Assembly: GCA_963834375.1 (NCBI GenBank)
Contig: CAWIBM010000001.1
Location: forward strand, 453,864 to 517,863
DNA length: 64,000 bases
DNA from: an uncultured Acidimicrobiia bacterium
Lineage (GTDB): Bacteria; Actinomycetota; Acidimicrobiia; Spongiisociales; UBA5794
Reading direction: 5' to 3'
This document shows positions 1-64,000 of this stretch, one piece after another. Numbering within the stretch: position 1 is the first letter of the stretch; each line of letters opens with the position of its first letter. The notes below the pieces were generated by a model. That model had not been told where the DNA came from. It worked only from the letters and a program-made list of their open reading frames with translations, and ran no database searches. Position numbers and translations under genes: made by a program.

Positions 1-327
1 GGCCTCGGCCACGTTGGAGGTGGCGTCGAGGCCCTCGATGAGGAAGAAGTCCTGGAACACGAAGCCGATGCGGTGCGAGCGCAGCCCGGACAGCTCGGCG
101 TCGGACAGCTCGGCCAGGTCGATGCCGTCCACCTTGACCGAACCTGCGGTGGGACGGTCGAGCGCCCCCATCAGGTTGAGCAGCGTGGACTTCCCCGACC
201 CCGACGGGCCTATCACGGCCGCCAGCTCCCCGCTCTCGACCACCAGGTCGACATCACTCAGGGCGGTCACCTGGGGCGGGCCGGCGTAGGTCCGGCCGGC
301 GGCTTCGAGCTCGAGGACGGCGGGCAC
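1..327 (-). CDS. ABC transporter ATP-binding protein (MacB/LolD type), N-terminal part; the gene runs off the left edge of the window
   Basis: Minus-strand translation from GTG at 327 reads [76 protein letters not shown] (Walker A). It is absent from the ORF track because the window edge truncates it. It starts 3 nt after the stop of the adaptor gene. Confidence 0.85.
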
Positions 328-329
328 GG

Positions 330-1429
330 TCAGCGGGGGACGACCACGACGTCACCGGGCTCGACGTCGCCGGTGACCTCGACCAGGCCGTCGGCGAAGG
401 TCCCCACCTCGACCGCCACCAATCGGGTGGAGCCTTCCTGGCGCCCCCGTCGGAGGCGACGACCTCGACGGCGTAGCCGCCCTCGGCCAGGGCGAGCAGC
501 GCCTCCACCGGCACGGCGAGCACCGCCTCGGCGGTGCTCGAGGCGACGTCGACGTCGACCGGCGCCTCGTCGATCCCCGCTGCCAGGCTCTCGTCGGCGA
601 GGTCGATGCGCACCTCGACCACCCGCCGGCTCTCGCCTTCACCGTTCCCTGACGCCTCGTCCGAGGAGATGACCAGCCGGCCCACCTCGCGGACGGTTCC
701 GGTGGTCGGGGTCCCGTCCGGCAGGGTGACGGCGACCTCGTCGCCGGTGGCGAGCAGGTCCTGCCGGTCGGCATCGAGCAGCACCAGCACGTCGTGGTTG
801 CGGGCGGTGACGGCGTACACCGGGCTGCCCGGGGCGACAACGGCGCCCGTCTGGGTGGCGGCCACCCCGACCCGGACCGGCGCGGCGACGAACACGATGT
901 CGGCGAGCCCGACGAGGCCGGTCTCCTCGCCGCCCATCGACGCCTGCCACTCCTCCACGGCAGAGGTGGTGGCGCCGTCGAAGGTCTCGTCGACCGAGAG
1001 GGTGCCGTCGGCGGTGAACCCCAGGGCCTCGAGGTTGGCTTCGAGCTGGGCGACGTCGGGGCCGTCGGGGACGCCCTCGGCGAGCGCCCGCCACACCGGG
1101 CGGTCGCCGAACATGACGGTCACCGGGCGGCCGTCCAGCTCGTAGGCGACATCACCCCTGGCGAGCACGGTCCCGCCCTCGGGCAAGCCGGTCACGGTGC
1201 CCGGTGCGGTGGCGAACAGCGTGCGGGGCGACCGGTAACCCAGCGTTCCTTCGAGCGTCTCCCGCTCCACCAGGTCGGTGCGGACGACGGCGACGGTGGA
1301 CGCCGGGGTGGTCGTCGCCGGCTCGGCGCCCGTTTCGTCTTCCCCGATCAGGTCCACGGCGACGAAGACGGCGACCCCCGCCAGGAGGAGGACGACGACT
1401 CCGATGGCGATGGCGAGCCCCCGGCTCAT
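330..1429 (-). CDS. Membrane-anchored HlyD-like efflux adaptor with a peptidoglycan-binding-like segment; one frame change near 445
   Basis: ORF 254..1465(-) contains the N-terminal TM anchor [18 protein letters not shown] and the PG_binding-like stretch [38 protein letters not shown]. After ...VEVVASDGG the frame degenerates. The neighbouring frame continues [37 protein letters not shown] and stops at 330. The ATG at 1429 overlaps the stop of the upstream gene (ATGA). Confidence 0.7.
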
Positions 1430-1986
1430 TCGTCGAGGCCGGGGAACCCCACCTGGCGCCGGCACACGTCGAGGGCATCCTGGAAGCCCTGGTCGGCGAA
1501 GTCGGCGAAGGCGGTCAGCGGGAACGGGATCGCCGCGGTGCTGGACGGGTCGGGGAAGTCGGCTATCCCCTCTTCGCGCATGCAGACGGCGAACTCCTGG
1601 AGCGAGTCCTGGAGCAGCGCCTGCAGCTCGGGGTCATCGGCGAAGGAGAAGGCACCGGCATCGGTCAGGATGGGCAGGCAGGTGTCGGCGGCCGCCTGCA
1701 CCTCCGGCGACTCGAGGTCGATCCCTGCGATGTCCTCAGGCCGGATGATCGGGGCACCCGATGCATCGAGCTGGACGTCGGGCACGTCGATGCCCTCGTC
1801 GCGCAGGCACTGGGTGAAGTCGAGCAGGGCATCCTCGATCCCCTGCCGCCCATCGTCACTCCCGGCTCCTTCTTCCGCCGAAAGCGAGGCGACCTCTTCG
1901 GCCTCGTCGTCACCGCCACACGCCGCCACCAGCGTGAGGGCGAGCGCCGTCACCAGCACGGGGACGATTCGTCGGAAGTCGGGCAC
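1426..1986 (-). CDS. Acidic, Cys-containing lipoprotein of unknown function
   Basis: 186-aa ORF. Signal peptide plus lipobox: VLVTALALTLVAAC-GGDDE. Translationally coupled to the adaptor gene. Confidence 0.7.
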   Translation of the reverse strand: MPDFRRIVPVLVTALALTLVAACGGDDEAEEVASLSAEEGAGSDDGRQGIEDALLDFTQCLRDEGIDVPDVQLDASGAPIIRPEDIAGIDLESPEVQAAADTCLPILTDAGAFSFADDPELQALLQDSLQEFAVCMREEGIADFPDPSSTAAIPFPLTAFADFADQGFQDALDVCRRQVGFPGLDE

Positions 1987-2059
1987 CGGGCCTCCTCGGG
2001 ACGGTCGCCGGTACGGTACCGGCGTCCCGGGGCAATCCCATCGGGCCGCTCCAGCGGAT

Positions 2060-3900
2060 CTAGATCCCCGTGATGGTGATGGTGAGGGTGAGGGTGACGC
2101 GGGCTCCGGTGGTGACGCTGATGGTCTCCAGGGTGGCGGTGTAGGTGCCGGCGGTGGTGTAGGTCTTGGTGAACGTCTTGGATCTGGCGGAGGCTTGGGT
2201 GCCGTCGCCGTAGGTGATGGTGCGGCGGTGGTTACCGGTGTGGGTGTCGGTGAAGGTGATCGCCTGCCCGGTGGTCGCCGGGTTGGGGGCGGCGGTGAAC
2301 TGCCCGGTGGGCACGGTGTTGGTCACCGTCACCGTGACCGCGGTGGAGGTGGCGGTGTTGCCGGCGGTGTCGGTGGCCACCGCGGTGAGGGTGTGGGATC
2401 CGTTGGTGACGGTGGTGGTGTTCCAGGCGTGGCTGTAGGGGGCGGTGGTGTCGGTGGCGACGGTGGTGCCGTCGACCTTGACCTGCACCGACGCCACCGC
2501 CACGTTGTCGGAGGCGGTCATCGACACCGTGGTGGTGCCCGACACCGTCGCCCCGGCGGTCGGGGCGGTGATCGACACCGACGGCGGTATCGTATCCGAA
2601 GGCGGGGGTGGCTGGTCGCCGTCGAAGAAGGCGGCGAGTTGTGCCCCGACGAACAGCTCGCCGGCGTCGTTGAGGCTGCACTTGTCGGTGCCGAGCATGC
2701 TGTTGGGCATCGGGCCGGTGTTCGGACCCCGTGAAGCGAGGTTCTCGGCGGCGGCCCAGTCGGCGAGGGCCACCGTGTTGGGCTGGCCGAAGGCGCCGGT
2801 CTGGGTGCAGCCGCCGTCGGCGAAGCCGTTGAGCGGCGACACGATGACCGGCGTTCCCGGGAGCAGGCCGTTCAGGCGTTCGATGGTGTAGGTGAGATCG
2901 ACCTGTTGCTCGATGCTCATCGGAAGTGGGCTGACGTCGTTGCCCTTCAGGCAGATCTGGAGCCATACCGCAGTCGGCGGCGATGCGGCGACCTTCGTCT
3001 CGAAGGGCTGCCATGGGACGGTCCCGCCGGCACCCCAGGATGTGATGACGCCGCTCTCGTAGTCGACCATCGGCACGGACCAGAACTTGTCGAGTCCGGA
3101 GACCGTGGAGTATCCCTCGACGTGCTGGACGGTGTTGGCGCAGCCGACCACGCCCAAGGGCCCGGGGAGGTCGGACGGGGTCAGTGGCGGGAGCGGCGGT
3201 CGGTCCGGCTTCGGTGGTGGCGGTGTCTGCCATCCGCCATTGTCGAACCAGGCGACCAGCTGAGCCCCGACATGGCTTATCCCTGAAGCGGTGAGATGGC
3301 AGTGATCGGGGGAGACCAGGTCGATGGTCGGCAGCCCGGTGACCGGGCCGTACTGGACGCCGAGGTGCGCGATGCCCCACTCGACGGCGGCGCGGCCCAC
3401 ATCCACCCCTCGGGCGCCGATCCTTCCGCAGACATGGCCCGGCGGGTAATCGTTTATGGGCGACACGTAGATGGGGATGGCGGGGTCACGCAGCCGGATC
3501 TGTTCGACGACGTGGGTGAGCAGGGTCTCGGTGTCGAGCCCGTCGGCGTCGTTGACGCATAGCATCACCCATGCCGCTGCATACCCGGCGGCCGGCCGGG
3601 AGCCGTCGTACTTGGCCCATGCCGCCCCGTACTTGCCGGCGAGGGGGTTTCCCCAGATGTCGAACGAAAGCCCACCCAGCGGCTGGGCGTTCATCTGGTC
3701 GAGCGACGACTGGGCCCGGTAGCCGGTGAGATGCTGGCTGGTGTTCGAACAGCCCACGACCCCGACCGAGTTGGTGGCATACGGGGGTGTGGGGCCACTG
3801 GTCTGGGCCGACGCCGCGGGCCGATGGAGACCAGCAACGCCGTCGACGCCACCAGCCATGCGAGTACACCAACGAGGATCAACGCGGGGCGCCTCATCAT
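2060..3900 (-). CDS. Secreted protein with tandem SGNH/GDSL-like domains, a bacterial Ig-like domain and a PKD-like domain; one frame change near 3815
   Basis: ORF 2060..3859(-). Domain 1 carries GCSNT...CVND...DHCH; domain 2 carries GCANT...GND...DKCS. The C-terminal part reads PPSVSITAPTAGATVSGTTTVSMTASDNVAVASVQVKVDG (Ig-like) and FTAAPNPATTGQAITFTDTHTG...TYTATL (PKD-like). The signal peptide MMRRPALILVGVLAWLVASTALLV lies in another frame (ORF 3691..3945), with the SD aggagg just upstream of the ATG at 3900. Confidence 0.65.
2070..2610. repeat. Copy 1 of a ~540-bp near-identical direct repeat (Ig-like + PKD coding module)
   Basis: Direct comparison with 4132-4671 shows only a few substitutions (for example ggatctggcgg vs ggatttggcgg, gttaccggtg vs gttgccggtg) and one 1-nt indel (gcgggctccggtgg here vs gcgggcccggtgg in copy 2). 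Confidence 0.95.
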
Positions 3901-4097
3901 CTGCCTCCTGCAGCAGTGCCTTGTCTGCGCAACCCCGCGTTGCATTTACGTACTACGCATCCGCCACGGTTCGTGTAGGGCCGAACGGCCCAAGGCGTGG
4001 CGATCGCCGGGGTCGACTACCTACGAGCGTGGTGTGCTGTCGTCACGTCACAGTCACCGGACCTGTACCGGCTCGGGAGTGGGCGGTCGCCGTGGGT

Positions 4098-6766
4098 TCA
4101 GCGCAGCTGGTTGGTGCCGGTGACGCCGGTGGTGATGGTGATGGTGAGGGTGAGGGTGACGCGGGCCCGGTGGTGACGCTGATGGTCTCCAGGGTGGCGG
4201 TGTAGGTGCCGGCGGTGGTGTAGGTCTTGGTGAACGTCTTGGATTTGGCGGAGGCTTGGGTGCCGTCGCCGTAGGTGATGGTGCGGCGGTGGTTGCCGGT
4301 GTGGGTGTCGGTGAAGGTGATCGCCTGCCCGGTGGTCGCCGGGTTGGGGGCGGCGGTGAACTGCCCGGTGGGCACGGTGTTGGTCACCGTCACCGTGACC
4401 GCGGTGGAGGTGGCGGTGTTGCCGGCGGTGTCGGTGGCCACCGCGGTGAGGGTGTGGGATCCGTTGGTGACGGTGGTGGTGTTCCAGGCGTGGCTGTAGG
4501 GGGCGGTGGTGTCGGTGGCGACGGTGGTGCCGTCGACCTTGACCTGCACCGACGCCACCGCCACGTTGTCGGAGGCGGTCATCGACACCGTGGTGGTGCC
4601 CGACACCGTCGCCCCGGCGGTCGGGGCGGTGATCGACACCGACGGCGGCACCGTATCCGAAGGCGGGGTGGCCGGCGTGGTCACGGAGATCTCGTTCGAC
4701 GCCGGCGAACGGTTGCCGGCGGCGTCCACCGCTCGCACGACGTAGGAGTACGTCGTGCTCGGCGAGACCGTGGTGTCGGTGTAGCTGGTCCCGGTCGGGG
4801 TGGCGATGTCGACGCCGTTGCGGGCCACGGCATAGTGGGTGACGCCGACGTTGTCGGTCGAGGCGCCCCAGCTCAGCGACACCGCGGTGTGGGTCACGCT
4901 GGTGGCGGCCAGCCCGGCCGGTGCGGTCGGCGCCTCGGTGTCACCCCCGCCTCCGCCGGTGAGGGCGAAGGTGATGCTCGAGACGGGTGAGGCGTTGCCG
5001 TAGGCGTCGACTGCCTGGATCTTGACCGTGTGGGTTGCGGCGGAGAGGCCGGTGTAGGTGATGGTGCCGGTGGTGCCGGTGCCGCAAACGGAGGTGACGC
5101 CACCATCGAGCGTGCATTCGAAGGTGACCGTCTCGTTGGAGCTGTAGGCGAAGGTGGCGGAGGTCCCGGCGCCGCTGGAGGGTGGCTGCTGGGTGATGGT
5201 GAGCGTCGGGTTGCTGAGGAAGTTGGCGAGTTTGGCCGCCATGTCGGCCTGGATGGCGGTGTAGGCGGCGTTGTTCCACAGGTTGGTGAGTTCCCAGGGG
5301 TCGGTGGTGAGGTTGTAGAGCTGAACGTGGCCGGTGTCGCGCCCGACCAGGTACTTGTACCACTGCCCGGTGGTGGCCTTGGCGACGACGCCGTCGATGG
5401 GGGCGTCGAGGTCGTAGAGGCCCCATTCGGTGCGCCACGGGGTGGTGGGGTTGGAGAGGATGGGGACCAGGGAGCCGCCCGTCCATCCTGATGGTGGCGG
5501 TGGCGCCGGCGAGGGAGACGATGGTGGGGGCGATGTCGATGTTGAGGGCGTAGTTGGTGGCATCGCGGGTGCCGCTGGCGGCGCCGGGGCAGATCCCGGT
5601 GGGGCACACCACGATGAACGGGACCCGGTGGCATTCCAGGTAGGGGCATTGCTTGCCGGTGAGCCGGTGCTCACCGGTGCCGCCGCCGTTGTCGGAGATG
5701 AAGACCCACACCGTGTTGGCCAGTCGCCCGTCGGCGACGAGCTGGTCGTAGAGGCTGCCCCACCATGTCGTCGACGGCTCGGTTCTGCTCCAGAGCCAGC
5801 CGGAAGTTGTCCAGGTTCCGGTTCATCTGGTTGGGCTTTGAGCGGGGTTGCCGGCAGATACGCCGGTGGGTTCGGCGACGGGATCACGTTGTGCGAGGGG
5901 TAGGTGGGGATGGTCAGCCCGGTGTAGATGCCCTGGTGGCGGGCGGCGACGGTCTGTGGGCTGTGTGGCGACGCCGGGTTGACGTAGAGGAAGAACGGGG
6001 TGGTGGTGTCGGCGGCGAGGAAGTCCTTGGACTGCTTGCAGATCAGGTCGGTGGAGTACAGGTTCCCGGCGGCGCACGCCGCCGTCGACGTCGAGTCGAC
6101 GTCGTTGTACCGGGTGACCTCCATGGCTCCCCCGACTCCCAGTTGATCCACGGGTAGTCGGTGTACGGGTCGTCCTGGTTGGTGTACCCGTGGAAGGAGT
6201 GGAACGAGTCCCAACCCGGCGGTATGTAGTTGGCCAGCGACCCCGCCCCGTACCCGTTGAGGTACTTGCCCACCAACCCGGTGCGGTACCCGGCGGCGTC
6301 CAACCAGGTGGCCAGCGTCGCCGAGTCATCCAACAGGGCACCATCGAGGGTGTTCACCCCGTGATGGCGGGTGTACTGGCCGGTCAGGATCGACGCCCGC
6401 GACGGACAGCACAACGACTGGGTCACCTCGCCACGCAGGAAGGTCACCCCGTTGGCCACCAGCTTCTGGGCTAGCTGCGGCATGCACGAGCTCGCCCCCG
6501 ACGTGTAGTCCGAGCTGTCGAACGTCGGCGCACACCGACCGATCGAATCCCACCGCTGATCGTCGGTGACCACCAACACGAAGTTCGGCTTCGCCGCAGC
6601 CTGGCCCTGCGCCACCACCGGCGACATGGCCGGTGGGCGACCCGGCTTCGACCACGGGGCTCGAGGCGGGGAGGGCGCCGGCCGGGTCGGCGACGGCTCG
6701 TCCGATCGACACCACCGTCGCCATCGAGAGCAACGCCGCCACCACGACGAAGCGGATACCCCTCAT
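4098..6766 (-). pseudogene. Secreted sulfatase (arylsulfatase family) with C-terminal FN3-like/Ig-like/PKD modules; at least 5 frame changes as assembled
   Basis: The fragments lie in different frames:
- 6766 onward: signal peptide MRGIRFVVVAALLSMATVV.
- 6043..6627: KPNFVLVVTDDQRWDS...SLCCPSRASILTG (the C-x-P-x-R formylglycine motif).
- 4043..6214: FFLYVNPASPHSP, and later LYNLTTDPWELTNLW plus the Ig modules.
- 4941..5711: WVFISDNGG...HRVPFIV.
Shifts are near 6625, 6120, 5800, 5480 and 4160. Confidence 0.8.
4132..4671. repeat. Copy 2 of the ~540-bp near-identical direct repeat (3' end of the sulfatase gene)
   Basis: See copy 1. The 1-nt deletion relative to copy 1 shifts the last ~25 codons of the sulfatase reading frame. 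Confidence 0.95.
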
Positions 6767-6940
6767 GCCAGCTCTCCCCACTTGGCTGATGCCGCTCCCC
6801 CGAGCAGCCGTGAGGGCATTCCAGCCCCACCAACCAGTATCCGGTAGGGGTCGGGCGACCCATATTGTGGGATAGGCGGCGATGCATAAGCGTCTGTCGA
6901 CCCCTACCATTCGCCGGCCCGCCGCCTCACCCGGAGCGCC

Positions 6941-7525
6941 ATGTCCCTCCTCCGCCCGTTGATGTCCGTCGTCGTGCTCGTCGTCCTGCTCGCCGCCTGC
7001 GGGGGCGACGACGAAGCCGGTGACACCGCCACCTCGTTGCCGGGCACCTCGATCCCCGGTGGTGGCACGACCACGGTCCCCGGACCGGCGCCCGCCGGGA
7101 ACGGCGACGACGTCGTCGACGTGGGGGAGACGGTTCGGGTCGACTACGTCGGCACGCTGGACGACGGGGAGCAGTTCGACAGCTCGTTCGATCGAGGCGA
7201 GCAGCTCGAGTTCGTCGCCGGGATCGGTCAGATGATCCCCGGGTTCGACGCTTCCGTGGTGGGCATGACCGTCGGGGAGACCAAGACGGTCACCATCCCT
7301 GCCGCCGACGCCTACGGCGAGCGCGACGAGGCGGCCATCGTCGAGTTCCCCATCGAAGAGGTTCCCGAGCAGTTCCGGGTGGAAGGCACGCAGGTGGACC
7401 TGGGGAACGGCCTTCCCGCCACGGTTGTCGAGGTCACCGACACCGTGGTGCGGGTGGACACCAACCACCCGCTCGCCGGCGAGGCGCTCACTTTCGAGAT
7501 CACCGTCGTCGAGATCGTCGACTGA
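6941..7525 (+). CDS. FKBP-type peptidyl-prolyl cis-trans isomerase lipoprotein (SlyD-like, with an insert-in-flap segment)
   Basis: 194-aa ORF. Lipobox LLAAC-GGDDE. FKBP core VRVDYVGTLDDGEQFDSS...LEFVAGIGQMIPGFDASVVGM...HPLAGEALTFEITVVEI. Confidence 0.85.
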   Translation: MSLLRPLMSVVVLVVLLAACGGDDEAGDTATSLPGTSIPGGGTTTVPGPAPAGNGDDVVDVGETVRVDYVGTLDDGEQFDSSFDRGEQLEFVAGIGQMIPGFDASVVGMTVGETKTVTIPAADAYGERDEAAIVEFPIEEVPEQFRVEGTQVDLGNGLPATVVEVTDTVVRVDTNHPLAGEALTFEITVVEIVD

Positions 7526-7574
7526 CGGGCCTGCCCGGCTGCAACGGCCGCGCCTCCCTAACCTCCGAATCGCC

Positions 7575-9155
7575 GTGCGCCGCCTCCTGCTCCACCCGTG
7601 GCTGTTCGGGGTATACCCGGTCCTGTACCTGTACTCGGTGAACCTCGACGAGGTGTCGGGGCCTGGCGACGTGGTCCCGGCGCTCCTCGCCACACTGGGC
7701 CTCACCGCACTGCTGCTGGTGATCGCCCGCCTGGTGTTGCGGTCGTGGCCGAAGGCGGCGGCGCTGACCTCGCTGCTGCTGGTGCTCGTCTTCTCCTATG
7801 GGCACGTGTGGCGGGCCATCGACGGAGCCGCTCTGACCGAGGCGGGGGGCCGGGACTACTGGTTGCTGGCGCTCTGGGGGGTCATCGCCGTCGGCGGCGG
7901 AGTCGCCGTGTGGCGGTCGCCCGACCCGCTTCCCGGGCTGACGATGGTGCTCAACGTCGCCGCCCTTGTCCTGGTGGGGGTGGCCGCCTCCTCGGTGGTC
8001 CTGGGGTTGCTCGACGACGGTGATCCGGCGGTGGCCGCCCCGCCCACCCAGGCGGGGAGCGGGGCGGAGGTGACACCGGTGGCGGACCTTCCGGACGACA
8101 GCCGCCCTCCCGACATCTACCTCTTGGTGTTCGACCGCTACGGCGGCGAGCGGACCCTGCAGAAGACATACGGGTTCGACAACACCGGGTTCCTCGCCGG
8201 GCTCGAGGAGCGCGGCTTCTACGTCGCCCACGACGCCATCGGCAACTACCCGAATACGGCACACTCGCTGGCCACCTCGCTCAACCTCGGCTATCTCGAC
8301 CATCTCACCGCCAGCGCCGGGCCCGACACCGGCGACTGGGAACCGGTGTACTCGATGGTCACCGACAACGAGGTGGGCCGTTTCCTCGAGGACCTCGGTT
8401 ACCGCCAGGTGCAGATCCCGTCATGGTGGGAGCCCACCCGGGACAGCACCACTGCCGACGTCACCCTCTCCTACGACCCGCTGTCCGAGTTCTCCCGGGT
8501 CCTCCTCAACACCACCGCGGTGCAGGCGGCGGCGATCCACCTCGGCCTGGTGGAGGACGAGGCCGACCCCAGGCGGGTCGAGTGGAACCGCGTCCAGTAC
8601 CAGCTCGAGCAGGTCGCCGCCGTGCCCCACGGCGACCAGCCGGTGTTCGTCTTCGCCCACGTTCTCCTGCCGCACCATCCGTATGTGTTCGCCGCCGACG
8701 GCAGCTTCCAGACCGTGGCGGACGAGGAGGGGCTCAGCCAGGTGGAGCGCTACGTCGGGCAGGTCGAGTACGCCAACGACCAGATCGAGTTGCTGGTCGA
8801 CGAGCTGCTCGACGTGCCCGAGAGCGAACGGCCGATCATCCTGCTCCAATCGGACGAAGGGCCGGCCCCGCGGCCGAGGCGGGACGCCCCGCCCCCGCCC
8901 GGGGACGACACCCCGTACTGGATGACCTACTCCGACGACCAGCTGCGGCAGAAGTTCGGCATCCTCAATACCTTCTACCTGCCCGGGTACGACGGCGCCG
9001 AGCTGTACCAGGGCATCTCACCGGCGAACAACTTCCGGTTGGTGTTCAACGCCTACTTCGGCACCGACCTCCCTCTGCTCGAGGACCGCGCCTACGTCTG
9101 GACCGACCAGGCCCACCTGTACGAGTTCACCGACGTGACCGACCGGCTCGGGTAG
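7575..9155 (+). CDS. Polytopic membrane protein with a C-terminal sulfatase-like (LTA-synthase/alkaline-phosphatase superfamily) domain
   Basis: In-frame GTG at 7575 lies just after the FKBP stop; the track ORF from 7425 overlaps the FKBP gene. About 5 TM helices are followed by DIYLLVFDRYGGE...NYPNTAHSLATSLN...LLPHHPYVF...LLQSDEGP. Confidence 0.6.
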   Translation: MRRLLLHPWLFGVYPVLYLYSVNLDEVSGPGDVVPALLATLGLTALLLVIARLVLRSWPKAAALTSLLLVLVFSYGHVWRAIDGAALTEAGGRDYWLLALWGVIAVGGGVAVWRSPDPLPGLTMVLNVAALVLVGVAASSVVLGLLDDGDPAVAAPPTQAGSGAEVTPVADLPDDSRPPDIYLLVFDRYGGERTLQKTYGFDNTGFLAGLEERGFYVAHDAIGNYPNTAHSLATSLNLGYLDHLTASAGPDTGDWEPVYSMVTDNEVGRFLEDLGYRQVQIPSWWEPTRDSTTADVTLSYDPLSEFSRVLLNTTAVQAAAIHLGLVEDEADPRRVEWNRVQYQLEQVAAVPHGDQPVFVFAHVLLPHHPYVFAADGSFQTVADEEGLSQVERYVGQVEYANDQIELLVDELLDVPESERPIILLQSDEGPAPRPRRDAPPPPGDDTPYWMTYSDDQLRQKFGILNTFYLPGYDGAELYQGISPANNFRLVFNAYFGTDLPLLEDRAYVWTDQAHLYEFTDVTDRLG

Positions 9156-9163
9156 CAGACGCC

Positions 9164-10978
9164 TCAGCCCTCGACCGGCTCCGTCTCCTCGCGCTCGGCC
9201 TCGCGGGTGAGATCGCGGAAGATCGGGCTGGTCCTCACCAGCTCGTCGTAGCGGCCCCGGGCGACGACCCGGCCCTCGTCCATCACCAGGATGGTGTCGG
9301 CGCGCAGCAGCGCCGGCTTGCGGTGCGACACCACCAGGGCGGTGACCCCGGCATGCTCGGTGAACAGGCGCTGCCAGAGCGTTCGCTCCGTCTCGACGTC
9401 GAGGGCACTCGACAGGTCGTCGATCACCAGCAGCTCGGACCTCCGGGCGAACATGCGGGCGGTGGCGGTGCGCTGCACCTGCCCGCCCGAGAGCCGGACC
9501 CCGAGCGGGCCAACCATCGTGTCGAGCCCCTCCGGCATGGCGGCGAGGTCCTCCTCGAACGCGGAGGCCCGCACCGCTTCGAGGAGCGCCTCGTCGTCGT
9601 CGTCTCGACCGAGCCGGAGGTTGTCCCGCAGCGACAATGAGAACAGGCGGGGGACCTGGGGCACGTACGCCGACCGGGGCGGGACGAAGAAGTCGTCCGG
9701 GTCGGTCACCGGCTCTCCGTTCCAAGTGATCGTCCCACCCTGGGCGGGGAGCAGCCCGAGCATGGCGCGCAGCAGCGTGGTCTTGCCCGCTCCGACCTTG
9801 CCGGTGACAACGGTGAACGAGCCCCGGGGCAGGGTGAACCCGACGTCATCCACCCCGCCGCCGGTCTCCCGGTGGTGGAAGGTGAGCCCGTCAACGGCGA
9901 CAACGTCGAGGAGGTCCCCGGCGGTGACCTGCTCCGGTTCGACATCGGGCAGCTCGCCGGTGAGGTCGAGGTCACGCTTCTCCACCAGGATCATCGGGTC
10001 GGCTCCGCCGAGCATCGCCGCCATCCGGTCGAAGGCGACCCCGGACTGCTTGAACTTGGCGAGGAACAGCCCGACGAAGTACCCGGCGTCGGTGACGAAG
10101 TCGAGGAAGTAGACGAACAGGGTGAAGTCGCCGATCCCGAGCGAGCCGTCCGACAGAGACGAGGCGCCGATGATGAGGATCAGCCCGATCCCGATGTTCA
10201 CCGTGTTCCAGAACACCGACTCGAGGGTGGCGGTGAGCACCCGGTCGCGCACCATGTCCTTCCGCCGCTGGTCGTTGAGCCGGCGGAAGTGGGCCAGCGT
10301 GCTCTCCTCGGCCCCGGCGACCCTGATCGACTGCACCGACCCGAAGGTCTCGCCCAGCATGCCGGTGATCCGGCCGGTGGCGTCGCGGGCGGCCACCCGG
10401 TAGCGCCGGATGCGGCCGCTCATCCGCTCGGCGGTGGCCACCACGATCACCAGCGGGGCGAACACCAGGATGGTGAGCACCGGGTCGATCGACAGCAGGA
10501 TGACGGCGGCGACCGTGGCCAGGGCGGCCGTGCCCGCCATGTCCACCGTCCACGACAGCGCCTCCTCGACGTGGTCGACGTCCTCGCGGTACCGGGTGAT
10601 CATGTCGCCGGGGGACTCGTGCACGGCGTCGGCGCCGGGCGTCTCGTAGAGGCGCTCCAGCATGTTGCGGCGCAGCAACGTGGATGTGCGGAACCCGAAA
10701 TGGACGTCGTTGAGCATCCCGACGGCCATCACCACCAGGCGGGCCAGCCCGTAGGCGAAGAAGGCGGCGATCAGGGTGGTCGGGTTGAACCCGGGCTCGG
10801 CCTCGAGCTGGTTGAAGAACCGGGCGGTGAGCAACCCGGGGATCACCGGGAGCAGCCACATCGTTGTCCACAGGATGACGTTGGCGGCGTACCGCCACGG
10901 GGCGTAGGCGACCATGCCGAGCATCAGGCGCCCGGTCGGGGCCTTGGTTCGATCCTTCTTGGCGTCGGTAGCGGTCAT
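9164..10978 (-). CDS. ABC exporter, fused permease/ATPase half-transporter (type I exporter), subunit 2
   Basis: 604-aa intact ORF. Six-TM region, then GKVGAGKTTLLRAMLG (Walker A), LSGGQVQR and LLVIDDLSSALD. Its start overlaps the stop of the upstream paralog. Confidence 0.9.
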   Translation of the reverse strand: MTATDAKKDRTKAPTGRLMLGMVAYAPWRYAANVILWTTMWLLPVIPGLLTARFFNQLEAEPGFNPTTLIAAFFAYGLARLVVMAVGMLNDVHFGFRTSTLLRRNMLERLYETPGADAVHESPGDMITRYREDVDHVEEALSWTVDMAGTAALATVAAVILLSIDPVLTILVFAPLVIVVATAERMSGRIRRYRVAARDATGRITGMLGETFGSVQSIRVAGAEESTLAHFRRLNDQRRKDMVRDRVLTATLESVFWNTVNIGIGLILIIGASSLSDGSLGIGDFTLFVYFLDFVTDAGYFVGLFLAKFKQSGVAFDRMAAMLGGADPMILVEKRDLDLTGELPDVEPEQVTAGDLLDVVAVDGLTFHHRETGGGVDDVGFTLPRGSFTVVTGKVGAGKTTLLRAMLGLLPAQGGTITWNGEPVTDPDDFFVPPRSAYVPQVPRLFSLSLRDNLRLGRDDDDEALLEAVRASAFEEDLAAMPEGLDTMVGPLGVRLSGGQVQRTATARMFARRSELLVIDDLSSALDVETERTLWQRLFTEHAGVTALVVSHRKPALLRADTILVMDEGRVVARGRYDELVRTSPIFRDLTREAEREETEPVEG

Positions 10979-12727
10979 GCCAGCACCTCCTCGATGCCTG
11001 CCGCCAGCAGGCGGGACAGGCGGGAGTCCGGGTCGGAGGCCAGGTCGAGGCGAGGGCCGTGCTCGACGATCCCCCCCGCCTCCATGATCAGGATGTCGTC
11101 CGCCCTGGTCACCGTCGCCAGCCGGTGGGCGATGATCAGCGCGGTGCGATGGTCGAGCAGCCGGTCGACGGCGCGCTCGATGAGGCCTTCCGTGGCCGGG
11201 TCGAGCCGTGACGACGCCTCATCCATGATCACGACGCCCGGATCCCGCAGGAAGATCCGGGTGAGCGCCAGCAGCTGCGCCTGACCCGCCGACAGGCCGG
11301 AGCCGCCCGACTCGAGCAAGGTGTCGAGCCCCGCCGGTTGGGTGGCCAGCCATCCGCTCAGCCCGAGGGTGTCGATGACGTCGAGGATCCGCCCGTCATC
11401 GACGGCGGAGTCGAAGAAGGTCAGGTTGTCACGGATCGTCGCCCGGAACAGCTGCACGTCCTGGGTGACCATCCCGATGCGGTGGCGCACGCTCTCCCGG
11501 CCGGCCTCGGTCAGCGGCACCCCGCCGACCACGACCGTGCCCGTCTGCGGGTCGTAGAGCCGGGTGAGCAACCGGGCCAGCGTCGTCTTGCCCGAACCGG
11601 TGCGGCCGAGCACGCCGAGGACCCGGCCCGGCTCGATGGCGAAGGACACGTCGTGCAGGACCGGGCCGTCGTCGCCTTCGTCCTCGTAGGAGAACCGGAC
11701 GTGGTCGAGCTCGACCGACAGCGGCCCCGGGGGCAGCGCCCGGTCACCCGTCCAGGTGAGGCGGGCCTCGGTGTCGAACAGCTCCTGCACCCGGGCGATG
11801 CCGGCGCCCGCCTTCTGGAAGTCCTCCATCTGGGTCCGGATCTCGTCCATCGGGTCCCGGGTCATCGAGACGTAGTACCAGATGAGGTACACCGAGCCGA
11901 GCGTCAGGGTGCCGTTCCCGAACAACAGGGAGCCCAGCCAGAACACCAGCGCCGAGCCGACGACGTAGTTGGCGATGTTGGTGCCCCACAGCAGGGCGAA
12001 CCCCATCCGACCCTTCACCTGCTGGGGGAGCCACACCCGCATGATCTCGGTGAAGCGGCGGACCATGTACCGGCTACCGCCGTTGGCGCGGATGTCCTCG
12101 GTGCCGCCGAACTGCTCGCCCGAGAGCCCCGAACAGGACGGCGCTGGTGGCCCGGACCTCCTTCCACCACGGCACGGCGATCACCTGGAGCCTGAGCATC
12201 AGGAACAGGGCGACCGACGTGAAGGCGGTGACGCCGAAGCCCACCCACACGTTCTCCCGCCACAGCAGCACGAGGATGCCGAGCAGGAGCACCGCGTTGC
12301 CGACCACCTTGATGATGAAGGCCGAGAAGAAGTTGGAGAGGGCGATGACGTCGCCGTCGATCCGCTCGATCAACTCACCGGGGGTGTGGGCCTTGTGGAA
12401 CCCCATGTCCAGCTCGAGCACGTGCTCGGTCACCTCGGCGCGCAGTTCGTTGGTGGCCGACCATCCGACGTACTCGGCCAGCCAGGTGGCGGTCACCGCC
12501 AGCAACTGGTGGGCGACGGCGATCACCATGAAGGCGACCGCCAGCGGCACCAGGTCGTCGACGTCGGTGCCCGTCGTGACCCGGTCGATGATCTCGGCGA
12601 CGATCTGCGGGTTGAGGAGCTGGAGCGTGATGGCGACGAGCAGCACCACGCCGAGCGCCAGCGCCCGCCAGCGGAGCGGACGCAGGTACTTGGTCAGCAG
12701 GTTGAAGTAGGCACGTACCGGGATCAT
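10975..12727 (-). CDS. ABC exporter, fused permease/ATPase half-transporter, subunit 1; one frame change near 12070-12130
   Basis: The N-terminal TMD is in ORF 12074..12796 (MIPVRAYFNLLTKYLRPLRW from the ATG at 12727). The rest is in ORF 10975..12066 (GRTGSGKTTLARLL, LSAGQAQL, VIMDEASSRLD). Together they form a heterodimeric exporter pair. Confidence 0.85.
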
Positions 12728-13043
12728 GGGACTCTCGGGTGTCGGTCGACGTCGAGGACGTCGGCGTGGTGAGTGGGTCGTGGGGGCGCAGTTCACCCCC
12801 GGGGCGCTCGGTGAGGCGCTAACCCAGCCGCGGGGAGGCTCCGGGGCGCAGCGCCGCAGTGCCGAGCATGTTGGGCGGCAACATCGCGCGAACCTCCTCC
12901 CGCATCCGACAACCGGCGGTGGCCCGGTCGACCACCTGTTCCCGGTCCGGCCGGAACCTCTGGGGCGAGAGCTGCGCCTGAGCGCGCGCCTCTGTCCGTC
13001 AGCGGTTCACGACCGGGGCCACTGTGCCACCGGGCGGTCCGGG

Positions 13044-13170
13044 GTGTCAAGGATGTTTGCCCGGGCCGACCTCGGCGGCACTGCGTCGATACAAACGGCA
13101 CCGAACGACGCCCGGTCGGCCCTCCTCCGCACATGGGGCCCCTACCCCATGGCGGCCGTACGTGTTGCCA
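13044..13170. repeat. Copy A of a dispersed palindromic intergenic element (~125 nt)
   Basis: Shares tgcccgggccgac ... tcggccctcctcc ... c(a)catggggcccctaccccatg ... ggccgt..gtgtt.gc with 16955-17085 and 56311-56441. Core hairpin ccgcacatgggg/ccccatggcgg at 13127-13155. Lies just downstream of the DUF2332 stop. Confidence 0.8.
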
Positions 13171-13193
13171 GGTTCCGCGGCGAGGACAGGAGG

Positions 13194-14267
13194 TCAGCCC
13201 CGGTCGGAGATCTCCAGCCACCTGACCCAGCGGCCGTGGGCCTCCACCTCGGCGAGGGTGAGGTGGACGTCCTGGGGCCATACCGACAGGCTCAGCTCGA
13301 AGGAGCGTGGCGCCGGCTCCATCCGCAGCCATGCCACCGGCGCCCGCCGGGTCGCCGACTTCCCGGCGGCCCGGACCGTGGTGAGCACCTGGTGGCGTTC
13401 GGCGGCGGTGAGGTACTGGGTGACGATCGACTGCATGACCACGGTGACCGCACCCGGATAAGGGTGGGCGAGACGGTCGGTCAGCCAGTCGGATGCGTGT
13501 TCGGGGTCCACCGGCGCCGGGTCGGACCGGGCGAGCTCGACGGCTCGCCGGAGCCTGACGAACCGGTCGAGCTGGTCCGGCCACACGTAGGACAGGAGCC
13601 GCTCGACGTCATCCGGGTCGGTGACGTCGAGCGGGATGAGGTCGCAGCCGCGGCGCGCGGCGATCTCGACCGGGCGGTCCAGAGAAGGAGCCGGCCCCGA
13701 CCACTCCGAGGCAACGGTGACCGGGCTCGAAGGGGGGCCGTACTCGAGGCCGTCGCCGAGCTCGTAGCGGAACCGGTCGAGGAGCAGGTTGAGCCCGGCG
13801 CTGGCCCCGATCTCGAGCAGGCGGATCGGCATGCCCAGCATGGCGGTCACCTCCAGCAGGCCACCGAGTAGCGGTGCGGCCCGCCCGATCTCGTTGGTCT
13901 GCGGGGCCCGGTTGAGGGCCGTCTTGACCGCCACCGGATGTGCCCGCACCGCCTCGAAGAACTCGGCGGTGCAGCCGGGCCAGGTGGGACGGCCGCCGGC
14001 GCTCGGATAGTGGAAGGCGAGGCCGGGGGCGTCGCCTCGGAGCACGATCCGGTGGACACCGCCGAGCAGGCGGAGCGGGACGGCGTCGGTCACCGGGTCG
14101 GTCTCCCATTCGCCCACCAGCGGGGTCAGCTCACCGCCGCCGGCCAGGTCATCGGCGACGGCGAGCAGCAACCTGCGGTAGAGGTCGGAGCCCAGCTTGC
14201 CGCAGGCCGCCGACTGCAGCCTGAAGGCGTGAATTGTGTCCACCCCGAGGGAAGTGTGCCACAACAC
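13194..14267 (-). CDS. DUF2332 family protein
   Basis: 357-aa intact ORF. My recollection of the DUF2332 family pattern: LYRRLL..ADDL...PLRLLGGVHRIVL...LLEIGASAGLNLLLDRF...WLRMEP. The family assignment comes from memory of this pattern and was not searched. Confidence 0.6.
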   Translation of the reverse strand: MLWHTSLGVDTIHAFRLQSAACGKLGSDLYRRLLLAVADDLAGGGELTPLVGEWETDPVTDAVPLRLLGGVHRIVLRGDAPGLAFHYPSAGGRPTWPGCTAEFFEAVRAHPVAVKTALNRAPQTNEIGRAAPLLGGLLEVTAMLGMPIRLLEIGASAGLNLLLDRFRYELGDGLEYGPPSSPVTVASEWSGPAPSLDRPVEIAARRGCDLIPLDVTDPDDVERLLSYVWPDQLDRFVRLRRAVELARSDPAPVDPEHASDWLTDRLAHPYPGAVTVVMQSIVTQYLTAAERHQVLTTVRAAGKSATRRAPVAWLRMEPAPRSFELSLSVWPQDVHLTLAEVEAHGRWVRWLEISDRG

Positions 14268-14280
14268 CGCCTCGTCGGTG

Positions 14281-14299
14281 CCGGCGGGACCACCGCCGG
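14281..14299 (-). terminator. Intercistronic GC hairpin between the hydrolase and DUF2332 genes (possible attenuator or terminator)
   Basis: ccggcgg-gacca-ccgccgg: a perfect 7-bp stem with a 5-nt loop and no U-tract. Such hairpins are common in GC-rich DNA. Confidence 0.2.
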
Positions 14300-14311
14300 T
14301 CGGGTGGGCGC

Positions 14312-15232
14312 TCAGGTCGACGGCAGGGTGACGGTCCGGCGGTCGGGTATCGAGTGCTGCCAGTCGGCGAGCAACGTGCGCACCGCGGCAACGAACGCCA
14401 GCGGCTGGTCGAGCAGCAGGTGATGGTGAGCCTCGGGAATCGAGACGACCGGTGCGTTCCGCCCCATCAGCTCGTACATGTAGTCGGCGATGTCAGGTGG
14501 GACCACCACGCTGCGGTCCCCCCGCAGCAGAGCCACCCGGCACCCCGCCGCGGCGAGTTGGTCGCGCAACGGGCTGAGGGCCCGGCGGAAGAGGTTCGGG
14601 TCGAACTTCCAGGTCCAGCCCGCCTCGGTCTGGTGGAGGGACCAGCGGGCGATGTGGTCGATGATCCACGGGTTGTCGTTGGGCTGCTCGGGGATCAGCC
14701 TGAAGTGGGTGAGCGCCGCGCCCAGGTCGGGATAGACCCCCGGGGTGCGGAACGCGTTACCACCGCGCCCCTCCTCTGACTCGGGGTCCGGTCGCCGTAC
14801 CGGCGAGTCGACGATGACCGCGCCCGCCAGCCGATCGCCATACCGGTAGGCGGCCATGATGGTGACCATCCCCCCCAGGCTGTGCCCGACGACCACCGGT
14901 GGCCCGGTGAAGCCGGCCGACTCGGCCACCGCCATGACCTCGTCGGACCACGTCTCGTGGCCGTATTCCGAACGGTGGCCGCTGTCGCCGTGCCCGCTGA
15001 GGTCGAGGGCGACCACGTGCCAGTCTTCGGCGAAGAAGGGCCCGAGGAAGGTCCACCAGTGTGCGTGGGCGGCGCCTCCGTGGACGAGCACCAGCCCGGG
15101 CAGCCCGGGGGTCCCCCAATCGAGATAGTGGATCGGGACGCCGGCAACCTCGACGACGTGGTCGGTGAAGTGGGCGGCCAGGCTCTCCTCGAACCAGTCG
15201 GGGACCGGGCCGGTGACCGGGCGCCAGGTCAC
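14312..15232 (-). CDS. Alpha/beta-fold hydrolase
   Basis: Only the C-terminal third of track ORF 14312..17035 is real: VTWRPVTGPVPDW...LVLVHGGAAHAHWW...VVGHSLGGMV (G-x-S-x-G)...PEAHHHLLLDQP. The GTG at 15232 overlaps the upstream stop (GTGA). Confidence 0.85.
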   Translation of the reverse strand: MTWRPVTGPVPDWFEESLAAHFTDHVVEVAGVPIHYLDWGTPGLPGLVLVHGGAAHAHWWTFLGPFFAEDWHVVALDLSGHGDSGHRSEYGHETWSDEVMAVAESAGFTGPPVVVGHSLGGMVTIMAAYRYGDRLAGAVIVDSPVRRPDPESEEGRGGNAFRTPGVYPDLGAALTHFRLIPEQPNDNPWIIDHIARWSLHQTEAGWTWKFDPNLFRRALSPLRDQLAAAGCRVALLRGDRSVVVPPDIADYMYELMGRNAPVVSIPEAHHHLLLDQPLAFVAAVRTLLADWQHSIPDRRTVTLPST

Positions 15233-16938
15233 GGGGCCTGGGTGATCTCGTCGGGGAGAGGGAACCAGCGGAGGTACTCGAAGTCTGCGGACGCCTCCAT
15301 CCGGTCCATCGCCGGCGGCGGAGGGTCGTCGGCGAGCCGCCCGAACAGCGTGGCGGCGTCCGCCAGGTAGCCGCCGAGGTCGTCGTCGGAGTGGCTGGCA
15401 ACGGTTTCCCGTCGCCACCGCATCCTGCCCTCCTCGTAACCGATGGAGTCGAGGCTGAAGGCGGGCTCGGGGGTCGGCCCGCGGTGCCGCCACAGCCCGC
15501 TGGAGGGTTCGAAGGTGTAGAAGGGGAGCAGTCGCCACCCGTTCGTGGCCACCTGGTCGACGGCGGCGACGACGAACGAGAACACCGCCTCCGAGATGAA
15601 GTAGTTGAAGTTGACCCGCACCCATCCCGGCTTTATCCCGGAGCACCCTTCGACGATCTGCCGCTCGATCGCATGGGACGTCTCCATGTCGATGCCGAGC
15701 AGGATGTGCCCGTACGGGCCGGCGCAGGAGCAGCCACCCCTCGACTGGATGCCGAACAGGTCGTTGAGCACCGCCACCACGAAGTTGTGGTGGAGCCGTT
15801 GCTCGCCGTGGCGCACCACGAAGGACACGATGGAGAGCCGCTCGGCGTCGTGGTTGCCGAGGACGTCGATGGCGGGGTTGGCCGACCACGAGGCGACGGC
15901 CCTGGCGACGAATGACTCCTCCCGTTGCCTGATCGCATCGACCCCCACCGCCTCCTTGAGCTGGAACACCAGCCCGGCACGGATCGACCCGACGATGTCC
16001 GGGGTCCCTCCCTCCTCGCGCATCTCGATGTCGTCGAGATAGAGGTGCTCGATCGAGTTGACGAACGAGATGGTCCCGCCGCCGGGCACTGCGGGGACCC
16101 GGTTGGTGAACAGCTCCTTGCGGGCGACGAGCAGACCAGGCGTGCCCGGGCCGCCGATCAGCTTGTGTGGGGACAGCATGACGGCGTCGAGGTAGGAGAG
16201 GTTGCCTTCCGTTGCGGTGCCCATGTCGATGCCGACATACGGGGCGGCGGCGGCATAGTCCCAGAACGACAAGGCGCCGTGGCGGTGGAGCATGGTGGAG
16301 ATGGCGACGACGTCGCTCATGATCCCGGTCACGTTCGACGCTGCCGAGAAGGACCCGATCCGCAGCGGCCGGTCGGCGTAGGTGGTCAGCTCCTTCTCCA
16401 GCACGGCGAGGTCGATGTGGCCGTCGGCGTCCTCGGGGATCGTGATCAACTCGGCGATCGACTCCCGCCATGGCAGCTCGTTCGAATGGTGCTCGTAGGG
16501 ACCGATGAACACCACCGGCCTCTCGTCGGCGGGGATGCGGTCGATCAGGGCGTAGCGGTCGTCGAGGTTGGCCGGTATCCGCAGCCCGAGCACCCCGATC
16601 AGCTTGTCGATCGCCCCGGTCATCCCCGAGCCGCAGAAGAGCACGGCGTGCTCGTCGCCGGCTCCGAGGCAGCGGCGGATGATGTTCCGTGCCTCCTCGC
16701 GCAGCCGGGTGGTCTGCAACCCGGTGCCCGACGACTCGGTGTGGGTGTTGGCATACAACGGGAGCACTGCTTCGTCGATGAACTCCTCGATGAAGGCGAG
16801 CGCCCGGCCCGACGCCGTGTAGTCGGCGTAGGTGACCCGGTGGGGGCCGAATGGGCCGTCGACGGCGACGTCGTCGCCGATCACGGCCGCTCGGATCGTC
16901 TCGATGAGGGCGGCGCTGTCCGGTGGCGGTGGGCTCAC
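15229..16938 (-). CDS. Class V-fold PLP-dependent aminotransferase / cysteine-desulfurase-like enzyme with a ~150-aa C-terminal extension
   Basis: 569-aa intact ORF: YANTHTESSGTG...FCGSGMTGAI...FIGPYEHHSN...GSFSAASNVTG...LSPHKLIGGPGTPGLL. Confidence 0.8.
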   Translation of the reverse strand: MSPPPPDSAALIETIRAAVIGDDVAVDGPFGPHRVTYADYTASGRALAFIEEFIDEAVLPLYANTHTESSGTGLQTTRLREEARNIIRRCLGAGDEHAVLFCGSGMTGAIDKLIGVLGLRIPANLDDRYALIDRIPADERPVVFIGPYEHHSNELPWRESIAELITIPEDADGHIDLAVLEKELTTYADRPLRIGSFSAASNVTGIMSDVVAISTMLHRHGALSFWDYAAAAPYVGIDMGTATEGNLSYLDAVMLSPHKLIGGPGTPGLLVARKELFTNRVPAVPGGGTISFVNSIEHLYLDDIEMREEGGTPDIVGSIRAGLVFQLKEAVGVDAIRQREESFVARAVASWSANPAIDVLGNHDAERLSIVSFVVRHGEQRLHHNFVVAVLNDLFGIQSRGGCSCAGPYGHILLGIDMETSHAIERQIVEGCSGIKPGWVRVNFNYFISEAVFSFVVAAVDQVATNGWRLLPFYTFEPSSGLWRHRGPTPEPAFSLDSIGYEEGRMRWRRETVASHSDDDLGGYLADAATLFGRLADDPPPPAMDRMEASADFEYLRWFPLPDEITQAP

Positions 16939-16954
16939 CCTGCCAAGAGTAGTT

Positions 16955-17085
16955 GGGGGAGTCCTGTGATATGCCCGGGCCGACTCCGGTCTGCACTAAC
17001 TCAACGACACCCGCGCCCGTCGGCCCTCCTCCCACAGATGGGGCCCCTACCCCATCGTGGGCCGTGTGTTTGCGTAGCCGTCAGG
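16955..17085. repeat. Copy B of the dispersed palindromic intergenic element
   Basis: atgcccgggccgac...tcggccctcctcccacagatggggcccctaccccatcgtgggccgtgtgtttgcg. Hairpin at 17031-17061. Lies just downstream of the Ogt/Ada gene stop. Confidence 0.8.
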
Positions 17086-17098
17086 CGCAGCTGAGCCA

Positions 17099-17902
17099 CT
17101 AACCGGTGGCGGCGGTGAGTGCCGTCGGGACGGGGGGACGGCAGACCTTGCACGCCCGGTACCCGGCGGCGACGGCATCCCGATCCGAGCGGAACTCCAC
17201 CCGGTGATGGGGAGTGATCCGCTTGGCGTGGCGGCAGGTGGGCCAGCAGTAGATCGAGGTGGTGTCGCTCCCGGTGAGGCGCACGCCCCTCTCGGCGTCG
17301 GCCTCCAGGCGGTCGGGGTCGAGGCCTTCGTGGGTGAGCAGGTCCCGCTTCATCTCCGGCCCGAACCCGTACTGGCCCATCGAGCCGTCTCCGCGGTTGA
17401 CCCGGTGGCAGGGGATGAGGATCGGCACCGGGTTCCGGTTGAGGGCCGTCCCGACAGCACGGGTCGACCCCGGCTTCCCGATCTCCCGCGCCACCCAGCC
17501 GTAGGGGCGGAGCTCGCCGGGTGGGATCTCGGCGGTCTTGCGCAGCACCGCCTGCTGGAACTCGGAGAGCCCGGACAGGTCGACCGGGAGCGACCCCAGC
17601 CGGCCGGTGTCGAGCGCCCGGCGCACCCTTCCGGCGAGGGAGCGGGGGAGGGAGTCGACGGTGACGTAGGGCCGGGTGGAGCGGCGGGCGACGTACTCGG
17701 CGAACCGCTCTTCGGGCACCAGCCCGCTGACCCCGGCGTCGGTGAAGAAGACCCGCACCGGGCCGAGGGGGCCGGCGACCGTGGCCACCCTGTCGGCGAG
17801 GCCGACGGCGAGCATGATCCCGGTGGCGACGTGGTCGGGGGTCGGCTCGACCAGCCCGGCGAGCGAGGCGGCGATCGTGGACTCGGTAACGGGCATGGTC
17901 AT
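17099..17902 (-). CDS. Methylated-DNA--protein-cysteine methyltransferase (Ogt/MGMT) domain fused to a C-terminal Ada-type zinc-binding domain
   Basis: 267-aa intact ORF. MGMT helix and active site: YGWVAREIGKPGSTRAVGTALNRNPVPILIPCHRV. C-terminus: IYCWPTCRHAKRITPHHRVEFRSDRDAVAAGYRACKVCRP (C-x3-C...C-x2-C, as in the N-terminal domain of Ada). The ATG overlaps the sigma gene stop (ATGA). Confidence 0.8.
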   Translation of the reverse strand: MTMPVTESTIAASLAGLVEPTPDHVATGIMLAVGLADRVATVAGPLGPVRVFFTDAGVSGLVPEERFAEYVARRSTRPYVTVDSLPRSLAGRVRRALDTGRLGSLPVDLSGLSEFQQAVLRKTAEIPPGELRPYGWVAREIGKPGSTRAVGTALNRNPVPILIPCHRVNRGDGSMGQYGFGPEMKRDLLTHEGLDPDRLEADAERGVRLTGSDTTSIYCWPTCRHAKRITPHHRVEFRSDRDAVAAGYRACKVCRPPVPTALTAATG

Positions 17903-18528
17903 CGCGGCTCCTGTGTCTCGTTCTCGATCATCTGGCGGAGGCGTTCGATCCCCCGGTGGACGTCGGACTTGACCGTCCCCACCGGGCGGTCGACGGTGGC
18001 GGCGATCTCGGCGTAGCCCAGGCCACCGACGTGGCGGAGCAGCACCGCGGTGCGCACGTGGTCGGCCAGCGTCGCCAACCGTCGTTGCCAGGCATCGTCG
18101 ACGAGGTCGAGCGCCTCCATCTCGGTCGACCCGGGATCGGTGGGATGGTGGTCGTCGGTCAGTGAAGTGGTGGCGGGCCGTCGCCCCCGGCCCCGGGCGC
18201 GGTTACGGCAGAGGTTCAGGGCGATCGTCCACAGCCAGGGCCGCAGCCTGAGCTCGGAGACCTGGTTTGCCGGGTAGCGGCCGAGCGCCTGGTACGCCCG
18301 GATGAACGTCTCCTGCGTGATGTCTTCGGCGTCGGGCCGGTTGCCGGTCAGCCGGAGCACCGAGGAGAACACCGGCGACGACAGGGTGTCGACCAGCTCG
18401 GGGAAGGCCGCCTCGCGCCCCGCCGCCAGCCGGCGGGCCAGCGGGCGCAGCGGGTCGCCGCTCATGGCGTCACCGCCGTCGCCCCCCTCGTCGGGCCTCG
18501 GTATCGTCAACAGTTGGGTATCGGTCAT
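17899..18528 (-). CDS. ECF-type RNA polymerase sigma-70 factor
   Basis: 209-aa intact ORF. Region 2: DAEDITQETFIRAYQAL...RPWLWTIALNLCRN. Region 4: LLRHVGGLGYAEIAATVDRPVGTVKSDVHRGIERLR. Confidence 0.9.
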   Translation of the reverse strand: MTDTQLLTIPRPDEGGDGGDAMSGDPLRPLARRLAAGREAAFPELVDTLSSPVFSSVLRLTGNRPDAEDITQETFIRAYQALGRYPANQVSELRLRPWLWTIALNLCRNRARGRGRRPATTSLTDDHHPTDPGSTEMEALDLVDDAWQRRLATLADHVRTAVLLRHVGGLGYAEIAATVDRPVGTVKSDVHRGIERLRQMIENETQEPR

Positions 18529-18575
18529 TCACCAGGAAGAACCCCGCCGGCGGGCGATCGGTTGCAGCTGGCCCC

Positions 18576-20256
18576 TCAACCGGCCAGCACGAAGCTCCGC
18601 ATCAGGTCGAGGCCGACCGGGCCGACCTCGAGCAACCTGCGGTGGAAGTCCTTCAGATCGAACTCGTCGCCCTCACGCCCGCGAAGCTCGTCGCGGACCC
18701 GCAGGATCTCCCGCTCACCCACCTTGTAGGCGATCGCCTGTGCCGGCCACCCCAGGTAGCGGGTGGTTTCCGACACCGCGTACGGGTGGTCCAGCGTGGC
18801 GTACCGCTCCAACAGCTCGACGGTGAGGTCGAAACCCCACGGTTCGCCGGGGTGGAAAGGCTGTCCCTCCGGGATCGGGTAGCCGAGGTGGTTCCCGAGG
18901 TCGGCGACCACCCGGCAGGCCCGCATCATCTGGCTCGCCAGGAAACCGAGCACGTAGTCAGGGCGATCGAGGTAGCCCAGCTCGTCCATGAGCCGCTCGG
19001 CGTAGAGGGCCCAGCCCTCACCGGTGCCGGGGTACCAGACACACATCCGGTGCAGACGGCTCATCCGGTCGCGCGAGCGACACCTGGGTCCCCACCTGGA
19101 GATGGTGGCCGGGGAAGCCCTCGTGGTAGACGGTGCTCACTTCGTCGTACAAGGGGTGGGGCTCATCCCCTTCGATGGCCCACCACACCGTCCCCGGCCG
19201 GGTGAAGTCCTCGCTGGGGCCCACGTAGTAAGCCCCCAGCGGCCCCCCCGGTGGTGCCAGCTTCACCTCGCAGCGGCGTATCGGCTCGGGCACCTCGAAG
19301 TGGGTGCCCGCCAGCTGCTCGAGCGCCTGCTCGGTCCGGGCTGAAAGGAACGCCACCAGGTCGGCGGGGGTGGCGGCGGAGCGGTCCGGGTCCGACTTGA
19401 GCACCTCGAGCGCCTCGTCGATCGAGCCGTCGGGCACGATCTCGGTGGCGACCTGCTCCATCCGGCCCCGGATGCGCTGCACCTCCTCCCAGCCCCATGC
19501 GTAGGTCTCGGTGAGGTCGAGATGGGTCCCCAGGTACCGGTACGCCTCGGCCCGATAGCGGTCGATGCCGACCGGGTCCGCCTCGGCGGCGTCGGGAGCA
19601 TAGGTGGCGGCGAGGTGATCGGCGAGGGCGGCATAGGCGGCTCGACTCGCTCCCACCGCCTCCTCGAGACGACGGCGCAGGGCGGCGTCGTCGATGCCGG
19701 CCCGGTCGTACTCGTCGAGCAGGGTGACGAACGACGACTGCTCGGAGGCGGTGGCCTCGGCCTGGCGGACCGCATCCTCGACCTGGCGGACGGCGACCAC
19801 GTCGCCGGCGGCCCGCCCGGCGTCGAGCGTCGCCGCGTACCCGGCAACGGGGCCCGGTAGACCCTCGAGCCTGGTGGCGATGTTCTCCCACCCGGCGGCC
19901 GTCTGTTTGTCCATGTGGTCGAAGACCTGACGCATGTTCTGCACCGGGCTCGAGATCGAGTTGAGATCCAACCGGGGCATCCCGGTGGCGTACCAGTCGA
20001 TCAGCATGTCGAGATGGTCGGCGGCCACGTCGATGGCGAGCCGGTCGAATGGCTGCGAGGCCGCGGGGAGTCGCCCCACCCTGTCCCGCATCTCCCGCAG
20101 CGCCGACTCGGCTGCGGCGGTCCCGTCGGGGGAGAGGTCGGGCCAGCGGTCGTCGTGACCGGCCACCCCGAGGTACGTCGCCTCGTCCGGCAGCAGCGAG
20201 CACAGCTCGTCGACGAGCACGTCGCTCAAGTCGTAGACGGGATGGACGTGGGTCAC
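18576..20256 (-). CDS. DUF885 family protein (putative metallopeptidase-like); one frame change near 19050-19080
   Basis: The N-terminal ~400 aa are in ORF 19018..20382, from the GTG at 20256 (VTHVHPVYDLSD...) through YHEGFPGHHLQ. The C-terminal 162 aa are in ORF 18576..19064 (GWALYAERLMDELGY...WPAQAIAYKVG). Confidence 0.8.
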
Positions 20257-20396
20257 TGGGCGGCTCCTCGAATTCGGGTGCGGGCGGCAGGCTACCGGTG
20301 GCGACACGGAGGGACGCCGGGGCGGACGCCGGCCTAGCCTGGCCGGATGGACGTCGACGGCTTCGGGACGGCGTGGTGGCACGAGGACGGCGCCTC

Positions 20397-20846
20397 TTGA
20401 GCGCCGCCGAGCTCCCCTTCGCCTTCTACGGCACGCTCCGGCCCGGAGGCGGGGCGCTCGAGCGGCTGGGCATAGCCGAACGGGTCGACCACCTGGGCCC
20501 GTGCCTGCTCCGCGGCGACCTCTATGCCGTCACCTGGTACCCGGGGCTGGTCGAGGGTGATCGGGTGGTCCGGGGCGATCTCTTCGACGTGCCCGACGAC
20601 CTGGTGCCGATGCTCGACGAGTTCGAGGGGTGGTTCCCCGACCGGCCCGAGCAGTCGGAGTACGTCCGGGTGGCCAGCCGGCTCCTCGACCCGGACGGCG
20701 AGGCGTGGGTGTACCGCTGGGGGGGCCCCGTCTCCAACGGTGTCCTCGTCCCACACGGCGACTGGCTCGAGCACACCGCGGGGAGCCCGTTGCCCGCCGA
20801 CCTGGAACGGCCTCACCTGCGGGCGGCCACGGGTGGCGTTTCGTGA
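20397..20846 (+). CDS. Gamma-glutamylcyclotransferase (GGCT/AIG2-like) family protein
   Basis: In-frame TTG at 20397 gives (M)SAAELPFAFYGTLRPGG...LYAVTWYPGLV...GDLFDV...LDEFEG. The start is uncertain; in-frame GTGs at 20373/20376 are also possible. Confidence 0.7.
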   Translation: MSAAELPFAFYGTLRPGGGALERLGIAERVDHLGPCLLRGDLYAVTWYPGLVEGDRVVRGDLFDVPDDLVPMLDEFEGWFPDRPEQSEYVRVASRLLDPDGEAWVYRWGGPVSNGVLVPHGDWLEHTAGSPLPADLERPHLRAATGGVS

Positions 20847-22036
20847 GGATCCTGGTCGCCGACAAGCTGCCCGACGCCCACGTCTCCGACCTGGGCCGCC
20901 GCCACCAGGTCACCGTGTGGGACCGGGGGACCGACATGGTCGAGGCGGTCGCCGGGCACGAGGTGCTCGTGGTCCGCTCCACGAAGGTCAAAGCCGAGAC
21001 GATCGATGCCGCCTCCGACCTCGCCCTGGTGATCCGGGCGGGGGCCGGGGTCAACACCATCGACTGGCGGGCCGCCGCCAACCGGGGCATCTATGTGTGC
21101 AACACCCCGGGGAAGAACGCCGTCGCCGTCGCCGAGCTGACGATGGGGTTGATCACCGCCATCGACCGGAGGATCCCGGACGCCGTCGCCGACCTCCGGT
21201 CGGGTCGGTGGCGCAAGAAGGAGTACGGCAAGGCGCACGGGCTGGCGGGTCGCACCCTGGGGATCATCGGGTTCGGTGACATCGGCACGGAGGTGGCCAT
21301 CCGGGCGGCCGCATTCGAGATGAGGCTGCTCGTCGAGGAGAGACCCGGCCGTTCGCCGCGACAGCTCGACCTCATCGAGCAGCTGGACATCGCCGTCGTC
21401 GACCGCCCCGACCTGCTGGCCATCGCCGACATCGTCACCCTCCACGTCCCCGCTACCACCGAGACCGTCGGCATGGTGTCCGCCGACTTCCTGTCACGGC
21501 TCCGTCCGCGCACGGTCCTGGTCAACACGTCGCGCGGCGATATCGTCGACGAGGACGCCCTGCTCGCCGCCATCGACGAGAAGGGCCTGTGGGTGGGGCT
21601 CGACGTCTTCGCCGACGAGCCCGCCGGCGGGACCGCCGAGTTCGACTCGGAGCTGGCCCGTCACCCGAACGTATACGCCACCCACCACATCGGTGCCTCG
21701 ACCGAGCAGTCGCAGGAGGCCATCGCCGACGAGGTCGTGGTGATCATCGACGACTTCGCCCGCGGTGTGGTGCGCAATTGCGTCAACCTGGCGAGCGACC
21801 CGCATGGCACGGTGGTGATCTCCGTGCGACACCACAACCGCGTCGGGGTGCTGGCGCGGGTCCTGGGCATCCTGCGCGGGGCCGGGCTCAACGTGCAGCA
21901 GATGAACAACCGGATCCTCGCCGGGCAGCTCGCCGCCACCGCCACCATCCACGTCTACGGCGAGCTCACCGACCAGACGGTGGCCGAGGTGCGGTCCTCC
22001 CAGGACGTCATCGGCGTCTCGGTGAGCAGCCCTTGA
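20843..22036 (+). CDS. D-isomer-specific 2-hydroxyacid dehydrogenase with a C-terminal ACT domain (SerA-like phosphoglycerate dehydrogenase)
   Basis: The GTG at 20843 overlaps the GGCT stop. VRILVADKL...GAGVNTIDWRAAANRGIYVCNTPG...GIIGFGDIGTEVA...LHVPATTET...NTSRGDIVDE...THHIGAST, then an ACT-like tail VVISVRHHNRVGVLARVLGILRGAGLNVQQM. Confidence 0.8.
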   Translation: MRILVADKLPDAHVSDLGRRHQVTVWDRGTDMVEAVAGHEVLVVRSTKVKAETIDAASDLALVIRAGAGVNTIDWRAAANRGIYVCNTPGKNAVAVAELTMGLITAIDRRIPDAVADLRSGRWRKKEYGKAHGLAGRTLGIIGFGDIGTEVAIRAAAFEMRLLVEERPGRSPRQLDLIEQLDIAVVDRPDLLAIADIVTLHVPATTETVGMVSADFLSRLRPRTVLVNTSRGDIVDEDALLAAIDEKGLWVGLDVFADEPAGGTAEFDSELARHPNVYATHHIGASTEQSQEAIADEVVVIIDDFARGVVRNCVNLASDPHGTVVISVRHHNRVGVLARVLGILRGAGLNVQQMNNRILAGQLAATATIHVYGELTDQTVAEVRSSQDVIGVSVSSP

Positions 22037-23256
22037 CCCTGATCCGGCCGATACCGGCGTGCCTCCCCTCGCCGGACCTCGCCGCCGACGTCGCCACGCC
22101 CCCGCTCGGCGGGCTCACCGTGTCCGACTGGCTCTCCATGCTCGAGGGGAACCCGAACAGCTTCGTCCACGTCATCAGGGCCGGCGTCGACACCCCCGAG
22201 GGAGGGCCCGACGACGTCGCCGCCTCCGCCTCGGGGAGACGCCGGCTCGACGAGATGATCGCCACCGGCGTGGTGAGCGGGCCGCAGGAGCCCGCCTTCT
22301 ACGTGTACCAGATCGAGAGCCGTGGCGTGAGCGCCGCCGCGGTGGTGGGCGAGGTGAGCGTGGATGCGTACGGTGACGGCCGGATCAGGCGCCACGAGGA
22401 GACCCGCACCCCGACCGAGGACCTCCTCGCCAGGCACCTGGTCACGGTTGGTGCCCACACCGACCCGGTGTCCCTCACGTATCACGCCGATCGGGAGATC
22501 GACCGCCTGCTCGGCGAGGTCAGGGAGTCGGTCCCGGTGCTCGACTTCGTCACCGGCGACGGGACCCGGCAGCGGGTGTGGCGGGTCGACGCGGCCCGTC
22601 AGGGCGCGCTCCAGGACCGGCTCGACCGGGTGGGGACTCTCTACATCACCGACGGTCACCACCGGCTGGCCGCCGCCGCCCGGTACGCCCTATGGCGCCA
22701 GGCGGAAGGCGCCGAGTCCGGGCCCGATCCGAGCCACAGTTACGTCCTCGCCGCCCTGTTCTCCGACGCCGACCTCAGCGTCTTCGAGTTCAACCGCTGC
22801 GTCGCCGGTGTCGTGGAGGGCGCCGGTGGCGCTCGTGGAGCGGCTGCGCCCGACCCTGACGGTCGGCGACCTCGATCCCTACGCCGACCCGAGACCGGAG
22901 CGGCGCGGGTCGATCGGGATGATCGGCGCCGGGCGGCAGTGGACGATCGCCATCCCGGCCTCGCTGATCCCCGAGGACACCTACGGGGCACTCGACGTGG
23001 TTCTCCTCCAGGACCTGGTCCTCGGCCCTCACCTGGGGATAGCCGACCCCGCGCACCGACCCTCGCCTCCGCTACATCACCGGCCCGGCCGTCCCCGATC
23101 CCAGGGCGCATGGCTGCGACGTCTGCTTCCTCCTGTACCCCACCGAGGTGGCCGACGTGCTCGACGTCGCCGACGCCGGCGCTGGTGATGCCTCCGAAGT
23201 CGACCTGGTTCGAGCCCAAGGTGTGGGGCGGCGTGTTCATTCGCCTCCTCGACTGA
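22033..23256 (+). pseudogene. DUF1015 family protein; at least 3 frame changes as assembled
   Basis: The TTG at 22033 overlaps the SerA-like stop. LIRPIPACLPSPDLAADVATPP...FYVYQIE...RRHEETRTPTEDLLARHL...LYITDGHHRLAAA...LAALFSDADLSVFEFNR. The text then continues in other frames (VALVERLRP..., LRYITG..., MPPKSTWFEPKVWGGVFIRLLD), with shifts near 22810, 23060 and 23180. Confidence 0.7.
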
Positions 23257-23324
23257 GCAGGGGTGGACGTCTCGCCTCGGGAGCGCGATAACGTTGGTGC
23301 GTCGCCCCCGTCTGGAGCCTCCGG

Positions 23325-23936
23325 TTGGCCATCGACATCGCCGGGTTCATCACCTACCTCAAGGACCATGCCGTCGAGCACGGGTTCCACGTGCATGACG
23401 AGCGGCACTTCATCGAGACCTACTCGCTGCGCCAGTCCTGGGAGGTCGACCTCCATCCGGAGTCGGCGTGCAACGGCCCGCTCGACCTGAACCTCGCCTT
23501 CGATGTCGAGCCTCGGGTGCTGCTCGACCTCGAGGACAAGGTCGACGAGATGCACGACGAGTTCGAGGAGCCGGAAGGTGACTACATGCTGCCGCTGTCG
23601 TTCAACTGGGCGCTGCCCCCTCTGGGCAACCCGCCGGACCTCATCATCCTCGGCGCCGAGCTGGCCGGCGTGGCCGGATCGGAGATCCCCATCGACGTGT
23701 CGGCGGTCGACTCCATCGGGGCCCTGGAGTCGGAGGCACAGCGGCGTCTCAGCCTGGTCGGCCGCACCCAGGTCAACCTGGTGGACGTGATGATGGGCCG
23801 AGACTCGATGTGCGACATGCTCGACCGCTGCCGGGACGTATCCGAGTACCTGGTCGAGCAGGCCGACAGTTGGGATGTGCTCCCCGATCCGGAGGGGACC
23901 GAGCCGGGCGGTGACCCCGACGGGCTCACGCCCTGA
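23325..23936 (+). CDS. Hypothetical acidic protein
   Basis: 203-aa intact ORF with normal GC3-rich codon usage. I recognise no motif. Its 3' end overlaps the convergent gene by 11 nt. Confidence 0.45.
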   Translation: MAIDIAGFITYLKDHAVEHGFHVHDERHFIETYSLRQSWEVDLHPESACNGPLDLNLAFDVEPRVLLDLEDKVDEMHDEFEEPEGDYMLPLSFNWALPPLGNPPDLIILGAELAGVAGSEIPIDVSAVDSIGALESEAQRRLSLVGRTQVNLVDVMMGRDSMCDMLDRCRDVSEYLVEQADSWDVLPDPEGTEPGGDPDGLTP

Positions 23937-24636
23937 TGGCGAGGGCGCGCAGGCGCCGGTACATCGGCAGGCAGCGGTCGAGCAGCGGATGTGGGAGGGA
24001 GTCATCGTCGGGCCGCGGCGGGCCGAACCCGGTGGAACGGTGCGCCGAGCCGTACCAGTGCCCGGCCCACACGCCGTCCTCGGGCTTCGCGCCGGCGGGC
24101 CAGTGGAGCATGGCGTCGGTGTAGGGGATGTCCAGGCGCCCGCACAGCTCGGCGAGGACGGCGGGCGGGTCCTGCAGCACCTCGGCGGCGTCGAGCACGA
24201 CCGGGTCGTCGCCCGCCGCCTCGATCCGGTCGAGGATCGCCATCTGCATCGGAAGCCCGGTGGCTTCCACACCCGCATCCGGGACATTGGCCTGCAGGGA
24301 CGGGAGCACGCCGGCCGGGTGGCGGGTGAGGAGAACGTTGGCGAGCGTGTCGAGGAACCCGAGGTCGAGGTCGACGAGGTGGTGTGCCATGTTCTTGGTG
24401 AACCTGATCGGCCGGTCACCGTCTGCGGCGAACACGGTGTCGATCACCCGCCGCGGGTCGGTCTCCATCGCCTCGAGCACGTCGTTCCTTCCCGGGTGGT
24501 CCAGCCCGGTGTGCGCCAGGTAGTAGCCGTACAGCGGCTCGTCGACCACCTCGGTGTCCGGTCGCTGACGGAACGAGTACATGAGCGCCGTCGACAGGTT
24601 CCGCGGTCCCGACCACATCGCCAGGTGTTTCTTCAC
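23926..24636 (-). CDS. Sulfotransferase-like P-loop protein (family often found next to, or fused with, class IV aminotransferase-like proteins)
   Basis: 236-aa intact ORF. N-terminus WSGPRNLSTALMYSF resembles a PAPS-binding loop. The family assignment is from memory and needs an HMM check. The GTG start overlaps the upstream stop (GTGA). Confidence 0.45.
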   Translation of the reverse strand: MKKHLAMWSGPRNLSTALMYSFRQRPDTEVVDEPLYGYYLAHTGLDHPGRNDVLEAMETDPRRVIDTVFAADGDRPIRFTKNMAHHLVDLDLGFLDTLANVLLTRHPAGVLPSLQANVPDAGVEATGLPMQMAILDRIEAAGDDPVVLDAAEVLQDPPAVLAELCGRLDIPYTDAMLHWPAGAKPEDGVWAGHWYGSAHRSTGFGPPRPDDDSLPHPLLDRCLPMYRRLRALAIRA

Positions 24637-25553
24637 CGGCTTGGTCCGGAGGCCCGGTCGAGTGCCGCCCGGTAGAGATCGATCAGTCGCCCGGTGACCG
24701 GGCCGGGGACCGAGCCGTCACCGATGGCGACGCCGTCGATCGTGTTGACCGGGGTGATCCCGCCGAACGTTCCGGTGATGAAGGCCTCGTCCGCCCGTTG
24801 GGCCCCGGCGAGTGTGAAGTCGAGCTGGCGGGCGACGATGCCCTCGGCGTCGCACAGCTCGATGACCAGGCCTCGGGTGATCCCGTTGAGGCAGTGCATC
24901 CCCGTGGATGTCCACACCTCGTCGCCGGCGACGACGAAGAAGTTGGTCGAGTTGCAGGTGGCGACGAAGCCGTTGGTGTCGAGCATCAGGGCCTCGTCCG
25001 CTCCGGCTTCGGTCGCCTCGATGAGGGCGACGACCTCGTGGAGCTTGCTGTGGCTGTTGAGCCGCTGATCGAGGGTGTCAGGCGGTGGGCGGCGGACCGA
25101 AGACGTGTGCAGGCGCACCCCGACGGCGACGACGGAGGGGTCTGCGATCTTGTGCTCGGCGACGATCACCAACGTGGGGCCCCCGACCCCCAGATCGGGA
25201 TGCTGCGCCGGGGTGCTCTTGCTGCCCCGGGTCACCATCACCCGGACGTGAACGTCCGTGGTCATGCCGTTGGCGGCGGTGGTACGGCTGATGGCGGCGG
25301 CGAGATCCTCCCTGGTCATGCCGAGCTCGAGCCTGGTGGCGGCGGCTCCGGCCCACAGCCGGTCGAGGTGACGGTCGAGATGGAGCAGCGTCCCATGATG
25401 CAGCCTGATCCCCTCCCATATCCCGTCGCCGACCAGGAACCCGGAGTCGAACACCGACACCGTCGCCTGGTCCCGGGGGACCAGGCGACCGTTCACCGAG
25501 ACGAGCACATCGCGGTTGCGTGCGTCTGGCAACGCCTGGTGGGTCGTCGGCAT
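24633..25553 (-). CDS. Class IV (branched-chain / D-amino-acid) aminotransferase family protein
   Basis: ATG at 25553 inside track ORF 24633..25907. MPTTHQALPDARNRDVLVSVNGRLVPRDQATVSVFDSGFLVGDGIWEGIRLHHG...HVRVMVTRG...DQRLNSHSKLH...EALMLD..GFVATCNSTNFF...GITRG. Confidence 0.85.
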   Translation of the reverse strand: MPTTHQALPDARNRDVLVSVNGRLVPRDQATVSVFDSGFLVGDGIWEGIRLHHGTLLHLDRHLDRLWAGAAATRLELGMTREDLAAAISRTTAANGMTTDVHVRVMVTRGSKSTPAQHPDLGVGGPTLVIVAEHKIADPSVVAVGVRLHTSSVRRPPPDTLDQRLNSHSKLHEVVALIEATEAGADEALMLDTNGFVATCNSTNFFVVAGDEVWTSTGMHCLNGITRGLVIELCDAEGIVARQLDFTLAGAQRADEAFITGTFGGITPVNTIDGVAIGDGSVPGPVTGRLIDLYRAALDRASGPSR

Positions 25554-25561
25554 CCAAGCAG

Positions 25562-26510
25562 TCAGATCGACGTGATCGAGACCGGAACGGCGTGGCAGGC
25601 GGCGGCTCGGACGGCGTCGGCGGGGAGGATGGCAGGATCCTCTCCCCTGCACCTGTCGGCGAGGTGGTCGACGGTCCCCGATTGGAGCAGCGGGCAGCGC
25701 GGGTGGAACCGGCACCCGGTGGGGACGCGACGGGGGTCGGGGATCTCCCCGGTGAGGATCTGCGGGGTGAGCTCGGTGGCCTCGGGGACCACCGACAGCA
25801 GCGCCCGGGTGTACGGGTGCTTGGGGTCGGTGAGCAGCTCCTCGGTGGTGCCGACCTCGACGATGCGGCCCAGATACATCACCGCCACCCGGTCGGCGAT
25901 GTTCCACGCCAGCCCGAGGTCGTGGGTGACACAGAGCACCGCCAGCCCGGTGCGGTCGACCAGGTCGCGCAGCAGGGCCAGGATCTCGCCCCGGATGGAG
26001 GCGTCCAGGCTGGCCACCGGCTCGTCGGCGAGCAGCAGCCTGGGGGTGGTGATCATCGCCCCGGCGATCACCACCCTCTGCCGCTGACCGCCCGACAGCT
26101 GGTGGGGATACAGGGCGACGAACCGGCTCGGGGGGCGCAGCCCGGACATGGCCAGTGCCTGGTCGACCCTGGCCGCCTCGTCGGGGGCCCGGCCCTTGAT
26201 CTGGATGCCCTCGGCCACCGACTCGTAGACGGTGCGGCGCGGGTTGAGGGCGCCGGTCGGGTCCTGGAACACCATCTGGATGTCGTCCCGATGGGCGCCG
26301 GTGGCCACCTCCCCGTTGACCTCGATGGACCCGGACTGGAACGGCTGCAGGCCTTGGATGGTGCGGATCAAGGTCGTCTTGCCCGAGCCGGACTCTCCCA
26401 CGAGGGCGACCACCTCGCCGGGAAAGACCCGCAGCGACACCCCGTCGAGCACCCGGGCGGTGCCGAAGCTGACCTGGATGTCGCCCACCTCGACGTACGG
26501 TGCGCTCATG
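25562..26510 (-). CDS. Peptide/nickel-type ABC transporter ATP-binding protein (OppF/DppF-like)
   Basis: ATG at 26510. MSAPYVEVGDIQVSF...GESGSGKTTL...[12 protein letters not shown]...LLLADEPVASLD...HPYTRALLS...GCRFHPRCP. Confidence 0.9.
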
Positions 26511-27490
26511 GCCCCTTCACCAGCACGCAGGCGGCGGTCCGCTCGGGCCCGGCCGGGTACAGGTCGGGGTCGATGCGGTGGCATCGGTTCTCGACCAGGG
26601 ACAGCGGGGTTGAAGGTGCACCCGGAGGGCAGGTCGGCCGGGTCGGGCGGGTCGCCCTCGAGCCCGCTGGGTCGCATCCGGTACGACTCGTCGCCGATGA
26701 TGGGGAAGGCGGCCGCCAGGGCTCGCGTGTACGGATGCTTGGCGTTGAAGAAGACCTCCTCGGCCGGGCCCTCCTCGACCACCCGCCCGGCGTACATCAC
26801 CGCCAGCCGGTCGCAGACCGCGGTGAGCACCGAGAGGTCGTGGGTGATGAACAGCATGGTCAGCCCCCGCTCGGCGCGCAGCTGGGCCAGCAGGGCGAGC
26901 ACCTGGGCCTGGACCATCAGGTCGAGGGCGGTGGTCGGCTCGTCGGCGACCAGCAGCAGCGGCTCGCAGGCCAGCGCCATGGCGATGAGCACCCGTTGGC
27001 GCTGGCCACCGGACAGCTCGTGGGCGTAGTCGTCTGCCCGACGGGCCGGAATCCCCACCTGCTCGAGCAGGTCGGCGACCCGCTTCCTTGCCGCCTTCTC
27101 CGTCGGCTCGGTGCCGTGGAGCAGGATGGGCTCGGCAATCTGGCGGCCGATCCGCTGCACCGGGTTGAGGGCGTGGAGCGCCCCCTGGAAGATGATCGCC
27201 GCCTTGGTCCAGCGCACCGCCCGCAGCTCGCCGGGCCGCATGGTGAGCACGTCCTTGCCGTCGAGGAGGATCTCGCCCTCGTACCTGGTGCCGGCGGGGA
27301 GCAGGCGGAGGATGGCGCTGGCCAGCGTGGTCTTGCCGCAGCCCGACTCGCCGGCCAGCCCCAGCGAGGTGCCGGCGGGCACGTCGAAGCTGACCCCGCG
27401 CACCGCCGGGACCGGTTGCGTCTCCGCCTGGTAGGTGATGTGCACGTCGCGCAGCGACAGGAGCGGCGCCGGTGCCGGGGCGGGGAGCAT
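26507..27490 (-). CDS. Peptide/nickel-type ABC transporter ATP-binding protein (OppD/DppD-like); the 3' end is frame-disturbed, so it reads through into the next gene
   Basis: ATG at 27490 (ATGA overlap with the permease stop). GESGCGKTTL...[12 protein letters not shown]...LLVADEPTTALD...HPYTRAL...SGCTFNP. The expected tail RCP-LVENRCHRIDPDLYPAGPERTAACVLVKGP-stop (TGA at 26507, overlapping the next ATG) is visible only after two 1-nt corrections near 26600-26615. Confidence 0.85.
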
Positions 27491-28398
27491 CAGGCCCGCT
27501 CCAACTTGGGGTTGGCCATCTCCTCGAGCCGCTGGCCGATCAGGGTGAAGGCGAGCACTACCAGGACGATGCCGAGCCCGGCCGGCACGTAGTACCACCA
27601 CGCCCCTCGGGTGATGGCGCCGTTGACGAACGCGTCCTCCAGGGTCTTGCCCCACGAGGGCCGCAGCGGGTCGCCCAGCCCGAGGAAGGCGAGGGTGGTC
27701 TCCGTGAGGATCGACACCGGGACGGCGAGCGTGGTGTTGGCCACGATCAACCCGGACACGTTGGGGAGGATGTGGGTGCCGACGATGTGACGGTCGGAGG
27801 CGCCCAGCGACCGGGCCCGGTAGACGAAGGCCCGTTGCTTCACGGTGAGCACCTGGGCTCGCACCAACCGGGCGGTCGACGGCCACGAGGTGATCCCGAT
27901 CACGAAGATCATGTTCCACACCGATCTCCCCAGGATCGAGGCGAGCACGATGGCCAGCGGCAGGAACGGGATCACCAGGAACCACTCGGTGACCCTCATC
28001 AGGCCGGCGTCGAGGCGTCCTCCCGCGTAGCCGGCGACGATGCCCACGATCGAGCCGATCAGGATGGTGAGCACGCTGGCGGCCAGGCCGACGAACAGGC
28101 TGACCCGGGAGCCCCACACGAACTGGGCCCAAACGTCGCGTCGCAGGTAGTCGGTGCCCAGCGGCGGGAACTCCGACGGCGGGGCCCACTGGGGGTTCCC
28201 GGCGGCCCGGGAGGCGACCGCACTGAGCCCTTCCACCGGGGCCAGCAGCGGGGCGAACACCGCCATCAGCACGAACACTGCCAGGGTCAGCAGCCCGATC
28301 CGGGCCGGGGTCGACGCCCACAGCGTGCGGAAGGCGCGGCGGAGGGCGGCGCGGCCCCGGCGCAACGCACTCGGATGGGCGTCGGCGACGGCGGTCAT
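27490..28398 (-). CDS. Peptide-type ABC transporter permease (OppC/DppC-like)
   Basis: ATG at 28398 (MTAVADAHPS...) inside track ORF 27490..28554. Contains GTDYLRRDVWAQ and the EAA-type loop SWPSTARLVRAQVLTVKQRAFVYRARSLGAS. Confidence 0.9.
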   Translation of the reverse strand: MTAVADAHPSALRRGRAALRRAFRTLWASTPARIGLLTLAVFVLMAVFAPLLAPVEGLSAVASRAAGNPQWAPPSEFPPLGTDYLRRDVWAQFVWGSRVSLFVGLAASVLTILIGSIVGIVAGYAGGRLDAGLMRVTEWFLVIPFLPLAIVLASILGRSVWNMIFVIGITSWPSTARLVRAQVLTVKQRAFVYRARSLGASDRHIVGTHILPNVSGLIVANTTLAVPVSILTETTLAFLGLGDPLRPSWGKTLEDAFVNGAITRGAWWYYVPAGLGIVLVVLAFTLIGQRLEEMANPKLERA

Positions 28399-29336
28399 GT
28401 CTCCCCCACCCTCGGATCCAGCCAGCCGTACGTGAGGTCGGCGATCAGGTTGAACACGATGACCGCGGCGCTGAACACCAGGAACAGCCCTTGCAGCATG
28501 GGGAGGTCGGGGCCACGGATGGCGTCGGCGGTCGCCAACCCGAGCCCCGGCCACGAGTAGAGCGCCTCGACGGCTATGGACCCCGACAGGACGAAGCCGA
28601 AGTTGATGGCGGTCAGGGTCACCACGGGGAGCAGGGCGTTGGGCACGGCGTGCCGGTTGCGCACCTTGATCTCCCGAAGCCCTTTCGCCCGGGCGACGCC
28701 GAGGTAGTCCTCGCTCATCACCTCGAGCAGCGAGCTGCGGGCGATGATGGCATATTCACCCAGGTAGGCGAGGGTGAGGGTGGCGGCCGGGAGGACGAGG
28801 TGATGGAGGGTCTGCACCACGCGCTCCCAGCCCTGCGGATCGGTGCCCGGATCGACCACCCCGCCGATGGGGAACCATCCCAACGACACGGCGAAGACCG
28901 ACATCAGCAGCATGCCCAGCCAGAAGTCGGGCATCGAGTACAGCACCATCGTCGACGAGGTCAGCGTGTAGTCGGCGGCGGTGCGCCGCCGCCACGCCGC
29001 CACGATCCCGGCGACGGTGCCGATCACCGCCGAGAGCACCGCCGACGTGCCCACCAGGATCACCGTGTTGGGGATGGCCTCGCTGATCTCCTGCCATACC
29101 GCTCGCTGGCTCTGGTAGGAGACCCCGAGGTTGAGCTGCGCAGTCTCCCGCAGGTACAGCACGAACTGCTCGGACGTCGACTTGTCCAGGCCGAATTCCC
29201 GTTCCAGCTCGGCCCTGGTCTCGTCCGAGATGTTGCGCCCCCGGAACAGGGTGGCGACCGGGTCCGACTGGACCACCCGGAAGAGGAAGAAGTTGAAGGC
29301 GACGACGAACAACAGGGTCAGCAGCGACCCCAGCAC
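28395..29336 (-). CDS. Peptide-type ABC transporter permease (OppB/DppB-like)
   Basis: 313-aa ORF from the GTG at 29336. The true start may lie a few codons upstream, where there is no canonical start codon in frame. Contains ...SYQSQRAVW...VARAKGLREIKVRNRHAVPNALLPVVT. Confidence 0.85.
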   Translation of the reverse strand: MLGSLLTLLFVVAFNFFLFRVVQSDPVATLFRGRNISDETRAELEREFGLDKSTSEQFVLYLRETAQLNLGVSYQSQRAVWQEISEAIPNTVILVGTSAVLSAVIGTVAGIVAAWRRRTAADYTLTSSTMVLYSMPDFWLGMLLMSVFAVSLGWFPIGGVVDPGTDPQGWERVVQTLHHLVLPAATLTLAYLGEYAIIARSSLLEVMSEDYLGVARAKGLREIKVRNRHAVPNALLPVVTLTAINFGFVLSGSIAVEALYSWPGLGLATADAIRGPDLPMLQGLFLVFSAAVIVFNLIADLTYGWLDPRVGET

Positions 29337-29393
29337 CTTCTTGGTGACGGCACGCCCGCTCAGCGGTACTCCCGGTAATCGATCGTCGGGCGA

Positions 29394-31283
29394 TTACTCC
29401 CGGTCGTCCATGGTCTCGCGACGTCGTCTCGAGAAGGCCACCCCGGCCACGACCAGCAGGGCGGCCACCCCCAGGCCGATGAGGAGCGGGACGCCGATCC
29501 CGCCGTCGTCCTCACCGCCGGCCGCCGCCTCGGCGTCGCCCGGAGCCAGCGTGTCGCCCGGGGCCAGCGTGTCGCCCGGGGCCAGCGTGTCGCCAGGCGC
29601 CGCGGTCCCTTCCCCACCGGTGCCGGTTGGCGCCGCGGCACCCACCGGCGTGAGCAGCACGTACGACGGGGAGCTGTTGGAGAACATCACCGGGCCGGTC
29701 CCGGTGGGCTGCTGCACCCAGCCTTCGAAGCTGTCGTTGCGGTACGCCTGGAGGTCGGGGTTGTACCAGAGAGGCATGTACCCGGCGGCGGCGTGCATGA
29801 TCCGCAGCATCTCGTGCACCGTCTCCACCCGGCTCTCCGGGTCGAGGTCGACCCGCTGCTCCTGGTAGAGACGGTCGTACTCCGGATCGGTCCAGTTGGC
29901 GTCGTTGTAGTAGTCGCTTGGGTCCTCTTCGTAGGGAAGCTGGTCGCTGGTGAAGTACGACAGCATCGGGTCCGGGTCGACGAACGGGGTCCACCCCCAT
30001 TGGAAGCTGTCGTAGTCGCCGCGGCCGATGACCTCGATGAGCTGGCCCTCGTCGAATGTCTCGGTGGTGATGCCGATCCCGATGGCGGCCAGCCACCCGC
30101 TGAGGAACTCGGCCACCGAGCTCGCCGTCGGCGAGTCGGCGATGACCATGTGGCGGAGCACTATGTCTTCGCCGCCTCCCGGCATCTCCCTGATTCCGCT
30201 GCCGTCGGTGTCGAGGTAGCCGGCCTCGTCGAGGATGCTGTTGGCCAGGGCCGGGTCGTACTCGAAGTCCTCCTCCTCGGTGAGCTCCGGGATCCACTTG
30301 GGATCGGCTCCCGGGCTGATCGTGGTGGCCGGTCGCCCCAACCCGAACAGGATGTCCTCGAGGGCGGCTTCCTTGTCGATCGAGTGGGCGATAGCGGTGC
30401 GGAACTGGAGGTCGAGCAGCGCCGGGTGGGGCTGGCCCACCCCGGCCCCGAGGTTGAAGGCGATCTCGTCGAAGCCACCCTGGTGGCCCTCGACCACGGT
30501 CAGGTCGGGGTTCTCCCGCAGGCTCTCCACGGCGTTGGAGGGGATCCCGTGGGCGGCGTCGAGCTCGCCCGCCTCCAGGGCGGCCACCATCGCCTCCGGG
30601 TTGGCGAAGAAGCGGAAGATCACGGTGTCGACGGCGATCGGGGCGCCCCAGTAGTTCGGGTTGGCGGTGAGGCGGAGGAACTCACCAGGCCGGTGCTCGT
30701 CGAGCACGAACGGACCGCTGCCCACCCCGTCATCGGCGGGATACGTGCGCAGGTCGCGGGGGCTGCCGGAGGCGACCGGCTCCCAGATGTGCCTGGGGAG
30801 GATGTAGGCGTCCATGGTGGGGAGCCTGGGGTCGGGCTCGGCGGTGACGATCTCCACGGTGCGCTCGTCCAGGGCGGTGGCGGTGAGGTTGCCGGTGACG
30901 GATGCGTGGTTGAGCCACTCCTGCTCCGCAGAGGTGTTGATGGTCCACGCCACGTCGTCGGCGGTGAGCGGCTCTCCGTCCGACCACAACAGACCCTCGC
31001 GCAGCGTGTAGGTGACGGTGAGGCCGTCCTCGGAGACCTCCCACGACTCGGCGAGGCCGGGAATGGGGACGAAGTCCTCCGCCGCCTTGTCGGTGAGCGT
31101 CGCGTACTGGAGCGTCCAGAACTCGTACTCGGAGACCAGGAAACCGGCGGTGACGTTGAGCGTGTCCAACGCCTGGGTGAGCCCGATGGTGAGGACGACC
31201 TCGTCCTCATCCTGGGCGCCGGCTGCCGGCGCCATCAGGGCGATCAGGATGACCAGTGTGACCAGAGCAAGGGACCTGCGCAC
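29394..31283 (-). CDS. Family-5 (peptide/nickel) ABC substrate-binding protein with a cleavable N-terminal signal and an unusual C-terminal repeat plus TM anchor
   Basis: GTG at 31283 follows a ggagg SD. VRRSLALVTLVILIALMAPAAGA-QDEDE, and there is no lipobox Cys. The SBP_bac_5-like body contains TLREGLLWSDGEPLTADDV and ANPNYWG. Tail: TAAPGDTLAPGDTLAPGDTLAPGDAEAAAGGEDDGGIGVPLLIGLGVAALLVVAGVAFSRRRRE. Confidence 0.85.
   Translation of the reverse strand: MRRSLALVTLVILIALMAPAAGAQDEDEVVLTIGLTQALDTLNVTAGFLVSEYEFWTLQYATLTDKAAEDFVPIPGLAESWEVSEDGLTVTYTLREGLLWSDGEPLTADDVAWTINTSAEQEWLNHASVTGNLTATALDERTVEIVTAEPDPRLPTMDAYILPRHIWEPVASGSPRDLRTYPADDGVGSGPFVLDEHRPGEFLRLTANPNYWGAPIAVDTVIFRFFANPEAMVAALEAGELDAAHGIPSNAVESLRENPDLTVVEGHQGGFDEIAFNLGAGVGQPHPALLDLQFRTAIAHSIDKEAALEDILFGLGRPATTISPGADPKWIPELTEEEDFEYDPALANSILDEAGYLDTDGSGIREMPGGGEDIVLRHMVIADSPTASSVAEFLSGWLAAIGIGITTETFDEGQLIEVIGRGDYDSFQWGWTPFVDPDPMLSYFTSDQLPYEEDPSDYYNDANWTDPEYDRLYQEQRVDLDPESRVETVHEMLRIMHAAAGYMPLWYNPDLQAYRNDSFEGWVQQPTGTGPVMFSNSSPSYVLLTPVGAAAPTGTGGEGTAAPGDTLAPGDTLAPGDTLAPGDAEAAAGGEDDGGIGVPLLIGLGVAALLVVAGVAFSRRRRETMDDRE
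29527..29598. repeat. 18-bp in-frame tandem repeat (about 4 units) encoding APGDTL units in the SBP tail
   Basis: gccagcgtgtcgcccggg is repeated at 29545, 29563 and 29581, with a degenerate unit at 29527. Confidence 0.9.
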
Positions 31284-31318
31284 GTTTTCGACCTCCAGAC
31301 GCGGCACCAGACCTTCAC

Positions 31319-31368
31319 CCCGAGGTCGCCTCTCGCCGCCGCCGCGGCCACCCCTCGTCGACCTCGGG
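31319..31368 (-). terminator. 10-bp perfect inverted repeat between the FtsX-permease stop and the SBP start (possible terminator or operator)
   Basis: cccgaggtcg (31319-31328) and cgacctcggg (31359-31368), with a 30-nt spacer. Confidence 0.25.
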
Positions 31369-31424
31369 AATCGGCAGCGTACCAAGCGCGCCGATGAACC
31401 GCCGGAGTTGTCCCCAGCCTCCGG

Positions 31425-34019
31425 TCACTCGGCGCGGAGAGCGTCGGCCGGCATGGTGCGTGGCGCCAGCTGAGCCGGGGGCAAGGCGGCGACCAGAGCG
31501 ATCAGGATGCCGCCGGCGACGGCGATCAGCACCGGCAGCCACGTGCTGGCCGAGTCGGACAGGACGCCGAGCTGACCGGCGAAAGCCCGCCACGACAACC
31601 GGCCGGCCACCACCCCGAGTGGAATGCCGACGACCAGGGCGGCGAGAGTCGTCGCCAGCGAGTGCACGAGCACCGACCCGCGCACCTGGGCATCGACGAA
31701 GCCGAGCGAACGGAGCACGGCGAGCTCCTTCCGGCGGGCACGCGTGGAGGACCACGTGGCGAAGATCAGCCCGACCGCCGCCATGGCAGCGAGCACGGCG
31801 GCCACCACGACCGGCACGGTCCTCGTCGAGCCGGCATCGATGATCTCGGGGGGTCGCACCGGCGCCGAGTAGGGGATGGCCGGGAATCCGAGCAGGTCGA
31901 GACCGGCCAGTCCGTCACCGATGCGTTCTCGTGTCGCCGGCGTATCGGCTTCCGGATGCAGGTCGACACCGACGAACGTGGCGGCGCCGTAGGAGCTGGC
32001 GTCGGGTTGACCCTCGGTGTGCATCGCCTCCGGCATGAGCAACCCGGTGCCGGTGCCGACCCGCTCGGCGAACAGCGGGCCGAGGCTGGGGAACACGACG
32101 ATCCCGGTGATGGTCGCTTCCGTAGGGCCGACCAGGCCGCCGATCTCGACGGTCTCGCCGACCGCCAGGCCGCGCTCGGCGGCGGTGCTGGCGCCGAGGG
32201 CGACCTCGTCGCGGGCGGTCGGGAGTGCCCCTTCGAGGACGGGGAGGTCGAGGTCGGCGGTCTGTTCGAATCCCAGCAAGGTCATCATCGGGTCGCCGTC
32301 GAGGGAGATCTCGTTGACGAAGCCCAACACTGTCCAGCTGTCCACCGCCGGGTCGTCGTCGAGGAGCTCGCCGGCGGCGGCGACGTCGAGGTCCCCGTAC
32401 CCACCGCCAGTGGTGGCGGCGACCTCCCATGGCCAACCGTACGACCGGGGTGTCGACACCAACGCCGCCAGGCTGGTACCGAACACGGCGGTGGCGACGA
32501 AGCCCGCGGTGAGCAGGATCCCACCGGCGATCAGCGGGATCGCCGCCCGCGAGCCGAACGCCGTCCGCAGCCCGGTGGCGACCGCCGGGGAGGCGACCCG
32601 GGTGGCGAGCCGGCGCCCCGGCCAGTCGACGACGGCGGGAGGTGGATCCTGCCGACGAGCCGCCCGCATCACCAACGCCGCCACCACCGAAAGAGTCAGG
32701 AAGAGCAGCCCGGCCGCGATCGCCAGCGTGAGGACGTCGAGCCGTCGCCCGGACTCCGCCTCGACGACGGCGACCAGGCCCAACGGTCCCACGGAGAGGA
32801 GGTAACTGGCGGCGACGCCGGCGGCCACGCCGACCACGGCACCGAGCGCCGGGGGGAGGCCGGTGACGAACGCCCGGGCGGCGCTGGCCACACCGAGTTG
32901 GTACCACTGGCGCCGGTCGGTGGTGGTCCTTCGCAGCTCCCTGCTCACGGCGAGGGCGAACAGCCCGAGCATGGCCACGGCGACGGCCGATCCCAGCACC
33001 AGCAGCCCGATGACGGTGGGGCGGACGGCACGCTCCACGCGGAGCCGCTCCGGTTGGGTCTCCTGGGTGATGGTGAAGTAGGAGGGCGGCTCGTCGACCC
33101 CGGCATCCTCGAGATCCAACGAGTCCATGAGTTGCCCGTTCAAGAGGTTCGAGCGGCGCACGTACTCCTGGAGCGCCGGTTTGACGGCGGCGGCCCCACC
33201 GGCGAGTGACAGCGAGTAGTAGCGGTACTGGGTGGCGCAATCCGCCGGGAACATCGTCGCCATGACCACGTCGAAGCTCGACTGTGACGGCGGGGTCGGT
33301 GGCACGCAGTCGTAGCGTGCCGCCAGGTCGGGCGACAGGATGACCGTGTGGCGCGGGTACAGCTCGTCGGGCAACACGCCGTCCGGCATCGCCACGATCC
33401 CGACGACGGTCACGTCCTCGACGCCGATCGGCTCCGCCACCTCGTCGAGCAGCGCTGCGATGCTGTCCCCCTCGGCGACATCCGGCACGGCACGCCAGAA
33501 CGCGAGCGGCTCGACATCACCGACTGCGAGGTCGAGCGCCTCGGCCATCTCGACGCTTATCGCCGCCTCGCTTGGCCCGGTGGGCAGGCGACCCGACTGG
33601 ACGGCGGGACGGTCCATGTCGGCGTACCGCCCGTCGGGGGACCCGCGGACCACCACCTCCGACCCTCCCTCCCCGAGCTCCGCACGGCTCCGTGGTGCCC
33701 CGTCGTCGTTGGTCACGAAGAACAGGGCGTCCGAGGTGACCTGCTCGACGCCGGGGAGGGTGCGGATCGCCTCCTCGATCTCCCGGGTGTTGGTCGACGG
33801 GTTGATCACCACGTCGCCGACATCGGCTCGATCGAGGTAGGCGCGGTAGGCGTCGGAGGTCCGATGGGCCGTGGTCAGGGCGACCACGGTCCCGGTGGTG
33901 CCGATGGCGACGATCAGTATCGCCGGGACCATCGCCACCCAGCGGCGGCGCAGCCAGGCCGCCGCCAGCCAGCGGGTCGCCGGCCAGCCCGAGCCGGTGC
34001 GTTCGGTCTCCTCGGTCAT
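31425..34019 (-). CDS. Large FtsX-family ABC permease (MacB-like, duplicated FtsX module); no adjacent ATPase gene
   Basis: ATG at 34019 (MTEETERTGSGWPATRWLAAAWLRRRW) inside track ORF 31425..34454. 864 aa, intact. TM1 plus a large extracytoplasmic domain plus TM bundles, repeated twice. The C-terminal part ELAVLRSLGFVDAQV is FtsX-typical. Confidence 0.8.
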   Translation of the reverse strand: MTEETERTGSGWPATRWLAAAWLRRRWVAMVPAILIVAIGTTGTVVALTTAHRTSDAYRAYLDRADVGDVVINPSTNTREIEEAIRTLPGVEQVTSDALFFVTNDDGAPRSRAELGEGGSEVVVRGSPDGRYADMDRPAVQSGRLPTGPSEAAISVEMAEALDLAVGDVEPLAFWRAVPDVAEGDSIAALLDEVAEPIGVEDVTVVGIVAMPDGVLPDELYPRHTVILSPDLAARYDCVPPTPPSQSSFDVVMATMFPADCATQYRYYSLSLAGGAAAVKPALQEYVRRSNLLNGQLMDSLDLEDAGVDEPPSYFTITQETQPERLRVERAVRPTVIGLLVLGSAVAVAMLGLFALAVSRELRRTTTDRRQWYQLGVASAARAFVTGLPPALGAVVGVAAGVAASYLLSVGPLGLVAVVEAESGRRLDVLTLAIAAGLLFLTLSVVAALVMRAARRQDPPPAVVDWPGRRLATRVASPAVATGLRTAFGSRAAIPLIAGGILLTAGFVATAVFGTSLAALVSTPRSYGWPWEVAATTGGGYGDLDVAAAGELLDDDPAVDSWTVLGFVNEISLDGDPMMTLLGFEQTADLDLPVLEGALPTARDEVALGASTAAERGLAVGETVEIGGLVGPTEATITGIVVFPSLGPLFAERVGTGTGLLMPEAMHTEGQPDASSYGAATFVGVDLHPEADTPATRERIGDGLAGLDLLGFPAIPYSAPVRPPEIIDAGSTRTVPVVVAAVLAAMAAVGLIFATWSSTRARRKELAVLRSLGFVDAQVRGSVLVHSLATTLAALVVGIPLGVVAGRLSWRAFAGQLGVLSDSASTWLPVLIAVAGGILIALVAALPPAQLAPRTMPADALRAE

Positions 34020-34140
34020 CGTGGCGACAGTACGACCCGATCGACGCCGGGGGAAGCGTGCCTGCCCGACTCGGTGGGGGATGCGGGCACCCCGGCGGGC
34101 CGCCCGGCACCCTGGCCGGCACCGGGGGTACCATCGCCGG

Positions 34141-34851
34141 ATGGGCCAGGAACCGGACGTTCTGCGGCTCGTCGTCGCCGACGACGTGCTCATCGCCCGT
34201 GAGGGCATCGTCGCATGGTCGAGCACGGAGGCGACATCGCCGTGGTCGCCGTCTGCCGGGACCTGCCGGAGCTCCTCGCCGCAGTGGGCGAGCACGAGCC
34301 GGACGCCGTGGTCACCGACATCCGCATGCCGCCGGGAATGGCCGACGAGGGGATCCAGGCGGCTTCCGAGCTGCGCGCAATCCCATCCCGACATCGGCGT
34401 GGTGGTGCTGTCGCAGTACATCGAACCGGCGTGGGCGCTGGCGTTGTTCGCCAAGGGGTCCGAAGGACGCGCCTACCTGTTGAAGGAGCGGGTGAGCGAG
34501 CCGGACCAGCTGGTCTCGGCCGTACGCCAGGTGGTCGGGGGCGGGTCGGTGGTGGATCCCAGGGTCGTTGACGCGCTGATGGCGGCCAACCGGAGACGGC
34601 GGTCGGCGCTCGACCACCTCAGCAGGCGCGAGAAAGAGGTGCTCGCCGAGATCGCCCAAGGGAAGAGCAATACCGCCGTCGGCGCATCGCTGTACCTCAG
34701 CGTGCACGCCGTCGAGAAGCACATCAATTCGCTGTTCGCCAAGCTCGGCCTCGACGTCGCCGAGACCGACGTCCATCGAAGGGTCAAGGCGGTCCTCCTG
34801 TACCTCTCCGAGACCGGCCACGATCTCGGCGGGGGTGTCACCACCACCTGA
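34141..34851 (+). pseudogene. NarL/LuxR-family response regulator; two frame changes as assembled
   Basis: MGQEPDVLRLVVADDVLIAREGIV (frame of ORF 33871..34851), then MVEHGGDIAVVAVCRDLPELLAAVGEHEPDAVVTDIRMPPGMADEGIQAASELRA (ORF 34215..34571), then back to HPDIGVVVLSQYIEP...LSRREKEVLAEIAQGKSNTAVGASLYLSVHAVEKHINSLFAKLG. Shifts near 34210 and 34378. Confidence 0.85.
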
Positions 34852-34906
34852 CGGCACCGGGGTGCACCCTGTGCACCTGCCGGCGAGCGTGCCACCATGG
34901 GATCGC

Positions 34907-35299
34907 ATGGGCGCGGCCCCCAACTCCGTGAGCGTCCTGATCGTCGACGACCAGGCGCCGTTTCGCTCGGCTGCCAGGACGGTGGTGACGCTGGCTCCCG
35001 GCTTCGAGGTGCTCGGCGAAGCGGAGACCGGGGAGGAGGCGGTGGCGACGGCGACCTCCCGCCGTCCCGGGCTGGTCCTGATGGACATCAACCTGCCCGG
35101 CATCAGCGGGATCGAGGCCACCCGCCAGATCGTCGCCGCCGGCGACGCCACCAAGGTGATCCTGCTGTCGACCTACACCCAGGACGATCTCCCCGCCGAC
35201 GCCCGCAGCTGCGGTGCGTTGGCATACGTGAACAAAGAGGATCTCAGTCCCCAGCTCCTCACCGAGCTGCTGTCGGGGCCGGACGACGGCGACGGTTGA
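34907..35299 (+). CDS. Stand-alone receiver-domain (CheY-like) response regulator
   Basis: ATG at 34907. VSVLIVDDQAPFRSAART...PGLVLMDINLPGISGIEATRQI...KVILLSTY...GALAYVNKEDL. No output domain. Confidence 0.85.
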   Translation: MGAAPNSVSVLIVDDQAPFRSAARTVVTLAPGFEVLGEAETGEEAVATATSRRPGLVLMDINLPGISGIEATRQIVAAGDATKVILLSTYTQDDLPADARSCGALAYVNKEDLSPQLLTELLSGPDDGDG

Positions 35300-35341
35300 C
35301 GCCCTCGGGCGAGACCGAGGACACAAGCGCCGGAACGCAGG

Positions 35342-37489
35342 CTATAGGGTCGACTCGGCGTCGTCGTCGGCACGGCGGTCGGGCAGGTAGCCGATGACGC
35401 GGGTGCCCTCGCCAAGAGCAGTCGTCACCGTGAGGCTGCCACCCATGGCACCGAGCCGGTCGGCCATGTTGACGAAGCCGTGGCCGGCGTCGACGGCGCC
35501 CTGGTCGAATCCGACACCGTCGTCGGCGACCTCGAACGTCAACTCGTCATCGCCATGGTCGACGGTGACGGTGATCGACGCGCCTTCCCCGGCGTACTTG
35601 CCGGCGTTCTGCATCGCCTCCAGGCAGCAGAAGTACACGGCCGCCTCGATGTCGGCGTCGAAGCGGGGGAGATCGCCGATGCGCAGGCTGGTCGGCAGCG
35701 TGGCCCGGTTGGCGGCTGCCACCAACGCCGCCTGCAGTCCCTGGGTGCGCAGCAGCGGGGGGTAGATGCCGTGGGCGAGCTCGCGCAGCTCGGACAGGGT
35801 GGTCTGGACGTCGCTGCGCAGCTCCTCGAGCAGGGCCGCCGCCTGTGCCGGGTCGGTCTCGTACAGCTGGCGGGCGAGGCCGAGCTTCACCGCCATCGCC
35901 ACCAGGTACTGCTGGGCGCCGTCGTGCAGGTTGCGCTCGATGTGGCGCCGGCTCTCGTCGGCGGCGGCGACGATCCTGGCGCGGGAGGCGGCGAGCTCGA
36001 CGTTGCGCAGCTGGAGCTCGTCGAGGCTCGCCTGGAGCGCGGTGTCGAGGCGAACGTTGTGCAGAGCGAGCCCGAGCTGCCGGGCGATCTCGGTGAGCAC
36101 CCGATCCTGCTCCTCGTCGGGGTCCGAGGCGTCCCCGCGCTCCGCCACGATGAATCCGAGCAGCTCACCCTGGTGGGCGACGCTGGCCACCCGCACCGTC
36201 GCGTCGCCACGGCCCTCGGCCAGGGCAGGGACCCACACCGCCGACCAGGCGAGCCCCGAAACGGGCGTGCGGGCGGCGACGGTGCTCTCTTCCCGGCCCA
36301 GCGTGAGCCGGGTGGCGCTGCGGTCGGGGACGGCGACGGCGAGGTCGAACACCCCGTCGCTCCCCGTCCAGACCTCGGCACGGCGCAGTCGCATGCTCTT
36401 GTGCAACGTTTCCGCCAGTTGCCGCAGGAGCTCGTCCATCGGCACGGCGCGCGACATTCGACCGGCGAACGTGTGCAATGCCGCGTCCGGCGCCTCCCTC
36501 TCGCCATAGACGCGTTCGTTGGCGAACACCTCCAGGCGGCGCCGCGCCGGGACCGCCAGCAGGGCGATGGCGCCGGCGGCGACCAGCGAAACCGCCACCA
36601 TCGAGCGCTGTTCGGGGTTGGGCGTTCCTTCGAAACCCACCACGGTGGCGACGTACACCGAGGCTGCCAGCAGCACGAGACCGGAGGCGATGATCGTGCC
36701 GACGAGGGCACGGGCGGCGAACGGGAGCGTCGCCTCGAACGAGGCGAGCACCAGCGCCACCGGCAGCGCCACCGAAGCCCCGACGGCGACGACACCGATG
36801 CTGTCGGGCCAGCCGGTGAGGGCGGAAGAGGCGATGGCCACCACCGTGAGAGTGACCATCACCAGCGCCCCACACCACGCCCACCACAGCCGGGAAACCT
36901 CGCTGGTGCTCGCTCGACGCCGCCGCATCGAGACCATCGCCACCGCAGCGACCGTCAGCGCCAGCGACGCCAGAAGAACCGGGGCCGGGCTGATCTCGGG
37001 TGTGTCGACGTACACCAGGACGGCCGCACCGCCGGCGACGAGGTATCCACCGGCCACCACCGACCGGCGGCGCCCCCCGATGACACCGTCGGGCAGCGAT
37101 GCGGCGAGATGGAGGCAGCCTCCGGCCACCAACGCCAGGGCGACGGCACGGCCGGCGGCGGCGGTTCCCACGCCTGAAGCGTCGGCCGACAGCCACAGCG
37201 CCGCTGCGGCGGAGGTGGCGATGCCGGCCACGATCACGGGTAGCCACGCCTGGTGGCCCCGGGTGGCGATCGTCACCGCACCGAGCGCCCACACCGCGGC
37301 AGCACCGGCGACGACCCAGGCTCCGGCGGTGCCGGCGGCGGCGGCGCCGAGCAGGCCACCGACAACCGTGACCACACCGAGCAGGATCGTGATGACCATC
37401 GCCCCGGGGACCGGATGACTCCCGGTGATGGCGGATGCCGCCGCCAACTCGGCCACCGGAGCCGGTTGGGGAGATGCGACCACGGTCAT
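35342..37489 (-). CDS. Polytopic sensor histidine kinase (about 9-10 TM, GAF-like, HisKA_3, HATPase_c)
   Basis: 715-aa intact ORF. H-box IERNLHDGAQQYLVAMAVKL. N/G boxes CCLEAMQNAGKYAG...VADDGVGFD...GFVNMADRLGAMGGSL. Confidence 0.9.
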   Translation of the reverse strand: MTVVASPQPAPVAELAAASAITGSHPVPGAMVITILLGVVTVVGGLLGAAAAGTAGAWVVAGAAAVWALGAVTIATRGHQAWLPVIVAGIATSAAAALWLSADASGVGTAAAGRAVALALVAGGCLHLAASLPDGVIGGRRRSVVAGGYLVAGGAAVLVYVDTPEISPAPVLLASLALTVAAVAMVSMRRRRASTSEVSRLWWAWCGALVMVTLTVVAIASSALTGWPDSIGVVAVGASVALPVALVLASFEATLPFAARALVGTIIASGLVLLAASVYVATVVGFEGTPNPEQRSMVAVSLVAAGAIALLAVPARRRLEVFANERVYGEREAPDAALHTFAGRMSRAVPMDELLRQLAETLHKSMRLRRAEVWTGSDGVFDLAVAVPDRSATRLTLGREESTVAARTPVSGLAWSAVWVPALAEGRGDATVRVASVAHQGELLGFIVAERGDASDPDEEQDRVLTEIARQLGLALHNVRLDTALQASLDELQLRNVELAASRARIVAAADESRRHIERNLHDGAQQYLVAMAVKLGLARQLYETDPAQAAALLEELRSDVQTTLSELRELAHGIYPPLLRTQGLQAALVAAANRATLPTSLRIGDLPRFDADIEAAVYFCCLEAMQNAGKYAGEGASITVTVDHGDDELTFEVADDGVGFDQGAVDAGHGFVNMADRLGAMGGSLTVTTALGEGTRVIGYLPDRRADDDAESTL

Positions 37490-37502
37490 CCCCTCATCGG
37501 CG

Positions 37503-38164
37503 TCATGTCACCATCCGACCGTCGCGCATGGAGACGATCCGGCCGGCGCCGGCCGCCACCTCGTCGCTGTGGGTCACCACGATGATGGTTTGCCCGTCGC
37601 GGTGGAGGCGCCGGAACAGCTCGAGGATCTCGCCGCCGCCATCGCTGTCGAGGGCTCCGGTCGGCTCGTCGGCGAGGAGGAGCGTCGGCTCGTTGGCCAG
37701 TGCCCTGGCGATGGCCAGGCGCTGACGCTGGCCACCGGACAACACGGTGGGCATGGCGTCGGCCTTGTCGCCCACCCCGAGCAGATCGAGCAGGTCGCGG
37801 GCGCGGGTCTCGGCCTGCTTGCGTCCGACGCCGGCGAGAACGGCGGGCAGGACGACGTTTTCCATGGCCGTCATGCCGTCGAGCAGGTTGAAGAACTGGA
37901 AGACGATGCCGATGTGGTGCCGGCGCATTCGGGCCAGCCAGTCGTTGTCCCGGCCGGTGATCTCCTCGCCGGCGACCCGGATCGAGCCCTCGTCGACGAT
38001 GTCGAGGCCGGCGATGAGGTTGAGCAGCGTCGACTTGCCGCAGCCCGATGGCCCCATCACAGCGACGAACTCCCCTCCGGCGACGTCGATGTCGGCGCCG
38101 CGCAGGGCGCGCACCGGCGCCAGCTCGGCTTCGAAGGTCCGCCGCACGCCCGCGCGGTGAGCAC
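37503..38164 (-). CDS. MacB/LolD-type ABC ATP-binding protein without an adjacent permease; probable 1-nt frame change in codons 5-6
   Basis: Track ORF 37503..38147: [18 protein letters not shown]...[15 protein letters not shown]...LLLADEPTGALD. Upstream, a gaaggag SD plus the GTG at 38164 gives VLTAR, joining GVRRTFEAELAPV if one g is added at about 38150. Confidence 0.85.
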
Positions 38165-38237
38165 GGCGGTGGCTCCTTCGCCGGGTTTCCCGGGGTCCGT
38201 GGCCGGTTGGTCGGTGACTGCGGCATCGATCATGGGG

Positions 38238-39608
38238 TCATGCTCCGGAAGTGAGTTCCCGCTCGGGAGTGTCGTCGGATTCGGTTCTCAGTGCCACCAA
38301 TCGGTGGGCCACGACGGGCTGGCGTCGCCCCTTGACGTGCTGTGCACCCAGCGACCCGACCTCAATGGCGGCCCCGGCGGCCATCCGGGTGGCGTCGCTG
38401 AGGACGGTGACCCCGGCGGGGCGCGCCAGATCCTGCAGCCGCTGGGCGAGGTTGACGGTGTCGCCGACCAGGGTGTACTCGATCCGCTCGTCGCTGCCCA
38501 GGACGGCGGCGGCGACCTCACCGGTCGACACGCCGATGCCCAGCCCGAACGGCTCCAGGCCACGCTCGGCCCATCCCCGGTCGACAGCCTGCTGACGCTG
38601 ATGCATGGCGCAGGCCGCCCGCACCGCACTCATGGCATGGTCCCCCTGGGGCAAGGGTGCGCCGAACACCGCCATCACGGCGTCGCCGACGTACTGCATG
38701 ACCGTCCCACCGTTGTCTCCGATGGCGGCGTTCATCTCCTTGCGGTGCTCGTTGAGCTGCCCGGCCAGCAAGGCCGGGTCCGTCTGCTCCGCGATCGCCG
38801 AGTACCCCCGCACGTCCGACATGAGCACGGTGACCTCGAGCCGTTGGGTTCGCTCCAGCATCCCCGGGTCGGATCGGACCATCTCGGCCAGCCCCTGGGG
38901 CAACATGCGGCTCAGCGTCTCGCCCTGCTCTTCCCGGTCGGCGATCGCCTGCTGCAGCATCCGCAGCCGTCGGAGAGCGCCGGCTCGACCCTCGCTGGTG
39001 CCCCTGGCGAGGACGAGGAACAGCTCCTCGACCGCATCGTGCACCGCCTCGGGTGTCGTGCCCCGCCTCGAGGCGATCGCCTTCAAGGGACGCCCGGCGG
39101 CCAGCTCGTCGAGCAGGGCGGCCTGCTCGGGCGACAGGTCGGCGTCGTCGCGGACCGGGGACACCAGTGCGGTGACGATCTCAGGGTCCAGCATGGACCC
39201 GCCGGTGGCGACCTGACGGATCGCCTCCGCCAGCCGGTTCCCGTCGGCGACCCGGTCCTTGAGCAGGTAGGCGTAGCCGGCGGCGCCGTCGTGGAGCAGT
39301 GAGATGGCGTACTCGGGCTCGTCGTACTGGGAGAGGATGACGATCCCCGTCCCGGGGTGGCGTTTCCGGATCAGCTTGGCGGCTTCGATGCCCTCGTCCT
39401 GGAATGACGGCGGCATGCGGATGTCGGTGACCACCACATGCGGCCGGGCGGCGCCGGCGGTGGTGATCAACTCGTCGAAGTCGGCGGCGGTGCCGACGAC
39501 CCGAATGTCGCGCTCGGCGCCGAGCAGCGCGCGGACACCTTCGCGCACCAGCAGGTTGTCGTCGGCCAGCACGACGGTGATCGTGTCGCCTCGTTCGTTC
39601 ACGGCCAT
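38238..39608 (-). CDS. Response regulator (REC + LuxR-like HTH) fused to a class III adenylate/guanylate cyclase domain
   Basis: ATG at 39608. REC: VVLADDNLLVREGVRALL...VVVTDIRMPPSFQDEGIEA...VILSQYDEPEYA...GYAYLLKDR. HTH-like: LSPEQAALLDELAAGRPLKAIASRRGTTPEAVHDAVEELF. Cyclase: VTVLMSDVRGYSAIAE...GGTVMQYVGDAVMAVFGAP...GIGVSTGEVAAAVLGS...EYTLVGDTVNLAQRL. Confidence 0.85.
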   Translation of the reverse strand: MAVNERGDTITVVLADDNLLVREGVRALLGAERDIRVVGTAADFDELITTAGAARPHVVVTDIRMPPSFQDEGIEAAKLIRKRHPGTGIVILSQYDEPEYAISLLHDGAAGYAYLLKDRVADGNRLAEAIRQVATGGSMLDPEIVTALVSPVRDDADLSPEQAALLDELAAGRPLKAIASRRGTTPEAVHDAVEELFLVLARGTSEGRAGALRRLRMLQQAIADREEQGETLSRMLPQGLAEMVRSDPGMLERTQRLEVTVLMSDVRGYSAIAEQTDPALLAGQLNEHRKEMNAAIGDNGGTVMQYVGDAVMAVFGAPLPQGDHAMSAVRAACAMHQRQQAVDRGWAERGLEPFGLGIGVSTGEVAAAVLGSDERIEYTLVGDTVNLAQRLQDLARPAGVTVLSDATRMAAGAAIEVGSLGAQHVKGRRQPVVAHRLVALRTESDDTPERELTSGA

Positions 39609-39711
39609 CTCGTCCACGTTCCATAGTCTGCCGTTCGCCACGCCGCTAGCAATGGGGCCCACCGGTGGACCGGGGGGGATGCCTGCACCCCAAATCGAGC
39701 CTCGGCCCTGG

Positions 39712-41738
39712 TCAGGTCAACCGACGCGGGATCACCCGTTCGACCCGGTCCGACCACACCGGATCGCCGTCGTGGGTACACGCCAGGTCGATGGCGAGCC
39801 GCAACGAGCCGGCGTCGACGGTGAGCAGGGTGTCGGCGGTGGCGGAGACCGCCCACCCGGCGCGTGCCAGCGAGGTGGTGGCGACCGCCCCGGCTCGCAC
39901 CGGACCCGGGTCGGCATCGTTTCCATCCACCCAGGTGTCCTGACGCCACCCGTAGGTCAGCGCGGTCCCGGGCTGCACCTCGATCGACTCGACCGCTCGG
40001 GACACCCGGACCGTCGAGCCGCTTCGCTCCACGCGGGAGCGGTCGACGTCGCGGACCCACGTGCCCGGTGGTGGTGGCGGCGTAGCGCCAGGTACGGCCA
40101 GGTCCTGATCGAGGGGGCGGACCGGCACCGTGGGGAGCACGACCCGCCCGGCCCGACCGCCGCCGGTGCGGACGGTGAGGAGGACGGGCTCCGGAGGGGG
40201 GAGCACCACCGGGAAGTCGGTCCCGCTCAGCGTGACCCGGATGCGGTGCCCCGGGGCGAACACCGCAGAGGTGTGGACGGTGCTGCACGGTCACCTCGAA
40301 CGGCTCGGCGACCGGTTCCGCCGTGGGGTCTCCCGGGTCGTCGCGGTGAGAGAGGTTGAGCACGCCGCGGGTGACGAAGGCGGCGGTGCCGTCGGGGGCG
40401 ACGTCGACGAGGTGCGCCACCAGGCGCCCCCCGGGCCGGTCGACCTCGACGGTCACGGTGATCTCGACCCGTCCCAGGACCTCGACCGGGACGTCGAGCG
40501 GTTCGGTCTCCCATGCCAGCGCCCGGTCGTCGTCGACCCCTGTGTCGGTGGAGCCGGCGGCCGACAGGTCCCAGAACGGGCTGGCGGTCCCCAGCGTCCA
40601 CGGCCCGCTCCCAGGTCGAGGTGGCCGTGTGTCTCGGTGGGTCGCCGGTGAGCGTGCCGCGGTCGAGGTGGAGCGTCAGCTGTCGGCGCCGTCGGCGAGC
40701 GGCCAGGCGGTCTCGGCCCGCCACCGGCCCGGGACGTCACCGGGGACCGGGTCGTAGGGCGGACCGGTGCGGACGTACATCGTCAACAGCGGGTCGTCCA
40801 TGACCCCGGTGTCCTCGTCGGCCAGCCAATGGCCGAACCACCGGGCGAGCAGGTCGAAGTGGTCGAGGGTCGGTCCGGGTGCCCCGGTGGCGGGACGGTG
40901 GTGGCCCCAGGGCCCGATCACCGCCCGGCGCGGAGCGTCGAGGTGGGCGAGCAGGTCGAGCATCCCGTCGACGTACGGGTCGAGCCAGCCCCCGATCAGC
41001 AGGGTGGCGGCGGTGATCGACCCGTAGTCCTCGCACGGCGAGCCGTGCCGCCAGAACTCGTCTCTGGCCTGGTGCTCCAACCAGTCGACGAGCCACTGCG
41101 GGGTCGCGGCCAACCGCTCCCGCCACATCTCCATCCACCGGTCGCCGACGATGGCCGGGTCGGGTGGCAGCAGGTTCTGCGCCGCCATCCCCACCGGCCA
41201 GTCGACCTGCTCGAACAGGTGCAGGGCGCCGCCGATGTAGTGCACGTCGGTGGCGAACCGGTCGTGGGTGGCGTGCATGGCGCAGATCGCCTCCAGCATC
41301 GGCGGCCGGAGCATCGCCGTCTGCAGCGCCGAGAACCCGCCCCAGCTGATGCCCCACATCCCGATCCGGCCGGTGCACCACGGCTGGTCGGCGAGCCACT
41401 CCAGCACCGCCACGTTGTCGTCCTGCTCGATGGGCAGGTATTCGCCCGAGGGCGACGCCGTCCGAGGCGCCGGTGCCCCGGATGTCGACTCGAACCCCGG
41501 CGATACCCCGCTGCGCCAGATACGTGAAGGTCTGCCAGTCACGGCTGTAGCAGTCGTCGTCCTTGCGGTAGGGGAGCGACTCGACGACGACCGGGAACCG
41601 GCCGGGGGCGTCGGGCCGGTAGGTGGTGAGCGCCAGCTCGACGCCGTCGGGCATCGGCACCCGGACCAGCCGGTCGACGGCCACCTGGTAGCGCGCCTCT
41701 ACCCCGGTGGACTTCACAGCAGGCCCCGTTGGCTTCAC
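39712..41738 (-). pseudogene. CocE/NonD-family serine hydrolase (Xaa-Pro dipeptidyl-peptidase-like); at least 4 frame changes
   Basis: Fragments in different frames: VKPTGPAVKSTGVEARYQVAVDRLVRVPMPDGVELALTTYRPD...RGTGASDG; then EYLPIEQDDNVAVLEWLADQPWCTGRIGMWGISWGG (nucleophile motif)...; then TVEVDRPGGRLVAHLVDVAPDG...; then FAPGHRIRVTLSGTDFP. GTG starts are possible at 41738 or 41717. Confidence 0.75.
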
Positions 41739-42891
41739 AGCAGAAACGACATCACCGGGTCGGGCTCGGTCAGGATCGGCCTGGTCGCCGGCCAGCCCGA
41801 CGACGTCGTGGCCGGTGGTCCCGTCGATGGCCAGCTCGGCGAGGACCTTGCCGAACACGCCGGCGAACTTGAACCCGTGGGCGGCGCCCAGCCCGACCAC
41901 CGCCCCTTCGTGGCCGGGGACATGGTCGAGGACGAACTCCCGGTCGGGGGTCATCGTGTACAGGCAGGTCCGCTCCTCGACGATCGTCCCGGTGGTGCCG
42001 GGGAGGAGCTCCTCCTGGAACCGGATCAGCCGCTCCCGGTACGCCGGGTCGGGGTGGAACGAGCGGTCGTCCCCGGTCGCCGTGGCCCCGCCGACGTCCT
42101 GGCCGATCTTCACCCCCGACCCGTCGACGTCGGGGAGCCCGTAGAACGCCGGGTCGTCCATCCAGATCCACACCGGCATCGAGCCGAGCTCGGCGGCGGC
42201 GTCGAAGTACGCCACCTGCTCCTGGGTGACCACGAGGTTCACCGTCCAGCCCAGCCCGGCGACGATCTCGTTGGTCCAGGCGTCGGCGGTGACGATGAGC
42301 CGGTCGACGTCGACCCGCTCGTCGCCGGCGACCACGGTGAAGCCGCCGCTGCGCCGGCTCGACCGCGGTCACCCGGCGACCGGTCGAGCAGGGTCGCCCC
42401 GTTGGCGGCGGCGAGGGCGCGGTGGGCGGCATTGGCGGCCCTCGCCCTCACCAGCCCCGACTCGGCCTGGTAGACGACCGTGGTGTCCCCGTCGAGCCGG
42501 AACATCGGCCACCGGCGTGCGCACCGCGGCGGCGTCGAGCATCTCGTAGCCGACTCCACAGGCGTCCATGGCGTCCCAGGTAGTCGGCGGCGTCGATGGT
42601 CGCTCCCGCCGGGTACAGGTCGAGCCCGCCGGTGCGCACCACCAGCTCGATCCCGGCCGCCGCCTCGACTTCGGCCCAGGCCCGGTAGGCGTCCTGGGCC
42701 AGCCGCACCGCGTCGGGGCGGTGGTACGACAGCCGGATGATGCGGGAGTGGTCCTCGGAGGCCCCACGGCGGTGCCCGAGCTCGAACCGCTCGAAGCCGA
42801 TCACCCCGTCGCCGAGCCGCCTCGAGGCCCACCAGGCGGCGGCGCTGCCGAGGCCCCCGAGCCCGACCACGCCCACCCGGAACCGGCTCAC
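41735..42891 (-). pseudogene. FAD-dependent oxidoreductase, sarcosine/N-methyl-amino-acid oxidase-like; at least 4 frame changes
   Basis: GTG at 42891 gives VSRFRVGVVGLGGLGSAAAWWASRR (GxGxxG)...SEDHSRIIRLSY.... Later fragments: MDACGVGYEMLDAAAV, WPMFRLDGDTTVVYQAESGLVRA, and VDRLIVTADAWTNEI...DPAFYGLPDVDGSGVKIG...LGAAHGFKFAGVFGKVLAELA. The probable tail RPILTEPDPVMSFLL stops at 41735. Confidence 0.7.
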
Positions 42892-43932
42892 CCGGTCTCG
42901 GTCTCCTCGTGGCCGTGCCACTCGTACGCCGACATCGCCCGGCCCGTCGTCGAGCGCCACGGGCGCTCCTCGACCGGTTGCTTGCCGAGCGCCTTGGCCA
43001 TCGCCCGCACATGCCCGGCGGCGGTGCCGCAGCACGAGCCGATGTAGCCGATGCCGGCGGCGGCGGCGTCCTCGGCGAAGCGTGCCATCTCCGAGCGGGA
43101 GAGCTGGAGCGGGTCGAGCCCGTAGGGGAACTCGGGACGGCCGGTGAAGTCGGGCTGGGCAGGCGAGGTGCGGAACCCGGCGGGCTGGCAGGCGATGGGC
43201 GCATCGACGGCGGCCCGCATCTCGATGGCCCAGGGGAGCTGCAGCTCGGGGTCGTTGAGGCAGTTGGTGCCGACGATGTCGGCGCCGGCGTCGACCAGGC
43301 GACGGGCACACGTCGCCGGGGCCGTCCCCCTCGTAGGCAGCGGCGGGGATGGCCTCGAACGACATGGTTGCCATCACCGGCAGCCCGGTGCGCTTGGCCC
43401 GCTCGACGAAGAGCAGCGCCTCGCCCAGGTAGGAGAAGGTCTCCCCGATCCAGAAGTCGACACCGCCGGCGTCCAACTGGGTCTCGATCTGGGCGTCGAA
43501 GAGGTGACGCACCCGGTCGGCCGACGAGGGGTCGCCGGGTTGGTAGGCCCAGGTGAGGCACAGGTTGCCGGCCACCAGGGTGTCGCCCTCGCCGGCGACC
43601 TTGCGGGCGATCTCCGACCGCCTGCCGGTTGATCGCCTCCACCTGGCCGGACAGCCCCACGGTGGCCAGCTTGTCCTCGCTGGCGTAGAACGTCATCGTC
43701 TGGATGACGTCGGCGCCCGCCCGCACGAACTCGCGGTGCAGCCCCTCCAGCGCCTCGGGGTGGTCGAGCACGACCTCCGGGGTGAACGGGCCGGCCTGCA
43801 CGTAGCCCCGCTTCTCCAGCTCGAGCAGATATCCGCCGTCACCGAGGACGGGCCCGCCGGCCAGCCGTCCAGGATCCCGGGCATGTGCCCAGGCGCCTGA
43901 TTCGGCCCCGGGCCGGCGGCTGCATCACTCAT
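42888..43932 (-). pseudogene. Homocysteine S-methyltransferase domain protein (betaine-homocysteine methyltransferase-like); at least 3 frame changes
   Basis: Fragments: MSDAAAGPG...; YVQAGPFTPEVVLDHPEALEGLHREFVRAGADVIQTMTFYAS; AGNLCLTWAY...FWIGETFSYLGEALLFVERAKRTGLPVMATMSF; IVGTNC (readable after correction); and MRAAVDAPIACQPAGF...GYIGSCCGTAAGHVRAMAKALG (zinc-binding Cys motifs). Confidence 0.75.
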
Positions 43933-46483
43933 ACGAGATCGCCTCGAGGACGTCGAGCTTGGAGGCCCGCCACGCCGGGAGGAGGGCGAAGACCACCGCC
44001 AGCACCGCGGTGACGGCGATCCAGACCAGCAGCGAGACCACCGGGATGCTGAACCCGGTGAAGCCCTCCTCGGCCAGCGCCCGGACCACCGCCCAGGCGA
44101 AGAGGATCCCCAGACCCGACACCGAGCACGGCGCCGAGGACGGCGATGATCGCCGCCTCGGAGCGGATCATCCGCCGGGTCTGGGTACGGTCGAGCCCGA
44201 CCGCCCGCAGCAGCCCGATCTCGCCGGTGTCGCTCGTACACCGAGAGCAGCAGCGTGTTCATCACGCCGAACAGCGAGATGAGGATGGTCAGCCCGAGCA
44301 GTGCGGTGAGCAGCGAGAGCACCGTGCCGATGGAGTCCTGCAGCTCCTCGGACTGCGCCTCCACCGTCTGCACCTTCACCGACGGGTAGTCGCTCGGCCA
44401 CCGCCTGGATCGCTGCCACCCCCTCGTCGGGACTGATGCCCTCGGACAGCCGGAAGTAGATCTGGCCGTCGGTGGGAATGGCGTAGTTGGCGGCGAAGGC
44501 GGACCTGCCGATCGACATCGAGTCGACCACCGGGGAGTCGACGATGCCCTCTACGGTGAAGGTCTGCGCCCCGGTCTGCTCGAAGGTCAGCTCGAGCGGG
44601 GTGCCCAGCGCCCAGTCGTTCTCCTCGGCCATGCTGACCGGCACCACCAGCCCGGTGTCGCCGGGGGTGATGGTGCCCTCCAGGCTCTCGATGTCGAAGA
44701 GGTCCTCGAAAGCTGTCGTCGATCCCGTTGACGAAGTTCTCAGTGCCGTCGAGGATCGCCGCCCCGATCTGCAGCCGGCTTGCCGCGGCGACCTCGGGAA
44801 GAGCGACGGCGGTGTCGCCGAAGCTGGTCGGGAACCCGGTGAAGCTGAACTGGTCGGCGCTGGTGGCGACGACCTCGCCGTTGACCCCGCCGGTGAGGAC
44901 GTCGTCGATGGTGTCCCGCACCGAGGCGGTGAGCACGGTGACCAGGGTGATGAGGGCGATACCGATCATGATCGCCGCCGCAGTCGCCGTGGTGCGGCGA
45001 GGGCTGCGCCCGGCGTTGCGCTGCGCCAGCCGGCCGGGCACGCCCTGGATCCGGGCGAGTGGGGCCCCGAGCAGCCGGGTGACCGGCTCGGCGACGAAGG
45101 CGCTGAGCACGTAGGCGGCGACCAGGATGAGAGCGGCACCGAGCCCGACCGAGCTCAGTGCCGCGGTGGTGTTGTCGACGTCGCCGAACAGGCCGGTGTA
45201 CATGCGAACCGGCGCCCGACGACGAGCAGCACGCAGCCCGATGACGGCCCGCCACACCGTCGCCCGGCGCTGGGGCCGGACGGCGTCCTGCCGCATCGCG
45301 GCCACCGGCGGCGACGCGGGAGGCGTGGAGGGCGGGAGCCAGCGCCGACAGCACGGTGACCACGATGCCCGACGAGGAGGGCGACGACCACGGTCCGCGG
45401 CTGGATGACCAGCCCGCCGCCGGGCAGGGCGATCCCGAAGGCGTCGAGGGCGGCACGCAGCGCCATGGCCAGCCCGGCGCCCGACGACGATCCCGACCAG
45501 CGAGGCGACGGCCCCGATGATCAACGCCTCGACCAGCACCGCCCGGACCACCTGGCCCCTGGTGAGCCCGATCGCCCGCATCAGCGCCAGCTCGCGGGCC
45601 CGCTGGGCGATGACGATCTGGAAGGTGTTGTAGATGATGAAGGCGCCGACGAAGAGGGCGATGAACCCGAACACGAGAAGGAAGGTGTTGAAGAAGGAGA
45701 GCGCCTGCTGGAACTCGGCGGCCTGCTCCTCGGCGGCGGACTGGGCGGTCTGCGCCTTGGCGTTGTCGGGCAGGACGTCGCCGATGCGGGTGGTGAGGTC
45801 GGCGGCGTCGGTCCCGGGTGCGGCTGAGCACCCCGGCCCCGGTCACCATGCCCTCCTGGCCGAGCACCGCCTGTGCAGTGGGGAGGTCGAAGAAGGCCAG
45901 GGTCGCCCCACCGAGATTGTCGGCTTCGCCGAACGACACGATCCCCGCCAGAGTGAAGTCGGTCACCGGGATGGCCTGGCTCACGATCGGGACCGTGTCG
46001 CCGACGGCGTAGCCGCCGGCCTCGGCGGAGCGGGCGTCGATGGCCACCTCGTCGCCGGCCGGCGGGGGCCCGCCCTTCGCGCATCACGATCCCGCCGGCG
46101 CCGGCGAGGTCCTCCGGCAGGTAGCCGGAGAGCTGGGGTGGCCCGCCGCCGCCGATCGGCTCCCCGTCCGGGTCGAGGATCTGGGTGCCGATGCCGTCGA
46201 TGGAGGGAATGACCCGCTCGACGCCGTCGACGGCGGCGATGTCGTCCACCAGGCTCTCGTCGAAGTAGATCCCGGTGCCCGAGAGGGTGAACTCGCTGTC
46301 GCCGGTGACCACCACGTCGAGCCCGCTGAAGGCGTCGTCCATGATCCCGGTGAACGCCTCGTTGGTGGTGTCGGTGTAGATGTAAGTGCCGGCGATGAAC
46401 GCCACCCCGAGGATGATCGACACCGCGGTCAGCACCAGCCGGGTCTTGTGGGCGAACAGGCTCTTGAACGCGGCCTTGAGCAC
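43925..46483 (-). pseudogene. Large FtsX-family ABC permease (MacB-like); about 8 frame changes
   Basis: GTG at 46483 gives (M)LKAAFKSLFAHKTRLVLTAVSIILGVAFIAGTYIY. Later pieces in three frames: AIDARSAEAGGYAVGDTVPIV, FGFIALFVGAFIIYNTFQIVIAQRARELALMRAIGLTRGQV, GRLAQRNAGRSPRRTTATAAAIMIGIALI, ELQDSIGTVLSLLTALLGLTILISLFGVMNTLLLSVYER, and the tail LLPAWRASKLDVLEAISYE. Confidence 0.8.
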
Positions 46484-46495
46484 GATCGTCGGCCC

Positions 46496-47245
46496 TCAGG
46501 CCCCGAGGCTCTTCATCCGGTCGAAGATCTTCTCGGCGGTCGGGTCGCTCATCCTGTCCACGATCTGGCCGTCGTCGAGGAAGACGACCCGGTCGGCGTA
46601 GCTGGCGGCGTTGGCGTCGTGAGTGACCATCAGGATGGTCTGGCCGAATTCGTCGACCGCCCGGCGCATGAAGCCGAGTAGCTCGTTGCCCGACGTCGAG
46701 TCGAGGTTGCCGCTCGGCTCGTCGGCGAAGATGAGCGCCGGTTGGGTCACCATTGCCCGAGCTGCCGCCACCCTCTGCTGCTGGCCGCCGGAGAGCTCGC
46801 CTGGTCGGTGGCCGAGCCGGTCGCGCACCCCGATGGTGTCGACCACGGTGTCGAACCAGCCGGTGTCGGGCTTGCGCCCGGCGATCGAGAGGGGGAGGAC
46901 GATGTTCTCCTCGGCCGACAGGGTCGGGACCAGGTTGTAGGCCTGGAAGATGAAGCCGACCTTCTCCCTGCGCAGGTGGGTGAGCTCCTTGTCGCTCAGC
47001 GAGCCCAGCTCGACCCCACCCACCGAGACGGTTCCCGAGGTGAGCTCGTCGAGCCCGGCGAGGCAGTGGAGCAGGGTCGACTTGCCGGATCCGGACGGTC
47101 CCATGATGGCGGTGAACTGGCCGGTGGGGAACTCCTCGGTGACCCCGTTGAGGGCGGTCACCTGGGCTTGTCCCGACCCGTACACCTTCACTCCGTTGTC
47201 GATACGGGCGGCGACGAGGTCGGTGGAGGGGGCGGCGGCGGTCAT
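46496..47245 (-). CDS. MacB/LolD-type ABC ATP-binding protein (partner of the permease downstream)
   Basis: 249-aa intact ORF: [18 protein letters not shown]...LSGGQQQRVAAARAM...IFADEPSGNLD...MVTHD. Confidence 0.9.
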   Translation of the reverse strand: MTAAAPSTDLVAARIDNGVKVYGSGQAQVTALNGVTEEFPTGQFTAIMGPSGSGKSTLLHCLAGLDELTSGTVSVGGVELGSLSDKELTHLRREKVGFIFQAYNLVPTLSAEENIVLPLSIAGRKPDTGWFDTVVDTIGVRDRLGHRPGELSGGQQQRVAAARAMVTQPALIFADEPSGNLDSTSGNELLGFMRRAVDEFGQTILMVTHDANAASYADRVVFLDDGQIVDRMSDPTAEKIFDRMKSLGA

Positions 47246-47345
47246 CTTCTCTGTCCTCAGACGGGGGCGGGAACCCTACCAGCGGCCAGGATCCGTTCGG
47301 CCCGCCATCCCCGAGTCTCCGCCTGACGGCGTAGCCTCTGTACCC

Positions 47346-48195
47346 ATGACTCACGGCCTTCGCGCCAAGACACCGACGGTCCGGGTGGCGGTACGGCGCC
47401 GCACCGCCGAGGGGATCGAATCGGGTCGCGACGACGTCGTCGTCGAGGAGCCGATGGAGATCAGGGTCGGCTGCCGCCGGGGCGCCCGACGACGAGTTGA
47501 CGCCGTTGGCGGTGACCATGCGCACCCCGGGCCACGACTTCGAGCTGGCCACCGGGTTCGTGATCTCGGAGGGTGTCGCCTCGTCACCAGCCGACATCCG
47601 GGCGGTCGCCTACTGCGGGCTCCCCGCCGACCTGCAGGAGTACAACGTGGTCACCGTCAGGCTCGCGCCAGGCCCCCGATCTCGACCGCCACCGGCGCAA
47701 CAGCTACATGACCTCGAGCTGCGGGGTGTGCGGCAAGGCCTCCATCGACGCCGTCGAGGTGGCGTGCCACCGCCGCCCGGTGAGCGAACCGGTATCGCCC
47801 GCCGTGATCGCGGGGCTCACCGAAGGCCTCGGCGAGCGACAGCGGTGGTTCGCCACCACCGGCGGCCTCCACGCCGCCGGCCTGTTCGACCTGTCAGGAA
47901 CGCCCCTCGTGGTGCGGGAGGACGTCGGGCGGCACAACGCCGTCGACAAGGTGATCGGGTGGGCGGCGATGGCCGGCGCCCTCCCCGCCGACCACCGGGT
48001 TCTCGTCGTGTCGGGCCGGGCCAGCTTCGAGATCGTGCAGAAGGCGGCGGTGGCGGGCATCGCCACCGTGGTGGCGGTTTCGGCGCCGTCGTCACTGGCG
48101 ATCGACGCCGCCCGCAAGCTGGGGGTGACGCTGGTCGGCTTCGCCAGGGGCGATCGCTTCACCGCCTACGCCGGGGCGGTCGGCGGCGTCGGTGA
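47346..48195 (+). pseudogene. fdhD: Formate dehydrogenase accessory sulfurtransferase FdhD; 2-3 frame changes, 3' end uncertain
   Basis: ATG at 47346 gives MTHGLRAKTPTVRVAVRRRTAEGIESGRDDVVVEEPMEIRVG. Then [26 protein letters not shown] (ORF 47497..). Then [16 protein letters not shown]...[10 protein letters not shown]...[15 protein letters not shown]...[13 protein letters not shown]...[12 protein letters not shown] (ORF 47573..). As assembled, this last frame runs without a stop into the next gene. Confidence 0.8.
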
Positions 48196-48268
48196 GGTCA
48201 CGGCCACGGTGGAAATCGACCCGGACCGGAGCACTACCGTGAGAGCATCGAACGAGAGGGAGGCGGGC

Positions 48269-49460
48269 ATGATGGCCGAGGTGGTTTTCGACCATGTGCG
48301 AGAAGGCCTACCCGAACGGGTTCAAGGCGGTCACCGACCTCAGCCTGAAGATCGAGGAGGGCGAGTTCCTGGTGATGGTCGGGCCGTCCGGCTGCGGAAA
48401 GTCGACGACCTTGCGCATGATCGCCGGGCTCGAGGAGATCACGGCCGGGGAGCTCTCGCATCGGCGGGCGGGTGGTGAACGACATGCCTCCGAAGGACCG
48501 GGACATCGCCATGGTGTTCCAGAACTACGCCCTGTACCCGCACATGTCGGTGGCGGATAACATCGGGTTCGCCCTGAAGCTGGCGAAGACCCCGAAGGCC
48601 GAGATCAAGAAGAAGGTCGACGCCGCCGCCCGGATGCTGGAGCTCCACGAGATCCTCGACCGCAAGCCGGCGCAGCTCTCCGGCGGCCAGCGACAGCGCG
48701 TGGCCATGGGGCGCGCCATCGTGCGCGAACCCCAGGTGTTCCTGCTCGACGAGCCGTTGTCGAACCTCGACGCCAAGCTGCGGGTGCAGATGCGCGCCCA
48801 GATCACCGATCTGCAGCGGAACGTCGGCGTCACCACGTTCTACGTGACCCACGACCAGGTGGAGGCAATGACGATGGCCGACCGGGTCGCCGTCATCAAC
48901 AACGGTGTGCTCCAGCAGGTCGAACCACCCCAGGTGCTGTTCGACGAGCCGGACAACCTGTTCGTCGCCGCCTTCATCGGTTCCCCGTCGATGAACCTCT
49001 CCGAGGCGACGATCACCGAGGAGAACAGCCATGCCACCATCCGCCTCGGGTCGCAGACGCTGTCGCTCCCCGGCGAGGTGTTCAGCAAGCGACCGGCGCT
49101 GCGCCGCTACATCGGTCGTGACGTCACGGTCGGCATCCGCCCCGAGGACATCGAGGACGCCGTTCCCTGGTCACCGACCATCCGCACGATCAGCGGCTGC
49201 GGTCGAAGGCCACCACGGTCGAGGCGCTCGGCTTCGAGAAGATCGTGTACTTCGACATCGACGCCAAGCCGGTGTTCTCCGCCGATGCCCTCGACATGGA
49301 GGAGGGCGCCGAGGAGGTGATGGCGGCGCAGCACACGCGGATGGCCGCACGGTTCGACGCCAACAGCGGCATGCAGGTGGGTGACGAGGTGGAGGCGGCC
49401 GTCTTCATCGGCAAGGCCCACTTCTTCGACCCGGAGACCGGCCTGGCGATCCGCGACTGA
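48269..49460 (+). pseudogene. Sugar-type ABC transporter ATP-binding protein (MalK/UgpC/MsiK-like), orphan; 3 frame changes
   Basis: A gagggagg SD precedes the ATG at 48269. [10 protein letters not shown] | [49 protein letters not shown] | [27 protein letters not shown]...[15 protein letters not shown]...[14 protein letters not shown] | ...IVYFDIDAK...FFDPETGLAIRD. Shifts near 48295, 48465 and 49165. Confidence 0.85.
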
Positions 49461-49483
49461 GGGCGGCCACCCGGCCTCCGGCT

Positions 49484-51079
49484 TCAGCGGCCGAGGATCA
49501 GCGCCGTCTCTGCCGGGACGGTGACCGTGTCGCCCGGCTCCACCCTGCGGCCGGGCCGGCTCGAGAACATCACGGACCATCTCCCCTCGGGGAGGGCCAG
49601 GTCGGCGTCGTGCTCATCGAGGTTGCAGACGACCACCAACGACCCGCGGCGGACTGCCATCAGGAGCCCGCTGTCCGGGTCGAGCCACTGCGCCGGGGCG
49701 TCGACCAGCTCACGGTGAGTGCGGCGGTGCAGCCCGAGCAGGCTGCGGTAGGCCTCGAGCCACGAACCGGCGACGCCCTGTTGCCCGGCGACGGTGTCCT
49801 CCAGGGGCCGGGGTGCGGCGGGCAGCCAGACGGCGGCGGCGCCGCTGAACCCGTTGTTGGCGGAGCCGTCCCACGCCATCGGGGTGCGGGCGCCGTCCCG
49901 GCCGCTGGTGGCGCCCGGGTTGCGCGTGGAGATCGGGTCGGCCAACGCCCCGGCCGCCACGATCCCGTTCTCGCCGGCCAGCTCCTGGCCCTGGTAGAGG
50001 AAGGGCATGCCGCCCAGGCCCATGAGCAGCGTCGTCATCGCCAACGCCCTCCGCCGCCCCGTCTCGCCGCCGCCGTAACGGGTGGCGGCACGGTGGCCGT
50101 CGTGGTTCTCGATGGTCCAGGCAACGGACTCCGGGGAGGCGAGGTGGACGCCGCGCAGGGCGTCGCGGAAGCCGCAGCGGCTCCCACCCCATCGACACCG
50201 GGTCGAGGAAGAACGTGTAGTGCAGCGCCCGCCCTCCGTCGTGGTACCGGGCGAGCCGCACCGGGTCGGACACCGGGGTCTCACCGAGGAGGATCGCCCC
50301 GTACGGATCGACCACCCGCCGCCACCTCCGGAAGATGGCCACGGTCGGGTTCTGGTCGAAGTCGTAGCGGTGCTCGAAGGAGGCGTGGGCGGCGACCGGG
50401 ATCCATACCCGGCTCGAGCGGGGCCAGCTGCGGGTTGTCGCGATACCACGGGTCCTTCACGAGGGCGGCGGCGACGTCGATCCGGAACCCGTCGACGCCC
50501 CGCTCGCACCAGAACCGGAGGATGGCGTCGAACTCGTCGGCGACGGCCGGGTTGGCCCAGTTGAGGTCGGGCTGCTCCGGCAGGAACATGTGCAGGTAGT
50601 ACTGGCCGGAGGCCTCGTCGAGGGTCCACGCCGGGCCCCCGAAGTACTGGATCCAGTTGTTGGGTGGTCCCCCGTCCTTTCCCGGATCGAGCCAGTGGTA
50701 GTAGTCGCGGTAGCGGGCCGGTCGGGTCGGACACCGCCGCCCGGAACCACGGGTGGGCCGACGAGCTGTGGTTGGGGACGATGTCGATCATCACCCGCAG
50801 GCCGAGTCGGTGCGCCTCGGCCACCAGGTCGTCGAAGTCGGCCAGCGTGCCGTGGATCGGGTCGACGTCGCAGTAGTCGGCGACGTCGTAGCCGTGGTCG
50901 AAGCCGGGCGACGGGTAGAACGGGGTGATCCACACCAGGTCGATGCCGAGGTCGACGAGATGCCGGAGGCGGGAGCGGATCCCGGCCAGGTCACCGATCC
51001 CGTCGCCGTTGGCGTCGGCGAAGGACCGCACGTAGACCTGGTAGCCGACCGCACCTCGCCACCAGGGGGTGTCCGCCAT
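49484..51079 (-). pseudogene. GH13 alpha-glucosidase / oligo-1,6-glucosidase-like enzyme; at least 4 frame changes
   Basis: ATG at 51079 gives MADTPWWRGAVGYQVYVRSFADANGDGIGDLAGI...DLVWITPFYPSPGFDHGYDVADY...RVMIDIVPNHSS. The middle is readable only in other frames (YYLHMFLPEQPDLNWANPAVADEF...GVDGFRIDVAAAL; RRVVDPYGAILLGET). The intact tail reads WTIENHDGHRAATRYGG...PFLYQGQELAGEN. Confidence 0.8.
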
Positions 51080-51208
51080 CACACCGCCTTGCGGTAGTGG
51101 CGGACCCGAGCGAGGTCCTCGGTCTCGATGATCGTGGTCGTGATCGGCCTCCGGGCGGGCCCGGCGCAGGCTAGGGCGGCGGGATCGGGGCCGGCGACGG
51201 GTCACCGG

Positions 51209-51442
51209 TCACCCGCCGACCGCCCACCAGGTCAGGCAGGCGAACACCAGCGCCGCCACCGCCGTCGCCAGTGCCAGGCCGTTGATCGAGGGCCCGGGTG
51301 TTGCGGCCGGCGGAGACGGTGGAGCTTCGGGCAGGTCGAACGGCTCGACCACGATCGTCAACTCGAGCGGAGGTGACTCGAAGCTCTCCGAAGGCAATGG
51401 ACCCTCCCGGATTGCAGCGTGGAAGGCGATGATATCGGCCAC
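51209..51442 (-). CDS. Possible small C-terminally anchored membrane protein, divergent from the WXG100 genes
   Basis: The last 77 codons of track ORF 51209..51646, from the in-frame GTG at 51442: VADIIAFHAAIREGPLPSESFESPPLELTIVVEPFDLPEAPPSPPAATPGPSINGLALATAVAALVFACLTWWAVGG. Weak gagg SD and no family signal. Confidence 0.25.
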   Translation of the reverse strand: MADIIAFHAAIREGPLPSESFESPPLELTIVVEPFDLPEAPPSPPAATPGPSINGLALATAVAALVFACLTWWAVGG

Positions 51443-51454
51443 GGAGCCTCGATG

Positions 51455-51540
51455 GAAGTTCTTCAACAATGTAAAACAACGTAATATCTTACGCACGATG
51501 CACCGCCGTCGTGGCGGTCGGGAAGGGAACGGAGAAACGA
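51455..51540 (+). promoter_or_regulatory. AT-rich promoter/5' leader of the WXG100 operon
   Basis: This is the lowest-GC stretch I can see in the window: gaagttcttcaacaatgtaaaacaacgtaatatcttacgcacgatg. It has a TAnnnT-type -10 candidate taatat at 51482-51487 and an SD ggaga at 51531-51535, 5 nt before the ATG at 51541. Confidence 0.4.
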
Positions 51541-51816
51541 ATGGCGGGCACCCAACAGGTGGATTCCCAGTCGCTGCGCGACACCGGAGGCGCCTTCGCC
51601 GCCGCCTCGGGCGATGTCGAGGCGCTGATCGCCACCGTGGCCGCATCGGTCGGGGCGCTGGTGTGGACCGGTGGCATCGCCGAGCAGTTCCGGGACGACT
51701 TCACCGGGCGCTACAAGCCGATGCTCGAGCAACTCGGGGCGGACATGGACGCCACCAGCAAGGCGATGTTCGAGAAGGCCGACCAGTACGACGTCGTGTT
51801 CCACGGCTCGGCCTGA
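51541..51816 (+). CDS. WXG100-family (ESAT-6-like) type VII secretion substrate
   Basis: 91 aa from the ATG at 51541, with a good SD. Helical-hairpin size, with a central W-x-G turn: ...VAASVGALVWTGGIAEQFRDDF.... Sits directly upstream of an FtsK/SpoIIIE ATPase. Confidence 0.75.
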   Translation: MAGTQQVDSQSLRDTGGAFAAASGDVEALIATVAASVGALVWTGGIAEQFRDDFTGRYKPMLEQLGADMDATSKAMFEKADQYDVVFHGSA

Positions 51817-51838
51817 CCGACCGAGACTGCCCGGGCGG

Positions 51839-52180
51839 ATGAGCAGCGCAGAGGACAAGGAGGCGACCGCCGCCGGGCTGCGGCGGTGTGCCGCCGACCT
51901 CGAAGCCGTCTTCGACGGTCTGGTCACCCGGTCGATGTCGGCGTGGAGCTGCCCCGCCGCCACCGCGTTCGAGACGGACCTTCGGGACCACATCACCGCG
52001 CTCCAGACGGTCGCCGCCGATCTCCGGGCGAACGCCACCCGGCTCGAGGCGGCGGCCGACGCCCAGCGGGCCGCCGCCGAGGAGGCGATCGTCGGGGTCG
52101 ACCCGGGGGAGCCCGCGCCGATCGACGGCTGGTCCCCTTCACCGGGACCGACGCCGGCGCCGGTGGGCGGCCCCGTCTGA
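51839..52180 (+). CDS. WXG100-like partner protein (degenerate turn, Pro-rich tail)
   Basis: 113 aa from the ATG at 51839. Predicted helix-turn-helix size with W at the turn (TRSMSAWSCPAATAFETDL). C-terminal tail GVDPGEPAPIDGWSPSPGPTPAPVGGPV. Lies 22 nt after the first WXG100 gene and 18 nt before the ATPase. Confidence 0.5.
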   Translation: MSSAEDKEATAAGLRRCAADLEAVFDGLVTRSMSAWSCPAATAFETDLRDHITALQTVAADLRANATRLEAAADAQRAAAEEAIVGVDPGEPAPIDGWSPSPGPTPAPVGGPV

Positions 52181-52198
52181 CGGCTGCACTCACCCGGC

Positions 52199-55100
52199 AT
52201 GGTCCCCGTGGTCGTCGTCACCGACGAAGGACCGTTGGATTGCGAGATCGACGCCGACGACGACGCCACCGTCGGCGCCCTGCTCACCGCCCTCGGCCTG
52301 ACCGGCCCGATCTTCGTGGACGGGAGGCCGCTGGCTCCCGAGCTGACCCTCGCCGACGTCCTGACGGCCGGAGCCGTGCTCGCCACCGGCGCCGCCACGC
52401 CCGGGGATCAGCCGTCGCCGGGCCCGGGCGACGCCGAGCGCGAAGAGCACGACCGCTTCCGACTGGTGATCCTCGCCGGGAGGGGAGCAGGCATGGCGGT
52501 CGGGCTGGCCGAGGGTCGCCAGGTGGTCGGCTCCGGGGCGGGGTCAACGGTCACGCTGCGGGCCGGCGGCGTCGCCGATCGTCACGCCGTCCTCGATGTG
52601 ACCTCTGCCTCGGTCCACCTGGTGTCCAGGCGCGGGGCCAGGGCGCTCGACGGGGACACCGTGCTCGCCATCGGGGAGACCCTGGCCTGTGTCGTGCCGG
52701 TCCCCGACGCCACCCGCTCGCCGGTCCCGGGCTGCGGGCCGGCCATCGTGCACAATCGTCGGCGTCGACCGGCCCCGCCCGCTCCCTTACCGAGGGTGGT
52801 GCTCCCCGACCCTCCACCCGCCGAGCCCGCACCACGCCCGATGGGATGGGCGGCCTTGGCGATACCGGTGATCTTCGGCCTGGTGATGGCGGTCCTGGTC
52901 GACCCGAGGATGGCGCTGTTCGCACTGCTCGGCCCACTCGTCATGGCCGGGGGCCGGGTCGACGATCTCCGGCTGCGGCGCCGGGCCCGCCGCACCGCCA
53001 CCGCCACGAGTGCTTCCGCCGCCGCCACCCTCGCCGCCACCCTCGACCGGCGCCGCGCCGGAGAGCTCCGTCGCCGCCGCGCCGACCAACCCGGTGTGGC
53101 GGTTCTCGCCTGGTGGGTGGAACGCCGGTCGCCGCGGGTGTGGGAGCGGCGTCGCGGCGACGCCGACTTCCTCAGGCTCACCATCGGCTACGGGGACCTG
53201 CCGTGGTCCCCCGATCTCGCCGGCGATCCGGACAACGCGGCGGCCCCGTGGCCGCCGTCCTCGCCGGCCACCTCATGCCGGCCACTCCGCTCACCCTCGA
53301 CCTGGGCGGGCGGGTGCTCGGGCTCGTCGGTGACCGGGTCAACGCCCTCGAGCTGGGGCGCGGGCTGCTGTGCTCGGCCGCCGTGCTGCACGGCCCCTCC
53401 GACCTGGCGGTGGCGGTGGTGACCGACCGGCCCGCCGACTGGGACTGGGTGAAGTGGTTGCCGCACGTCATGGTGGCGCCGACCGACCGGCGCCGCCTGC
53501 TCGCCGGCGACGCCATCGAGACGGTGGCGGTGCTCGACTGGATCGCCACTCGCCCTGGCGCCGGACAGCAAAGGCCGGTCGTGCTGGTCGTGGTCGACCG
53601 CGGCCCGCTGACCGATCCTCTCGGGCCTGGCGGTGCGTCGGGTGCTCGGCGGCGCCACGGGCGACGTGGCCGGCATCGTCCTGGCGGACGGGGAGGACGA
53701 TCTCCCCGCCGAGTGCACCGACCTGGTCGACTGCGGGCACCGCCGCGCCCGGCTCGAGCACCGGGGAGGGATCGATGGAGCTCGCCCCCGCCGGGGCGGT
53801 GGCCTCGGTCGCCGTCACCCTGGCCAGGGGCCTCGCCAGGTACCGCGATCCCGACCAGGTCGATCCCGGTGCCGGGCTGCCCCGGGCGGTCAGGCTGCTC
53901 GAGGCCGCCGGCTCGGCCGGCCCGTCCTCCGAGGAGCTGATCGGGCGCTGGTCGGACGGGGGCGCGGGCCTCGATGCGGTGCTGGGGGTGACCGCCACCG
54001 GACCGATGCGCATCGACCTCGCCGCCGCCGGGCCCCACGCCCTGGTCGCCGGGACCACCGGGTCGGGCAAGAGCGAGCTGCTGCGCACGCTGGTCGCCTC
54101 GCTGGCCCTGGCCCACGACCCGGAGCACGTCAACTTCGTCCTCGTCGACTACAAGGGCGGGAGTGCCTTCGACGCCGCCGTGCGCCTGCCCCACACGGTC
54201 GGCCTGGTCACCGACCTCGACGGCGGCCTGGCCGATCGGGCGCTGCGGTGCCTCGAAGCCGAGCTCCGCCACCGGGAGCGGGAACTGCGCACCCTCGGTG
54301 CACCCGACATCGAACGCTTCCGAACCCTCGGAGGACGGCTGCCGAGGATGTTGATCGTGGTCGACGAGCTGGCCGCCCTGGCCCGCGAGCTACCCCGATT
54401 CGTCGGTTCCCTGGTCGACATCGCAGCCAGGGGACGCAGCCTCGGCATCCACCTCGTGCTCGCCACCCAGCGGCCGGCCGGGGTGGTGAGCGATGCCATC
54501 CGGGCCAACACCGACATCCGCGTCGCCCTCAGGGTCACCGACCGCGCCGACTCCACCGACGTGCTGGGTGACCCGGCGGCGGCAGCGATCGGCCGCGACC
54601 TGCCCGGCCGCGGGCTGGTCCGCCTCGGCCCCGGCGACCTGGTCCCCTTCCAGGCGGCGACGGTATCCGCCGGTCCGGCCACCGCCGGCACGGTGACCGT
54701 CCGGCCCTTCCGGTTCGGCCACGATCCGGGGGATGGGCCGCATCCCGTCCGGTCCGCTGCCGAAAGGCCCGAGCCGACCGACCTGGAACGGCTGAGCGCG
54801 GCGGCGGTCGAGGCGGCGGCCCGGCTCCGCCTACCGTCCCCGCGCCGGCCGTGGCCGGAGCCGCTCCCCGGTCGCCTCAGCACCGACGACCTGTCGCCGG
54901 CGGTATCCGGTGACGGTGTTCCGGTGGGCCTGGCCGACGAGCCGGATCGGCAGCGCACCGTCCCGTTCACGTGGTCGCCGGCGGAGGGCAACCTCGGGCT
55001 GTACGGCGCGCCGGGGTCCGGCCTCACCACCGCCCTGGAGACGGTGGTCCTCGGACTGGTCGCCGGCCACGCCACCGATCCGGTCGACATCTACGTCGTG

Positions 55101-56305
55101 GACGCCCCCGGCGACCTGGGCCGGCTCTCCCGGCTGGCGGCGGTGGGAGCCGTGGTGTCACCCGGCGAGGTCGACCGGATGGCCCGCCTGGTCAGGATGC
55201 TGCTGGCCGGGATCGACCGAGCGGCGCGCCCCAGGTGGTCGCCGGCACACCGACACGGTGACGGTGCTGGTGGTGGACGGCCTCGAGGCGGTGTTGCGCT
55301 CCCTCGACACCGCCGACTCCGCGGCGGCACGCGACGGGCTCCTGCGGGTGATCGCCGAGGGCGTCGGCGGGGGATCTGGTCACGGTGTTCGCCACCTCCC
55401 GGCCCGGGGGCCTGCCTGCCCTGGTGGAGGCGGCGGTGGCCCACCGGCTCGTGCTCCGCCAATCGGACCCGCTCGGGGCGGCGGTGCTCGGGGTGCGCGG
55501 CGTCGACGACCTCGTCCCCGGTCGGGCGATCCACGCCGGCACCAACCGACACGTCCAGATCGCCGTGCCCGGCGCCGGGCTGGCCCACGCCGCCGAGACG
55601 ATCGAAGTCGGTGCCCGGGCACCGGCCGCGGTGGGTGTCCTCCCCGAAGACGTGGGCTCGGTGGAGGTCGAACACCTGGTCGACGTGAAGACGGATCGCT
55701 GGGCGCTCCCCGTCGGCATCGGCGACGCATCCTTGTCCCCGGTTGGCGTGTCGCTTCATCCCGGTGACCACGTCCTCGTCGTTGGCGGGCCCGGAACCGG
55801 AAAGACCAGTCTCCTCGCCGCTTTCGCCGGGGTCGTCCACCGCCGGGAGACGCCAGGTGACGCGAGCAGGGTGCGGGTGCTGGCCACCGGCGATGCCCTC
55901 GCCGGGCTGGTGCCCGAGGACGTCGAGCCGGTCGCCGGCGCCGACCTCGCCGACCTGGTCGCCGAGCTCACCGCCTCAGACGAAGCAGCGCTCCTGCTCG
56001 TCGACGACGCCGATGCCACCGCGCCGCCGGGCCTCGGCGAGGTCATCGAGGCGCTGCTGGCAGCCCGCCGGCCGCGCCTGCACCTCGTGGTGACGGCCCG
56101 CCCCGCGGTCAAGGCGCTCCACGGTCATTGGGCCAGGGGGCTCACCGCATCCCGGACCGGGATCTGGCTCGGCCCGTCAGTCGGTGTCGACGCCGACCTG
56201 TGGCACACGCCGATGCCGAGGCGGTTCCCCGCCCGCCTCCCGCCGGGTCGTGGGTTGCTCGTCGCCAACGGTGGCAGCGAGCTCGTCCAGGTGATGCGGC
56301 TGTGA
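52199..56305 (+). pseudogene. EccC/EssC-like FtsK/SpoIIIE type VII secretion ATPase (about 1,370 aa) with N-terminal beta-grasp-like and FHA-like segments; 5 frame changes as assembled
   Basis: Frame path: 52199-~53245, ~53245-~53620, ~53620-~53770, ~53770-~55215, ~55215-~55375, ~55375-56305. Two TM helices: MGWAALAIPVIFGLVMAVLV and ALFALLGPLVMAGG. Four P-loop-like modules: GLVGDRVNALE (degenerate), GTTGSGKSELL + LIVVDELAAL + HLVLATQRP, GAPGSGLTTAL + VLVVDGLEAV, and GGPGTGKTSLL + LLLVDDADA. Confidence 0.8.
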
Positions 56306-56310
56306 CACAC

Positions 56311-56441
56311 CCGCCGAGCAGGGCTCGGCTCCTCCCGCAGATGGGGCCCCTACCCCATCGCGGGCCGTGAAGTTCCCCGCCGAGCAGGGCTCGGCTCTTC
56401 CCGCAGATGGGGCCCCTACCCATCGCGGGCCGTGAAAGAGG
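56311..56441. repeat. Copies C1 and C2 (tandem, 66-nt period) of the dispersed palindromic element
   Basis: Unit: ccgccgagcagggctcggctc(c/t)tcccgcagatggggcccctacc(c)catcgcgggccgtgaa. Each unit has two hairpins: gccgagc-agg-gctcggc and cccgcagatgggg-cccta-ccccatcgcggg (56334-56364 and 56400-56429). C2 lacks one c in the right arm. The element starts 6 nt after the ATPase stop. Confidence 0.9.
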
Positions 56442-56968
56442 CTGTACGCTCCGGCGGCGTGGACGGCATCGACGCCAACGGCTACCGGCGAATCCTCGGC
56501 CTGCGGGCGGTTCGCGACTTCGCCGCCGAGCCGCTCGACCCGACCCACCTGGAGATGATCCTCGAGGCAGCCCGGTGGACAGGGTCGGCCAAGAACCGGC
56601 AGGATTGGTCGTTCGTGGTCCTCGACGATCCGGATGCGAAGCGGGCAGTGGCCGCCGCCGGCGACTTCACCGGTCCGATGCTGGCGGCACCCGTGGCGAT
56701 CGCCATCGTCCAGGAGCCCGGCGGCTACGAGTTCGACAGCGGCCGGCTCGCGCAGAACATCATGCTCGCCGCCGATGCGGTGGGGGTGGCGTCCTGCCCG
56801 GTCACGCTGCACCGCGACGGTGAGGCCGCCTCCGCTCTCGGACTGCCATCCGACCGCAGATGCCGGTATGCGATCGCCCTCGGCTACCCGGGCGACCGGG
56901 CACGTGGCTCGCTCGGCGGCGGTCGCAAGCCGCTGTCCGATCTGGTCCGCCGGAACCGGTACCGCTGA
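56432..56968 (+). CDS. Nitroreductase family protein
   Basis: 178-aa ORF: LRAVRDFAAEPLDPTHLEMILEAARWTGSAKNRQDWSFVVL...GRLAQNIMLAADAVGVASCP...RYAIALGYP. The GTG at 56432 lies inside repeat unit C2, so the start could instead be the in-frame GTG at 56459. Confidence 0.8.
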   Translation: MKEAVRSGGVDGIDANGYRRILGLRAVRDFAAEPLDPTHLEMILEAARWTGSAKNRQDWSFVVLDDPDAKRAVAAAGDFTGPMLAAPVAIAIVQEPGGYEFDSGRLAQNIMLAADAVGVASCPVTLHRDGEAASALGLPSDRRCRYAIALGYPGDRARGSLGGGRKPLSDLVRRNRYR

Positions 56969-56974
56969 CTGACC

Positions 56975-57045
56975 GGTCGTGTGTTTGCCGGGACCGGCTC
57001 CTGTGACAGCGAGTTGGCGCCCGACTGGATTCTCACCGGCCTCTT
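56975..57045. repeat. Possible degenerate partial copy of the dispersed element
   Basis: gtcgtgtgtttgccgggaccggctcctgtgacagcgagttggcgcccgactgg resembles both the right end (ggccgtgtgtttgcg) and the left end (tcctgtgatatgcccgggccgactccgg) of copy B. The alignment was done by eye only. Confidence 0.3.
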
Positions 57046-57206
57046 AGTGACTCAGGCGCGGCAGTGTGCTTGGCTGGAGGCCGCGGCGGCGGGCGGTGGC
57101 CCGCCAACCTGAGCCGATCGACCGATCGTCCTCGAACCCGGCGACGGTTACGCTGCGACGGGCGCCAAGGCGCATATTCCGGTACGCCGGAGGGGGGCAG
57201 AGACAA

Positions 57207-60200
57207 GTGAAGTTCCGAATCGCCGCGGGGATCGTCCTCGCCGGCATCCTGCTCGTCGGGGCGTACCTGGGTGGTGTCGTCCTCGAAGGCTCGGCCGGCG
57301 GGGGTTGGTCCCACCAGGCGGGCGAGGGGTTCGACGCCGAGCGCGTCATGGTGCGCACGTTCGAGCTGGGCGTACCCAACCTCCTCCTGCTCGTCGACCC
57401 GGTCACCGGCGAGCTCGACGATCCTGAAGTGGCCGCAGCCGTCGCCGCCATGTCCGAGGATCTCGCCTCGTACACGGGCATCACCCAGCTCGAGTCGTAC
57501 TGGAGCCTCGGCGGGCCGGAAACGTATGCCAGCGATGACGGGAGCCTCGGGCTGGTCACCGCCAGGATCGGCGGGTCGGAGGGCGGGCTGGCCGGCCGTG
57601 CCGACACGGTGTTGTCCAGCATCGACTACGACGACTCGGTCATCGACGTGAGCGCCGGCGGCTCAGCAGTGGTGCAGCGGGATGCGCGCGAGGAGACGCT
57701 GGGCTCGGTGATCCCGCTGGGCGTCGCCTTCCTGCTCGCCATCGGGCTGGTCCTGCTGTTCCTGCGTAACGTGCTCGCCACCGGCTTCGTCGCGCTGACG
57801 TCGGCGGTGGCCGTCTCCATCTCGCTCATAGCACTGTGGGGGCTGGAGCGGCTGGTCACCGTCACCACGACGGCGGTGCTGATCGCAGTGGCGATGGCGT
57901 GGGGCTGCGCCACCGCCGGAGGATTCGTGTTCGGCCATCGGTTCGTCGCCGAACGGCGTGCCGGCGCCGGCCGCCCCGCCGCCGTGGTCGCCACCGTGGG
58001 CACTGCCGGGCGCACGGTGGCGATCGCCAGTGCCGTGGTCGCCGCCGTGGTCTTCACCCTGTGGCTGATGCCGACGGCGATCATGAGGTCGACGGCCTAC
58101 GCCTCCACGATCGCCGTGCTGGCGGCCGGCCTGGCCAGCGTGCTCGTGCTCGGCTTCCTGCTCTCGCTGTTCGGGGCGGGCATGGCCACCGGCGACGGAT
58201 TGCGCCAGCCCGCCGCCCGACCCGGCCTCGGCGATCGGGTGACTGCCATCGCCTCCAGATGGCCCGTCGTCACCGTTGGCTTGGCGATCCTCGTCTTCGG
58301 GGGTGTGTCGCTCGTCGCCCTCGTCGGCCTCAATACCGGCGAGACCACCGCCGAGTCGCTCCCGACCTCGGCGGCGAGTCGACAAGTGGCGGGGACGTTC
58401 GCCGAAGAGTTCGCCGTCGACGAGGTCGATGGCCCCTTCGTCATCGGTCCCAACATCGAGTTCGGTGATGCCCCCGCCCAGCTGGCGGAGTACACGTCGA
58501 GCCTCTCGTCGATCGGCGACGTGGCCAGGACAGACTCGGCTCAGGGCAGCTACGCCGCCGGCGTCGCCGTCGACACCCCGGAGCCGCTCACCGCACGCCT
58601 CGCCAGCGACCGGGCCAACCTCGTCAGGGCCCCGCTCTCGGTGCCGGCCGACTCGACAGAGGCGCAGGCCACTCTCGAGGAGATGGCGGAGGTGGCAGCG
58701 CCCTTCCGCGCCGACATCGGCGGGACCACGGTCCGCCACATGGCCACGGCCGCAGCCGTGGATGCCAGGGCGCCGTTCCTCGTTGCGGGTGCCGTGCTCG
58801 CCATCCTGCTGCTCGTCGCCTGGTTGCTCCATGGATGGCGGATGTCGCTTCGCCTCGCCGTTGCCGCCGTGCTGTCCGCATCGGGGTCGGTGCTGGTGGT
58901 GCGCCTGGGGTTCGTCGACGGCCTGCTCACCGATTTGCTCGGCTCCTCCCAGGTGGGCACGCTCGACGCCTTCGCCGCCCCGATGGCGTGGACGGTCGGG
59001 CTGGCGCTCGTCGCCGGCTGGTTGGTCCTCGGCTGGGGCTCGGCGCGCGAGGCGTTCGATGTCAGCGGTGGCTCCTCTGGTGCGGTGATCCGGTCACTCT
59101 CAGCCACCCGGCGCACCCACCTCGCCACCGGGGTGTTGCTCTGGCTGCCGTTCCTGGCACTGGCGGTCAACGGCTGGCGTACCCAGCAGATGATCGCCAC
59201 CGCAGTCCTCGGCGCCGGGCTCCTCGCGGTCACGGTGGGCAGCTTCGTTGTCGTCCCGGCGCTGTTCGCCCTCGCCCCCGGGCGGATGTGGCCACGCCGG
59301 GTCGACGGCAGTGTTGACACGGTCTACCCCGAGACGGCAGCAGCGGCCTGGCTCGTCGGGGCGGTGCCGCAGGTGATCCCGTCGGACGCACCGTTGCCGG
59401 CGACGGCTCCCGAACGAGCCACGGCGTCGCCTGCGCCGGTCGAGCCGACGGTCGATGTCGCAACACCGGTCGCCGTCGCAGCCGTCGTCGATACCGAGGT
59501 CGCCAATCCTGCCGAGCCCGAGGCCGATGCATCGTCCGATGACGTCTCGGTGCGGCGCCGCCGGCGGGCTCGCTGGCGGCGGACCTCCGCCACCGGGGCC
59601 ATCGTGACCGCCACCGAGGCTGACCAGGCGATTCCCGATGCGTCAGACCTCGATGCTGTCCCCGGCGATGTCCCCGATGTTGTGCCGGATGATGTCCCAG
59701 ACGATGTGCCGGATGATGTCCCAGATGTTGTGCCCGGTGATGTCCCCGATGATGTGATTGTCGGCGAGGCGGTCGCACCCATGGAGCCGGCGGATGCGGA
59801 TCTCCCGTCTCCCGAAGCCGCAGTCGAGCCGGAGCCCGAGCCCGCCGTCTCGAGCGAGGAGCCGGCCGAACCGGCCGTGGAGCCGGATTCCGAGCTGCCG
59901 GTCGAGGCGGCAGTGGAGCCGGACACCGAGCCGGCCCCCGAGGTGGTGGCCGAAGCCGCCGACGACGAAGTCGAGCCGGTCGAGGCCGTGGAGGATCTGC
60001 CTGAGGGGGCCGAGCCGGTCGCCGAAGCCGTGGTCGACGAAGTCGAGCCGGTCGAGGCCGTGGAGGATCTGCCTGAGGGGGCCGAGCCGGTCGCCGAAGC
60101 CGTGGTCGACGAAGTCGAGCCGGTCGAGGCCGTGGAGGAACTTCTCGAGGAGACCGAGCAGATCGCCGCCGTCGAGGTCGAGGTGCCGGCCAAGGTCACC

Positions 60201-60578
60201 CGTCCCCTCGCCGCCGTCGACGTCATCAGCCTCACCGAGTCGGTGATCGCCTCCATCGAAGCCGACGTACCGTTCACCACCGAGATCGGCTCGGGGTACG
60301 TGGCCAACCCTTCGAACAACCTGTCCCGGGTGATGGAGGCGATCCTGAGGGATGCCTCCCGACGAGGCGGCGACGAGGTCCTCGTCTACGGCCACGCCGC
60401 CGCCGGTCGCTACCGGTGGATGGTGGTCGACTCCGGCCCTCGGGCCGACCACGACCCCGAGAGGGCGAGGACGCTGGCGGAGGCCCAGCGCTTCATCCGC
60501 CGGGTCGGCGGCGTCGTGGAGTGCCGGCCCGAAGGCGACTTCACCGTCTTCGTGGTCGAGATCCCTATGGCGAGCTGA
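57207..60578 (+). CDS. MMPL/RND-superfamily transporter fused, via a long acidic repeat linker, to a C-terminal degenerate histidine-kinase-like ATPase (HATPase_c-like) domain
   Basis: GTG at 57207 follows a ggagggggg SD. 1,123 aa, intact. Topology is TM1, a ~190-aa loop, TM2-6, TM7, a ~180-aa loop, TM8-12 (MMPL pattern). Next come about 260 aa of D/E/P/V repeats. The last ~130 aa read NLSRVMEAILRDASRRGGDEVLVYGH...YRWMVVDSGPRAD...AQRFIRRVGGVVECRPEGDFTVFVVEIP. Confidence 0.7.
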   Translation: MKFRIAAGIVLAGILLVGAYLGGVVLEGSAGGGWSHQAGEGFDAERVMVRTFELGVPNLLLLVDPVTGELDDPEVAAAVAAMSEDLASYTGITQLESYWSLGGPETYASDDGSLGLVTARIGGSEGGLAGRADTVLSSIDYDDSVIDVSAGGSAVVQRDAREETLGSVIPLGVAFLLAIGLVLLFLRNVLATGFVALTSAVAVSISLIALWGLERLVTVTTTAVLIAVAMAWGCATAGGFVFGHRFVAERRAGAGRPAAVVATVGTAGRTVAIASAVVAAVVFTLWLMPTAIMRSTAYASTIAVLAAGLASVLVLGFLLSLFGAGMATGDGLRQPAARPGLGDRVTAIASRWPVVTVGLAILVFGGVSLVALVGLNTGETTAESLPTSAASRQVAGTFAEEFAVDEVDGPFVIGPNIEFGDAPAQLAEYTSSLSSIGDVARTDSAQGSYAAGVAVDTPEPLTARLASDRANLVRAPLSVPADSTEAQATLEEMAEVAAPFRADIGGTTVRHMATAAAVDARAPFLVAGAVLAILLLVAWLLHGWRMSLRLAVAAVLSASGSVLVVRLGFVDGLLTDLLGSSQVGTLDAFAAPMAWTVGLALVAGWLVLGWGSAREAFDVSGGSSGAVIRSLSATRRTHLATGVLLWLPFLALAVNGWRTQQMIATAVLGAGLLAVTVGSFVVVPALFALAPGRMWPRRVDGSVDTVYPETAAAAWLVGAVPQVIPSDAPLPATAPERATASPAPVEPTVDVATPVAVAAVVDTEVANPAEPEADASSDDVSVRRRRRARWRRTSATGAIVTATEADQAIPDASDLDAVPGDVPDVVPDDVPDDVPDDVPDVVPGDVPDDVIVGEAVAPMEPADADLPSPEAAVEPEPEPAVSSEEPAEPAVEPDSELPVEAAVEPDTEPAPEVVAEAADDEVEPVEAVEDLPEGAEPVAEAVVDEVEPVEAVEDLPEGAEPVAEAVVDEVEPVEAVEELLEETEQIAAVEVEVPAKVTRPLAAVDVISLTESVIASIEADVPFTTEIGSGYVANPSNNLSRVMEAILRDASRRGGDEVLVYGHAAAGRYRWMVVDSGPRADHDPERARTLAEAQRFIRRVGGVVECRPEGDFTVFVVEIPMAS
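59655..59755. repeat. 12-bp in-frame microrepeat encoding (D/V)VPD units
   Basis: gatgtccccgatgttgtgccggatgatgtcccagacgatgtgccggatgatgtcccagatgttgtgcccggtgatgtccccgatgatgtg encodes DVPDVVPDDVPDDVPDDVPDVVPGDVPDDV. Confidence 0.9.
59964..60140. repeat. 72-bp perfect tandem repeat (2 full units plus a partial third) inside the MMPL linker
   Basis: The unit gacgaagtcgagccggtcgaggccgtggaggatctgcctgagggggccgagccggtcgccgaagccgtggtc starts at 59964, 60036 and 60108. It encodes DEVEPVEAVEDLPEGAEPVAEAVV. Confidence 0.95.
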
Positions 60579-60634
60579 TCCGAGCGCCCTGACGGCGGCT
60601 TGACCGGCGGGGCGCCCCAGGCGAGTCTGCACCC

Positions 60635-61648
60635 GTGAAGTTCGCCTGGCTGTGCAGCCACGAGTCGTATCAACCAGAGGTCCTGGTCGATCAGGCGGTG
60701 CTCGCCGAGCAGGTCGGGTTCGACGTCGTGCTCGGCTCCGACCACTTCCATCCCTGGGTCGACGACGTCTCCGCCGCCGGATTCGTGTGGAGCTGGCTGG
60801 GGGCGGCGGCGATGCGCACCGAGCGGGTGGAGTTCGCCACCAGCGTGACCTGCCCGCTGTTCCACTACCACCCGGCGCTGGTCGCCCAAGCGGCGGCCAC
60901 GGTCGACCGGCTCAGCGGCGGCCGGTTCATGCTCGGCGTGGGCACCGGGGAGAACATCAACGAGGGCCCCATGGGGTTCGCCTTCCCCGGGTACACCGAG
61001 CGGATCGCCAGGATGGAGGAGGCGCTCGACATCATCCACCGGCTCCTCGCCGGGGAGAAGGTCGACCATGACGGCCGCTACTACACCGTCGACAAGGCCA
61101 AGCTCTACAGCCCCCCGATGGGGCGGGTGCCGGTGCTGATGGCAGCGGGCGGCCCCAAGTCGGCGGCGTTCGCCGGCGCCAACGCCGAGGGGCTCATCAG
61201 CAGCGTGAAGGACCCGGCCGAGACCGTTGCCACGGTGATCGAGCCGTTCCGCCGGGCACGGGAGTCCGCCCCTGAGCATCCGCAAAGTGGCTCCGGGATC
61301 GTGCTCGCCACCCGATGGGTGGTGGCCGCCACCGACGCCGACGAGGCGTGGGAGGCATTGGGGAGCATGCGCGGGCTACGGGCCCCGGGCCGCCTCGACG
61401 CCGTCGACCCGATGGAGCTGCGGGTGCGCGCCGATGAGATGGACCGGGCCGACATCCTCGATCGCTACACCGTCGTGTCCGACCCCGGACAGCTGATCGA
61501 CGCCTACGTTCCGCTGGTCACCGACGTCGGCGCAGACATCGTCGCCATCCAGGTGGCGTCGGTCGATCCCGATGCCACCTTGCGGATGCTCGGCGCCGAG
61601 GTCCTGCCCGAGCTTCGCCGCCTCGACCAGGCCGGGGCGCGCCGGTGA
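60635..61648 (+). CDS. Luciferase-like (LLM class) F420-dependent oxidoreductase
   Basis: 337-aa intact ORF: KFAWLCSHESYQPEVLVDQAVLAEQVGFD.V.GSDHFHPW...RFMLGVGTGENINE...GRVPVLMAAGGPKSA. This pattern is what I recall for the F420-dependent G6PD-related LLM subgroup. Confidence 0.7.
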   Translation: MKFAWLCSHESYQPEVLVDQAVLAEQVGFDVVLGSDHFHPWVDDVSAAGFVWSWLGAAAMRTERVEFATSVTCPLFHYHPALVAQAAATVDRLSGGRFMLGVGTGENINEGPMGFAFPGYTERIARMEEALDIIHRLLAGEKVDHDGRYYTVDKAKLYSPPMGRVPVLMAAGGPKSAAFAGANAEGLISSVKDPAETVATVIEPFRRARESAPEHPQSGSGIVLATRWVVAATDADEAWEALGSMRGLRAPGRLDAVDPMELRVRADEMDRADILDRYTVVSDPGQLIDAYVPLVTDVGADIVAIQVASVDPDATLRMLGAEVLPELRRLDQAGARR

Positions 61649-61702
61649 TGGCGGGCTCGGCTTCGACGCGCACCTAACCTCCCGCCACCCAGCCTGGAGG
61701 CG

Positions 61703-62875
61703 GTGCCTGACAGCGGATCGAACCGGTCTCGGGGTCGGCGAGGTCGCCACCCGGTTCTTCACCTTCGGCTCGGCGGCTGACCCGTTCTCATTGGCGGCTG
61801 GAGGGTCGCTCGACGAGGTGACGCTGGCCTACGAGACGTACGGCGCCCTCGACGCCGACGGCTCCAACGCCATCCTGCTGTTCCACGCCCTGAGCGGGAG
61901 CCAGCACGCCGCCGGCGTCAACCGGGACGTGCCCGGGCTCGGAACCCGGTGGACCGAGGAGATGCACCTCGGCTGGTGGGACGGGCTGATCGGCCCGGGG
62001 CGGTCCATCGACACCGATCGGTGGTTCGTGGTCTGCGCCAACTACCTGGGTGGCTGCTACGGATCGAGCGGGCCGCCGTCTGCCGACCCCGCCACCGGGC
62101 GGCCCTATGGCCCGAGCTTCCCGGCGGTCGGCTTCTGCGACATGGTCGAGGCCGACCTGCGACTGCTCGACCACCTCGGTGTCGGGCGGCTCCACGCGAC
62201 CATGGGAGGGTCGACCGGGGGGCTGATGGCCCTCTCGCTGGCCACCCGCCATCCCGACCGCGTCGGCCTGGTCATCCCGGTGGCCGCCGGGCTCGGGGTC
62301 ACCTCGCTGCAGGTGGTCCACAACTTCGAGCAGATCACCGCGATCACGTCCGACCCGGCCTTCGCCGGGGGGGAGTACGGGGCCGAACCGCCCGCAGCGG
62401 GCCTCGCCCTCGCCCGGATGATCGGGCACAAGACGTTCGTGTCGCTGTCGGCGATGCGGACCCGCGCCCGTGAGGAGATCGTCGAGGGCGCGGTCCACGG
62501 CTACCGCCTGAAGCACCCCCTGGAGTCGTACATGCGACATCAGGGCACCAAGTTCGTCGACCGCTTCGACGCCAACTCGTACCTGCGGATCATGGAGGCA
62601 TGGCAATCGGTCGACCTCCTCGCCGAGGCCGGGGTCGACGACTGGGACACGCTGTTCGGGCGGTGCCGGCGACAGCGGTGGGTGCAGTTCTCCATCGACT
62701 CGGACGTGTGCTTCTACCCGGAGGAACAGGTCGCCCTCGCCGCCGCGCTGTCCGCCGCCGGGGTCCCCAACCGGCGTCATCGAGGTCGCCTCGGACAGAG
62801 GGCCACGACGCCTTCCTGGTCGAGACGGATCGGCTCGCCGATGGGCTGCGCGCCACGCTCGAGGGTGAGTGGTGA
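61703..62875 (+). CDS. metX: Homoserine O-acetyltransferase (MetX); one frame change near 62775, 5' end uncertain
   Basis: FTFGSAADPFSLAAGGSLDEVTLAYETYGALDADGSNAILLFHALSGSQHAAG...WWDGLIGPG...FVVCANYLGGCYGSSGP...GGSTGGLMAL (nucleophile)...FSIDSDVCFYPEE. The tail VIEVASDRGHDAFLVETDRLADGLRATLEGEW is in the frame of ORF 62600..62875. No canonical in-frame start lies between 61649 and the conserved core; the GTG at 61703 works only with another frame correction. Confidence 0.8.
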
Positions 62876-63687
62876 CCAGATCGGTGACCGGCGATCGGCG
62901 CCGCTGGGGATGTTCGACTCGGGTGTGGGAGGCCTGTCCGTCCTCGCCGGCGTGCGGGAGCTCGTCCCGGAAGAACGGGTGTTGTACGTGGCCGACCAGG
63001 CCTGGGCGCCGTACGGCGAACGGAGCCTCATCGAGGTCAGGGAGCGGAGCTTCGCCGTGGTGCGGCGCCTCGTCGACCTCGGCGCCAAGGCCGTCGTCGT
63101 GGCCTGCAACACGGCGTCGGCGGCGGCGCTGCACGAGCTGCGACGCGCCATGCCCGACGTCCCGTTCATCGGGATGGAGCCGGCGGTGAAGCCCGCCGCC
63201 GCGCAGACGCAAGGGGGCGTGATCGGCGTCCTGGCCACGTCGGCGACGTTCCAGGGCGAGCTGTACGCCTCGGTGGTCGACCGGCACGCCGCCGGCGTCG
63301 AGGTGGTCGAACGGGTGGGGCGGGGGCTGGTCGAGCTGGTCGAGGCGCGTCGCCTCGACGATCCCGCCGTCGAGGCCGGTGTCGCCACCCACCTGGCACC
63401 GCTGGTCGACGCCGGGGTCGACACGCTCGTCCTCGGTTGCACCCACTACTCGTTCCTCGCCGGGATCATGCGGCGGCACCTCGGGGCCGACGGTCACGGT
63501 GATCGACCCGGCGCCGGCGGTGGCCCGGCAGGTGGTCAGGGTGCTGGACGAAGGCGACCTGCGGGCACCGCCGGGCGACGGTGGCGTGGTGTACCTCACC
63601 AGCGGCGACCCGATCCGGCTGGCGGACCAGGTGGAGCGCCTCCTCGACGACCCGAGCCCGGACACCGGCCGCTTCGAAATCCTGTGA
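62865..63687 (+). CDS. murI: Glutamate racemase MurI; one frame change near 63490
   Basis: The GTG at 62865 overlaps the metX end. PLGMFDSGVGGLSVL...VVVACNTASAAAL...FIGMEPAVKPAA...GVLATSATF...LVLGCTHYSFL. The tail VTVIDPAPAVARQVVRVL...TGRFEIL is in ORF 63379..63687. Confidence 0.9.
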
Positions 63688-63738
63688 TGCCCGCTCATGG
63701 TGACGTATCATGGCGGTCATCGACGTTGAGAGGCGGCC

Positions 63739-63984
63739 ATGGAGCGGACCGAACAGTACCCACCGGTGCTCGACACCGAGATGGTGGCCGAGTTGCTTGG
63801 CATGAACGTCCAGGTGGTGCGCCGGCTGGCCCGGGAGGGCCAGATCCCCTCGTACCGACTACCCGAGGGCCGGACCTACCGGTTCTTCCGCGACGAGGTC
63901 CTCGAGTGGTTGCGGGGATTCCCGGTACACCCCGACACCGCCGTCGACGGCGGCGTGCCGGTGTCGGTCGAGGACGAGGCCTGA
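63739..63984 (+). CDS. Excisionase-type / MerR-like helix-turn-helix DNA-binding protein
   Basis: 81-aa ORF: LDTEMVAELLGMNVQVVRRLAREGQIPSYRLPEGRTYRFFRDEVLEWL (HTH_17-like pattern). Confidence 0.7.
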   Translation: MERTEQYPPVLDTEMVAELLGMNVQVVRRLAREGQIPSYRLPEGRTYRFFRDEVLEWLRGFPVHPDTAVDGGVPVSVEDEA

Positions 63985-64000
63985 GCCGCGACGGATGACC

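What the first reader, a model, noticed from the sequence alone, without database searches (positions are those of the whole stretch)
52199..53250. The ATPase N-terminus appears to absorb accessory T7SS domains: a beta-grasp (YukD/EccD-like) segment plus a degenerate FHA-like segment before the TM hairpin
Residues 1-65 (VVVVTDEGPLDCEIDADDDATVGALLTALGLTGPIFVDGRPLAPELTLADVLTAGAVL) have the pattern I associate with the ubiquitin-like YukD/EsaB and EccD N-terminal domains: a short strand, then 'L..LGL', then 'vdGrpL.p..tLad.gv.dGavL'.

Residues ~85-160 (FRLVILAG..GLAEGRQVVGSGAGSTVTLRAGGVADRHAVLDV...VHLVSRRGARALDGDTV) look like an FHA fold. The canonical phosphothreonine-binding residues are replaced: G-R becomes G-S, S-R-x-H becomes D-R-H, and N-G becomes R-G.

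Established: firmicute EssC carries N-terminal FHA domains and actinobacterial EccC does not. YukD/EsaB is normally a separate gene.

A single polypeptide combining beta-grasp, FHA, 2 TM helices and the ATPase array would be an unusual compaction, and it fits the absence of accessory genes in the flanks. The domain calls come from pattern reading only.
Basis: inference. Interest (0 to 1): 0.6.

Follow-up and report, generated by a model that had tools for sequence, protein, structure and literature searches.

The report
Secretion ATPase with built-in ubiquitin-like domain
The front end of this type VII-like secretion motor carries a ubiquitin-like domain followed by a worn-down FHA domain. This puts in one protein chain the parts that touch each other in the Bacillus machine, and the layout is common in Actinomycetota but I found no paper that describes it.

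Summary
In an uncultured Acidimicrobiia genome, residues 2-63 of the EccC/EssC-type ATPase form a ubiquitin-like beta-grasp domain. The model has pLDDT 84, and all top 50 Foldseek matches are ubiquitin, SUMO or NEDD8 folds, with EccD3 among them. Residues 87-167 form an FHA fold (Foldseek TM about 0.7 to OdhI, YscD and GarA). This FHA has lost its phosphothreonine-binding residues and about 14 residues around the NG loop. A two-helix membrane hairpin follows.

The layout is not rare. The ubiquitin-like profile finds 419 protein clusters, mostly N-termini of such ATPases, and 18 of 400 sampled Actinomycetota genomes carry the fusion. Among 80 related loci, 41 ATPases carry the domain in cis and 26 others have an adjacent EccD carrying it instead, with no overlap. 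On a tree of the ATPase core the two groups separate.

The five frame breaks are most likely assembly errors. The 96%-identical ortholog is intact, and a sister MAG breaks at other sites.

FHA-bearing actinobacterial ATPases are already published (TsdC, and EsrG-EccC fusions). I found no paper on the fused ubiquitin-like domain. This scan has met the same architecture at least 21 times on other DNA.

The flanks hold only two WXG100-type genes. The genome has no detectable EccB, EccD or YukC.

The parts
51541..51816 (+). WXG100-type gene 1 (91 aa, invariant W-T-G)
   Evidence: NCBIfam WXG100_ESAT6 gives E 2.5e-5, below its cut-off. It is the only Pfam WXG100 hit in the genome, at window 51556-51789. 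The ortholog profile's best PDB hits are EsxB and EsxA, E 1e-3.
51839..52180 (+). Second small helical gene (113 aa), WXG-like (W-S-C in place of W-x-G)
   Evidence: Weak Pfam PPE hit, E 7.6e-4. No NCBIfam hit. The start was chosen at the Met after the overlap with gene 1.
52199..56305 (+). EccC/EssC-type T7SS ATPase gene. In this assembly it is read in three frames because of five single-base length differences.
   Evidence: Frame path. FtsK_SpoIIIE gives E 1.2e-41. The G003 ortholog is intact at 1364 aa and matches EssC, EccCa and EccCb models below their cut-offs.
52202..52387 (+). Ubiquitin-like beta-grasp domain (residues 2-63), with no C-terminal Gly-Gly
52388..52456 (+). Acidic, Pro-rich disordered linker (residues 64-86)
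   Evidence: pLDDT is below 50 for residues 65-82. The length varies among relatives.
52457..52699 (+). Degenerate, shortened FHA domain (residues 87-167). It has G111-S112 in place of G-R and A126-x-x-H129 in place of S-x-x-H. The NG loop is lost.
   Evidence: The Pfam FHA model does not hit it in the genome search.
52700..52840 (+). Juxtamembrane linker (residues 168-214). It carries the family's conserved F-N-R-P-P-R motif, which here reads H-N-R-R-R-R.
   Evidence: Alignments A1 and A3 show N186, R187 and R190 invariant or nearly so. pLDDT is below 50 for residues 171-189.
52841..52954 (+). Two-helix membrane hairpin (residues 215-234 and 238-252)
   Evidence: Hydropathy scan. The segment is conserved in A2, and it supplied one of the two peptide patterns used to fetch relatives.
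53241..55368 (+). Stretch holding the five frame changes, near 53.24, 53.62, 53.76, 55.22 and 55.37 kb
   Evidence: Comparison with the intact G003 ortholog. The sister MAG G004 has seven frame changes at other positions, one of them beside the window's break near 55.37 kb in a run of G. Neighbouring genes carry many more.
54051..55807 (+). Three P-loop motifs of the ATPase array, at 54051-54074, 55005-55028 and 55784-55807
   Evidence: Motif positions. Pfam FtsK_SpoIIIE and AAA hits.

Best explanation
The stretch encodes the cytoplasmic N-terminal module of the motor ATPase of a compact type VII-like secretion system. The module is a ubiquitin-like beta-grasp domain, a flexible linker, one FHA domain and a juxtamembrane linker. 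It is followed by the two-helix membrane hairpin and the DUF plus three FtsK-type ATPase domains.

Shown:
- both folds;
- their conservation as a pair at the N-terminus of hundreds of such ATPases;
- their mutual exclusion with an adjacent EccD that carries the ubiquitin-like domain;
- the loss of the phosphothreonine-binding residues in this lineage.

Inferred:
- The ubiquitin-like domain does in cis what YukD does for YukB in Bacillus, and what the EccD ubiquitin-like domain does for EccC in ESX systems. It would dock on the FHA and DUF region, fix the FHA in place, and so promote assembly of the ATPase oligomer that exports the two adjacent WXG100-type proteins.
- In this Acidimicrobiia lineage the FHA is a constitutive scaffold, as in firmicute EssC, and not a phospho-reader. 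About half of the relatives keep a canonical, probably kinase-controlled FHA.
- The frame breaks are assembly errors, not gene decay.
For: Folds:
- Ubiquitin-like domain. FHA.
- Profile matches.
- hhalign of the ATPase ubiquitin-like profile to 27 EccD YukD domains, which were chosen independently by Pfam, gives probability 95.5-96.2%, E 1.5e-8 to 2.2e-9.

Family:
- 419 clusters match at E<=1e-3. Most hits start at residue 1, and at least 90 of the top 150 are ubiquitin-like(+FHA)+TM+ATPase proteins or fragments of them.
- 18 of 400 sampled Actinomycetota genomes carry the domain in open frames of 1086-1746 aa.
- After four HMM rounds, 41 of 80 related loci have the ubiquitin-like domain, and where an FHA is detected it ends 10-15 residues before it.
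- 26 loci lack any N-terminal module but have an adjacent EccD with a YukD domain. There is no overlap between the two sets.
- On a tree of the ATPase core, the EccD-linked clade (support 96) separates from the ubiquitin-like/FHA clades (support 98-99).

No separate partner:
- No Pfam YukD, EccB or YukC match was found in G000, G003, G001, G006 or G024; G004 was searched for YukD and EccB only.

Mechanistic precedent:
- In the cryo-EM structure, YukD contacts the YukB FHA domains, the DUF and an ATPase-1 hairpin, and is needed to order the FHA domains (PMC12637312).

FHA degeneracy:
- Alignment.
- Of 66 representatives, 35 are canonical, 9 partial and 22 degenerate.
- No Ser/Thr kinase lies in the window.

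Assembly errors:
-.
- dN/dS is about 0.23 against close kin, from few substitutions.
Against: - No direct evidence shows that the ubiquitin-like domain docks on the FHA or DUF. The two-domain model has pTM 0.45, and I could not model the full-length protein or an oligomer.
- The Pfam YukD model gives no hit, even at E<=1, for the N-termini scanned directly.
- In the sequence-profile search the solved EccD1 domain scores only E 0.54, and YukD does not appear.
- The domain is as similar to ThiS-like proteins as to EccD domains. That ThiS set was picked because the profile had hit it, so the comparison is biased upward.
- The WXG100 calls are below curated cut-offs.
- Kin are not independent. About 25 of the 26 EccD-linked loci are Micromonosporaceae.
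Confidence: 0.75

Rival explanations
1. The gene is a decaying pseudogene in this organism, so its N-terminal module has no present function here.
For: Five frame changes fall within 4.1 kb. Reads could not be checked.
Against: - The genome is 74% 'complete' in only 6 contigs.
- Neighbouring transporter and FdhD genes carry 11 further single-base insertions in 3.8 kb.
- The sister MAG G004 has 7 indels, none at the same base though one lies next to a window break in a run of G, while G003 is intact.
- dN/dS is about 0.23.
Confidence: 0.08
2. The FHA still reads phosphothreonine, or another phospho-ligand, and couples secretion to a Ser/Thr kinase, as proposed for TsdC and the EsrG-EccC fusions.
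For: - About half of the family keeps the GR, SxxH and NG motifs.
- The genome has Ser/Thr kinases elsewhere.
- His129 and the fold are kept.
Against: - Arg is replaced by Ser112, Ser by Ala126, and the NG loop is deleted across the Acidimicrobiia subclade.
- The Pfam FHA model fails on it.
- No kinase or phosphatase lies in the flanks.
Confidence: 0.1
3. The beta-grasp domain is a ThiS/MoaD/SAMP-type carrier or modifier rather than a structural YukD analogue.
For: - The best solved-structure sequence hit is SAMP2, E 4e-7.
- hhalign to ThiS-like proteins gives 96.4%.
- The profile also picks up 78-aa ThiS proteins in other genomes.
Against: - The domain is N-terminal and continuous with the rest of the chain.
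- It has no Gly-Gly end, whereas the ThiS set ends in GG.
- It always sits in front of FHA, TM and ATPase.
- It is mutually exclusive with the EccD ubiquitin-like domain.
- The ThiS set was chosen by the profile itself, which inflates that comparison.
Confidence: 0.03
4. The ATPase is a DNA translocase or conjugation motor (FtsK/TraB-like) and not a protein secretion motor.
For: It has FtsK_SpoIIIE domains. Weak TraB and FtsK model hits appear.
Against: - It has three tandem P-loop domains after a TM hairpin.
- EssC, EccCa and EccCb are by far the best models, at 251-360 bits.
- Two WXG100-type genes lie directly upstream, here and in relatives.
- The true FtsK is elsewhere in the genome.
Confidence: 0.04

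Closest known systems
T7SSb core unit of Bacillus subtilis: YukB (EssC) with YukD (EsaB) (cryo-EM, PMC12637312)
   Same: [quoted passage not shown]
- The FHA lacks phosphothreonine-binding residues.
- YukD contacts the FHA and the DUF.
   Different: - Here the ubiquitin-like domain is fused to the ATPase, and there is one FHA instead of two.
- No YukC/EssB, EsaA or EssA was found.
- The ATPase scores 360 bits against the EssC model, whose cut-off is 778.
T7SSa / ESX: EccD N-terminal ubiquitin-like (YukD, PF08817) domain bound to the EccC DUF
   Same: - The phylum is Actinomycetota.
- A ubiquitin-like domain serves the ATPase.
- Profile-profile similarity is 96%.
- The ESX-3 translocon chain taken to be EccD3 is among the Foldseek hits.
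   Different: - The domain sits on the ATPase, not on a multi-pass EccD.
- No EccB, EccD or adjacent EccD gene is present.
- The ATPase core forms a separate clade.
- The Pfam YukD model does not see the domain.
T7SSd TsdC of Olsenella and Bifidobacterium (Garrett, Higginson and Palmer 2024, PMC11217815)
   Same: An actinobacterial, FHA-bearing T7SS ATPase with no separate ubiquitin-like gene and few partners.
   Different: - TsdC (1563 aa) is shown in the paper's Fig. S2 alignment boxed with the firmicute FHA domains. Its first residues, as printed there, do not show the ubiquitin-like pattern.
- TsdC keeps 90-100% of the phosphothreonine motifs and comes with kinase TsdD and giant TsdI. None of these is present here.
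EsrG-EccC fusions of Actinomycetales (bioRxiv 2026, PMC13622651)
   Same: An FHA output domain is translationally fused to the N-terminus of EccC in many actinobacteria.
   Different: - That work links the FHA to a MoxR/vWA/kinase threat-sensing pathway and does not mention a ubiquitin-like domain.
- Here the FHA is degenerate, and no Esr-type genes or kinase lie nearby.

Membership tests
FHA domain (Pfam clan SMAD/FHA; PF00498, PF16697) | Beta-sandwich FHA fold | tested here: met
   The AF2 model has pLDDT 83-92 over residues 87-167. 44 solved FHA domains match at E<=1e-3, with TM (target) about 0.7 and rmsd about 2.2 A.
FHA domain (Pfam clan SMAD/FHA; PF00498, PF16697) | Match to the curated family model above its cut-off | tested here: not met
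   PF16697 scores 25.4 bits against a cut-off of 33.2. PF00498 does not hit the locus. The profile of the whole family does hit solved FHA domains at 1e-13, and relatives such as L113 pass both models.
FHA domain (Pfam clan SMAD/FHA; PF00498, PF16697) | Phosphothreonine-binding residues G-R, S-x-x-H and N-G | tested here: not met
   The window has G111-S112 and A126-x-x-H129, and the NG loop lies within a ~14-residue deletion.
YukD/EsaB ubiquitin-like family (PF08817) | Ubiquitin-like beta-grasp fold without a C-terminal Gly-Gly | tested here: met
   The model has pLDDT 84.1. All top 50 Foldseek hits are ubiquitin-like folds. The chain runs on into a linker with no GG.
YukD/EsaB ubiquitin-like family (PF08817) | Match to the Pfam YukD model | tested here: not met
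   There is no hit at E<=1 for the window or for 10 homologs. There is none at E<=0.01 in six genomes. In the phylum sample the model's hits lie almost wholly in EccD-size frames (about 420-630 aa) and in none of the 18 fusion ATPases.
YukD/EsaB ubiquitin-like family (PF08817) | Specific profile-profile relation to YukD domains | tested here: inconclusive
   hhalign to 27 EccD YukD domains gives 95.5-96.2%. It gives an equal 96.4% to ThiS-like proteins, though that set is biased. EccD versus ThiS gives only 33%.
YukD/EsaB ubiquitin-like family (PF08817) | Non-covalent binding to the T7SS ATPase (FHA, DUF) | not testable with these tools
EccC/EssC T7SS ATPase | TM hairpin, DUF and three FtsK-type P-loop domains | tested here: met
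   The TM hairpin and three P-loops are located. FtsK_SpoIIIE gives 1.2e-41. The ortholog aligns to EccCa model positions 2-671 of 673.
EccC/EssC T7SS ATPase | Score above the NCBIfam equivalog cut-offs (EssC, EccCa, EccCb) | tested here: not met
   The scores are 360, 322 and 251 bits against cut-offs of 778, 509 and 347.
EccC/EssC T7SS ATPase | Adjacent WXG100 substrate gene(s) | tested here: met
   A 91-aa gene with invariant W-x-G lies directly upstream. All model hits are below their cut-offs.
T7SSa (ESX) | EccB and EccD (with EccE and MycP) alongside EccC | tested here: not met
   No EccB or YukD/EccD match was found in G000 or five relatives, and none lies in the flanks. EccE and MycP were not searched.
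T7SSb (Ess/Yuk) | EssB/YukC pseudokinase and tandem FHA domains on EssC | tested here: not met
   No YukC match was found in five genomes. The protein has a single FHA preceded by a ubiquitin-like domain.
T7SSd (Garrett 2024) | FHA with conserved phosphothreonine motifs, kinase TsdD and Ig-repeat TsdI | tested here: not met
   The motifs are lost. No kinase lies in the window. The downstream large gene is MMPL-type.

The most novel reading that the evidence does not exclude
The ubiquitin-like/FHA/ATPase polypeptide and its two WXG100-type genes are a complete, self-sufficient minimal type VII secretion machine. The ATPase oligomer alone would form the channel in these monoderm Acidimicrobiia. 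The in-cis ubiquitin-like domain would replace the whole EccD or YukD-YukC scaffold, and no further membrane partner would be needed.
Probability: 0.3. Interest if true: 0.75.

Novelty: new variant of a known kind. Interest (0 to 1): 0.5.

Why it matters
A ubiquitin-like protein is treated as a near-universal type VII component. It is known as a separate protein (YukD/EsaB) or as the N-terminus of EccD.

A large actinobacterial lineage in which the domain is fused to the motor itself gives independent evolutionary support for the contact seen by cryo-EM in 2025. That lineage never co-occurs with an adjacent EccD. It also points to a third way of building the core unit.

Such one-chain, partner-poor systems are attractive for structural work. 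They may also explain apparently orphan WXG100/ATPase pairs in environmental Actinomycetota.

The split between canonical and degenerate FHA versions inside one family offers a natural comparison of kinase-gated and constitutive assembly.

Tried and rejected
Steps that led nowhere:
- The search for related loci with the 10-sequence N-terminal alignment A1 failed because no stretch was conserved enough. It worked with A2.
- The search for homologous proteins restricted to residues 1-215 returned only 2 proteins, with no annotation of the N-terminus.
- Alignment A8 held one mistyped reference and was replaced by A9.
- The neighbourhood census of 24 loci found no conserved partner beyond WXG100 genes.

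Readings considered and rejected:
- Pseudogene: rejected.
- Membership of T7SSa, T7SSb or T7SSd: the defining partners or motifs are absent.
- ThiS-type carrier: rejected.
- Fusion as an artefact of a missed stop or frameshift: rejected because the same architecture is intact in complete genomes such as Janibacter sp. GS2.

All full-length work used the intact ortholog.
Full report
**What is there.**
The window lies in an uncultured Acidimicrobiia MAG. Its closest public kin are MFD06229.bin.1.171 and MFD05567.bin.2.61.

On the + strand, 52199-56305 encodes an EccC/EssC-type ATPase that can only be read by changing frame five times. Pfam finds FtsK_SpoIIIE (E 1.2e-41) in the middle piece. In the N-terminus it finds only a sub-threshold match to Yop-YscD_cpl, a member of the FHA clan (residues 91-144, E 1.7e-5, 25.4 bits against a cut-off of 33.2).

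**Are the frame breaks real?**
- The genome scores 74% complete although it is in only six contigs.
- The ortholog in the single-contig relative G003 is an intact 1364-aa gene, 98% identical over the N-terminus.
- Against G003 the window's gene differs by five single-base length changes, near 53.24, 53.62, 53.76, 55.22 and 55.37 kb.
- The adjacent transporter and FdhD genes carry eleven more single-base insertions in 3.8 kb.
- The sister MAG G004 has seven such changes in the same gene. None is at the same base, though one lies next to the window's break near 55.37 kb in a run of G.
- dN/dS of the N-terminal region against both kin is about 0.23, from few substitutions.

I read these as assembly errors. 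Reads could not be consulted. The ATG at 52199 also rests on one such length difference, and the conserved start is the GTG at 52208. Full-length work used the intact ortholog.

**The beta-grasp segment.**
I built a profile (A4) from residues 1-63 and 15 homologs from loci fetched from public genomes.
- Against the sequences of solved structures it hits SAMP2 (E 4e-7) and ISG15 (about 6e-4), with other ubiquitin-like proteins following more weakly.
- A broader 41-sequence profile (A7) hits ubiquitin at 3e-5 to 1e-4.
- AF2 gives the classical beta-beta-alpha-beta-beta-(3-10)-beta topology, with pLDDT 84.1 and pTM 0.66.
- All top 50 Foldseek matches in the PDB are ubiquitin, SUMO, NEDD8 or ISG15-type folds (prob 0.99-1.00, TM 0.53-0.74). 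The ESX-3 translocon chain 6umm_B, taken to be EccD3, ranks 19.
- Profile-profile comparison with 27 EccD YukD domains, which Pfam picked independently, gives 95.5% (E 1.5e-8) for A4 and 96.2% (E 2.2e-9) for A7.

Against a specific YukD assignment:
- The Pfam YukD model never detects the domain.
- hhalign to ThiS-like proteins is equally strong, at 96.4%. That set had been chosen because the profile hit it, so the comparison is biased. EccD versus ThiS gives only 33%.

So the fold is certain. The YukD label is justified by context and remote homology, not by family-model membership. The domain has no Gly-Gly end and runs straight into a linker.

**The FHA segment.**
In the alignment A3, relatives outside Acidimicrobiia carry textbook G-R, S-R-x-H and N-G-T motifs. 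These include a Solirubrobacteraceae MAG, Janibacter sp. GS2 and an Actinomycetes MAG. The window and its Acidimicrobiia kin have G-S or G-A, lack the Ser, and lack the NG loop. In the window's genus that loop falls inside a ~14-residue deletion.
- The family profile hits solved FHA domains: CT664 at 1.3e-13, FhaA at 6e-13, OdhI/GarA at 1e-11 and YscD at 8e-11.
- The window's own model (pLDDT 83-92 over residues 87-167) matches 44 FHA structures at E<=1e-3, with TM (target) about 0.7.
- Precisely, the window has G111-S112 and A126-D127-R128-H129.
- Among 66 family representatives long enough to judge, 35 are fully canonical, 9 keep GR and SxxH, and 22 are degenerate.
- The window holds no Ser/Thr kinase, and the Pfam FHA model does not see this domain.

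**How common is the layout?**
- The ubiquitin-like profile finds 419 clusters (50% identity) at E<=1e-3 among 1.84 billion representatives. Most hits begin at residue 1. At least 90 of the best 150 are ubiquitin-like(+FHA)+TM+ATPase proteins or fragments of them.
- In an even sample of 400 Actinomycetota genomes, 18 carry the domain at the head of an open frame of 1086-1746 aa. Two further hits are EccD proteins (PF08817 plus PF19053), and the one small frame I scanned is ThiS-like.
- Carriers named by their records include Janibacter and Aeromicrobium with confident matches, Rhizocola, Agromyces and Microbacterium after profile iteration, plus Solirubrobacteraceae, Dormiibacterota and many MAGs.

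**Complementarity with EccD.**
Of 80 loci related through the TM and DUF region:
- 41 have the ubiquitin-like domain after four HMM rounds, and where an FHA is detected it ends 10-15 residues before it.
- 26 have no N-terminal module but have an adjacent EccD with a YukD domain. These are Micromonosporaceae and a few Chloroflexota.
- The two sets do not overlap.

A FastTree of the ATPase core puts the EccD-linked ATPases in one clade (support 96) and the ubiquitin-like/FHA ATPases in others (support 98-99). Caveats: the kin are not independent, the tree is quick and midpoint-rooted, and several branches are long.

**Context.**
- Directly upstream lie a 91-aa WXG100-type gene (51541-51816, invariant W-T-G) and a 113-aa helical gene (51839-52180). 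All model hits for these are below their cut-offs.
- Downstream are a nitroreductase, an MMPL-type gene and a luciferase-like gene. Upstream are divergent ABC transporter genes.
- No EccB or YukD/EccD match occurs in G000 or the five relatives searched, and no YukC match in G000 or four of them.
- A census of 24 related loci found no conserved partner beyond WXG100 genes.

**Mechanism.**
Cryo-EM of the B. subtilis core unit shows YukD contacting the FHA domains, the DUF and an ATPase-1 hairpin of YukB. Without YukD the FHA domains are disordered and YukC is recruited poorly. In ESX systems the EccD ubiquitin-like domain binds the same DUF region (PMC12637312).

The fusion found here puts those interacting parts on one chain. 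I therefore infer that the ubiquitin-like domain acts in cis as the assembly scaffold, and that in this lineage the FHA is structural. Relatives with a canonical FHA are probably kinase-gated, as proposed for TsdC (PMC11217815) and for EsrG-EccC fusions (PMC13622651). The docking itself is not shown.

**Novelty.**
FHA-bearing actinobacterial T7SS ATPases are published. A ubiquitin-like domain fused to the ATPase was not found in any paper I could search. The 2026 preprint does not contain the word ubiquitin. Garrett et al. report T7SSd as lacking any ubiquitin-like protein, and the N-terminus of its TsdC as printed does not resemble this domain.

This scan has recorded the same architecture at least 21 times on other DNA. 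This window adds an Acidimicrobiia member with a degenerate, shortened FHA.

Noticed in passing
window 47300-51110: Against the 96-98% identical G003 sequence, this stretch has 11 single-base differences, nearly all extra bases in the window, inside transporter and FdhD genes. The one-sided error type fits an unpolished long-read assembly.
   Followed up: partly
window 57066-60578: A large MMPL-type gene lies downstream on the same strand, separated from the ATPase by a nitroreductase gene. ORFs of similar size sit downstream on the same strand in G003 and G001 (1139 aa each), but only the G003 copy was scanned with Pfam. A 940-aa ORF lies there in G006. Wider relatives were not examined, because their fetched flanks reach only about 3 kb past the ATPase.
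   Followed up: partly
L036:1832-2566 (-) and L036:2612-3700 (-): In a Solirubrobacteraceae relative with a canonical FHA on the ATPase, a separate FHA protein and a weak NlpC/P60-like hydrolase lie upstream. The hydrolase recalls the EssH cell-wall hydrolase of T7SSb.
   Followed up: no
L071:2512-3753 (-), L047:4455-5684 (-), L052:656-1483 (-): A gene cluster shared by three relatives lies next to the ubiquitin-like/FHA ATPase. Its L071 member is a T2SSE/CpaF-type ATPase by Pfam. This echoes the Tad-pilus neighbours reported for T7SSg and T7SSh.
   Followed up: no
L115:2915-6199 (+) and G183, G325 (genus g41): Proteins of 1086-1124 aa begin with the ubiquitin-like domain, but the one scanned (L115) shows only a faint FtsK_SpoIIIE match (E 7e-4). 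They may be a shortened or degenerate offshoot of the family.
   Followed up: no
P0004 (1338 aa), P0012, P0030, P0034: Some top hits of the ubiquitin-like profile match in 6-23 separate stretches along long proteins and are not ATPases. They may be tandem ubiquitin-like repeats or a compositional artefact.
   Followed up: no
window 52748-52771 and alignments A1, A3: A juxtamembrane motif F-N-R-P-P-R is nearly invariant across the family, between the FHA and the first TM helix. In the window's genus it reads H-N-R-R-R-R. In YukB the equivalent linker takes part in YukC binding and oligomerisation.
   Followed up: partly

Follow-up and report, generated by a model that had tools for sequence, protein, structure and literature searches.

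Gene organization and genomic context

The window analyzed, a 64,000-nt stretch of DNA from an uncultured Acidimicrobiia bacterium, contains on its forward strand an open frame of 1123 codons without an internal stop, terminated by TGA (57207 to 60578, +). Orthologues, reading frame, and dN/dS all indicated one gene, which consists of an MMPL-fold membrane module, an acidic linker, and a C-terminal pseudo-catalytic (pseudo-CA) domain, here referred to as CTD. A Shine-Dalgarno-like sequence, GGAGGGGGG (57189 to 57197, +), was seen directly in the sequence 9 nt 5' of the GTG start codon. This start was supported by the N termini of all orthologues, which align there. A preliminary description of this DNA had called the gene fully intact and considered that the linker might hide a stop or frame error separating two genes. 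The first statement was borne out. The second can be excluded, because the unbroken frame recurs in related genomes, with products of 1053 to 1247 aa wherever the contig allows. At least 13 independent genomes share this uninterrupted frame, as do about 20 proteins in databases, which measure 1030 to 1220 aa. Near-identical contigs were also present in rhizosphere RNA libraries, and independent soil DNA and RNA-library contigs showed 0 to 1 differences. Many frame errors were noticed in other genes of this assembly.

Directly upstream lies a nitroreductase-family gene of 178 aa, assigned by Pfam (56432 to 56968, +), which occupied this position in 10/10 related loci reaching that far. Downstream, 57 nt past the stop codon, follows a gene for an F420-dependent LLM-class oxidoreductase of the TIGR03557 family (60635 to 61648, +). 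It adjoined the MMPL gene in 11 of 14 related loci; the oxidoreductase gene occurs family-wide and is not found beside an MMPL gene in genomes without the CTD. The neighboring genes (nitroreductase, F420-dependent oxidoreductase, metX, and murI) gave no clue to signaling.

Membrane module and loss of the Asp-Tyr pairs

Hydropathy analysis revealed 12 hydrophobic segments and two large loops (residues 27 to 165 and 376 to 520), in agreement with the secondary structure predicted by AlphaFold. They correspond to the two periplasmic porter loops, which follow TM1 and TM7 and are both conserved, with mean identities of 44 to 51%. Their lengths differ little (139 and 145 aa), which would speak against a large docking-domain insertion in the second loop, a feature that Cluster II MmpLs lack. 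Pfam MMPL (PF03176) matched residues 74 to 326 with 45 bits against a cutoff of 20.5 (E of 9e-12), which is weak beside the 198 bits reached by canonical MMPL paralogues of the same genome; phmmer yielded a match to MmpL3 (E of 5e-8). The AlphaFold model of the membrane module had pLDDT values of mostly 80 to 95. When the full-length predicted model was searched with Foldseek, the best 33 matches were MmpL3, MmpL4, MmpL5, or a Mycobacterium smegmatis homologue, with target-normalized TM scores of 0.61 to 0.81 and E values of 1e-16 to 7e-23; the stronger set of MmpL3/4/5 matches to the membrane module reached 0.74 to 0.81 and about 1e-21 to 1e-23. The N-terminal approximately 712 residues (57207 to 59342, +) are thus predicted to adopt the MMPL fold of the RND superfamily, as the 12-TM, two-large-loop topology proposed previously implied, and an origin outside MMPL/RND is contradicted by both PF03176 and Foldseek. 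The membrane part had been estimated at the first 790 residues or so. It is shorter, ending near residues 693 to 712, where a conserved juxtamembrane motif, WP...DG.V..VYP.T.A, is located (residues 694 to 712).

Asp-Tyr pairs in TM4 and TM10 act as the proton relay of MmpL transporters (PMC10171966). We aligned 13 family members with 7 canonical MMPLs, and the alignment was free of gaps at both relay sites. The pairs of TM4 and TM10 were absent from 13/13 family members and kept in 7/7 canonical MMPLs. In the protein under study, the TM4 position is occupied by Ala237-Gly238 (57915 to 57920, +), which phmmer also placed opposite the Asp-Tyr of the MmpL3 IDYG string, and the TM10 position by Gly604-Trp605 (59016 to 59021, +). 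Replacements across the family were small or neutral residues. No acidic residue was found in the predicted TM core of any helix, nor did the family contain another conserved intramembrane titratable residue. The same genome also encodes two canonical MMPL paralogues, each with DY still in place in both halves. The label "transporter" used in the preliminary description therefore holds for the fold and is weakened for the function, both pairs being gone in all members. Transport need not have vanished altogether with the canonical relay; lipid movement might still be facilitated or driven by a partner.

Acidic linker

The membrane module is followed by a disordered polyanionic linker (residues 713 to 1003; 59343 to 60215, +), recognized by its pLDDT and composition. 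It is rich in Pro, Val, Ala, Glu, and Asp, with 27% D plus E and a net charge of about -67 over residues 713 to 1003. AlphaFold assigned residues 722 to 1003 pLDDT values of 25 to 38 and no secondary structure. The tether had been described as an acidic repeat region of about 260 aa; it is indeed acidic and repetitive, with a length closer to 290 to 300 aa. Across 20 orthologues, the linker was acidic every time, with a mean pairwise identity of 24% and a length of 198 to 384 aa. TRF detected two in-frame tandem repeats, a 12-nt unit repeated 8.8 times that encodes DVPD/VVPD units (59651 to 59756, +) and a 72-nt unit repeated 3.2 times with 91% match that encodes a 24-aa acidic unit (59938 to 60168, +). 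The 12-nt array was missing from a 94%-identical orthologue (P0002). The linker evolves fast, and its length changes by repeat slippage. As judged by its position in the translation, an Arg-rich patch, VRRRRRARWRR, falls within the linker (residues 782 to 792; 59550 to 59582, +) and was confined to the closest subclade among the orthologues. It had been read as a stop-transfer signal, which it is not, because it sits about 90 residues beyond TM12.

The C-terminal domain has a predicted kinase fold and a degenerate nucleotide site

The CTD comprises 120 aa (residues 1004 to 1123; 60216 to 60575, +) and was delimited using AlphaFold, Foldseek, and hhalign. Its predicted model had a pLDDT of 87 and a pTM of 0.83. 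The best 50 matches in the PDB were all histidine kinase entries aligned in the CA region (TM scores of 0.64 to 0.80). They included AdeS, PhoQ, MprB, NtrB, and HK853, with TM scores of 0.7 to 0.8 and E values of about 1e-8, as well as structures of the RetS kinase region. ESM features likewise pointed to GHKL/HATPase_c. Profile searches gave a divided outcome: Pfam and NCBIfam had no match in residues 980 to 1123, and the CTD was not among the 14 matches of its own genome to PF02518 (HATPase_c), whereas profile-profile comparison with a kinase CA alignment was positive (see below). In the predicted model, the CTD would be a complete histidine kinase catalytic (CA, Bergerat) fold without the ATP lid, which agrees with the histidine kinase-like fold first proposed; the N-box-like, G1-like, and terminal hairpin strings quoted then occupy residues 1038 to 1055, 1073 to 1081, and 1103 to 1120.

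Alignments to bona fide kinases by BLASTP and HMM placed the kinase NLLEN string opposite AILRD in the N-box remnant (residues 1038 to 1055; 60318 to 60371, +). The first Asn is thereby replaced with Ala1045 and the Mg-binding Asn with Asp1049, both of which are invariant. In the aligned G1-box remnant, Asp1075-x-Gly1077-Pro (residues 1073 to 1081; 60423 to 60449, +), Asp1075 and Gly1077 are invariant, and the second G1 Gly is R, E, Q, S, or H across members. The F box, the G2 box (GxGLGL), and the ATP lid are absent, with a shortened variable loop in their place, and the related kinase has about 20 residues more between the G1 Asp and the GG that follows. Alignments and the AlphaFold model thus both support the original remark that no clear G2 or ATP-lid glycine motif is present. 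Variability within the domain is highest at the former second G1 Gly and in the loop that takes the place of the lid. No HisKA match was obtained, and the stretch of 290 residues that leads up to the CTD is disordered and nonhelical and contains no His box. A search of the same genome for DHp-only genes turned up a single candidate, which was rejected as a normal kinase broken by a frameshift.

Origin of the C-terminal domain and selection acting on it

The closest detectable sequence relatives of the CTD are the CA domains of an orphan membrane kinase orthogroup (P0075/P0076) from the same Acidimicrobiia family. hhalign matched the CTD to the CA alignment of this orthogroup with a probability of 95.4% and an E value of 1.8e-8, compared to 6.5% for generic kinases, and BLASTP against the orphan kinase gave an E of 7e-9. 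A CTD HMM scored 17 to 29 bits on four orphan kinase orthologues, whereas 10 other kinases, taken from the genome of the gene under study, reached at most 8.3 bits. When 401 Acidimicrobiia genomes were scanned with the CTD profile, the only matches outside the MMPL-CTD family were two members of this one orthogroup (E of 6e-7 and 9e-7). From the N-box helix to G1, identity was 35 to 37%, and descent from this particular kinase is proposed on identity of that level over about 65 residues. Neither stand-alone nor otherwise fused CTD copies were present among 1.84 billion cluster representatives.

Of the 24 sampled genera that lack the CTD, 21 had orphan kinase orthologues (E of 1e-85 or below), compared to 0/13 CTD-bearing genomes. 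The syntenic slot of the kinase could be read across in four CTD-bearing genomes (G000, G418, G303, and G410), where the order PHP gene, kinase, glyoxalase is reduced to PHP gene, 350 to 1075 bp, glyoxalase. No response regulator was traceable beside the lost kinase. We infer from these sequence comparisons that the CTD probably descends from the CA domain of the orphan kinase, and a single evolutionary event may lie behind the complementary distribution of the kinase and the MMPL-CTD gene. The tree of the LLM gene did not resolve the order of the genera.

In the codons of the CTD, 12% of third positions were invariant, compared to 65 to 78% of first and second positions, and dN/dS was about 0.1, with dS near saturation. 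Because third positions vary and first and second positions are mostly invariant, conservation acts at the protein level. Between genera, the CTD was 82 to 88% identical, EF-Tu 88 to 92%, and the MMPL part 36 to 41%; mean pairwise identities were 86% for the CTD and about 47% for the MMPL part. Judged by these sequence identities and substitution rates, purifying selection on the CTD is very strong and approaches that on EF-Tu. The faster evolution of the MMPL part suggests that the main constraint lies on the CTD and not on the membrane module. Of 30 genera sampled from one family of uncultured soil Acidimicrobiia, 6 had the MMPL-CTD gene, which is single copy and was present in all genomes sampled from these six genera.

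Proposed role and alternative explanations

A noncatalytic, tethered binding or signaling module is, we infer, the most likely role of this protein. With moderate confidence, we favor a scheme in which neither module keeps its ancestral catalytic cycle and the CTD is derived from the orphan kinase CA domain. All structural statements underlying it come from predicted models. The membrane module would carry out no proton-driven transport and the CTD no ATP-dependent phosphorylation, and the whole protein would work as an adaptor or receptor anchored in the membrane. In this scheme, the MMPL module would serve as the anchor, possibly still binding an envelope lipid, the polyanionic tether would provide reach, and the near-invariant pseudo-CA domain would bind a conserved cytoplasmic partner. 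This partner might be a response regulator, the DHp domain belonging to another kinase, or some other conserved protein, an arrangement that would be reminiscent of known histidine pseudokinases and of the C-terminal tail of MmpL3, which binds partners. Of the functions suggested in the preliminary description, a docking domain fits better than an ATP-binding function.

The protein might instead be a working MMPL lipid exporter, energized noncanonically or by a partner, whose acidic tail and CTD only regulate or localize it, as in MmpL3. The well-predicted fold, the conserved porter loops, and the retention of the single-copy gene throughout the six genera would suit such an exporter, and the Cluster II MmpLs (MmpL3, MmpL11, and MmpL13) do use a large disordered cytoplasmic C-terminal domain for localization, partner binding, and phosphoregulation (PMC10171966). 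However, both Asp-Tyr pairs are gone in all members with no conserved titratable residue to replace them, two canonical MMPLs whose relays are intact are retained in the same genome, and sequence change is far more rapid in the MMPL part than in the CTD. We therefore regard this explanation as unlikely, while giving it appreciable weight.

Still less probable is that the CTD is an active nucleotide-binding module, such as a kinase, ATPase, or nucleotide sensor, engaged in phosphorylation in trans or in energy sensing. The predicted Bergerat fold, the invariant G1 residues, and selection of a strength that would suit an enzyme speak for activity, and Asp1049, at the Mg-binding Asn position, could in principle still bind metal; weak nucleotide binding is conceivable, given that the adenine-contacting Asp1075 is invariant. 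The deletion of the F box, G2 box, and lid, the variability of the second G1 Gly and the loop replacing the lid, the lack of a DHp/His domain in cis and of a DHp-only gene in the genome, and the silence of the Pfam HATPase_c model all count against it. In EnvZ, the equivalent Asn-to-Asp change, N347D, abolishes ATP binding and kinase activity. The earlier label "ATPase" accordingly stands for the Bergerat fold and is weakened by the missing N-box Asn, second G1 Gly, F and G2 boxes, and DHp/His domain. The frame errors elsewhere in the assembly might raise the suspicion of an artifact, with two genes fused through misassembly or a frame error in an error-prone MAG, or of a pseudogene in decay. 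This is very improbable: the orthologue comparison refutes it, and the low dN/dS and the concordant soil DNA and RNA-library contigs also count against it.

Comparison with known systems

Like MmpL3, MmpL11, and MmpL13, the protein has 12 TM helices, two porter loops, and a large disordered cytoplasmic C-terminal extension. It shares only about 16 to 19% identity with them and has lost the Asp-Tyr pairs, and its polyanionic tail carries at the end a folded CA-like domain that is near-invariant. A review of these proteins describes no MmpL with a domain of this kind (PMC10171966), and a full-text literature search combining MmpL, HATPase, and C-terminal domain found nothing. With the CA domain of the orphan kinase, which is of the HisKA type, the CTD shares the fold and the order of elements from the first strand to the C-terminal hairpin, as well as the string ...GGD/E.VLV.G..., and it retains the G1 Asp-x-Gly-Pro. 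Unlike the kinase, it has no DHp/His domain, sensor domain of its own, F and G2 boxes, or PF02518 match.

Kinase domains that act by binding rather than catalysis are known from DivL of Caulobacter (PMC4211667) and PsmA of Streptomyces (PMC12963549). As in these pseudokinases and RetS of Pseudomonas, a kinase-derived domain is under selection here, and a binding use is proposed. They retain the DHp domain and have a CA domain of full length, lid included, whereas here a lidless CA domain alone hangs from a transporter-fold protein on a disordered tether of about 300 aa. By analogy, the MMPL-CTD protein may work like a pseudokinase without being a member of the DivL, PsmA, or RetS families.

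A transporter fold and a kinase-type cytoplasmic module are also combined in one polypeptide in the SLC5/STAC kinases CbrA and CrbS and in the Amt-kinase Ks-Amt5, whose transporter fold has a sensor role (PMC7096432, PMC13022988, and PMC5764959). In those fusions, a structured linker (STAC, HAMP, or coiled coil) leads to a complete DHp and CA core; the present protein combines an MMPL/RND fold, a disordered linker, and a degenerate CA domain alone. The idea that an RND-type domain could act as a lipid sensor has a parallel, by analogy only, in the eukaryotic SCAP, to which no sequence relation was detectable. SCAP is an RND-fold sterol-sensing-domain protein that acts as a sensor, and its cytoplasmic C-terminal domain holds a partner. 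Taken together, the MMPL-CTD protein looks more like a signaling or docking protein than a pump.

Membrane module and acidic linker

The MMPL-CTD gene (window 57207-60578, + strand) encodes a membrane module, an acidic linker, and a C-terminal domain (CTD; residues 1004-1123). The preliminary description had assigned the membrane part to the MMPL type, and this was borne out. Hydropathy revealed 12 transmembrane (TM) segments with large loops at residues 27-165 and 376-520, Pfam returned an MMPL match of 45 bits (cut-off, 20.5), and phmmer found MmpL3 chains at an E value of about 5e-8. In the full-length AlphaFold model, pLDDT was mostly 80-95 for residues 1-720. The best 33 PDB matches of this model were all MmpL3, MmpL4, MmpL5, or the M. 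smegmatis homolog, with target-normalized TM scores of ≤0.81 and E values down to 7e-23. As indicated by these profile and model matches, the predicted fold of the membrane module is that of MMPL. Two details of the preliminary description did not hold. The MMPL part does not extend over the first ~790 residues, as the final TM segment stops near residue 693 and a conserved juxtamembrane motif extends to 712; the Arg-rich string that had been read as a stop-transfer lies at residues 782-792, deep in the tail, and occurs in the closest subclade only. At the periplasmic end of TM1 (window 57297-57329, residues 31-41), the family carries an invariant GGGW.H..GE motif, whereas canonical MMPLs have GGF/W..P.SES at this place.

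In MmpL transporters, Asp-Tyr (DY) pairs in TM4 and TM10 form the proton relay. In gap-free alignments, the TM4 ...IDY... and TM10 ...MDY... motifs were kept in 7/7 canonical MMPLs compared, and the corresponding positions were small or neutral in the 13/13 members of the MMPL-CTD family compared. In the window's protein they are A237-G238 (TM4) and G604-W605 (TM10); the loss in TM4 was also seen in the phmmer alignment to MmpL3. No acidic residue was found in any predicted TM core of the protein. The same genome also encodes two canonical MMPL paralogs with DY motifs intact in both halves. With the relay pairs replaced and no acid in the TM core, ordinary proton-driven transport by the MMPL-CTD protein would, on its sequence, be unlikely. 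That a protein with an MMPL fold and these replacements is a still-working exporter, its tail being regulatory, is a reading that we regard as doubtful.

The linker (residues 713-1003) consists of 27% Asp+Glu, 15% Pro, 18% Val, and 19% Ala and has a net charge of about -67. It was modeled without secondary structure at pLDDT values of 25-38. Its DNA contains a 12-nt tandem repeat (8.8 copies, encoding a DVPD array) at 59651-59756 and a 72-nt tandem repeat (3.2 copies, 91% match) at 59938-60168. Among 20 orthologs the linker varied from 198 to 384 aa and was always acidic (net charge, -14 to -99), with a mean identity of 23.7%; what is conserved is its character rather than its sequence. The DVPD array is missing in P0002, the close ortholog at locus L001 that is 94% identical overall, and the 24-aa repeat region likewise differs between the two. 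Tether length therefore varies among very close strains.

Fold and degeneracy of the C-terminal domain

Neither Pfam nor NCBIfam contained a recognized match to the CTD. A faint match to GGDEF_GdpP (E value of 0.06) was treated as noise, and the sole matches in a PDB-sequence profile search were a spurious ThreeFoil repeat and an AspRS fragment. No stand-alone or otherwise fused copies were found by phmmer among 1.84 billion cluster representatives, where only this MMPL family matched; two weak matches within the own genome, an FAD oxidoreductase and a methyltransferase-type gene, were due to chance.

The structure of the CTD, predicted with AlphaFold from 19 orthologous CTDs (pLDDT, 87; pTM, 0.83), has the element order strand-helix-strand-strand-helix-hairpin-helix-hairpin. 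Foldseek retrieved 346 PDB matches for this model at E values of ≤0.001. The best 50 of them were all histidine-kinase entries aligned in the catalytic (CA) region, with query-normalized TM scores of 0.64-0.80 and E values of about 1e-7 to 4e-9; the top entries include AdeS, an EnvZ chimera, PhoQ, MprB, NtrB, HK853, WalK, CpxA, VanS, and RetS. Protein-language-model features of the CTD agree with this assignment. The histidine-kinase catalytic fold that had been suggested for the C terminus was thus recovered in the predicted structure.

The motifs for catalysis have been altered extensively. The kinase N-box (...RNLLENARKYGG...) aligns with ...EAILRDASRRGG... in the CTD, where the first Asn is replaced by Ala1045 and the Mg-binding Asn by Asp1049. 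In EnvZ, ATP binding is abolished by the corresponding replacement of Asn with Asp (N347D). The DNGPG sequence of the kinase G1 box corresponds to Asp1075-Ser-Gly-Pro-Arg, the final position being R, E, Q, S, or H across orthologs. In the alignments, the F and G2 boxes of the kinase (IFEHFEQ...GVGLGLP) have no counterpart, the G1 Asp and the GG that follows are about 20 residues closer together than in the kinase, and what little variation the CTD shows is concentrated in the shortened loop after G1. Neither Pfam nor the AlphaFold model revealed a DHp helix pair or a His box ahead of the CTD. Canonical ATP binding and phosphotransfer by the CTD are therefore very unlikely. That a domain with the CA fold and these altered boxes is an active nucleotide-binding domain strikes us as quite improbable.

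Two candidates for a DHp-only partner in a split kinase were rejected. The lone HisKA match without a listed HATPase_c (C2:386362 of the window's genome, G000) is a frame-broken normal kinase, and a HisKA_3 protein (C2:850572) carries its own weak HATPase_c.

Sequence constraint

The 20 orthologs shared, on average, 47.5% pairwise identity in the membrane module and 85.8% in the CTD. When the window's genome was compared with four other genera, identity was 82 to 88% in the CTD and 88 to 92% in EF-Tu. Only 12% of third codon positions in the CTD were invariant, versus 65 to 78% of first and second positions, and dN/dS was about 0.1 with dS near 1. Therefore, the constraint acts at the protein level rather than on an element in the RNA or DNA. 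That almost all of the surface is conserved in a noncatalytic domain suggests tight interaction with a conserved binding partner.

Relation to an orphan kinase

A CTD profile was scanned against 401 Acidimicrobiia genomes in six frames. Only two genes outside the family matched, at E values of 6e-7 and 9e-7, and both were bona fide HisKA+HATPase_c membrane kinases of a single orthogroup. By BLASTP, the CTD matched one of these orphan kinases at an E value of 7e-9, with 37% identity across the N-box-to-G1 stretch. The CTD HMM gave 17 to 29 bits for four members of the orthogroup and did not exceed 8.3 bits for 10 other kinases from the window's genome. The hhalign probability was 95.4% (E value of 1.8e-8) against the CA alignment of the orphan kinase and 6.5% against five generic kinases, yet the latter alignment was collinear over 119 columns. 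On these BLASTP, HMM, and hhalign scores, we judge the CTD to be homologous to kinase CA domains and nearest to the orphan-kinase orthogroup.

The kinase is an orphan; no response regulator was found beside it, where genes for a PHP-domain protein and a glyoxalase lie, and it fits no curated kinase equivalog of NCBIfam. It was observed between these two genes in most genera of the family, for example at L052, L054, and L055 (genomes G399, G306, and G110), as a HisKA+HATPase_c membrane kinase of 430 to 530 aa.

The occurrence of the CTD and of the kinase was compared across genomes, which are related, so that the following counts are not independent. The CTD was found in 6/30 sampled genera of one GTDB family and in 13/61 of its sampled genomes, as a single copy in each; within the six genera it occurred in 12/12 sampled genomes, the window's own not counted, and in 0/376 genomes of the class outside this family. 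Orthologs of the kinase (57 to 100% identity) were present in 21/24 sampled genera without the CTD. With a clear ortholog defined by an E value of ≤1e-85, none was found in the 13 CTD-bearing genomes, where the best matches were generic paralogs at E values of ≥1e-37 or nothing. In three CTD-less genomes the kinase sits between the PHP-domain and glyoxalase genes; in four genomes with the CTD, one of them the window's, these genes are adjacent, 350 to 1075 bp apart, with no kinase.

A tree of the downstream F420-dependent LLM-class oxidoreductase gene placed all CTD-bearing genomes and two CTD-less, kinase-bearing genera in one clade (support, 100/100), the interior of which leaves g14 and g180, both CTD-less, either outside or inside the CTD-bearing group. 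A CTD-less ortholog of the relay-less MMPL was found in 0/5 CTD-less genomes and nowhere among 5.8 billion proteins. The simplest reading is that the CA domain of the orphan kinase moved onto the end of a divergent MMPL gene in one or a few events and that the kinase was lost.

Gene integrity and neighborhood

Translation of 57207-60578 (+) gave an open frame of 1123 residues with zero stops. A Shine-Dalgarno-like sequence, GGAGGGGGG, lies at 57189-57197 (+), upstream of a GTG start that aligns with the N termini of all orthologs. About 23 close relatives were retrieved by a word-indexed search among 5.8 billion proteins; most have 1030 to 1220 aa and the same layout, with a few shorter ones. 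In species-representative genomes, 14 loci were detected, every one in an uncultured Acidimicrobiia metagenome-assembled genome. In every carrier of the GTDB family whose contig permits, the CTD terminates a frame of 1053 to 1247 aa. Because the frame is kept across these genomes, a stop or frame error in the linker that separates two genes is excluded, and the earlier claim of a fully intact gene stands. Contigs from independent soil DNA runs and rhizosphere metatranscriptome libraries matched with 0 to 1 differences and span the nitroreductase gene, the MMPL gene, the CTD, and the beginning of the next gene; those from the RNA libraries, where DNA carry-over is possible, are consistent with expression of the MMPL-CTD gene. 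An artifact explanation for the gene is, given the frames of its relatives, hardly credible even for an assembly with frame errors elsewhere.

Such errors were seen at other places. Two canonical MMPL paralogs (G000 C6:162620-164604 and C2:728244-730038; L035-L040) are each broken across two frames, as is a histidine kinase at C2:384300-388600 (L045), which fits frequent single-base indel errors in the assembly. Unlike these split genes, the 3.4-kb MMPL-CTD gene has zero such frame errors. At 61572-63998, metX (homoserine O-acetyltransferase) is fused with murI (glutamate racemase) in an 808-aa frame; L001, a near-identical relative, has a separate stop for metX and begins murI in a different frame. 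Most likely, the window carries a single-base frame error close to the metX 3' end. In every covering run (two RNA libraries and one DNA run), an extra C follows 56418 at near-full depth, and the stretch 56400-56546 is covered severalfold more deeply than its flanks. One base is probably missing from the window at 56418, in a REP-like repeat that closely precedes the nitroreductase gene.

The small nitroreductase-family gene lies immediately upstream of the MMPL-CTD gene in 10/10 related loci that reach that far. The LLM oxidoreductase (TIGR03557 family) lies downstream in 11/14 related loci; in the window, metX and murI come after it. It occurs family-wide and has different neighbors where the MMPL-CTD gene is absent; neither an MMPL nor a nitroreductase gene was beside it in four CTD-less genomes. 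Farther upstream of the nitroreductase gene is a type VII-like FtsK/SpoIIIE ATPase cluster. FtsK/SpoIIIE-type domains of a type VII-like secretion ATPase extend across three overlapping frames at 51886-56305, and such an ATPase precedes the nitroreductase-MMPL pair in related loci of several genera as well. As a functional clue, the neighboring genes indicated no partner for the CTD.

Proposed role and comparison with known systems

The role ascribed to MMPL/RND proteins is proton-driven export, and that ascribed to histidine-kinase CA domains is ATP binding and catalysis. In the present protein the two are joined with both catalytic signatures gone, and yet conservation of the kinase remnant comes close to that of a translation factor. 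We propose that the protein may be a membrane-anchored adaptor or receptor, whose pseudo-CA domain, carried at the tip of a polyanionic tether that is long and flexible, would bind a conserved cytoplasmic partner; the MMPL module would be an anchor and possibly also a lipid-binding sensor. Taken as a whole, this reading is somewhat favored. If true, an RND-fold protein has been repurposed for anchoring or sensing, a CA domain that stands alone and lacks the lid can itself be a selected binding module, and a two-component kinase can be replaced through capture of its domain. With two catalytic signatures lost, conservation like that of EF-Tu, and the related kinase gone, the family is worth pursuing. 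As a natural system, it also allows one to ask what purpose the long disordered tails of the MmpL3 type serve. Its confinement to a handful of uncultured genera limits immediate testability.

A full-text literature search returned no paper joining MmpL with HATPase and a C-terminal domain, and one on MMPL/histidine-kinase fusions gave a general RND review only. Kinase-derived domains that act through binding are found in DivL (PMC4211667) and PsmA (PMC12963549), a disordered tail that binds partners in MmpL3 (PMC10171966), and transporter folds fused with kinase modules in CbrA and Ks-Amt5 (PMC7096432, PMC5764959). None of these combines an MMPL fold without the relay, a polyanionic tether, and a CA domain that lacks the lid. 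The components are each of a known kind, and their combination, without a DHp, appears undescribed.

We also tentatively consider a receptor derived from a transporter. The kinase CA domain would have been transplanted onto a relay-less MMPL in the ancestor of a few genera, with loss of the kinase; the MMPL would sense an envelope lipid or membrane state, and the CTD would relay it without phosphorylation, by docking to the DHp of another kinase, a response regulator, or another conserved cytoplasmic protein. If so, the protein would be a bacterial RND-fold receptor, a previously undescribed class of signaling protein, with a logic comparable to that of SCAP and Patched.
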